Assembly: GCA_002269645.1 (NCBI GenBank)
Contig: NIVC01000475.1
Span: forward strand, 1-64,000
DNA length: 64,000 bases
DNA from: Macrostomum lignano
Lineage: Eukaryota
Direction of reading: 5' to 3'
A model generated the notes under the pieces. The model searched no databases. It worked only from the letters and a program-made list of their open reading frames with translations, and was not told the origin of the DNA. Below are positions 1 to 64,000 of this stretch, one piece after another (within the stretch, counting starts at the first letter, position 1; each line of letters opens with the position of its first letter). Made by a program: the position numbers and the translations under genes.

Positions 1-1
1 G

Positions 2-3000
2 ACATACAATGTAATGGCCTATACAGAAATCATGTCAATGATCTGGAAGCGGTTAAACGATAAAAACAAGAACTGGCGTCACGTTATAAAGCTTGGTGCT
101 GCTGGACTATCTAATTAAAACTGGCAGCGAGAGGGTGCCCAGCAATGCCAAGGAGAATCTCTTTGTTATTCAATCATTGCGCGATTTCCAATATATTGAG
201 GAGGCCCGCGATCACGGCCTGAATGTGCGCGAGAAAGCTAAGCAGCTGGTCGCTTTGTTGAAAGATGATGAAAGACTGCGGGCTGAGAGGCCAAGGTGTG
301 TACTGCTTGTCGCTGAGCAATCTGTCACTCTTCTCTGTATCACTGGGTACCTCTCCATGTCTCTGGTTATCTCATCTCTATGTCACTGGGTATCTCCATG
401 TCACTGGGTGTCTCCATCTCACTGGGTATCTCTTCTCTGTCTCTGGTATCTCTTCTCTGTGTCACTGGGTATCTCTTCTCTGTGTCACTGGGTATCTCTT
501 CTCTGTCACTGGGTATCTCTTCTCTGTGTCACTGGGTATCTCTTCTCTGTCACTGGGTATCTCTTCTCTGTGTCACTGTGTATCTCTTCTCTGTCACTGG
601 GTATTTCTTCTCTGTGTCACTGGGTATCTCTTCTCTGTCACTGGGTATCTCTTCTCTGTCACTGGGTATCTCTTCTCTGTGTCACTGGGTATCTTCTCTA
701 TGTCAATAGGTATCTTCTCTGTGTCACTGTGTATCTCTTCTCTGTCACTGGGTATTTCTTCTCTGTGTCACTGGGTATCTCTTCTCTGTCACTGGTATCT
801 CTTCTCTGTGTCACTGGGTATCTCTTCTCTGTCACTGGGTATCTCTTCTCTGTGTCACTGGGTATCTTCTCTATGTCAATAGGTATCTTCTCTGTGTCAC
901 TAGGTATCTCTTCACTACGCCATTATGTACATCTTATCGGTCTATAAGCAATCATTTTGTCTATGGGTATTTCTGTCTGTGTAGCCCTATTGCTAGCCCT
1001 ATAGTTCTGCATTATATTGTGTTCTTCACTCTGACAGGCCTTGCTAACCCGCGAGCGCCTGCACCAGGGTGTGGGGCACCACACCGGCTCTGGCAGCGGT
1101 CGCAGCCGCATGCGCGCGCCGGAGTTCGCCGGCAGCGGAGACGACCTGCCAGCCTCGCCCGTGCCGCTGCCGCTGTTACTGCCGGAGGCGGCGGCGGTGT
1201 ACACCAGGAGGCTGAGGACATCGAACTGCAGTTGGCGTTGGCACTGTCCAAGGAGGAGCATGAACAGGAGATGAGGCGAAGAGAGGCCGAAGGACTTAAA
1301 GAGGATATGAAGCTGAGGATGGCGTTGGAGGCCAGCAAGCGGATGAAGAGGTTTGAGTTGGCTCGTGTGCCTGGTTTCTAATTAAGCTGTCAATGAAAAG
1401 CAGTAATCTAATAGCATGGCGATTTCTAAATTTGCAGGAGCGTCAGAAGAAAGGGGCTACAGTTACTCGGCAGAAGGTATTTTGTTTTATTTGATTCATT
1501 CAAACCGTACTGAAAAAGTTGGGGGGTGGCAGCCTACTGAAGTACAGGGGCAGCCTACTGAAGTACAGGGCAGCCTACTGAAGTACAGTGAAGATTACCA
1601 GCCTACTGAAGTACAGGGGGGCAGTCTACTGACAGTGGGGTGGCAGCCTACTGAAGTACATGAGGGGTGGCAGCCTACTGAAGTACATGAGGGGTGGCAG
1701 CCTACTGAAGTACATGAGGGGGCAGCCTACACTGAAGTGCAGGGATATTTTACGTCTGTTCCATTCCACTGTCTATTTTATTTTCTATTTCTTCTTTCTA
1801 TTCCACCTCCACTTGCGCAGTCGGGAACTCTGGTCGACCTGATTGACACGTCGCTGTCGGCGGCTCCGGCCAACGCGCCCGATCCTTGGGCAAACTCCGC
1901 CCCACGGCCACAGCCTCCATTGGCGGCGGCGCCAGCGCCAGAGACCCTGGAATCTTGGCAGCGCCGACCCCTGGGCTACCGGCGCCACCGCTTCCGTGGG
2001 CGCCAATGGCTCTTCGTTTGGTGAGATAGAGATAGCCAAGACTCGCTTGATAGTTAGCTTTAGCCGCTCAGATCCTCAGCTGCTGGGCCACCAGCCTCCC
2101 AGATCTTCAGTTGCTGGGCCACCAGCCTCCCAGATCCTCAGTTACTGAGCCAGCCTCCCAGATCCTCCATTGCTGGGCCACCATCTTCCCATATCCTCAG
2201 TTGCTGGGTCACCAGCCTCCCAGATCCTCCATTGCTGGCCCACCAGCTTCCCAGATCCTCAGTTGCTGGGCCACCAGCCTCCCAGATCCTCAGCTGCTGG
2301 GCCACCAGCTTCCCAGATCCTCAGTTGCTGGGCCACCAGCCTCCCAGATCCTCAGTTTCTGGGCCACCAGCCTCCCAGATCCTCAGCTGCTGGGCCACCA
2401 GCTTCCCAGATTCTCAGTTGCTGGGCCACCAGCCTCCCAAATCCTCAGTTGCTGGGCCACCAGCCTCCCAAATCCTCAGTTGCTGGCCAGCCTCCCAGAT
2501 CCTCAGCTGCTGGGCCAGCCTCCCAGATCCTCAGCTGCTGGGCCAGCCTCCCAGATCCTCAGTTGCTGGGCCAGCCTCCCAGATCCTCAGCTGCTGGGCC
2601 AGCCTCCCAGATCTTCAGCTGCTGGGCCAGCCTCCCAGATCCTCAGTTGCTGGGCCATTCAGCCTCCCAGATCCTCAGTTGCTGGGCCATTCAGCCTCCC
2701 AGATCCTCAGTTGCTGGCCATTCAGCCTCCCAGATCCTCAGTTGCTGGGCCAGCCTCCCAGATCCTCAGTTGCTGGGCCAGTCTCCCAGATCCTCAGTTG
2801 CTGGGCCATTCAGCCTCTCAGATCCTCAGTTGCTGGGCCAGCCTCCCAGATCCTCAGTTGCTGGGCCATTCAGCCTCTCAGATCCTCAGCTGCTGGGCCA
2901 GCCTCCCAGATCCTCAGTTGCTGGGCCATTCAGCCTCCCAGATCCTCAGCTGCTGGGCCAGCCTCCCAGATCCTCAGCTGCTAGGCCAGCCTCCCAGATC

Positions 3001-5721
3001 CTCAGCTGCTGGGCCAGCCTCCAGATCCTCAGTTGCTGGGCCAGCCTCCAAGATCCTCAGCTGCTGGGCCACTGCCGGCCTTCCATTTCTTCAGTTGCTG
3101 AGCGCTCAGTGAATAATTTCAACGCCATTGACTGTCTGCCATCCCCACGCCCGCAGCAATCGGCGATCCGTGGGCCAAGTCCGCCACCGCCATGTCTGCA
3201 ACGGCGGCTCCGCCGCCCCTGCCAGCCAGACAGCCGCAGTCTTCAGGCAGCGATTTGCAATCTCGTGAGTCTCTCGATTTGAACTTTTTGACTGTCCTGA
3301 GGTTGCACTTAATTGTGTCCTTTTATTTGGCTTACTTAGTATCTGCCGACCTCTGGCTCCCGCGCTGCTCAGCCTCCCGACCTTCTCTCGTCCTCAAACT
3401 CAGCGGAGCAACAGCAGCAGCCCCCGCAAGCGCTTCGGCCAGCAAATCTGTGGCTAAAAATTTCTTGAGCGAGCACGGAAATCTGGTTAATCTGGATAGC
3501 CTAGTTAGTGCGCCGAAGGGTAAGTGTTTTTTAATATAGCTTTTATATAGCCCGAGTGGATTGCTAGTCTAGTTTGTATGGATTGCTAATCTAGTCTGAA
3601 TGGATTGCTAATCTAGTCTGAATGGATTGCTAATCTAGTCAAGAATGGATTGCTAATCTAGTCTGAATGGATTGCTAATCTAGTCAAGAATGGATTGCTA
3701 ATCTAGTCTGAATGGATTGCTAATCTAGTCTGAATGGATTGCTAATCTAGTCTGAATGGATTGCTAATCTAGTCTGAATGGATTGCTAATCTAGTCTGAA
3801 TGGATTGCTAATCTAGAATGAATGCATGGCTAATCTAGTCTGAATGGATTGCTAATCTAGTCTGAATGGATTGCTAATCTAGTCTGAATGGATTGCTAAT
3901 CTAGTCTGAATGGATTGCTAATCTAGTCTGAATGGATTGCTAATCTAGTCATGAATGGATTGCTAATCTAGTCTGAATGGATTGCTAATCTAGTCAAGAA
4001 TGGATTGCTAATCTAGTCAAGAATGGATTGCTAATCTAGTCTGAATGGATTGCTAATCTAGTCTGAATGGATTGCTAATCTAGTCTGAATGGATTGCTAA
4101 TCTAGTCAAGAATGGATTGCTAATCTAGTCAAGAATGGATTGCCAATCTAGTCTGAATGGATTGCTAATCTAGTCTGAATGGATTGCTAATCTAGTCAAG
4201 AATGGATTGCTAATCTAGTCTGAATGGATTGCTAATCTAGTCTGAATGGATTGCTAATCTAGTCTGAATGGATTGCTAATCTAGTCTGAATGGATTGCTA
4301 ATCTAGTCTGAATGGATTGCTAATCTAGAATGAATGCATGGCTAATCTAGTCTGAATGGATTGCTAATCTAGTCTGAATGGATTGCTAATCTAGTCTGAA
4401 TGGATTGCTAATCTAGTCTGAATGGATTGCTAATCTAGTCTGAATGGATTGCTAATCTAGTCATGAATGGATTGCTAATCTAGTCTGAATGGATTGCTAA
4501 TCTAGTCAAGAATGGATTGCTAATCTAGTCAAGAATGGATTGCTAATCTAGTCTGAATGGATTGCTAATCTAGTCTGAATGGATTGCTAATCTAGTCTGA
4601 ATGGATTGCTAATCTAGTCAAGAATGGATTGCTAATCTAGTCAAGAATGGATTGCTAATCTAGTCTGAATGGATTGCTAATCTAGTCTGAATGGATTGCT
4701 AATCTAGTCTGAATGGATTGCTAATCTAGTCTGAATGGATTGCTAATCTAGTCAAGAATGGATTGCTAATCTAGTCAAGAATGGATTGCTAATCTAGTCT
4801 GAATGGATTGCTAATCTAGTCAAGAATGGATTGCTAATCTAGTCTGAATGGATTGCTAATCTAGTCAAGAATGGATTGCTAATCTAGTCTGAATGGATTG
4901 CTAATCTAGTCAAGAATGGATTGCTAATCTAGTCTGAATGGATTGCTAATCTAGTCAAGAATGGATTGCTAATCTAGTCTGAATGGATTGCTAATCTAGT
5001 CAAGAATGGATTGCTAATCTAGTCTGAATGGATTGCTAATCTAGTCAAGAATGGATTGCTAATCTAGAATGAATGCATGGCTAATCTAGTTTGTATGGAT
5101 TGCTAATCTAGTCTGAATGGATTTCTAATCTAGTCAAGAATGGATTGCTAATCTAGAATGAATGCATGGCTAATCTAGTTTGTATGGATTGCTAATCTAG
5201 TCTGAATGGATTGCTAATCTAGTCAAGAATGGATTGCTAATCTAGAATGAATGCATGGCTAATCTAGTTTGTATGGATTGCTAATCTAGTCTGAATGGAT
5301 TGCTAATCTAGTCAAGAATGGATTGCTAATCTAGTCTGAATGGATTGCTAATCTAGTCAAGAATGGATTGCTAATCTAGAATGAATGCATGGCTAATCTA
5401 GTTTGTATGGATTGCTAATCTAGTTTAGCTAATCTGAGCAGCAGAATTTCGCATTCTTATTTGCCATCTGCCTACTTACAGTAGCGCAGCCAGTATCCAA
5501 ATGCCAACAGTAATTACAAAAAACTAGGATTTGCAGCGGGCGCTGGCACAAATCCATTCGCATCGGGGCTGGGCGGGGTCAACCCGTTCGCAAGCTCCGG
5601 CCCGGGCTCAGCTGGTCAGCCCACTCTGGCCGAGTTACAGCAGCAGCAGCAGCAGCATCACTTCAACATGTCCCATGAGCCTGTGCCAGCCTCGGCTGCC
5701 GGACTCAACCCATTCCTATGA
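2..5721 (+). CDS. EPN: Epsin (ENTH, 2 UIM, DPW, clathrin box, 3 NPF), 5'-partial, 6 visible exons, several frameshifting indels
   Basis: Exons about <1-295, 1038-1350, 1821-2020, 3095-3264, 3340-3519 and 5482 or 5528-5721, with GT/AG ends. ENTH segment TYNVMAYTEIMSMIWKRLNDKNKNWRHV...LLDYLIKTGSERV...NVREKAKQLVALLKD. UIMs EDIELQLALALSKEE and EDMKLRMALEASK. DPW motifs, NFLSEHGNLVNLDSLV, TNPF, VNPF and the terminal LNPFL* typical of epsins. Small indels must be assumed in exons 1-3 and possibly others. Confidence 0.93.
350..935. repeat. Minisatellite, 21-23 bp unit TCACTGGGTATCTCTTCTCTG(TG), epsin intron
   Basis: Tandem repeat read directly; it explains ORFs 93..947 (3' part), 265..882 and 380..709. 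Confidence 0.95.
1528..1740. repeat. Minisatellite, core GGCAGCCTACTGAAGTACA, epsin intron
   Basis: About 8 degenerate copies seen. Confidence 0.9.
2070..3070. repeat. Minisatellite, ~28-31 bp unit CCAGCCTCCCAGATCCTCAGTTGCTGGG(CCA), epsin intron
   Basis: Tandem repeat read directly; the same unit recurs at 31240-31610. Confidence 0.95.
3565..5425. repeat. Satellite, ~22 bp unit TGGATTGCTAATCTAGTCTGAA (variant ...TCAAGAA), last epsin intron
   Basis: ~1.86 kb homogeneous array with higher-order structure. Confidence 0.97.
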
Positions 5722-6249
5722 GTTCTCGCATATTGCTGTTTTCTTTAATCTGGTCTGCATTAACAGCTTGTCCAGTCTGATTGCTGTTATAGTAATAAGC
5801 TACTACTAAAGGTTTAGTAACCGGCCTTCCTCTTACATCGTGTCGTCATTGTTTTGTTTTGGAGAAGAGAAATAGAATTAAGTTTTACTGTACGAATCGT
5901 TTTATAAAGTAGTTTTGCAGCGTCTAGTTGTGATAAGGCCCCCAGTCGCTCCCCTAGAAGAGCAATTTCTTGTTTAGTAGAAAAAAATGTTGCTTAATAC
6001 AATGATTGAAATGGAGATCTTCCTTTTTATGTGTATTGCGCATCGTGTGTAAGGAGTAGCTCTGGCATCGGGGGTGATGACTGACTGGTCTTTTTGTGTT
6101 TTTTTAGACCACCATGTAGTTTTTTTATTAACAATTTTATATTTACAATATCAATATCCATGTTTGATTGTTGACACAGAATCAGAGAACATGTGCGCGG
6201 CTAGTGAAGGATTGGTAATGAAGCGTAATAGTAATGAGTAATTGGTAAT

Positions 6250-7345
6250 TTGGTGTACATTCATATTGAATTAGGAGGGGTAGAGAGATAGGTCTCAATG
6301 TACATTCATATGGAATTGGGGTAGAGAGATTGAGACTTTGATGTACATTCATATGGAATTGGGGTAGAGAGATTGAGACTTTGATGTACATTCATATGGA
6401 ATTGGGGTAGAGAGATAGAGGTCTCAATGTACATTCATATTGAATTGGGGTAGAGCGATTGAGGCTTTGATGTACATTCATATGGAATTGGGGTAGAGAG
6501 ATTTAGACTTTGATGTACATTCATATGGAATTGGGGTAGAGAAATTGAGACTGATGTACATTCATATGGAATTGGGGTAGAGAGATTGAGGTCTCAATGT
6601 ACATTCATATGGAATTGGGGTAGAGCGATTGAGGCTTTGATGTACATTCATATGGAATTGGGGTAGAGAGATTTAGACTTTGATGTACATTCATATGGAA
6701 TTGGGGTAGAGAAATTGAGACTGATGTACATTCATATGGAATTGGGGTAGAGAGATTGAGGTCTCAATGTACATTCATATGGAATTGGGGTAGAGAGATT
6801 GAGGTCTCAATGTACATTCATATGGAATTGGGGTAGAGAAATTGAGACTGATGTACATTCATATGGAATTGGGGTAGAGAGATTGAGGTCTCAATGTACA
6901 TTTATATGGAATTGGGGTAGAGATTGAGGTCTCAATGTACATTCATATGGAATAGGGGTAGAGAGATTGAGGTCTCAATGTACATTCATATGGAATTGGG
7001 TAGAGAGATTGAAGTCTTAATGTACATTCATATGGAATTGGGGTAGAGAGATTGAAGTCTTAATGTACATTCATATGGAATTGGGGTAGAGATTGAATTC
7101 TCAATGTACATTTATATGGAATTGGGGTAGAGATTGAGTCTCAATGTACATTCATATGGAATAGGGGTAGAGAGATTGAGGTCTCAATGTACATTCATAT
7201 GGAATTGGGGTAGAGAGATTGAGGTCTCAATGTACATTCATATGGAATTGGGGTAGAGAGATTGAAGTCTTAATGTACATTCATATGGAATTGGGGTAGA
7301 GATTGAAGTCTCAATGTACATTCATATGGAATTGGGGTAGAGATT
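6250..7345. repeat. Minisatellite, ~41-43 bp unit ATGTACATTCATATGGAATTGGGGTAGAGAGATTGAGGTCTCA
   Basis: Tandem repeat read directly, downstream of epsin. Confidence 0.95.
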
Positions 7346-8577
7346 ACGCCTTTTGCGTCTTGGTAGTTGGTTTATATAAACACAGCTGAATCACACAGTA
7401 CAAGTGTGGGTTTGAAACATTTTATGCTTGATGATTGAGCTGCATCTTCTGATTGCATAAGCAGGTAACCCTGCTGTCTGTATTTTTCATTTTAGTTTAC
7501 GCTTAAAAAATTATTTATTCCTCAAAAATCATTCTTAATTGCAATTAAACTAATTTCATTGCTGTTTCTTTATATTTTTTATCAGGCTTGAGTTCTACCC
7601 TTGTCCTCTTCACAATTTCCTCTCTGACCTCATAGCCCATTTATTCGTTAAAACATGCTCGCAATCTTAAGTAATCAAGACCAATGCTTAATTATAGCAA
7701 AGGCTAAATCGAAATTTTTATTTGCTGCTTTTGCACAATAGTAATGATTTTTACTACTGCCATTATGTTAGCCACTTTTTTTTAGTCTGGCCCACCTTTT
7801 TTGGGCAAAGCCGTCGTGTTTTTATATATAATCGCGTCATCTTTATACTTACACGTATTGCTAACTGCGCTACTGTTAGTAGCCTAGCTGCGAGTTTTAC
7901 GCGAATTATTTGATTTGGCAATAAAATTACTGAATTAACGAATTTCGTCGGGCGGTTTTTTTAATTGTCTGCTTTCTGTGTCTCTACAGTTCCTCCTGAG
8001 CATGGCTAAGTAGCTCTCACTCCATTGCAGTTAATCGAATGCCTGCTTGTCCGCTTTGTAATATATACACACCCATTAATTGCATTGCAATGTTGCAAAC
8101 TGTTTTATAAATAATTAACCAAATTTGTTTAGATCAAATACGATAATAATAATAATAATAATAATTCGAAGCTAACAATATTGGCAATTAAAACTGAGAA
8201 TTTTGGCTCCTGTTGTCTTGTCAATTTGCCCAGCCGAGTCATGCACTGTCACGTCTATCAGACTGGAATGTTTGCCAAAGCCTATCAGCGGATTTCACCA
8301 TTTGCAGGCATGTGGGGTCTGCTCTCTCTTCTTTTCCCACTTCCTTCAGGCTGCGCAAATACCCCGGGTTTAACCCCGCTTGTGTGCCTTCCAGGTAGAG
8401 CGCTTTCACCTCTGTCTGCAGCCTCTTTGTTCAACCATGGAGACACTGCACTAGAATTTGAAGTGTCAACAAACTTTTCCCTAAACCATCAGTCAAGACT
8501 CAAAATTGCTGACTCTCAAGGCCTCTCAAGGCAGCTACAGTGGGACAAGCAAACTTTTTTTGGGTCGGGATATAAAA

Positions 8578-9545
8578 TTAGGATCTCGGGACAAGTAGGG
8601 ACGGGATCTCGGACAAGTTGGGACGGGATCTTGGGACAAGTTGGACGGGATCTCGGGACAAGTTGGGACGGGATCTTGGGACAAACCAGGATGGGATCTC
8701 GGGACAAGTTGGGACGGGATCTTGGGACAAACCAGGATGGGATCTCGGGACAAGTTGGGACGGGATCTTGGGACAAACCAGGATGGGATCTCGGGACAAG
8801 TTGGGACGGGATTTCGGGGATAAGTTGGGACGGGATCTTGGGACAAACCAGGATGGGATCTCGGACAAGTTGGGACGGGATCTTGGGACAAACCTGGACG
8901 GGATCTCGGGATAAGTTGGGACGGGATCTCGGGACAAGTTGGGACGGGATCTCGGGATAAGTTGGGACGGGATCTCGGGACAAACCAGGATGGGATCTCG
9001 GGACAAGTTAGGACGGGATTTTGGGACAAACCAGGACGGGATCTCGGAGACAAGTTGGGACGGGATCTCGGGACAAGTTGGGACGGGATCTCGGGACAAG
9101 TTGGGACGGGATCTCGGGACAAGTTGGGACGGGATCTCGGGACAAACCAGGACGGAATCTTGGGACAAACCTGGACGGGATCTCGGGACAAGTTGGGACG
9201 GGATCTTGGGACAGGTCGGGACGGGATCTCGGGACAGGTCGGGACGGGATCTCTGGACAAGTAGGGACGGGATCTTGGGAAAAAACCAGGACGAGATCTC
9301 GGGACAGGTAGGGATGGGATCTCAGGACAAGTTGGGACGGGATCTCGGGACAAGTCGACGGGATCTCGGGACAAGTCGACGGGATCTTGGGACAAGTTGG
9401 GACTGGATCTCGGGACAAGTCGACGGGATCTCGGGACAAGTCGACGGGATCTCGGGACAAGTCGGGACGAAATCTCTGGACAAGTACGACGGGATCTTGG
9501 GACAAGTTGGGACTGGATCTTAGGATAAGTTGGGACTGGATCCCA
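8578..9545. repeat. Minisatellite, ~23 bp unit GGGACGGGATCTCGGGACAAGTT
   Basis: Tandem repeat; source of the stacked ORFs in 8516-9596. Confidence 0.95.
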
Positions 9546-10024
9546 TAGAAAATAACACAAAACCTCGCCCTCTGGCTCAACTATTCTACTTTGCAAGCTA
9601 AGCTTGGCTGCCTAGGGGTTGGCGCTGGGTCTGAAAATAGTGGATTTGCAGTCGAGGGGCTGTGCTTCGGATTGGCTTGCCTGCAATTATCAGCTGCTTA
9701 AAAGCGCAGAAGCGCTTGGCTCAGCTGAATAGAGCCTCACGATGCTTTGCTTGAGTGGCAATCGATTGAGTGCTTCAATTACGAGCGTATTCCATCTCTT
9801 CCTGCTTTTATGCTAAGTGTTGCCTATTGAAATGCAGTTTGTCTCCTCGATAATTATCTCTTCCTACCTGTCTGAAAGTCGCTCAGCTAAATCAGCAGCC
9901 ATCGCATATTGGCACCTGTCGACACTGCTTTCTGCTTGGTTTTTTTCCTATTGAGAATTGCTCGTCTGAAATTCAAAATCCTCTCTTCTGGATTATTATT
10001 TTTTAACAGTTTTCCTTCAGCAGT

Positions 10025-10930
10025 CTCTGGATGATCATCCTTAAAACACCTGGTTTACAGCCACCATCCTCTGGATGATCATACTTAAAACACCTGGTTT
10101 ACAGTCACCATCCTCTGGATGATCATACTTAAAACACCTGGTTTACAGCCACCATCCTCTGGATGATCATACTTAAAACACCTGGTTTACAGCCACCATC
10201 CTCTGGATAATCACCCTTAACACAGTTGATTTACAGCCACCATCCTCTGGATGATCATACTTAAAACACCTGGTTTACAGTCACCATCCTCTGGATGATC
10301 ATACTTAAAACACCTGGTTTACAGTCACCATCCTCTGGATGATCATACTTAAAACACCTGGTTTACAGCCACCATCCTCTGGATGATCATGCTTAAAACA
10401 CCTGGTTTACAGCCACCATCCTCTGTATGATCATACTTAAAACACCTGGTTTACAGCCACCATCCTCTGGATGATCATACTTAAAACACCTGGTTTACAG
10501 CCACCATCCTCTGGATGATCATGCTTAAAACACCTGGTTTACAGTCACCATCCTCTGGATGATCATACTTAAAACACCTGGTTTACAGTCACCATCCTCT
10601 GGATGATCATACTTAAAACACCTGGTTTACAGCCACCATCCTCTGGATGATCATACTTAAAACACCTGGTTTACAGCCACCATCCTCTGGATGATCATAC
10701 TTAAAACACCTGGTTTACAGCCACCATCCTCTGGATGATCATGCTTAAAACACCTGGTTTACAGTCACCATCCTCTGGATGATCATACTTAAAACACCTG
10801 GTTTACAGTCACCATCCTCTGGATGATCATACTTAAAACACCTTGTTTACAGCCACCATCCTCTGGATAATCACCCTTAACACAGTTGATTTACAGCCAC
10901 CATCCTCTGGATGATCATCCTTAACACACC
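10025..10930. repeat. Minisatellite, 44 bp unit CCATCCTCTGGATGATCATACTTAAAACACCTGGTTTACAGCCA
   Basis: About 20 near-identical copies seen. Confidence 0.96.
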
Positions 10931-11274
10931 TGATCTACATTTACCATCCTTGCCAATTGTGAAGAATCTCTCTTGACAAACCGGTTTTAAAAACTGTCTA
11001 CAGAAAAGACTAACAAATTCTTCAATTAGTAAAAAGAATTGGTCAAAAGATTGCTTTAAAAATTGCAGCAAACGAAATGTGCTCAATTTAATCATAAGAA
11101 AACGCCAATTGTGTGTTATTCCTTTTTCAAAGCGGCGCCGCGCCTCGCTTGGGGCGAAGGATAAGTTCGAGAGAAAAAGCAACTGCACTCGAATGTTAGG
11201 CATTCTTTCTGAAGAAAAATCATTGTCGATGGGCTGCGAAAATAATATTGTGGATGCCAACTAGGGCAAAGTGC

Positions 11275-11940
11275 TCAGGGCCGCGTCCTGAACTCCTTCA
11301 CGTTCACTTTGGCGCTGAATCTGACTGCTGCCGCGACTGCGGCTGCTGTGGCCGCTTGCTGAGGCTGCGGCTGTTGGTGAAGTTGTAGTTGCTGCTGCTG
11401 TTGGCACTGCTGTTGCTGCTGATGTTGCCGCAGAAGCTGCTGAGGCTGCGGCTGTTGGTCGCTCAGCTGGATCTGTCGATAGTAGTCGATCTCTTCGATC
11501 AGTTCGCGAGCTCCGCCCGCCTCGCCACCGATGGCTCGCCGGATGAGGTGACAGCGGAGGCCAAGCTCATCAAGGACGATCTTCTCGAACAGCAGGTCGC
11601 TCCGGCGGATGGCACGCCTGCGGTCGGAAATGCCGGCAATGGCCTGGTCGACTCGCTGCACGGCCAGCCGCCACTCCGGCTCCGGCCAGGCCGACGAGCC
11701 GAGCGCTTCGCGCAGCGGTCGCCACCGCTCTGGGCTGAAGTAGTCGGCTACAACGTTGTCGAAGGTGTTGACGATGGCGTGCACGTCGTTGGCGCTGAGA
11801 TCGTCAGTCAGTTGGCGACGTTCAACAACGTCGTTAAGGCTGCGCGCGACGGTCAGGTCTAAGTCGAGAATTCTTCGCCGAATGACTCGGAGAGCTTGCA
11901 GGTTGTGCAGCTGCTGTTGCTGCTGCTGCTGCTGTTCCAT
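11275..11940 (-). CDS. Single-exon 221-aa poly-Q orphan protein with a helical core and C-terminal VRFSAKVNVKEF motif
   Basis: ATG-to-TGA ORF in a GC-rich, coding-like segment. Q-rich ends flank a ~150-aa non-repetitive amphipathic core. No family recognised. Confidence 0.7.
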   Translation of the reverse strand: MEQQQQQQQQLHNLQALRVIRRRILDLDLTVARSLNDVVERRQLTDDLSANDVHAIVNTFDNVVADYFSPERWRPLREALGSSAWPEPEWRLAVQRVDQAIAGISDRRRAIRRSDLLFEKIVLDELGLRCHLIRRAIGGEAGGARELIEEIDYYRQIQLSDQQPQPQQLLRQHQQQQQCQQQQQLQLHQQPQPQQAATAAAVAAAVRFSAKVNVKEFRTRP

Positions 11941-14581
11941 GAGGCCTGGAGTTTAGCGCCTCCTTGTGGCTGCTCGGCGCAGGCTCATGCCCGCCAGAGC
12001 GAAGTGTCGCTATCGATCTCCGAAGGTGTAAACGGCTCTTTAACTTGTGGTGTCATTTGCTACAACTCAAGGCGGCTGTTGAGAAGCATGGCTCTTGAAT
12101 TCCTGATGCGGTGGAAAGAGCCATCGGTTTGCCTGAGGCTTTCGGCCATAGACTCGGCTGGCGTTGGAGTTGGTGCTAATAATAGATGCAAGAATTATAT
12201 CGCTCGTAGCTTGCAGCTAGCAAAAACAACACAGCAACACAACATCGCTGGATTTTTTAGGTCGACTCAAACATCTTTTAATTACGTAAACTTGAAAAAT
12301 TTAACTTCGATAAACTTTTATATTGTGAAAACAGGTGGGACCAAATTCAAACAGAATTCATACTGTTGTGCCGGCGTGCACTTGCACTGTTGAGCGATCT
12401 ATTCAGCTCTCAGTGCGGGTGCACCCGCCATTGCACCTTTCCCACATGCCCGCCACCCTCCGCTTTGTCTAAAGATTCAGAAGTTTACTCGGTTGCTAAA
12501 GTTTAAGAAGTTTACGCGTACCGGCCCACCCCCTTTTGTGTGTGATTGGCTGAGCTGCCCGCTGAGCTCCCCCATTACTAAGTTGTGATTTGTTCCTTGT
12601 GTATGCGCTCGTGCCGGCCAATCGGCGGCCGAGAAATGGCTGTGGGTCTAAACCCCAAGCCTAGAGGTTTGGGGTGGGGGTTGTGCGTGCTAAATATAAA
12701 TGTGTTGGAGTAGAGCGAGGGAGAGGGCTCCTGTTGAACCTGACTTGACAAGTCAACTCTTAAGTACGCAATACTAACTCTAGCAAACTCTCGGCCGCTC
12801 TGTCTCACTCCTCTGAGAAGTAAACTGCCAGTCTGCGAAGAAATTACAGCGAGTTACCTCCGCTTAAATTTCTTGGGCAAATTGCCTACGGGAGCTTTCG
12901 AGTTGTGGGTTTCAGGGACGGACCGGCTCAGTGTGTCGACGCGATCTCACGCTCAGCTATTGCAGTCAGTCCGGCCAGCGGGATGAAGGGATTCTGTGAC
13001 ACACTAGATCTGGCCTAGACTCAACAATACAACGCCCTTTGAAAAAAATTAATAGTGTTAGAGAATCGCCGAGTTCAGTGCTAAAACAGTAGCACTGGCA
13101 ACTACGTGTGTTATTCTTTATTTTAAATTGAACTTTTAAACACAAATGGGCCTGTTAACCCAAAGCAAGGCTCCGGACTGAACCGACCTTGAATCTAGAA
13201 TATTACCTCGAAACATTTTGCTAGAAACACCGAGACGTCTCATCCAGGTCTCCTGAGTAGGTCAAACTAGGGCTCTAAAAGAAAACTGCAATTCACAAAT
13301 TGATGTGTATTTGAGTGAACTATTAAGAGCGATTTGAGTTCATCATTTCAACAAAATATACAAATACTTTTAGTTTGCAGTATAAAGATTGTGAGCAAAC
13401 ATGCTCGCATATAAACCTTATGCCTGTTTACTTACAGAAAGAATCATAATGGATTGTAGTTTCTTTGAACTCCCATCGTTTGGGTCGTTCTTAAGTTGTC
13501 CTTGGGCGAATATTGGCATCCTAAGCTGGAAGTGCTACCAAGTTGATCAAGTTGACTTTCCATTTTGCATTGCAGTAAAATCTCCGTGGGTTGTCTTTCC
13601 TGCTCGCCGTGAAAGCTTGTAGAATCCTACGGCTTTATTGAACAAAAAAACACAAATCGACGTTCATCTTCCTCTACCTCTAGCCTCGCCTGGTACCTGC
13701 AAACCGGGAAAATTCTGAACGTGTTTACTCAGCCGCGAACACCGGTTTTCCAAGCAGAAAATGTTGGAAATCGATAGCAGCTCAATAGCTAGGCTAAAAA
13801 TTCTGCTCCATTGTCTTGCGCGCTTCTTTTATTTCTGCTCGCCAGCTGCGCTTTCATTCAGGCTCGCTTCCTGAAGCGGGTCTAGAGATGGATGCAGGAT
13901 GCGTATAGCTGCATGGGGGACAGAATGGTTGCATATCTGCCCTGTACTAGCTATAAATGCGTGCTTGTATTGTGGCGAGACATTTAGCTAGAGAGGTGCC
14001 GCAGACAAATACCCGTTAGTGACCAGTGCAGCCTCTGTCGCCCTCGCACTTGACAGTAAACAACATTGCCATTAAACTCTGCATGAGGGCAAAGCGCCTA
14101 AGCTGGCTAAAGTCAATTACGTATGACAGAATGACAGAAGACCCAAACACCCACAGGGGCTTTAGATTTAAATCGAAGATAGTCATCCAGTGAATCATAA
14201 ATACGGCTCAACACACGGCTCTGTCTGTGACCATGCATAGATATTGTAGATAGTCTGCTTCCCACTGAGAAATCGATGCATCTTCAAAAATAGACTTTTC
14301 CATGCAAGCGACAAGTTTGCCGTCGGCTCTTTAACTCTCTCCCACGGCTGGAGCAGATGCAGAAGGAAACGAGCAAAGCCTATTGTTCCCGCATCCCGTG
14401 GGAAAAATAAAGATAATGGATGGGAAGGAAGTCAAGAGCGGCAGGTCTCGGCCTGTCTCACTCATCCCAGAGGGGCCCGCGTCTCTGCCTATTCTTAATC
14501 CAAGCTCTGCCAGCCCCGCCTCCTCCCAGTTTCCAGAATTGCAGCCGCTCCCACTGCTTTTTTGCTTTCCATGTAGTTCCA

Positions 14582-14595
14582 GTTGCCATGGCTAC
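14582..14595 (+). promoter_or_regulatory. X-box (RFX-type) motif GTTGCCATGGCTAC
   Basis: One mismatch to the RFX palindrome GTTGCCATGGCAAC; ~570 bp upstream of ATG 15150. Confidence 0.45.
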
Positions 14596-15001
14596 CAGCC
14601 TCTGTTGTTTTCCTCTTTTTCTGTCCCCCCACCACCTCCTTCTGTCCCACTGCTCTGCCGGAGGTTGGGAGAGGAGCGAGAGAGGGGAAGCCTGGACAAA
14701 AGCGGGCGGGGGGTTTGACGACAGTATGGACGGCGAGCCCAGCCTTCTCCCCTTTGCTTCCCGTGTTCCCACTTCCCGCAGCAAACACGGGATTCCTATC
14801 CCCAAATTTTTAGCAAAGATTCCTAATCCTCTCCCCCTGCCACCCCGTTCCATTCTCTGCCCCAGTCTCCAATCCCCAGACTGGGCGAATCTCTGTCTTG
14901 CGATGTGAGCTCGGGCAACAATGCAGCAGCAGCAGCAATTGGCAAAACTGGATGTGGGACGGCGTCCTCACCTGCTCTCCCCCCAAACCCAACTCACCTG
15001 C

Positions 15002-15008
15002 TATAAAA
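15002..15008 (+). promoter_or_regulatory. Putative TATA box (TATAAAA) of the large secreted-protein gene
   Basis: ~150 bp upstream of the signal-peptide ATG, at the end of a C-rich promoter-like stretch. Confidence 0.45.
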
Positions 15009-15149
15009 CTCTCGATCGATCCTCGGTTTAATCCCCTCTCCGCTTCTCTCCGCCGTCTCAAAGTAACTTTCGAACTCAACAGTTCAGCAGTTCTTCGTCC
15101 CTATCCTCTCAGCAGCCTTCGAGACTAACTGCAGAGAACTTCGAGCTAA

Positions 15150-35083
<19,934 letters not shown>

Positions 35084-35771
35084 TCCGCGGCATTCGAAAG
35101 GATTTCACGAAGCAAGGGGGAAAAACTCTCGTGTTGAAACATTGAACCAAAAGTCAGTGTTATAATCGATGTTAAACTTCATGGGTGTCCAATATTTTTC
35201 AATATTTTATTCATCTTTGCGCCTATCTGTCTTTGTCAGACAAAACGATTTTTTTTGCTATTTTTCTCAAAAAGCAGTTTTCTCCTATCAAAAAAAATTT
35301 CTGCCAAATCCCCCATACTTGTACACCTGCTCCAACCGTCCTGTAGTGCAAGGGTCTTTGTTCACGTCTTTGTCCTAAGAGCACTGGAAACAAACTGAAA
35401 ACTAGCAATTTGTATGCAATATTTGCAGCGACTGACACGTGAATGAAGATACTGTAGTGTCTGCAATCTTTTTTTAATCAAGTAAAACAAATAATTATGA
35501 AAACCGTTTAAACTACCCAAACATCGCAAATATAAAACGCCAACCGACTTCTAATCTACTGCCTTGTTCAAGCAGCCATATCTGTTTCCGGAGTGAGTTT
35601 TTCTCGCTTTCTTTAATCCTCGTCGTGCGATGGTTTCCCGAGATTAACGACGCCGGCTTGTTGGCGGATTAGCAGGCCGAATGTCGCAGGCCAGGCGACT
35701 CTCAGCTTTTCAGCGCTGAAATCCGGGACCCCCCCCTCCACCCGCCACCGAGCTCTGGAGCTCGCGAGCAG

Positions 35772-35776
35772 CCAAT
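35772..35776 (+). promoter_or_regulatory. CCAAT box (AGCCAATC) upstream of the mGluR ATG
   Basis: NF-Y-type context, 160 bp upstream of ATG 35932. Confidence 0.35.
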
Positions 35777-35931
35777 CCCGGCTCCTCATCCAGCCTCGAA
35801 AAACGACTTGGCAACAGTCTTCTCGAGTTTCTCGAGCTCGAACCCTACCACCCCCCTCTCAGCAACCAGGACTTAAAAATCAGCATCTTGCAACAGAGTC
35901 GATCTCTGATTGAGCCAGGAACTGAGCAACC

Positions 35932-46914
<10,983 letters not shown>

Positions 46915-47669
46915 TCAGCAAACTGCACTTATTGGTACATTTCAATAGCTTATAACTAATCATGCAGTTATCAGATATTTTCATTCCACTCGGTGTCCAA
47001 AAGCTTTTCCAATAGATATGCGCTTTACGAGAATGAAAAAATTAAAAAATTAAAAAATTCACCGCGAAGTTTTCCGCGAAATTGATGCAGTCTAACGTAT
47101 AGTCCTATTGGGACGCCAATAATTTCCGGTTTGAGGAAACGAAACTTTCTAAGAAATGTCTTATTTTCAATTCTGACAACTGCTTTCTGATCATTTTACT
47201 TTTAGTAGTAAAACAAACGTGTTTTAATATAAATTTTTGACAATTTTAATTAATCAGCGCTAATTTCGGAAAGTAGAAAACCAGCTGGCTGTGCACAATA
47301 TTTTTTAAATTTTTTACATATGTGACATAATGACATGAAGAAGTAATGCTATTCTTATGAAACAACAAAATAGAAAAAGTAATGCAAATTATTACGATTG
47401 TTAGTCAAGGAAGCGGTTTAAGAGCAGGAAAGTTACATTAGGAGAGCTTTTTGAGTTTGAACTTTAAAAGTCGAATTGTTCCAGATTTCATTTGAAATAA
47501 ATAATTTATTATAGGAATCAGGCCTTTAAGATTACAGCTCTTTTGATTTTCTTTTGATCTCTCTATAAAAAATAATTCAGAAAAAAAATGAATACTTTTT
47601 TAGTCTAACTAACACGAGAACTACCAAGGGAGAACTCCCCCTTGATAAAGCTTGATAATGCTTTGCTGT

Positions 47670-48331
47670 GCACCTTCTCAAACAAGAATCAAGTCGCCAG
47701 CCCTCCGGACCGTCGAGATATTCAACGATACTGCCAGAAGGTCGGATATTTCCCATAAGAGCCAGTGTACGAGTATTCAGTACACCTTGAGTGCAGTCTT
47801 GCCAAGCCTCAAAATTTCTACATGTGCCTGCACCAGCTCTGACTTCGTTGGTCACTGGCCTTCACCCACGCGGAGCTTCTGGACCTTCAAAAGGAGGCAC
47901 CAGGTGACTATGGACACCCTGATGCGAATTTCTCGAGTATCGTTGATCAAGCCTCGACAATGGGCAAATCACAACTGCTGGACATCCTCAGCTGGTCTCT
48001 CAAGCATTCGTTATAACCCCGACGCCGTCGGCACCTTCAAAAGATGGCACCAGGTGACTATGGAGATCCTGATGCAACTCTGTCAGATTTTTTATTAAGC
48101 TTCAATAATGGGGCAAAACTCAACTGCCAGGTCTCTGAAGCCACCTGTTGAAGGTCCAGAAGCTCCGCCTGGGTGAAAGCCAGTGACCAACGAAGTCAGA
48201 GCTGACGCGCAGTGCTGATTGGCACACAGGAGTGTACTGAATACGCTGGCGCTTATGGGACATATCCGACCTTCCGGCAGAATCTCGACGGTCCGGAGGG
48301 CTGGCGACTTGATTCTTGTTTGAGAAGGTGC
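47670..48331. repeat. Imperfect inverted repeat (fold-back): arms ~47670-47898 and ~48141-48331
   Basis: GCACCTTCTCAAACAAGAATCAAGTCGCCAGCCCTCCGGACCGTCGAGAT is reverse-complemented at 48281-48331. Similarity continues to ...GGAGCTTCTGGACCTTCAA. Confidence 0.9.
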
Positions 48332-48845
48332 GCAAAAAATTTAGCCCGTGTTCTTGAATTTCGTGTGCCTGCGTACAGACGTACAAATTTAAACAAATGA
48401 TAAATTAATGATTTATACTAAAAAACTAATTTAGTCTAACTTGTAATTGATAATACTATATTGAGATATTAAGACTAATATTAAAAAACAAAAACTATAT
48501 AAACTAACTAACTAATTAATATATAAAATAACTAAAACTCCAGTTAGGTACGATCAAGAATATAAATTCAAACAAATTAGTTATTTGTTTTGAGTAACAA
48601 AAGTCTTCATCAAAATATGGTTTATCAATTGGAAGATATGCTAAGATCCAAAAACCCAGGCGCAATCTACAACAAAACATTTTTTCTATGCCACAAAAAA
48701 TCAACCATCACGGAAAATATAAAAATGCAAATAATTATAAGACGTTTGGAGGCCGACAAGGTTTCTTTCTACTCACACGCTTCATTGGCCAGCTGATGGA
48801 AATGCAGTCGCTGCAGTTGACCCGTCTCTCTAGCGTCAAGTAAAG

Positions 48846-51800
48846 TCACTTTAAAGGCCTCTTCAAAGAACGCCCGACTCCTGCAACTTAAATACTCGCA
48901 AATTGAAAAAATTGATTGATTTACTGAATTGAATTTTAGAAAGTGTCAAATATTTGCGTCCTCACCCAGATTTGGTGGGAAAGACTGTCGGCAAAAAATG
49001 ATGTCAAGCAATTTGCTTTGAAATCCGTTGCTATGGACACTAACCTCAGCCTTCAGTCGGTCATTGGTAGTTGCGTGCCGGACGTCGGGTGACTTCACGA
49101 GTAAAATGTGCTGGAGGAACAGCAGTTGGAAGCATCGAAAGTATGATTAAAGCACAGAATTTATGCAGACTCCCAAACCTTATTCAAACTGACCGTACCT
49201 TCCTCAGTTCGTGCACATCGCTAACCAAGACAACGCGCTCTCTTTTGATATCGTTGAAGCACGAGAAGTGGACTTTTACTTGACCTTTTTGAATTCCTAA
49301 AAAGTTTAAAATATTTTACCTGCAATTTTAAGTCAATTTTGAGAGTGCCTGGCCTAAAACAAATAGCGACGTTCGATCGTTTCGTAGAATAGATTATTCT
49401 CGTAAAAATACGCTCGTTGAGTCTAAAAAATTTGGAACTTAAAAAAGTGCTACCATTCCTACTAAAACTTTCCAAGAAACTAACTGCCCCGTCCGTCTAC
49501 TACTAGTGGTCCTTGATCAGACCTGCGGTGGAGGCCTTAGTGTGGATGGCGATCGTGCAGCCGCCATCCATTGGCGCTTCCGCCGGATTCAACGCGATGA
49601 CGTCAATGTTCTTCTTTTCCTCTAAAACACACATTTGTGGAATCATTCTGTACATGAACAGAACAACATGAGTCGATCAGAGTATCACAGAAACTCACTG
49701 TCACTGACGATCTTGTCACTAAACACTGTGCTAAGCAGCCATTCTCGATAGAAAATATCGCAATAGGTGAGCGAGAATGCGAGACGAATCTGAGCCAAGT
49801 TGGTCTGGGTGTACTTAGCTGACGGCCCTGTAGGACAATCACTGGGGGTCGGCACATCCCTGAGTCTGGCTTCCATGGCTTTCTCCATGCTCGCTTTGTT
49901 CTTCTTTGGCACACAGATCACGGACAGCCTGTCGAAGCTGAAAAATTCAAGTGCGTGGGAAACTTCGAGCATGCCTGCAAATCACTATAAGCAACCCTGT
50001 ACAACTAAACTGGATGACTCTTCCTAGGAAGCCTCAATGTTCAATTCGCTTCACTCCTCAGAAACAAAGCGAGGAGCGTAGCGAACATAGAGGCATCCTT
50101 GACTCTTTGCAAATAGTTTCTTCACTCTAATAGATAAACAACATTTCATTTTAAGTAGAGGCGGGTTGACAGTCTTCTTCTATATAACTAAATCTGAAAA
50201 GTTTCTATATATATATACAGTGTATATGTACATAATCCATTTTAAAGGAATTTATCCAACCGATTTTTTTCAAACTTGCACCATTCGATCAGAAATTCTT
50301 GCGAATCGGTACAGTTCTCTTGGCTAAGAGATTGCTTTATTTTAAAGGGATTCAATATTCGAAAAACTGTATTTTCCCTATCTAATTAGTGTATTTTTCT
50401 CGCAGTGAGAGCTCAATACGTCTACAGCCATAGTCTAAACTTCAATTCTTGAGCTGATACAATGAGTTATAAATAGTTATACCTAGCTTGTTAAATTTTA
50501 CAATTTATTATGAATATCTTCGTCTTCAACTTGTTTGAAACCTGAACTGATTGTCTGAATTAAAGCCGGGTGTTACAAAATGTGCATAATCACTTGAACA
50601 GAAATGCCTTGACAACATTGCGCTACGTTTAAAAGGGAATTGCTGAGATGTCAAGGCTTAAGAGGGAATTGCTGAGATGTCAAGGTCTAATGGGAATTGC
50701 TGAAATGTCAAGGCTTAGTGGGGAAATTCCAGAGATGTAAAGTTCTGGGGTGAATGGCTAAGATTTCAAGGCTTGCTGGGGTATAATTGCTTAGAAGTCA
50801 AGGCTTATTGTGGGAATTTTTGAGATATCCATTCTCACTGGGCGGAATTGCTGAGATATCAAGGCTCACCGGGGGGAATTGCTGAGATATCAAGGCTCAC
50901 CGGGGGGAATTGCTGAGATATCAAGGCTCACTATTGGTGGATAATCATTGGTGGAATTGCTGCGATATATAACTGTCTAATGGGTGCTGTTGTAAACTGT
51001 CTAACGAATGCTGTTGTAACTGTCTAACGGGTGCTGTTGTAACTGTCTAACGGGTGCTGTTGTAACTGTCTAACGGGTGCTGTTGTAACTGTCTAACGGG
51101 TGCTGTTGTAACTGTCTAACGGGTGTTGTTGTAACTGTCTAACGGGTGCTGTTGTAACTGTCTAACGGGTGCTGTTGTAACTGTCTAACGGGTGCTGTTG
51201 TAACTGTCTAACGGGTGCTGTTGTAACTGTCTAACGGGTGCTGTTGTAACTGTCTAACGGGTGCTGTTGTAACTGTCTAACGGGTGCTGTTGTAACTGTC
51301 TAACGGGTGCTGTTGTAACTGTCTAACGGGTGCTGTTGTAACTGTCTAACGGGTGCTGTTGTAACTGTCTAACGGGTGCTGTTGTAACTGTCTAACGGGT
51401 GCTGTTGTAAACTGTCTAACGGGTGCTGTTGTAACTGTCTAACGGGTGCTGTTGTAAACTGTCTAACGGGTGCTGTTGTAAACTGTCTAACGGGTGCTGT
51501 TGTAACTGTCTAACGGGTGCTGTTGTAACTGTCTAACGGGTGCTGTTGTAACTGTCTAACGGGTGCTGTTGTAACTGTCTAACGGGTGCTGTTGTAACTG
51601 TCTAACGGGTGCTGTTGTAACTGTCTAACGGGTGCTGTTGTAACTGTCTAACGGGTGCTGTTGTAAACTGTCTAACGGGTGCTGTTGTAACTGTCTAACG
51701 GGTGCTGTTGTAAACTGTCTAACGGGTGCTGTTGTAAACTGTCTAACGGGTGCTGTTGTAACTGTCTAACGGGTGCTGTTGTAACTGTCTAACGGGTGCT

Positions 51801-54366
51801 GTTGTAACTGTCTAACGGGTGCTGTTGTAACTGTCTAACGGGTGCTGTTGTAACTGTCTAACGGGTGCTGTTGTAAACTGTCTAACGGGTGCTGTTGTAA
51901 CTGTCTAACGGGTGCTGTTGTAAACTGTCTAACGGGTGCTGTTGTAAACTGTCACTGTCACTTTTGAAAAGAAAAGTGCTTGCTCGAAAAAATGTTTGGG
52001 ATACGCAAAGCAGGTCAGCCTGGTAATCTATATAACTAAATCTGAAAAGTTTCTGTTTGGATGTATGTAAATAATCCACTTAAAAAATTTAAATTTTTAT
52101 GTCCCGCAAAGCGGGTCTAATTGCTAGTATATACTAATGCTGATATTGCCAATGAAATGCTAATTCACGACCGTAGATAGGCGATAATTGACAACAAATT
52201 TCATCGTTTCCGACTCAGTATAAAAAATATTTTTCTCGACCGAGTTTGTCTATGGTAAAATCCTATTTCCCAAGCGTAAATGAAAAAAGCTGATCTTTGC
52301 GAAATCTGTTTGTTGTTAAATGGGGCTAGCAGCTAAAGCTTGGCGTGCTCTTGAAGAGGCTGGGTGTACCAACTGTTATTATTTTCACGGCTTGACTCAT
52401 CGTCAGTCCAGCTTGGTGTACTTGCGGGCGCAAAACTACCCCCCCCCTCAGACAGGGTCGACCGTGGGCTTCCAAGCTCAGCAAGATCAGCACGAACTCC
52501 CTAACACGTAATATACATGCGGGCAGCGAACATTTGATCTCACTCCAACGTGCTAAAGTGAGAGCCAGTCGACAAGCGGTAAACGCACTTCTAGGCTTAG
52601 GATCCCCAGAGGCATGATGCCTTTCCAGGCGGTCCATTTACCAGATAGGTTCATCTAGCTCATAGGCAGCTGATCTACCTAAATCAGCGGTCATCTACCT
52701 GAAAAACGGGCAGTTGAGTCTCTGGCAGGGACACACTAGAAACTTCAGGGCGAAAACTGTTCCTGTCCCTGAAATCAGTTCAGGGAGCACGATTTTGCAG
52801 TGGAAACCAGCCCTCCAGTGGCCCAGTCGCTCCTCGTGCCACTCACCAGATGTCCCAAACTGCTTTACCATCCAATGCATCAACAGACTTCTTCAGCTGG
52901 AAATATCCGTTGCTGCAGTGGTCTCCGTGCAGGTAGTACGGATGAGGAGCCTTCTCCTCGGCGCTCACGGTGCACACAGTCAGCTGCAGCTGCGAGTGCA
53001 CAGCTGGGTCGATGCCGCTGACGCGAACACTCACGAAGCTCTTGTTGCCATCGGTGGAGCTCCTGCCGAGCAGCAGGCCGCCAACTCTGCCGCTGTCCTT
53101 CTCGATCTCCGACTCGTAGCGAAATCGGTGATACAGAGCCGGCTGCTCCTCGATGGTCAGCGAAGGCGGCTGCAACTCAGCAATGTAGAGGTGCTCAGCA
53201 ATTCCAGTGTTGACGGGGGGTCCGAGAGGCCCGGAAAAGTTCGATTGATACTAGAAACGTTCATAGAGCAGTTGTTGTGGTTTTTCATGCACGCTTTGCT
53301 ATTTTCACATTTTAATTTTTTAGCTTTGTGAAATAATCCACTAATTATAATGCGCTCTGGATGAGGCTTCCATTCTTGAACCAGCTTCCACTACAGGTCT
53401 GCCTGCTTCCACTAAGTTAGAAATATATTGAATACTACTTCTTTTCTGCTCTTTTCTGTGAAAAAACGCAAATGTAAGGCCAGCAGCAATAACACTGCTT
53501 TTGCTGTACGAGATTCCTAACTGACGCTGTTTCTAAAAATAGCTCAGTGCAGTCCCTGTGTGTTCATTTTAAAGCGCTTTTTTGGCACGGCCAGGGAATT
53601 TCCGGGGATTTACTCTCTGCATATTACAAGGAACTTGCAGCTAACTAATGTTTTTAACTTAGATGTCTTTTGTCAACCTAAACCAAAATAAGTAAGTTTC
53701 ATTTCTGATTTCTTACCGGAAAATCAATTTGTATTCTCTTTAAGACTCAAGTTAAAACAATTTTTTTGCTTTGGACGTGCTTGGACTCAACCACAGGGAC
53801 ATCGGGGCGGTGACCAGGGCCCTCTCAGGCCCTGGCTCCTTTGACAGGCATCGTTATCTTCAGGGAATAGAGATCTGCCTCTCCGATGTCGAGAAGGCGA
53901 AGCAAGGGCTATCGGGCGAGCGACCATCCACCCTTCTGGACTCTCCAGAGGGGGGCCGCACTGCGGGCACCGGCACCACTGGATCTCCTGGCAATCACGC
54001 CGCAGCACCAGCTGTCTGTGATTGCCAGGAGCCAGCAGAATGGGCTGCAACGCCTTCTCGCTGTATCTGGACTCCCGGAGCCCCCGATGCCCGGAGCTAT
54101 GTCAAGTTACTTAAAGCTTTCAACTTTTAACTTTAAATGAATCGATTTCATTCTGTGATGTTTCTCACAAATTTAGTTAATAGCTTTCAACAGTTTACTG
54201 GAAATATTAATTTTTTTAGATTTACACAGAGCTACATAAGATTTACACCTGTAAAAAATTTAAAAACTTCATTAAAAAACGTCTTCAAAACCAGTTTTAA
54301 ATGAAAACTTTTGCAAAGAAATCAAAACGAATGAGAAGCAATACTTACGTTTATCCACTGGGCCAT
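48846..54366 (-). CDS. Rel-homology-domain (NF-kB-like) protein, copy A, ~345 aa
   Basis: Exons 54366-54349 (MAQWIN; the least certain), 53250-52847, 49937-49699, 49621-49523, 49296-49199, 49110-48966 and 48880-48846, with consistent phases (1038 nt). LTIEEQP..HRFRYESE, PHPYYLHGDHCSNG, FDRLSVICVPKK, IRLAFSL...VFSDKIVSD, IQKGQVKVHF, LLVKSPD and the basic tail LKRPLK*. Confidence 0.85.
50630..50960. repeat. Degenerate ~30 bp repeats GGGAATTGCTGAGATATCAAGGCTCACC
   Basis: About 9 copies seen. Confidence 0.85.
50970..51950. repeat. Minisatellite, 23 bp unit AACTGTCTAACGGGTGCTGTTGT
   Basis: Homogeneous array in the long intron of RHD copy A. Confidence 0.97.
52027..52127 (+). mobile_element. Minimal (101 bp) non-autonomous Helitron
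   Basis: 5' TC, subterminal hairpin CCCGC-AAA-GCGGG, 3' CTAG, inserted between A (52026) and T (52128), no TSD. Confidence 0.75.
53594..53613 (+). promoter_or_regulatory. Tandem kB-like sites GGGAATTTCC + GGGGATTTAC in an intron of RHD copy A
   Basis: First site is a perfect GGGRNWYYCC match; second has one mismatch. Confidence 0.45.
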
Positions 54367-54526
54367 TGATTATTTATCAAAGCAAACAACAAGGACTACT
54401 AGAATATAACGAAGTGGTCCTAGTGGTCCTTTACAAACAAATTTTCCTAAACTATCCGATTCACTAGTGTCCATCTCCATGCTAAAATATAATAATAAAA
54501 CGAATTTTAATCCGTGGTTGGACCAC

Positions 54527-54547
54527 GGTAAATCCCGGGGAATTCTC
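54527..54547 (-). promoter_or_regulatory. Second double kB-like motif (GAGAATTCCCCGGGATTTACC) upstream of the copy A start exon
   Basis: Near-identical to the 53594 motif, in the opposite orientation. Confidence 0.4.
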
Positions 54548-54565
54548 GTGAACAAAAGTTGTACG

Positions 54566-54572
<7 letters not shown>

Positions 54573-54637
<65 letters not shown>

Positions 54638-54638
54638 C
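54573..54638. repeat. (AG)n microsatellite
   Basis: Read directly. A shorter (AG)n lies at ~38352-38376. Confidence 0.97.
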
Positions 54639-55232
54639 AGGCAAAAAGCGGACACCCGATATGTACACCCGAAAAGTAGCTTCCTGACAGAAATAGCACT
54701 GTACAGTACAGTATACAGATACACTGATGCACAGATCAGGGGCTGTTTGTACAGATGAAGTTGTGCTTTGAACAGCGGGGAAAGAAAGAAAGCACGACAA
54801 GTAGTAGCTGGAAGCAAAACTTTTGGGTGAACCAAAACTTGCAGACGAATTTATTGTACGGTGGAGGAAAAAGTAAAAGAAAAAAACTGAGCAACAAACA
54901 AGAAGACATCTAGATAGGCTGACTCACGTACCCCACCAAAGCCAGCCACTTCAACCCCGCAGTTTAAACGCCTTTTCCACCAACACAGTGGCAATAGAAA
55001 CAATATATTTAGCTCATACTAAATTAGTATTTTATTAAGTACTAAATAAACTTCGCTTATTCAAAACCAAAATCCTATGCATCATTTTTTTCATAGACGC
55101 TTGTACATGTACGATCCATGTATAGAGGCTTTGAATATCAGACTTGAGTCATAATGTTCATAATCGAAGACTGTCTTGAATGAAAGTCAACGCTTATATT
55201 TAAGAGCTTGACGTGAGCTGCTTACGTCATCA

Positions 55233-57750
55233 TTATCGTCGCAGGCTCTTCAGAGAAGTTCGGGATTCTGGCAGAAACACAATACAGAGGCTCTCGCTTT
55301 TGAATCCGTCGCTTTGGACAGTGACCTCGCATTTCATCCGGTCCTTGAAACCTGAACTCCTCACATCGGGCGTCCTCACTAGCAAGAGGTGCTGGAAGCA
55401 AATTAATTTTACTATTAAAAGTGCTCCTGTAATGCAGAACATATAAAAGGGTTTGCGTTTACCTTCTTAACTACCTCGACGTCCGCCACGAACTCAGTTT
55501 GGCTTCCAGTGGCTCTATTGGTAACTGCAAAATGCACCTTTATGTTACTCCTACAAATGCCTGCAAAAGAAGCATTTTAGTTTGAAGGATCAACATTAAA
55601 TCCAATGTAAAAGTAGCTGAAATATCTTGGATAGCTTCGAAACAAGGCGCACCTGTTGTAGGGGTGGCGGTGTGGATCGCCAGCATGCTGCCATCCCCCA
55701 TTAGTACTTCCGCTGGATTCAGACAATCGATCTCAATTCTCTTTTTTAGATCTGAAATTATTTCGAGATATTGATAAAAAATCATCAACTGAGAGTTGAA
55801 GACAGAATCGAGAAACTCACTTTCACCGACGATCTCGTCGCTAAACACCGTACTCAGATGCCATTCTCTACCGAAGACATCGCTGAATGAGAGCGAGAAC
55901 GCCAGACTAATGCGATCCAAGCTTTTGCTTGTGTATTGAGTTGATGTAGCTGTGGGATCTGAAACAGCACAAAGTTGCCAAAGTTGCAAGCAAAAATTTC
56001 TTTTTGATCAAAAACTCTATGAACATCCTTATGTGACGTGGCACACAAAAGTGGAGGGTCGAACCTCGCGCAGGCACACCGAGACCGAAGGCTTGTTTGC
56101 CTTCGTCAGTCAGCAATAGCCACACCCCGTCATCTCCCACCACTCTTAGAGCGCACAGACGTTTCTTTAATGCTGCCATTTCTTTTATGGCGACCAAAGA
56201 CCATGTATACACAAGATGGGCCACAAGGGAATTTAAGATCTATGATGGCGAAATTTTTCACACTATGTTAGAGATTTTACGATTCAAATCTTTATTCAGC
56301 TACTTTTCACAGTAATCTAAATTGAAATATTTAGTTGATAATTAGGAATGCCAAGAGCAGACCAAAAATCAGCCAAAAAGGACTTCAGATTTCTTAATTT
56401 ACACCCAGTCTTAACGAAAGGGAGGCCAACCGAGCAACACTGTCAAATTTTCAAAGTTTATAAATGGAATAAATGGTGTCACGACGCAACATTTGTTCAA
56501 AGGTTTTTAAGTTATAAGCGTACTCAATCTGCATCCGTACGTGAGATAGAAGCTTGCATGGCACTCATGATTCGCTCCGTTAATTAATCAATGCAAGTAG
56601 GTAAAAACGTCTCACAATCTCTGAGCTGTGGAAAGCTTCTACGTCTGTCTTCCAGGCTTTTCTCGATTTCCATTTTCCTTAACTTTGGCACGCAGATGAC
56701 GGCCAGTCTATCAAAGCTGGAAAATGAGAAATCGTTTTCGTCTTGTATTGTTTAAAATGAAACTACCGGAACTGCTAAAAGAAAAGTGAATATACAACTA
56801 TATTACGAAAACCATAATTAGAAGCTTGTTTTAGCTTAGTTTATTGACTCACGTGATCTCCCATTCACCACCAGAATCTCTCAATGCATCAACAGACTTC
56901 TTCAGCTGGAAATATCCGCTGCTGCAGTGGTCCCCGTGCAGGTAGTACGGATGAGGAGCCTTCTCCTCGGCGCTCACGGTGCACACAGTCAGCTGCAGCT
57001 GCGAGTGCACAGCTGGGTCGATGCCGCTGACGCGAACTCTCACGAAGCTCTTGTTGCCATCGGTGGAGCTCCTGCCGAGCAGCAGGCCGCCAACTCTGCC
57101 GCTGTCCATACGGATATCCGACTCGTAGCGATATCGGTAGAACCGAGCCGGCTGCTCCTCGATGGTCAGCGTCGGCGGCTGCAGCTCCTTCAGGCTGAGG
57201 ATCTGGGGCTCCTCTTGAAGCAGAAAGTCTCTGCCAATCACCTGGGTCGTCGTTGCCTTCAAAACGAGTAGAGGCTGGCTTGAACTTTCCATTTTTACAT
57301 CTCGAAACGTCAGCATTGATCGATGCGTTTCAGCGGCATTAAAAAGTAATCTTGCCTACTTGTTACTGACGATGATGCCGAAGGCATTGTACCAGGGTGC
57401 ACGCAACACTCCAGCAAATATTAATGACATTATCACTGGTAACTCTATCTAATCGTCCCTTCAAATATACATCACATGGTGGCACAGCTACATGTAAGCT
57501 ATAAACCCTGATAATTAAGTAGCTGAAGGCCTGTCATGAGTAAGAGTACATTTTTGAATTTTTGAATTTCATAAACCCTAGCCTAGAACAGTTATGCAAT
57601 ATCGAGTCGAAAAAGAGGTCTGGATAATGCATGACCTGTCTTAGATCACATCAAAACAATTAGCTAGCTCTTGGGCAGGTGGAGTATCAACCTGGAAATT
57701 GGTTGAAAACTATTATCCAGCTATTATATTGGCAGGAAGCAACTCACCAT
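55233..57750 (-). CDS. Rel-homology-domain (NF-kB-like) protein, copy B, ~333 aa
   Basis: Exons 57750-57748 (ATG only), 57256-56853, 56716-56616, 55958-55821, 55751-55653, 55560-55463 and 55391-55233 (1002 nt, phases consistent). EEQPARFYRYRYESD, PHPYYLHGDHCSSG, FDRLAVICVPK, NIKVHF and LLVRTPD. Confidence 0.88.
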
Positions 57751-58049
57751 CTTGTCTGTAAATTTCAATAAGAAACAAATTCAATAGATTTCAAGAGCAG
57801 TTGATCTTGATAGTCAGGATAAGGTACCAAAATGCATTTTATGCCCGCAGGGCGAAGTACCTTGTACGATTGTGCAGTGTAGTGGCCGTAGGAGCGCACC
57901 CCACTGCGAGCCTTTCACGAACGCTCGTAGCAAACATTGTCCCTTCTTTCAACTTCTATAAATAAATTTGACGTAAGAATTAAATTCTGGTGTGCACAAC
58001 AAGTGCCGAAGCAACGAACATAATCGCGGCGCAGACGGGCAGACGACCA

Positions 58050-58290
58050 CGTTCGCACGCTGCCAGCGGTTCACCTACCTCGGCGGTCTTGTGCCCCACG
58101 TGAAAGAGGACCTCCGACGGCGCAGAGGACTTGCCTGGGCGGCCTTCCGTTCGATTTGGGTCGTCCTCCAGTCCGAAGCGCTGCCCGACCGCCAGAGAGC
58201 TCGGCTGTGGCCTGGCGGTGGTCGAAACCGTCCTGCATACTAAGCCGAGACGTGGACGCTGACGGCTACGCTAATCACGGCTGCTACGCG
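58050..58290 (+). mobile_element. Degraded LINE (RTE-like) fragment from the region C-terminal to RT
   Basis: FTYLGGLV...DLRRRRGLAWAAF...R, then after a frameshift AVVETVL..AETWTLT. This matches the F.YLG...RI..A..AF...LLYG.ETW pattern of non-LTR ORF2. Confidence 0.7.
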
Positions 58291-58694
58291 CGGCCTTTCG
58301 AGCTGTCGAGAGCGTCGGGAAAGAGGCTCTGTACCTCTGTACAGCTTATAGAATTTCGAGTGCAATTTACAGGTGGATTCTGGGCAGCTGCAGCGCCCGT
58401 CCATCATCCATCATCCATCATCATCGGCAACTTCAACTTGCGGGCCACGTGATCCAGTCCGAGGGCTACTGCCCCCAACCTGTTCAGGACGCCTTGCTGC
58501 ACATCTTGCAGGGCCCGTTCAGGCAGGCTCAGGCCCAAACCCGCCGATACATGAACGTGGACTGCCTGCTGTGCGACGCAGGGGCACCCGACACTGCCAA
58601 CGGGGCGGACTTTCGAATTCCGCTCTCAAGCTCTGCGGCGCGCCATCTGACGCACCCTCACTGTGACCTTACATGCGGGGCCGCGAATTTACCC

Positions 58695-58852
58695 TGCATC
58701 ACCACAGGGATCTCCATCAGCATCACCATTGGAATTAACCCTGCATCACCACAGGGATCTCCATCAGCATCACCATTGGAATTAACCCTGCATCACCACA
58801 GGGATCTCCATCAGCATCACCATTGGAATTAACCCTGCATCACTATTGGGAT
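58695..58852. repeat. About three copies of a 47 bp unit CCCTGCATCACCACAGGGATCTCCATCAGCATCACCATTGGAATTAA
   Basis: Read directly. Confidence 0.93.
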
Positions 58853-59364
58853 CTCTTTTTTGCCGAAAAAGAAATTAAACCGAAATTCACTCGAACTTTA
58901 TTGAAGGATCGATTGATTGATTGATCGAACTTGATTGATTTACCACTACTTGATTGATTGAAGGATTGAAGGAAATCCTGGCTATAAGATTTGTGTTGGG
59001 TAGTGGTAAATAAGCCTGTCATAAAACAGAAGAAGGATTGATTTTTCGTGATAGTGCTTTCTTTAGAAAATCGGCACAATCGAACGCACGATGGTCAAAG
59101 TTACGATCAAATTAATACACGAGCCATTGATACATGAGTCATGCAGAAAATCTTTAGGCAGAAAGAACATCTCCGTGATTTCGAACCAGTGCAAAATAAT
59201 ATTATAATAAGAATATTCAAAACCTGTTTATTAACTATTAAAAAAAATTTAAGGCTAAAAGCCTACTGAGAAATAAAAAACTTTTTTCGCAGCTTATAGA
59301 ATTTCGAGTGCAATTTACAGGTGGATTCTGGGCAGTTGCACAAAGCTTCAGCTCATTAGCTGTG

Positions 59365-61554
59365 TCAAATTGGCCGCGCTCTCTTCACAGCAGTTCCCGA
59401 TTCTGCAACAATCCAAAAGTGTGTTGAAAAATAAATTTTAAAACTCGCAAAGGAAAAACTAAATGTTTGTAACTTTGAAACTTTCTTAAAAACATAACGT
59501 ACGTGGAGGTGTTCCGGTGTTCCACTTAAAGCTGTTGGGCAGATCTCTTAGAAACACAATGCTCCGCTCCTCACTCTTCCATTCATGGCTATGGACAACA
59601 ACCGAACATTTCTGCCGTTCACTTTCACTGACAGTTGCGTGCCTCAGATCGGGAACCCTCACAAGCAGTAGGTGCTGGAAGTTAAACATGTCAAAAGGCA
59701 TTAAAATTACACCACTTAAGGAACGAAAGAACACTACATCCTCATTAAATAGTGTCCTTTCTGTAATACCTAGATACGGTTAGAAGATAAGCATATCACC
59801 TTTTTAACAACGTCGACATCGACCACGTACTCAGTTCGGTCTTCCGTGGCTTTATTGGTGTCAATGAAATGTACCTTTATGTCACTCTTCTGAATGCCTG
59901 AAATTCGAACAGTAGGAATCACGGTATTTATTTTGTGTGAGAATTTCAGCAGAAAATTAGTTATTAAATACTCGTAGTGTTGAAACCGAGCGCACCTGTT
60001 GTAGGGGTGCTGGTGTGGATCGCCAGCATGCTGCAGCCCTCCATTGGCACTTCCACAGGGTTCAGAAAATCGACCTGAATAAGCTTTATTTCCTCTAAAA
60101 ATTGTGAAACGCATTAACTAATAACCAATATTGACTGAGAGTTCAGAACGAAAATGAGACACTCACTCTCACTGACGATCGGGTCGCTGAACACCGTGCT
60201 CAGCTGCCCTTTTCTACCAAAGAAATCGACGAATGAGAGCGAGAACGCCAGTCGAATGCGACCCAAGTTTTTGGTTGTGTATTGAGTTGATGGAGCTGTG
60301 GGACCTGAAACAGCGCCAAGTTTGTACGTAAGCTTCAATAAATTGGACTTCAACGGCGAAAACGAGACGATATGAAAAGATAAATGCTCACAATCTGGAA
60401 GCCGAGGAACATTTCTGCGTCTGGCTTCCATGTGGTCTTCGATGCGCTTCTTTGTGGTTTGAGAGACAGCCAGGCTCTCAAAGCTGAATAGTCAATCATG
60501 AATTTTCACTGCTTTAATTCGAGAATAAAAATCTCACTGTACCATCAAATCTGACAATTAATAAATTAAATATTGTCGCCAACAAATATTAAATTGACCT
60601 TTCATGTGTCAGCCATGAATTTTTACTCACGTGATCTCCCATTCACCACCAGAATCTCTCAATGAATCAACAGACTTATTCCGCTGAAAATATCCGTTGC
60701 TGCAGTGGTCCCCGCGCAGGTAGTACGGATGAGGAGCCTTCTCCTCGGCGCTCACGGTGCACACAGTCAGCTGCAGCTGCGAGTGCACAGCTGGGTCGAT
60801 GCCGCTGACGCAAACTCTCACGAAGCTCTTGTTGCCATCGGTGGAGCTCCTGCCGAGCAGCAGGCGGCCAAGGTGGTAGCTTGCTTGCTGAGACTCGTAG
60901 CGAAATCCGTAGAACCGAGTCGGCTGCTCCTCAATGGTCAGCGACGGCGGCTGCGGCTCTTTCAGGCTGAGGATCTGGGGCTCCGCTTCAAGCAGAATGT
61001 CTCTACCAATCAACGGGGTTGTCGTTGCCTTCAAAACGAGTAGAGGCTGGCTTGAACTTTTGATTTTTACATCTCAAAACGTCAGCATTAATCGATGCGT
61101 TTCAGTTACATTAAAAAGTGCTTAATCGTCACGGACGATGATGCGAAGGCATTTTGCAAGGGTACCCGGACCCTCCAGCCAGTATTTACTACCACTTAGT
61201 AATTCTAGCTAATCGTACTTTTATATGCTTACAAAGTACATTGCATGGTGGCACAGCTAAGCTATAAATCCTGAAAATTCAATAGCTGAAGGCCTGTTAT
61301 AAGTGTGCGAAGGAGGAACAGTGTACCCTTTGACAGTGTGAAGCTTCTGAATTCCAGTAACCCTAGAACATGTAAGCTTTTTCATGTAGCAAATGAGGTC
61401 TGGATAAGGCATGACCTTGTCTTAGGAAATCACGTGAAACAATTAGCTCGCTCTTGGGCAGGTGAAGTTTCAGCCTGGAAAAGTTTCTTTAAAACTGATT
61501 GAAAACTATGAGCTTATTATCTAGCTAGCATTTTGGCAGGAAGCAACTCACCAT
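59365..61554 (-). CDS. Rel-homology-domain (NF-kB-like) protein, copy C, ~345 aa
   Basis: Exons 61554-61552 (ATG only), 61028-60631, 60483-60392, 60304-60167, 60094-59996, 59897-59800, 59674-59503 and 59402-59365 (1038 nt, phases consistent). EEQPTRFYGFRYESQ, PHPYYLRGDHCSNG, IRLAFSL, IQKSDIKVHF and the tail VKRARPI*. Confidence 0.88.
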
Positions 61555-62205
61555 AAATTTTAATGCGAAACAAATTCAATAGAATGTTAGAAGCAGTTTG
61601 GCTTCAATAGTCACAATATACGATATATAAACGATATAAGGTACCAAAATGCATCTTTATGCCCTCAAGGCGAAGTAAGTACCTTGTACGATTGAATGTA
61701 CGAGTGCGAATGTGCAGTGTAGTGGCCAGAGCAGCGCGCCACTTCTATAAATAAACTTGACGTAAAAATTGAACTCTGATGTGCACAAGTGTCGTTTATA
61801 GGAAAGCTTTTGACAGAGAAACGAACATAACCAGTTCTTGCAATACTTCGTGTGTATTTCTTCTATACAACTCAACACAAAATCGATATTTTGTAGTACA
61901 GAATACGTATTATTGGTTCATAAAAGGTCAATTTTATCAGAAACTTAATACACGAACGACATTGTTACATACGTAGAAGATTTTAGGCAAACAAACGGCT
62001 CAATGATTTAAGCAACAATAGGTACGAATCTAATCGAACCAGTTCGAAAAAATTATAGTGAGAGCATTATTAGCCATCTCATTCATTATTTAAAAAAATT
62101 TAAGTCAGTACAGCAATTTTTTACGGCTATTCAAATTTCGGAAACGAGTGCAATTAACAGGTGAATTCTGGGCAGTTGCACGAAGCCTTCAGCACATCAG
62201 CAGTG

Positions 62206-63038
62206 TCAACTTGGCGGCGCTCTCTTTTGAGCAGTTCCGGATTCTGCAACAATGCAAAAGTGTCAAAAGTGTATTTGAAAATTTATTTGAAAAGTCGCGA
62301 AGGACAAAACTAAAGTTTGCTAACTTTGAAACTTTCTTAAAAACATGAGAACGTACTTGGCGGTGTTCTGTGGTTCCACGTAGAGCTGTTGAACAGATCT
62401 CTTTCCAACACAATGCTGAGCTCCTCACTCTTCCCTCCGTGGCTGTGAACAACAACCGAATATTTCCGCCGCTCACTGACATTTGCAGATCTCCAATCGG
62501 GAGTCTTCACCTGAAGTAGGTGCTGGAAGTCAAACGTGTCAAGAGAATTCCAAAATTTAGCTATTTCTTGGTCTAAACACAAAAGCGCCAGACAGTAACA
62601 GCATTAGCTGGTAAATTAAAATGCACAAGAGAGAATTTAATATTACATTCCTTAAGGATGGTACAAACGCTACATCCCCATATACGAGCGTAATAGTCAG
62701 GCAAAATTTTCCTTTCTGTACTATTTAGATACGAGCGTAGAAGCTAAGCATATTACCTTTTTAACTTCTTTGACGTCGGCAACGAACTCTGTTCGGTTTC
62801 CCGTGGTTTCATTGGTTAATGTGAAATGTACCTTTATGTCTTTCTTCTGAATGCCTGAAATTCAAACAGTGTGCCTCACAACTTTTGCATATATTTAGGG
62901 CGATCAATTCTGCCGAAATAACCTTGAAACCGAGCGCACCTGTTGTAGGGGTGGTGGTGTGGATCGCCAGCATGCTTCCGCCTTCCTTTGGCACTTCCGC
63001 TGGGTTCAGACAGTCGACCCGAATAGTCTTATTTTCTT
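62206..63038 (-). CDS. RHD copy D, IPT (dimerisation) exons and tail only; DNA-binding exons not found in the window
   Basis: Exons 63038-62940, 62854-62757, 62522-62357 and 62243-62206, with sizes 99/98/166/38 matching the paralogues. IQKKDIKVHF, LLQVKTPD and the tail QKRAPPS*. Intron similarity to copy C stops at ~63068. Confidence 0.8.
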
Positions 63039-64000
63039 CTGAAAAACGATGAAATGCATTGACTAATGGTAGATTATATATATGGCTTCATTACTTGAGT
63101 AATGATCACAGTCACGAGTGGCGAAGCTTAATAAGCTCACTTAATAGCATAGTTTAATAGCGTTGTTAATGCTCAAACGGAAACGATAGTCTAAAGGATC
63201 AGACCCTTGTACGAGTATATATGGGTTCATAATTCAATAATGATCAGCAGCCACGCTATTAAGTAACGCCAGCGGATTGGTTGATTTAGGAAAAACATTG
63301 GATTACGGGACGTTTAGTTATACCATAGGCTAACGAATAGTGATCAGTGAATAGTGATGGTAGAAAATCAGTCACAAAGTCGAAGAGAGGAATTAGAACT
63401 AGAAAAGTGAAGCAAGAGAAAAACGAAAAGCAAAACTCCTTCAATGAATAGGAAGAATCTGCCAGTGGACAGCCTAAATGGAGTCTCGTCAGCAGAGTTG
63501 GATTTTGTAAGTGAACTGAGTGCCGTGAACCGCGGCTCGGATAGAAATCTTGAAGCTGGATTTTATTGTTTCTGACAAGAAAAGCGTAATTGATTTCCAT
63601 ATTTCAGATTTCAGAGACTGCTGATGAGGCTGCTGCTTGAACTGCGAATTATCGAACTGCATATGCATTAACGTTTAGAAAACTTGTGAACTGTCGAATC
63701 CACCCAGTTGCGACCGCCGTTAGCAACAATTACGATTAGGCTACAACAACAACGGAGCAAATTAAAGAAATCGACACCATAAGTGCGACTGTAATGCATC
63801 AAGCTCAAGTGGATATTATCATATTTTTATATATTATTCATAATATATAATATGCCCTACGTTCATATTATGTTATACGTTCACGTCCATATTACTCGTA
63901 TATGGAAATCAAGGTGGCTTGAAAACTTCATTATGAAGTGCCTTAAAAAGATGTTGTCTATATGACAAGGACCGTTATTGACTGACAGTTCAGAACGAAA

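What the first reader, a model, noticed from the sequence alone, without database searches (positions are those of the whole stretch)
48846..63038. Tandem array of at least four minimal NF-kB/Rel-type genes (RHD + IPT + short basic tail only)
Seen: three complete spliced genes (A, B, C; ~345, ~333 and ~345 aa) and the 3' half of a fourth (D), head-to-tail on the minus strand, with conserved exon sizes (404/398, 239 or 101+138, 99, 98) and phases. Established: LxIxEQP-x-RFRY, PHPxxLxGxxCxxG, F-x-x-L-x-I/V-x-CV-x-K, xRLxF...VxSDxI and QKxDIxVxF are the Rel/NF-kB RHD signature (compare RelA EQPKQRGMRFRYKCE, PHPHELVGKDCRDG, FQNLGIQCVKK, VQKEDIEVYF). They are not the NFAT signature. Inference: all copies stop ~10-25 residues after the IPT domain, so they lack ankyrin repeats and an activation domain and would behave like pre-processed p50-type subunits that could form combinatorial dimers. 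Local expansion of NF-kB genes is unusual, as most invertebrates have few dispersed copies. If the host is a flatworm (inferred from genome style only), it matters more, because to my recollection planarians and parasitic flatworms are generally described as lacking NF-kB.
Basis: partly seen in the sequence, partly recalled or inferred. Interest (0 to 1): 0.92.

Follow-up and report, generated by a model that had tools for sequence, protein, structure and literature searches.

The report
Flatworm tandem array of short Rel-homology genes
The region holds four head-to-tail copies (seven or more on the full contig) of a short, divergent Rel-homology-domain transcription-factor gene of the flatworm Macrostomum lignano, real and probably functional, already in the databases as unstudied "RHD domain-containing proteins", and notable because flatworms are usually described as lacking clear NF-kB.

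Summary
The window is bases 1-64000 of Macrostomum lignano contig NIVC01000475.1. On the minus strand lie three complete GT-AG spliced genes (A, B, C) and the 3' half of a fourth (D). B is identical to GenBank protein BOX15_Mlig012767g1. The array continues outside the window to at least seven genes, and parallel arrays sit on two other contigs.

All copies pass Pfam RHD_DNA_bind (47-62 bits, cut-off 27). An AlphaFold model matches RelA, RelB and c-Rel over both domains. The nearest relatives outside Macrostomum are RelB, Dorsal and c-Rel, not p50/p105 or NFAT. Even so, the M. lignano proteins form their own long-branched clade.

The proteins end at a basic cluster (KRARP in C, KRPLK in A; degenerate in B) that aligns with the Rel nuclear localisation signal. 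They have no ankyrin repeats and no long activation tail.

New points:
- A 297-base block encoding the DNA-recognition part is 92-100% identical in 17 copies, with dS near 0, while the rest is saturated. This is most likely GC-biased gene conversion.
- A, B and C probably receive their AUG from the spliced leader.
- C is a conserved subtype with an altered recognition loop.

Function is untested. Interest is moderate, not 0.92.

The parts
48846..53250 (-). Gene A, last copy of the array. Exons: 53250-52847, 49937-49699, 49621-49523, 49296-49199, 49110-48966, 48880-48846 (stop). Encodes about 340 aa. There is no in-frame ATG in the genome. Intron 1 is 2.9 kb and full of tandem repeats.
   Evidence: GT-AG model and open frame. 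Pfam RHD_DNA_bind 62.3 bits. omega 0.25-0.40 against the other copies outside the homogenised block. The ATG at 53264 is 1 nt out of frame, and the same is true in the homeologous contig.
55233..57750 (-). Gene B, identical to GenBank BOX15_Mlig012767g1 (333 aa). Annotated ATG at 57750-57748, then exons 57256-56853, 56716-56616, 55958-55821, 55751-55653, 55560-55463, 55391-55233. The last intron and about 14 codons are missing relative to C and D.
   Evidence: 100% identity to P0001. An exact spliced mapping reproduces the exons. Pfam 47.9 bits. AlphaFold model pLDDT 83.5 with RelA, RelB and c-Rel as best folds.
59365..61554 (-). Gene C (about 345 aa). Homologue of B's ATG|gt at 61554-61552, then exons 61028-60631, 60483-60392, 60304-60167, 60094-59996, 59897-59800, 59674-59503, 59402-59365. 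Variant recognition loop RFYGFRYESQ and a 3-aa deletion (LAV---SQTTKK).
   Evidence: Model. Pfam 46.6 bits. The same variant loop recurs in both homeologous arrays and the 3-aa deletion in one (L005); the stretch was not aligned in L006. It also appears in P0008.
62206..63038 (-). Gene D, 3' part inside the window. Exons 63038-62940, 62854-62757, 62522-62357, 62243-62206. The four upstream coding exons lie at contig positions 66388-64014, outside the window. The whole gene is an intact 394-aa ORF.
   Evidence: RHD_dimer 21 bits, below the cut-off.
52873..53172 (-). Homogenised 297-300-nt block of gene A. It encodes LQPPSLTIEEQP...KSVDAL, which covers the recognition loop and the first strands of the N-terminal RHD domain.
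   Evidence: 96.7% identical to the block of D, while flanking coding sequence is 55-70% identical.
56882..57181 (-). The same homogenised block in gene B.
   Evidence: 96.0% identical to the block of D. Synonymous differences are 0-3 of 51 sites between any two copies.
60660..60953 (-). The same block in gene C, the most diverged version.
   Evidence: 91.9% identical to the block of D.

Best explanation

**Protein architecture (shown or modelled).** Each gene encodes a 333-405-aa protein made of:
- an N-terminal Ig-like DNA-binding domain, whose recognition loop reads R-F-R-Y-E-S-E followed by a 5-residue insertion;
- an IPT-type dimerisation domain;
- a tail of 10-25 residues ending in a basic cluster (KRARP in C, KRAPP in D, KRPLK in A; B has only KSLRR) that aligns with the nuclear localisation signal of Rel proteins.

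There is no ankyrin inhibitor domain and no long C-terminal activation domain.

**Likely mode of action (inferred).**
- The proteins dimerise through the IPT domain, enter the nucleus through the C-terminal basic cluster, and bind kappaB-like sites.
- Lacking their own activation tail, they would act as cofactor-dependent activators or as competitors and repressors, as p50 or p52 homodimers do.
- The C subtype has lost two base-contacting residues and may be a modulatory partner.

**Evolution of the array (shown).** The array grows by tandem duplication. A 297-nt segment encoding the DNA-reading part is kept almost identical in all copies. The rest, above all the dimerisation domain, diverges under purifying selection.

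**Cause of the homogenised segment (inferred).** GC-biased gene conversion is the most likely cause.

**Start codons (inferred).** For A, B and C the AUG is most simply supplied by the M. lignano spliced leader, which ends in AUG.
For: **Identity of the locus.**
- B is 100% identical to BOX15_Mlig012767g1 of M. lignano.
- The window matches contig NIVC01000475.1 base for base over 45233-64000, with the same numbering.

**RHD membership.**
- Pfam RHD_DNA_bind gives 47-62 bits against a cut-off of 27.
- A family profile against PDB sequences gives RelB 41 bits, c-Rel 37, p65 33, and Gambif1 (the Anopheles Dorsal homologue) 21. No p50, p52 or NFAT appears at E<=10.
- A full HMMER scan of 1.84 billion proteins finds M. 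lignano paralogues first. After them come RelB-like, dorsal-like, c-Rel-like and squid Rel proteins at 57-40 bits. Ankyrin-bearing proteins first appear at about 36 bits.

**Fold.**
- AlphaFold with a 75-sequence alignment gives pLDDT 83.5.
- Foldseek then ranks RelA at 1e-20, followed by RelB and c-Rel, then p52/p50, then NFAT.
- With only M. lignano sequences in the alignment, the C-terminal domain still models at pLDDT 65-81. It matches RHD C-terminal and dimerisation domains at TM 0.67-0.77.

**Architecture.**
- The alignment with mollusc, annelid and insect Rel is colinear up to the KRKRK/KRARP cluster, where the flatworm proteins stop.
- No ankyrin motif is present.
- Intergenic ORFs carry no domain above threshold.

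**Function retained.**
- Frames are intact over 6-8 exons with canonical splice sites.
- omega is 0.25-0.58 for the older pairs outside the block.
- A-type and C-type peculiarities are conserved in homeologous arrays.

**Gene conversion.**
- Synonymous differences are 0-3 of 51 sites inside the block.
- Outside it, A differs from the other copies at 30-46 of 57-72 synonymous sites (Fisher p = 2e-17).
- GC3 is 73-77% inside the block against 52-61% outside.
- There are 17 copies at 92-100% identity on three contigs.

**Spliced leader.**
- The 35-nt leader ends in TTGCATG, and 30% of genes are trans-spliced (PMC8629364).
- The acceptors at 53250, 57256 and 61028 are in phase 0.
Against: - No expression, DNA-binding, dimerisation or localisation data were available here.
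- Only B among A-D is annotated in GenBank.
- The Pfam RHD_dimer model stays below its cut-off, at 14-21 bits against 28.3.
- Several DNA-contact positions of p65 are not kept. Cys38 is Ser, Arg187 is Leu and Lys218 is Gly. This rests on alignment 63 plus residue numbering recalled from the p65 structures.
- The high-confidence model used a Rel-dominated alignment, which biases it towards Rel.
- The tree places the flatworm clade outside both the Rel/Dorsal group and the ankyrin-bearing group, so 'Rel-type' rests on similarity rank, not on phylogeny.
- Young pairs (D-E, D-F) have omega near 1.
- A has no genomic start codon unless it is trans-spliced or has an undetected upstream exon.
Confidence: 0.75

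Rival explanations
1. The copies in the window are mostly decaying duplicates (pseudogenes) of a few functional RHD genes elsewhere in the array.
For: - A, C and D are not annotated in GenBank.
- A and C have no in-frame genomic ATG.
- C has lost Arg and Glu of the recognition loop and three residues of a core strand.
- B has lost its last intron and about 14 codons.
- omega is 0.6-0.8 for C against D, E and F, and near 1 for D against E.
Against: - No stop codon or frameshift occurs in any of 23 coding exons, and all splice sites are canonical.
- omega is 0.25-0.40 for A outside the block.
- The odd features of A and C are shared with intact homeologous copies on other contigs, so they predate the genome duplication and have been kept.
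- A spliced leader ending in AUG removes the start-codon problem.
Confidence: 0.15
2. The near-identity of the 297-nt block reflects a function of the nucleotide sequence itself, such as a structured RNA, a small-RNA target or an exonic regulatory element, rather than gene conversion.
For: - The block has the same sharp borders in all 17 copies, including very divergent A and G types and copies on three contigs.
- The RNA fold z-score is -2.76, and none of 200 shuffles folds as well.
Against: - GC3 is raised by about 20 points inside the block, the usual footprint of GC-biased conversion.
- The copies are tandem and therefore prone to conversion.
- The z-score is modest for a GC-rich coding segment.
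- No Rfam or covariation test was made.
Confidence: 0.12
3. The genes are NFAT or NFAT5-type RHD factors rather than NF-kB/Rel-type.
For: With the alignment limited to M. lignano sequences, the modelled C-terminal domain matches the NFAT1 C-terminal RHD slightly better than the p50, p52 or RelB domains, at TM 0.77 against 0.67-0.73.
Against: - No NFAT appears in the PDB sequence searches at E<=10.
- The loop is RFRYESE, not the NFAT RAHYETEG (recalled).
- Every named outside relative is RelB, Dorsal, c-Rel or Rel.
- The full-length model ranks NFAT below RelA, RelB, c-Rel, p50 and p52.
Confidence: 0.03
4. The repeated copies are an assembly artefact, with collapsed or expanded haplotypes stitched in tandem.
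For: M. lignano is a hidden polyploid with a difficult assembly (PMC10468722 abstract). Three contigs carry parallel arrays.
Against: - Neighbouring copies differ by 6-35% at non-synonymous sites and up to saturation at synonymous sites.
- They have different intron lengths, different repeat insertions and different 5' exons.
- Artefactual duplicates would be near-identical throughout.
Confidence: 0.02

Closest known systems
Class II Rel proteins (RelA, RelB, c-Rel, Dorsal, Dif, mollusc and annelid Rel)
   Same: - The N-terminal RHD domain, IPT domain and NLS are colinear.
- These proteins give the best sequence and fold matches.
- There are no ankyrin repeats.
- The recognition loop keeps R-x-R-Y and Glu.
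   Different: - The flatworm proteins stop at the NLS and lack the 200-400-aa activation tail.
- Identity is only 19-27% to the 69 lophotrochozoan and arthropod Rel/Dorsal proteins aligned, although the Rel proteins of other lophotrochozoans are 43-79% identical to squid Rel.
- They have a 5-residue insertion after the loop and Cys to Ser in RFRYxCE.
- They do not branch inside the Rel clade.
Processed class I NF-kB subunits (p50, p52) and naturally ankyrin-less NF-kB of Nematostella (recalled: Sullivan et al. 2007) and of some choanoflagellates (bioRxiv 10.1101/2021.03.15.435342)
   Same: - The product is RHD-only with no activation domain.
- Several heterodimerising RHD-only paralogues in one genome are reported for the choanoflagellate A. 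spectabilis.
   Different: - There is no glycine-rich region and no GSHGG-type loop.
- Ankyrin-bearing proteins score lower than Rel proteins.
- p50 and p52 are absent from the PDB sequence hits.
The seven divergent RHD factors of the planarian Schmidtea mediterranea (PMC13563047)
   Same: They are flatworm RHD proteins on long branches with no clear NF-kB orthology.
   Different: Their relationship to the M. lignano clade could not be tested, because no planarian sequence was at hand. Tandem arrays and a homogenised block are not reported there.
Second M. lignano RHD subfamily (P0011, P0013, P0015, P0018-P0020), also clustered on contigs of 986, 1110 and 439 kb
   Same: Short proteins of 340-390 aa, no ankyrin repeats, loop HRFRYE.E, same species. 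They are monophyletic with the array (99/100).
   Different: They score only 100-157 bits against the array profile, lack the PHPYYL motif, and do not share the 297-nt block.

Membership tests
Rel homology domain superfamily | N-terminal RHD DNA-binding domain recognised by Pfam PF00554 above the gathering score | tested here: met
   A 62.3, B 47.9 and C 46.6 bits against a cut-off of 27, covering profile positions 1-166 of 169.
Rel homology domain superfamily | C-terminal IPT-type dimerisation domain (PF16179) | tested here: inconclusive
   By sequence it is below the cut-off: C 14.3 and D 21 bits against 28.3. By predicted fold it is met. The domain models at pLDDT 65-81 from M. lignano sequences alone, and it matches p50, p52, RelB and NFAT1 C-terminal domains at TM 0.67-0.77.
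Rel homology domain superfamily | Recognition loop R-x-R-Y-x-C-E with base-contacting Arg, Arg, Tyr and Glu | tested here: inconclusive
   A, D, E, F and G read RFRYESE, with Arg, Arg, Tyr and Glu kept and Cys replaced by Ser. B reads RYRYESD. C reads GFRYESQ, with one Arg and the Glu lost.
Rel homology domain superfamily | Binds kappaB-like DNA as a dimer | not testable with these tools
   Needs EMSA, protein-binding microarray or DAP-seq, plus a dimerisation assay.
Class II Rel/Dorsal | C-terminal transactivation domain after the NLS | tested here: not met
   All models and the GenBank proteins stop within a few residues of the basic cluster.
Class II Rel/Dorsal | Branches within the Rel/Dorsal clade | tested here: not met
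   A neighbour-joining tree of 92 RHD sequences puts all M. lignano proteins in a separate long-branched clade (99/100). The tree is crude, has few class I sequences and no NFAT. Similarity rank still favours Rel.
Class I NF-kB (p105, p100, Relish) | C-terminal ankyrin-repeat inhibitor domain, with or without a glycine-rich region | tested here: not met
   There is no ankyrin motif in any copy. No domain is found in downstream ORFs. The next gene starts 1.2-2.1 kb after each stop codon.
NFAT / NFAT5 | NFAT-type loop (RAHYETEG, recalled) and closest similarity to NFAT | tested here: not met
   The loop is RFRYESE. No NFAT chain appears at E<=10 in two PDB sequence searches. NFAT ranks below all Rel and NF-kB chains for the full model.

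The most novel reading that the evidence does not exclude
The array encodes a self-contained combinatorial dimer network. All subunits share one DNA-reading head, kept identical by gene conversion. Their dimerisation domains have diversified, and a conserved 'C-type' subunit with a disabled recognition loop acts as a natural modulator. With no ankyrin domain of their own, and with an IkB not yet looked for, the network would be controlled mainly by which subunits are expressed. On this reading it is a flatworm-specific rebuilding of NF-kB-like signalling in a phylum whose parasitic members have lost it.
Probability: 0.2. Interest if true: 0.75.

Novelty: new variant of a known kind. Interest (0 to 1): 0.5.

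Why it matters
- A survey of annotated NF-kB proteins found none in Monogenea, Trematoda or Cestoda (PMC11432056).
- Planarians have only divergent RHD factors of unclear role (PMC13563047).
- A free-living flatworm with well over a dozen short RHD genes in tandem arrays shows that the domain was kept, and strongly expanded, in at least one flatworm lineage.
- M. lignano is described as a model for regeneration and stem-cell work with published genome and transcriptome assemblies, and to my recollection RNAi and transgenesis work in it. The roles of these factors in immunity, wounding, regeneration or reproduction could therefore be tested directly.
- The sharp contrast between a homogenised DNA-reading segment and diverging dimerisation domains is a clean natural case for studying concerted evolution within part of a gene.

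Tried and rejected
- **AlphaFold with only six M. lignano sequences.** It gave pLDDT 39.9 and was usable only for the C-terminal domain.
- **Profile search with the search for homologous proteins.** It returned nothing outside M. lignano, because of its word filter. The full HMMER scan was needed instead.
- **Search for the N-terminal exon of D, E and F upstream of A, B and C.** No match.
- **Homology between the upstream region of A and those of B and C.** None.
- **Idea that A's out-of-frame ATG is a homopolymer assembly error.** Rejected, because the homeologous contig has the same C6 run.
- **Literature searches.** Searches for the gene identifiers, and for Macrostomum together with 'Rel homology' or 'Relish', found nothing relevant. 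A five-term search on loss of NF-kB in flatworms found nothing.
- **RNA folding of the block.** It gave only z = -2.76.
- **NFAT and assembly-artefact readings.** Both rejected; see the rival explanations.
Full report
**1. What the window is.**

Gene B translates to a protein 100% identical to GenBank 'hypothetical protein BOX15_Mlig012767g1' of Macrostomum lignano, which UniRef calls 'RHD domain-containing protein'.
- The encoding contig is NIVC01000475.1 of assembly GCA_002269645.1.
- The reverse complement of the fetched locus equals window 45233-64000 base for base, so window coordinates are contig coordinates.
- The rest of the window looks like ordinary animal genome. It holds an ENTH-domain gene, an LTR retroelement and a class C GPCR gene.

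**2. The observation.**

I rebuilt the gene models from the sequence.
- Every exon border is GT-AG, and the frames are open through 6-7 exons.
- The exception is C's second exon, which is 92 nt.
- A spliced mapping of the GenBank protein onto the contig reproduces B's exons exactly.
- D is complete on the contig. Four more coding exons lie beyond the window end, giving an intact 394-aa ORF.

- tblastn finds seven head-to-tail copies between contig positions 48846 and 91044. These are A-D, then E = P0004, F = P0003 and G = P0007.
- Parallel arrays lie on contigs NIVC01000109 and NIVC01001505.
- The copies differ far too much to be assembly duplicates.

**3. What the genes encode.**

- **Pfam.** RHD_DNA_bind is passed by A, B and C with 47-62 bits against a cut-off of 27. 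RHD_dimer stays below its cut-off.
- **PDB sequences.** B alone finds p65, RelB and c-Rel at E about 3e-7, over both domains. A family profile finds RelB (41 bits), c-Rel (37), p65 (33) and the mosquito Dorsal homologue Gambif1. No p50, p52 or NFAT appears up to E = 10.
- **Full HMMER scan.** A scan of 1.84 billion representative proteins gave 101 hits.
  - The top 21 are M. lignano by name or by loop motif. They fall into three subfamilies, one of which forms its own gene clusters on other contigs.
  - Next come proteins named RelB, dorsal, c-Rel and squid Rel at 57-40 bits.
  - Proteins with ankyrin motifs first appear near 36 bits.
- **Tree.** In a neighbour-joining tree of 92 RHD sequences, all M. 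lignano proteins form one clade (99/100) on a long branch. That clade lies outside both the Rel/Dorsal group and the ankyrin-bearing group.
- **Conclusion.** 'Rel-type' is justified by similarity, but orthology to a canonical Rel or NF-kB is not shown.

**4. Structure.**

- With six M. lignano sequences, AlphaFold modelled only the C-terminal domain with any confidence, at pLDDT 65-81.
  - That domain still matches the C-terminal RHD domains of NFAT1, p50, p52 and RelB at TM 0.67-0.77.
  - This is evidence for the IPT fold that does not depend on Rel sequences.
- With 69 Rel proteins added to the alignment, the model reached pLDDT 83.5.
- Foldseek then ranks RelA (1e-20), RelB and c-Rel first, followed by p52/p50 and then NFAT. 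The p65 N-terminal domain alone superposes at TM 0.81 and rmsd 3.3 Å.
- That ranking is partly conditioned by the Rel-rich alignment.

**5. Architecture.**

- The alignment with squid, brachiopod, annelid, fly and Daphnia Rel is colinear. It runs from EQP..RFRY through PHPxxL, the LGIQCV strand, the linker and the IPT domain, to the KRKRK cluster of Rel.
- The flatworm proteins have KRARP, KRAPP or KRPLK at that cluster (B only KSLRR) and then end.
- They have no ankyrin motif, and intergenic ORFs hold no domain.
- Distinctive features:
  - a 5-residue insertion after the recognition loop;
  - Ser in place of the loop cysteine;
  - an extra N-terminal coding exon of 42 codons in D, E and F.
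- Several p65 DNA-contact positions, numbered from memory of the p65 structures, are kept. These are the two loop arginines, Tyr, Glu and the Lys of IQK.
- Others are not kept, namely the linker Arg and one Lys.

**6. Are the copies alive?**

- Outside the block described below, omega is 0.25-0.40 for A against the others. It is 0.46-0.58 for B against the others. For C against D, E and F it is 0.49-0.79. The older copies have therefore been under purifying selection.
- Young pairs such as D and E are near 1, with few differences.
- C looks odd. It reads RFYGFRYESQ, has a shortened loop, and has lost three residues of the ICV strand.
  - The same loop recurs in intact copies of both homeologous arrays, and the strand deletion in one of them.
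  - C is therefore a maintained subtype, not a random wreck.
- A has no in-frame ATG. The nearest one, at 53264, is one base out of frame, and the homeologous contig shows exactly the same arrangement. This is not an assembly slip.
- The M. lignano spliced leader ends in ...TTGCATG, and 30% of genes are trans-spliced (PMC8629364).
  - The acceptors at 53250 (A), 57256 (B) and 61028 (C) are all in phase 0.
  - A leader-borne AUG would therefore start all three proteins.
  - For B it would give precisely the deposited sequence M-ATTTQ....
  - The 3-nt 'ATG' first exon in the GenBank model of B may thus be the leader's ATG placed on the genome. This is inference.

**7. A homogenised block.**

- All paralogues share an invariant stretch of protein.
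- At the DNA level, a 297-nt segment of the large exon (LQPPSLTIEEQP to KSVDAL) has 0-3 synonymous differences in 51 sites between any two copies.
- Outside it, A differs from the others at 30-46 of 57-72 synonymous sites (Fisher p = 2e-17).
- The block occurs 17 times at 92-100% identity in the loci I fetched from three contigs.
- GC3 is 73-77% inside the block and 52-61% outside it.
- The simplest reading is recurrent GC-biased gene conversion confined to the part that reads DNA.
- A nucleotide-level function is a minority alternative. The RNA fold z-score is only -2.76.

**8. Known or new?**

- The proteins are public, but I found no paper that discusses them.
- Msweli et al. 2024 list zero NF-kB proteins in Monogenea, Trematoda and Cestoda. 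They did not sample free-living flatworms.
- A 2026 Development paper reports seven divergent RHD factors and no clear NF-kB in Schmidtea.
- RHD-only proteins and multiple heterodimerising RHD paralogues are known from cnidarians and choanoflagellates.
- I therefore rate this as a new variant of a known kind, with moderate interest.

**9. Verdict.**

- The core interpretation is supported.
- The 'p50-type' analogy and the immune role are untested.
- The novelty claim is toned down.

Noticed in passing
window 52873-53172, 56882-57181, 60660-60953 (and 14 further copies in L002-L006): A 297-nt coding block is 92-100% identical in all 17 copies seen. Its dS is near 0 and its GC3 is raised by about 20 points, while the rest of the genes is diverged to saturation.
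   Followed up: yes
window 53220-53264: An ATG 14 nt upstream of A's large exon is one base out of frame. One extra C in the C6 run at 53220 would join it to the ORF. The homeologous copy on NIVC01000109 has the identical arrangement.
   Followed up: yes
window 50635-51953: Intron 1 of gene A holds a 23-nt unit repeated 42 times (50970-51953, 97% matches). Beside it is a 31-nt unit repeated about 10 times (50635-50932).
   Followed up: partly
window 57980-59305: A GC-rich insertion of about 950 nt lies between C and B. It contains a 47-nt unit repeated 3.6 times (58685-58855). The start of C's 3' flank occurs twice, at 59364-59305 and 58392-58357. Its ORFs have no Pfam domain above threshold. 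An older gene prediction (P0008) fused C, this insert and B.
   Followed up: partly
window 55233-55391: Gene B lacks the last intron and about 14 codons present in C and D. The junction retains the CAG of the old acceptor, so a genomic deletion fused the last two exons in frame.
   Followed up: partly
window 54573-54637: An (AG)32 microsatellite lies in the B-A intergenic region.
   Followed up: no
window 24337-27863: An LTR-type retroelement lies on the minus strand. It has a gag-like ORF with a CCHC zinc knuckle and an 806-aa ORF with reverse transcriptase and RNase H.
   Followed up: no
window 35932-43783: A class C (metabotropic-glutamate-like) GPCR gene lies on the plus strand. It has ANF_receptor, NCD3G and 7tm_3 domains in successive exons.
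   Followed up: no
window 93-947: An ORF with the C-terminal half of an ENTH (epsin-type) domain sits at the start of the contig.
   Followed up: no
other M. lignano contigs (proteins P0011, P0013, P0019, P0020 = PAA90847-PAA90851, and homeologues): A second, more divergent subfamily of short RHD proteins has neighbouring accession numbers on contigs of 986, 1110 and 439 kb. This points to at least one more RHD gene cluster in this genome. A third, single type (P0021) also exists.
   Followed up: partly

What the first reader, a model, noticed from the sequence alone, without database searches (positions are those of the whole stretch)
53105..60920. The DNA-recognition loop has diverged between RHD paralogues while neighbouring sequence is nearly identical
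Seen: A = EQPALYHRFRYESE, B = EQPARFYRYRYESD, C = EQPTRFYGFRYESQ, with a further 2-aa deletion in C just downstream. The following ~45 residues (LLLGRSSTDGNKSFV...PHPYYL.GDHCS.GYFQ) are almost invariant at both DNA and protein level. Established: in NF-kB the RxRYxxE residues contact bases, and the Cys before the Glu is redox-sensitive. Inference: A keeps canonical contacts, B has E>D, and C has lost one Arg and the Glu and may be a weak or non-binding dominant-negative partner. All three have Ser in place of the redox Cys. This looks like diversification of specificity combined with homogenisation of the adjacent block.
Basis: partly seen in the sequence, partly recalled or inferred. Interest (0 to 1): 0.72.

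Follow-up and report, generated by a model that had tools for sequence, protein, structure and literature searches.

The report
Flatworm Rel-homology gene array, homogenised exon
The window holds a tandem array of NF-kB-like (Rel homology domain) genes of the flatworm Macrostomum lignano in which about 290 bases of the first Rel-homology exon are kept almost identical among old paralogues, most likely by gene conversion. The DNA-reading loop is the one patch where three of the copies still differ.

Summary
The three peptides lie on the minus strand: A at 53148-53107, B at 57157-57116, C at 60929-60888. Each is followed by 68 codons that differ at only 3-8 of 204 bases.

The window is M. lignano contig NIVC01000475.1. 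The genes are short, divergent Rel/Dorsal-type proteins that consist of little more than the Rel homology domain (RHD). They belong to at least 16 copies in three arrays.

The unusual part is the block, not the loop:
- Outside the homogenised segment, synonymous divergence (dS) is 0.5-1.5 between the window copies and saturated for some family pairs.
- Inside the block, dS is 0.02-0.04.
- Loop divergence (14-29%) equals or falls below the gene-wide background (26-38%).

Most paralogues share one identical loop (ARFYRFRYESEIEKDSGRVGG). Copies A, B and C are the exceptions:
- A's "YH" and C's shorter loop match more distant M. lignano RHD genes, so they look like ancestral remnants that escaped conversion.
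- B's changes (F>Y, E>D, EK>RM) and C's changes (R>G, E>Q) are derived.

Loop dN/dS is about 1-3 but not significant. The C lineage shows relaxed constraint. The best reading is localised concerted evolution with a patchy, possibly selected, escape of the loop. Divergence in binding specificity is untested.

The parts
48946..53169 (-). RHD gene A (most divergent of the window's copies). Exons: 53169-52847, 49937-49699, 49621-49523, 49296-49199, 49110-48946 (stop 48948-48946). The 5' end is unresolved.
   Evidence: All junctions are GT-AG and the frame is intact. The UniProt M. lignano proteins P0001/P0002 are about 90-100% identical to these exons. There is no in-frame ATG upstream and no ATG|GT micro-exon within 1.4 kb. 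The M. lignano spliced leader ends in ATG (PMC8629364), so trans-splicing at TTGCAG|CCG (53170|53169) is possible; this is inference. A lacks the intron that splits the second and third RHD-coding exons of B and C. Its intron 1 is 2.9 kb.
53077..53148 (-). Copy A recognition loop (L1): EQPALYHRFRYESEIEKDSGRVGG
   Evidence: It differs from the family consensus only in an 8-nt island (CTG TAT CAC versus CGG TTC TAC). 'YH' matches the outgroup genes P0012/13/17/21.
52873..53076 (-). Copy A homogenised block (LLLGRSS...SVDAL, 68 codons)
   Evidence: 3/204 differences from B and 8/204 from C. dS is 0.02-0.04.
55233..57750 (-). RHD gene B, equal to the annotated BOX15_Mlig012767g1 (P0004, 333 aa). 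Exons: ATG micro-exon ending 57748, then 57256-56853, 56716-56616, 55958-55821, 55751-55653, 55560-55463, 55391-55233.
   Evidence: From residue 2 onward P0004 matches the corresponding part of my splice model. The locus look-up places the gene at record 55233-57750, and the record is the window. Pfam RHD_DNA_bind E=1.8e-12.
57086..57157 (-). Copy B recognition loop: EQPARFYRYRYESDIRMDSGRVGG
   Evidence: The loop DNA is identical in the positional counterpart c1505_d on contig NIVC01001505.1 (0/72 differences). F>Y, E>D and EK>RM are derived relative to all outgroups.
56882..57085 (-). Copy B homogenised block
59486..61554 (-). RHD gene C (no matching protein was returned by the family search). 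Exons: ATG micro-exon 61554-61552, then 61028-60631, 60483-60392, 60304-60167, 60094-59996, 59897-59800, 59674-59486.
   Evidence: GT-AG throughout and the frame is intact. It keeps the ATG|GTGAGT micro-exon homologous to B's. A TGA lies upstream of 61028, in the intron, and so does not matter. There is a 9-nt in-frame deletion in exon 60483-60392 relative to all other copies.
60864..60929 (-). Copy C recognition loop: EQPTRFYGFRYESQQASYHLGR (2 codons shorter)
   Evidence: The same loop type occurs in c1505_c and, as a variant, in c109_c, P0003 and P0010. Its length equals that of the outgroup genes.
60660..60863 (-). Copy C homogenised block
62337..64000 (-). 3' part of RHD gene D. Exons in the window: 63038-62940, 62854-62757, 62522-62337. 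The 5' exons lie beyond the window, at record 66388-63985.
   Evidence: tblastn of P0008/P0005 against L001. D's loop, outside the window, is the family consensus minus one codon (ARFYRFRYESEIE-DSGRVGG).

Best explanation
The region is part of a tandem array of lineage-specific genes for short, RHD-only Rel/Dorsal-type transcription factors in Macrostomum lignano. The array has at least six genes on this contig, and at least 16 copies occur in three arrays.

A segment of about 290 nt in the first RHD exon (QPPSLTIEEQP ... QLKKSVD) encodes the first strand, the DNA-recognition loop L1 and the following strands of the N-terminal subdomain. Non-reciprocal exchange (gene conversion) within and between the arrays keeps this segment nearly identical at the DNA level. 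The other exons diverge freely, up to saturated synonymous divergence.

One loop allele (ARFYRFRYESEIEKDSGRVGG) has spread to most paralogues. The window's A, B and C are the copies in which a short patch inside the loop is not overwritten:
- A keeps an ancestral 'YH' island.
- C keeps an older, shorter 3' half of the loop and has derived R>G and E>Q changes.
- B carries derived F>Y, E>D and EK>RM changes.

Shown: the mosaic divergence pattern, its family-wide extent, and the stability of loop types between positional counterparts.

Inferred: that conversion is the mechanism; that loop patches persist because tracts are patchy and/or because selection keeps distinct DNA-reading heads; and that C is under relaxed constraint rather than acting as a specialised inhibitor.
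For: 1. dS mosaic. In the window, exons 2-6 have dS 1.26 (A-B), 1.50 (A-C) and 0.57 (B-C), against block dS of 0.02-0.04. Across 15 copies, rest-of-gene dS runs from 0.06 to saturated while block dS stays at 0-0.14, median 0.045.
2. The loop DNA is identical (0 syn, 0 non-syn) between copy D and c109_P9, c109_b and c109_d, whose remaining exons have dS above 1.7 or saturated.
3. Control for protein constraint. In the sister M. lignano RHD genes (P0012/14/16/17/21) the block-equivalent is only 35-58% identical when the rest is 21-40% identical. In this subfamily it is 90-97% against 42-78%.
4. Block variants follow location, not orthology. Asp at codon 53 is shared by c109_P9, c109_b, c109_d and c109_P6, which belong to three deeply diverged clades on one contig. 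Met at codon 47 is shared by c109_b, c109_d and c109_P6. All six copies on the window's contig have Gly53, although B's counterpart c1505_d has Asp.
5. Loop types follow position in the array. B and c1505_d have identical loops, and C and c1505_c differ by 1 nt, although their blocks differ at 3 and 7 sites.
6. GC3 is 0.71-0.80 in the homogenised segment against 0.54-0.62 in the other exons. This fits GC-biased conversion.
7. Run-length permutation tests give p<=1e-4 for all three window pairs.
8. In B versus C the whole exon is 90-100% identical, with a sharp dip to 58-66% at 57151-57077. The 5' flank (60-75%) and intron 1 (40-50%) are diverged.
9. RHD identity.
Against: - Homogenisation stops at or near the exon borders. 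This would also fit selection on the exon sequence or an RNA-mediated process.
- No conversion event has been caught directly, because only one genome assembly and no population data are available here.
- The number of informative block sites that show sharing by location is small.
- The three contigs may be duplicated-genome counterparts or redundant haplotigs of a polyploid assembly, so some 'paralogue' comparisons are not independent.
- Whether the loop patches persist by chance or by selection cannot be decided. Counts are small: for B versus the consensus loop, Nd is about 4.5-8.5 depending on the copy compared (5.5 against the exact consensus) and Sd is about 0.5.
Confidence: 0.75

Rival explanations
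1. One reading: after homogenisation, positive (diversifying) selection changed base-contacting residues of L1, so that A, B and C read different kB-like sites. On this view C is a weak-binding or non-binding dominant-negative partner.
For: - Across the 16 copies, variable nucleotide columns are 33/72 in the loop against 35/198 in the block (p=6e-6). Without the C-type copies the counts are 20/72 against 30/198 (p=0.02).
- Changes are clustered and mostly non-synonymous: 26 to 3.
- B versus the consensus loop gives dN 0.09-0.17 against dS 0.03.
- B's and C's changes at the Glu and the first Arg are derived relative to all but one outgroup gene.
- B-type and C-type loops are preserved between positional counterparts while the block changed.
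Against: - dN/dS above 1 is not significant (N:S in loop versus block p=0.12).
- A's patch and C's loop length are ancestral-like, not novel.
- C-type loop dS (0.15-0.25) matches C's background divergence from its clade (0.19-0.26). That fits a patch that was simply never converted.
- The C lineage has dN/dS of about 1 across the gene, its counterpart is frameshifted, and C has an extra deletion in a DNA-contact segment.
- No binding data exist.
Confidence: 0.3
2. No conversion takes place. The block is conserved by unusually strong purifying selection on the protein, or on the nucleic acid itself (codon usage, splicing enhancers, RNA structure, an antisense product).
For: Near-identity is confined to the exon. 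Long antisense ORFs overlap the block.
Against: - Synonymous sites are as conserved as non-synonymous ones: block dS 0.02-0.04 and dN 0.013-0.039.
- The few block changes are close to the neutral N:S ratio (25:10).
- The same region in the sister RHD genes is only 35-58% identical.
- There is no Rfam match.
- The antisense ORFs are expected from the GC-rich codon composition.
- Variants are shared by genomic location across deep clades.
Confidence: 0.07
3. C, and perhaps A, are decaying or non-functional copies. On this view their loop differences are simply unconstrained drift in genes that conversion repairs only in part.
For: - C against c1505_c: dN 0.10, dS 0.10.
- c1505_c has a 2-nt insertion that shifts the frame in exon 2.
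- C has a 9-nt deletion in exon 2, plus R>C and H>R in the block.
- The protein search returned no product matching A, C or D from this assembly.
- A has no identifiable start codon.
Against: - All exons of A and C are in frame with canonical splice sites.
- C keeps the ATG micro-exon and its donor site.
- A-type and C-type exons appear in UniProt gene models from the other assembly (P0001/2, P0003, P0010).
- Open reading frames survive about 10% divergence without stop codons.
Confidence: 0.3
4. Assembly or polishing artefact: near-identical exon copies were produced when reads from different paralogues were collapsed.
For: M. lignano is a hidden polyploid with a redundant, repeat-rich long-read assembly (PMC10468722 abstract).
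Against: - The pattern recurs in 16 copies on three contigs. Each copy has private substitutions, and the flanks and introns are distinct.
- Independent gene models from the earlier assembly show the same loop types and the same block (P0001-P0003, P0010).
Confidence: 0.02

Closest known systems
Class II Rel/NF-kB proteins (vertebrate RelA/p65, c-Rel, RelB; insect Dorsal/Dif)
   Same: - The two-domain Rel homology region is present. RHD_DNA_bind is significant.
- The best sequence matches among solved structures are p65 (2e-9), c-Rel and RelB.
- The best non-Macrostomum relatives are Dorsal-like insect proteins at about 30% identity.
- The L1 motif R-x-R-Y-x-x-E is kept in A and in the family consensus.
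   Different: - The proteins are very divergent, at about 18-21% identity to the solved structures in the fold alignments.
- Ser replaces the redox-sensitive Cys.
- L1 is 5 residues longer than in p65, or 3 longer in C.
- The proteins end a few residues after the dimerisation domain. No transactivation region, ankyrin repeats or obvious KRKR-type nuclear localisation signal were seen, but these were not searched for systematically.
- Pfam RHD_dimer falls below threshold (E=0.04).
Divergent RHD genes of planarians (seven in Schmidtea mediterranea; PMC13563047)
   Same: These are flatworm RHD genes on long branches, hard to assign to NF-kB classes and without a demonstrated immune role.
   Different: No tandem array or exon-limited homogenisation is mentioned in the passages of that paper that I read. 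No planarian protein ranked above the insect Dorsal-like proteins among the hits I identified, and most lower-ranked hits were left unidentified.
Concerted evolution with variable DNA-contact positions, as in PRDM9 and KRAB zinc-finger arrays (from my own knowledge)
   Same: Repeated DNA-binding modules are homogenised by conversion or unequal exchange, while the residues that read bases stay variable.
   Different: There the units are repeats inside one gene, and positive selection at the contact positions is statistically established. Here the units are exons of separate genes, most copies share one loop, and selection is not shown.
Exon-limited gene conversion between old tandem duplicates (for example globin, opsin and RHD/RHCE blood-group genes; from my own knowledge)
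   Same: There is mosaic divergence: a short tract with near-zero dS inside otherwise old paralogues. GC enrichment of the tract is also shared.
   Different: Here one tract is shared by at least 16 copies in three arrays, and it covers the DNA-recognition part of a transcription factor.

Membership tests
Rel homology domain (NF-kB/Rel/NFAT superfamily) | Significant match to the N-terminal RHD DNA-binding domain profile | tested here: met
   PF00554 on full proteins: A E=6.8e-17 (62 bits), B 1.8e-12, C 4.1e-12. The cut-off is 27 bits, and the match covers profile positions 1-166 of 169. Exon 1 alone gives E=1.5e-11 to 2.3e-6.
Rel homology domain (NF-kB/Rel/NFAT superfamily) | C-terminal Ig-like (IPT) dimerisation domain following the DNA-binding domain | tested here: inconclusive
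   PF16179 RHD_dimer reaches only E=0.04 (14 bits against a 28.3-bit cut-off) in C and P0008, and is absent in A and B. However, the AlphaFold model of B has pLDDT 80-89 in this part. Foldseek aligns 305-310 columns to full RelA RHD chains at E=3e-14, and aligns the C-terminal part to the NFAT1 C-terminal RHD domain with TMt 0.80.
Rel homology domain (NF-kB/Rel/NFAT superfamily) | Recognition-loop motif R-x-R-Y-x-C-E with base-contacting Arg, Arg, Tyr and Glu | tested here: inconclusive
   Aligned to p65:
- A and the family consensus have R-F-R-Y-E-S-E. All four contacts are kept and Cys is replaced by Ser.
- B has R-Y-R-Y-E-S-D.
- C has G-F-R-Y-E-S-Q, so two contacts are lost.
The feature is met for A, partly met for B and not met for C.
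Rel homology domain (NF-kB/Rel/NFAT superfamily) | Sequence-specific binding to kB-like DNA as a dimer | not testable with these tools
   This needs EMSA, protein-binding microarray or SELEX with recombinant proteins.
Class I NF-kB (p50/p105-type) | C-terminal ankyrin-repeat (IkB-like) region and glycine-rich region | tested here: not met
   The proteins end 10-25 residues after the dimerisation domain. The Pfam scan finds no ankyrin repeats. A published survey reports no p50/p105 in Platyhelminthes (PMC11432056).
Concerted evolution by gene conversion | A tract whose synonymous divergence is far below that of the rest of the same genes | tested here: met
   Block dS is 0.02-0.04 against 0.57-1.5 in the window. 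Across the family it is 0-0.14 against up to saturated. Permutation p<=1e-4.
Concerted evolution by gene conversion | Tract variants shared by genomic neighbours across orthology groups (tree incongruence) | tested here: met
   Codon 53 Asp and codon 47 Met are shared by contig-109 copies from three deep clades. All six contig-475 copies have Gly53, although B's counterpart has Asp. There are few informative sites, so support is moderate.
Concerted evolution by gene conversion | Not explained by protein-level constraint on that region | tested here: met
   In the sister M. lignano RHD genes the block-equivalent is 35-58% identical while the rest is 21-40% identical. Block N:S changes are near the neutral ratio at 25:10.
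Positively selected specificity-determining loop | dN/dS significantly above 1 in the loop | tested here: inconclusive
   Loop dN/dS is about 0.75-1.2 on the loop segment and 1.1-1.7 on the core loop between the window copies. It is about 3-5 for B against consensus-loop copies. Counts are tiny. Loop versus block N:S gives p=0.12.

The most novel reading that the evidence does not exclude
The family has a shared 'reading head'. Conversion keeps the DNA-recognition half of the RHD identical in a dozen or more paralogues, so that they all read one site, while their dimerisation and regulatory halves diversify. A few paralogues (A-type, B-type, C-type) are held outside this homogenisation by selection, because their altered base-contact residues give them different specificities or make them decoy partners. 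That would be a combinatorial Rel network that arose independently in a flatworm lineage.
Probability: 0.2. Interest if true: 0.65.

Novelty: new member of a known kind. Interest (0 to 1): 0.42.

Why it matters
Flatworms are usually described as lacking clear NF-kB genes. This locus shows that M. lignano, a regeneration and stem-cell model with working transgenesis, carries a large, lineage-specific expansion of RHD-only genes.

It also gives an unusually clean example of exon-limited concerted evolution in a transcription-factor family. The tract that is homogenised is the one that reads DNA, and the only patches that escape lie in the recognition loop.

If the loop variants differ in binding, the array would be a natural experiment on how the specificity of a Rel network evolves. 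If they do not, the locus is a textbook case of how conversion can mimic 'conserved block plus hypervariable loop' and mislead selection scans.

Tried and rejected
- The word-indexed protein search with exon 1 of B alone found only one protein. An alignment query was needed to reach the family.
- A look-up of the contig encoding P0001 found nothing.
- I first thought B's ATG at 57316 was the start and that C was broken by a TGA four codons later. This was rejected: the annotated B protein starts from an ATG micro-exon at 57750-57748, spliced to 57256, and C keeps the homologous micro-exon.
- I first suspected that the initial Met of B came from the spliced leader. That is rejected for B, but it remains the only idea for A.
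- An NFAT-like assignment, suggested by Ser/Thr at the Cys position, was rejected. The best sequence and fold matches are RelA, c-Rel and RelB.
- The AlphaFold model has low confidence in L1 (pLDDT below 50 at residues 37-56 and 63-69). It was therefore not used to place the loop residues on DNA.
- The Rfam scan of 46-64 kb found nothing.
- Literature searches found no description of the M. lignano RHD family.
- Copy c109_f lacks detectable exons 4-6 within 6.4 kb and was left out of the rest-of-gene comparisons.

Full report
**1. What is there**

They sit in the first large exon of three tandem genes. A fourth gene (D) starts beyond the window's end, and only its last three exons lie inside it.

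The window is bases 1-64000 of contig NIVC01000475.1 of the Macrostomum lignano assembly GCA_002269645.1.

I built splice models for A, B and C. All junctions are GT-AG and all frames are open.
- B: from residue 2 onward my model matches the annotated protein BOX15_Mlig012767g1 (P0004, 333 aa). Its CDS starts from a micro-exon ending in ATG at 57750-57748, spliced to 57256.
- C: it keeps the homologous ATG|GTGAGT at 61554-61552.
- A: it has no identifiable start. The M. lignano spliced leader ends in ATG (PMC8629364), so trans-splicing at 53170|53169 is possible but not shown.

**2. What the proteins are**

- Pfam RHD_DNA_bind matches over nearly its whole length: A 6.8e-17, B 1.8e-12, C 4.1e-12.
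- The best solved relatives are p65/RelA (2e-9), c-Rel and RelB.
- An AlphaFold model of B has moderate quality (pLDDT 64.6, and 80-89 in the C-terminal domain). Its top 39 structural matches are all RHD chains, with RelA best at 3e-14.
- The proteins stop shortly after the dimerisation domain, so they are RHD-only.
- L1 is 5 residues longer than in p65, or 3 longer in C.
- That these positions contact bases, and that the Cys is redox-sensitive, is established knowledge of p50 and p65 recalled from memory. It was not tested here.

**3. The real anomaly is the block**

Nei-Gojobori estimates for the window copies:

| Region | dS | dN |
|---|---|---|
| Exons 2-6 | 1.26 (A-B), 1.50 (A-C), 0.57 (B-C) | 0.29-0.44 |
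| 68-codon block | 0.02-0.04 | 0.013-0.039 |
| Loop segment | 0.12 / 0.36 / 0.22 | 0.15 / 0.27 / 0.28 |

In raw base differences:

| Pair | Loop | Block | Exons 2-6 |
|---|---|---|---|
| A-B | 13.9% | 1.5% | 37.8% |
| A-C | 28.8% | 3.9% | 37.5% |
| B-C | 27.3% | 3.4% | 25.8% |

- The loop is much denser in changes than the block (p=1e-4 to 1e-7).
- The loop is not denser than the rest of the gene, and in A-B it is less dense.
- Identical runs of 96-104 nt exceed all 10,000 permutations.
- In B versus C the whole exon is 90-100% identical, with one sharp dip to 58-66% at 57151-57077. The 5' flank and intron 1 are at 40-75%. In that pair the loop really is an island inside a homogenised exon.

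**4. Family context**

An alignment-based search found only M. lignano proteins. Fetching their contigs gave 16 copies carrying the block:
- six in a row on the window's contig (P0005, P0008, D, C, B, A);
- six on NIVC01000109.1;
- four on NIVC01001505.1.

Across 15 copies, rest-of-gene dS runs from 0.06 to saturated, while block dS stays at 0-0.14.

Most copies share one loop, ARFYRFRYESEIEKDSGRVGG. Its DNA is identical between D and c109_P9, c109_b and c109_d, whose other exons have dS above 1.7 or saturated. The loop is therefore normally part of the homogenised tract. That tract spans about 290 nt, from QPPSLTIEEQP to QLKKSVD.

Block variants follow location:
- Asp53 and Met47 are shared by contig-109 copies from three deep clades.
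- All six contig-475 copies have Gly53.

Loop types follow position in the array:
- B and c1505_d have identical loops.
- C and c1505_c differ by 1 nt in the loop.
- Yet the blocks of these two pairs differ at 3 and 7 sites.

GC3 is 0.71-0.80 in the tract against 0.54-0.62 elsewhere.

A second, more distant set of M. lignano RHD genes (P0012-P0022) serves as a control. There the block-equivalent is only 35-58% identical when the rest is 21-40% identical. Protein constraint therefore cannot explain 90-97% identity together with near-zero dS.

**5. Where the loop variants come from**

Judged against those outgroup genes:
- A's 'YH' before the first Arg is the ancestral state (RYHRFRY, EYHRFRY, KYHRFRY). 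The consensus 'FY' is derived.
- The shorter length of C's loop equals the outgroup length. The '2-aa deletion in C' is therefore more likely a 2-aa insertion in the allele that later spread.
- The synonymous divergence of C's loop from the consensus (0.15-0.25) matches C's background divergence from its clade (0.19-0.26). This fits a patch that was never converted.
- Derived changes are C's R>G and E>Q, and B's F>Y, E>D and EK>RM.

Across the 16 copies, variable columns are 33/72 in the loop against 35/198 in the block (p=6e-6). Without the C-type copies they are 20/72 against 30/198 (p=0.02). Non-consensus codon states are 26N:3S in the loop against 25N:10S in the block (p=0.12). There are also in-frame indels in the same few codons: a shared 2-codon gap in C and c1505_c, a one-codon gap in c109_c, and one-codon gaps in D and c109_f. 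The loop is thus the most changeable part of the tract, but positive selection is not demonstrated.

**6. Status of C**

C against its positional counterpart c1505_c has dN 0.10 and dS 0.10. B against c1505_d has 0.02 and 0.07. c1505_c has a 2-nt insertion that shifts the frame in exon 2. The window's C has a 9-nt deletion in the same exon, in the segment that aligns with p65's CVKKRD DNA-backbone contacts. It also has R>C and H>R in the block. This points to relaxed constraint. It is compatible with, but does not support, a dominant-negative role.

**7. Verdict**

'Divergence of the loop' is better described as incomplete homogenisation plus a few derived changes at contact residues.
- The functional claims remain untested.
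- I found no description of this family in the literature. A 2026 paper notes seven divergent RHD genes in a planarian (PMC13563047), and a survey reports no p50/p105 in flatworms (PMC11432056).
- This is a new member of known kinds, both as a Rel-type gene family and as a case of exon-limited concerted evolution. Interest is moderate.

Noticed in passing
window 50949-52015 (intron 1 of gene A): There is about 1 kb of a 23-nt tandem repeat in three blocks. It accounts for much of A's 2.9-kb first intron, which is only about 140 nt in B and C.
   Followed up: no
window 49937-49699: Gene A lacks the intron that splits the second and third RHD-coding exons of B (56616/55958) and C (60392/60304). 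This is an intron loss in A or an intron gain in the other lineage.
   Followed up: partly
window 46013-46396; 54540-54650; 58685-58855: Other simple repeats lie between the RHD genes: a 16-nt tandem repeat with about 24 units, a (GA)n microsatellite that reads as SLSLSL/RERERE in the ORF list, and three copies of a 47-nt repeat.
   Followed up: no
window 23100-27900, minus strand: There are retroelement ORFs: a zinc-knuckle gag-like ORF (26589-27863) and an 806-aa ORF with reverse transcriptase and RNase H domains (24337-26757). This looks like a Ty3/gypsy-type LTR retrotransposon. It was not analysed further or reconstructed.
   Followed up: no
window 35932-43783, plus strand: A class C (metabotropic-glutamate-like) GPCR gene sits next to the RHD array. 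It has ANF_receptor (35932-37434), NCD3G (41110-41880) and 7tm_3 (43079-43783) exons.
   Followed up: no
window 93-947, plus strand: An ORF carries the C-terminal half of an ENTH (epsin-type) domain at the window's start.
   Followed up: no
L004 17046-17120 (contig NIVC01001505.1, copy c1505_c): The positional counterpart of gene C has a 2-nt (GC) insertion in exon 2 that shifts the frame. It could be a real pseudogene or a long-read indel error. The older-assembly model P0003 reads through a similar shifted frame.
   Followed up: partly
proteins P0003 and P0010 (UniProt A0A1I8II91, A0A1I8HPZ0): Gene models from the earlier M. lignano assembly fuse two neighbouring RHD genes into one chimeric protein. 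P0010 joins C-type exon 1 to B-type exon 1, so the array is mis-annotated there.
   Followed up: no
proteins P0012-P0022 (contigs of 986, 1110 and 439 kb): There is a second array of more distant M. lignano RHD genes, present in three copies of the array. It shows no exon-1 homogenisation. One member (P0014) also has Gln for the first contact Arg and Asp for the Glu.
   Followed up: partly
clade of copies P5, P8, D, C, P6, P7, c1505_a, c109_c: Closely related copies (dS 0.07-0.26) have dN/dS of about 0.5-1 across exons 2-6. This is much higher than in the B pair (about 0.3) or the c109_b/d pair (about 0.2). It points to fast protein evolution or relaxed constraint in the youngest part of the family.
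   Followed up: no
protein P0001 versus window 49199/48880: The UniProt A-type model P0001 skips the last dimerisation-domain exon (49110-48946) and splices to a short exon near 48880 (ESGVL*), whereas P0002 includes that exon. This could be alternative splicing or a prediction error.
   Followed up: no
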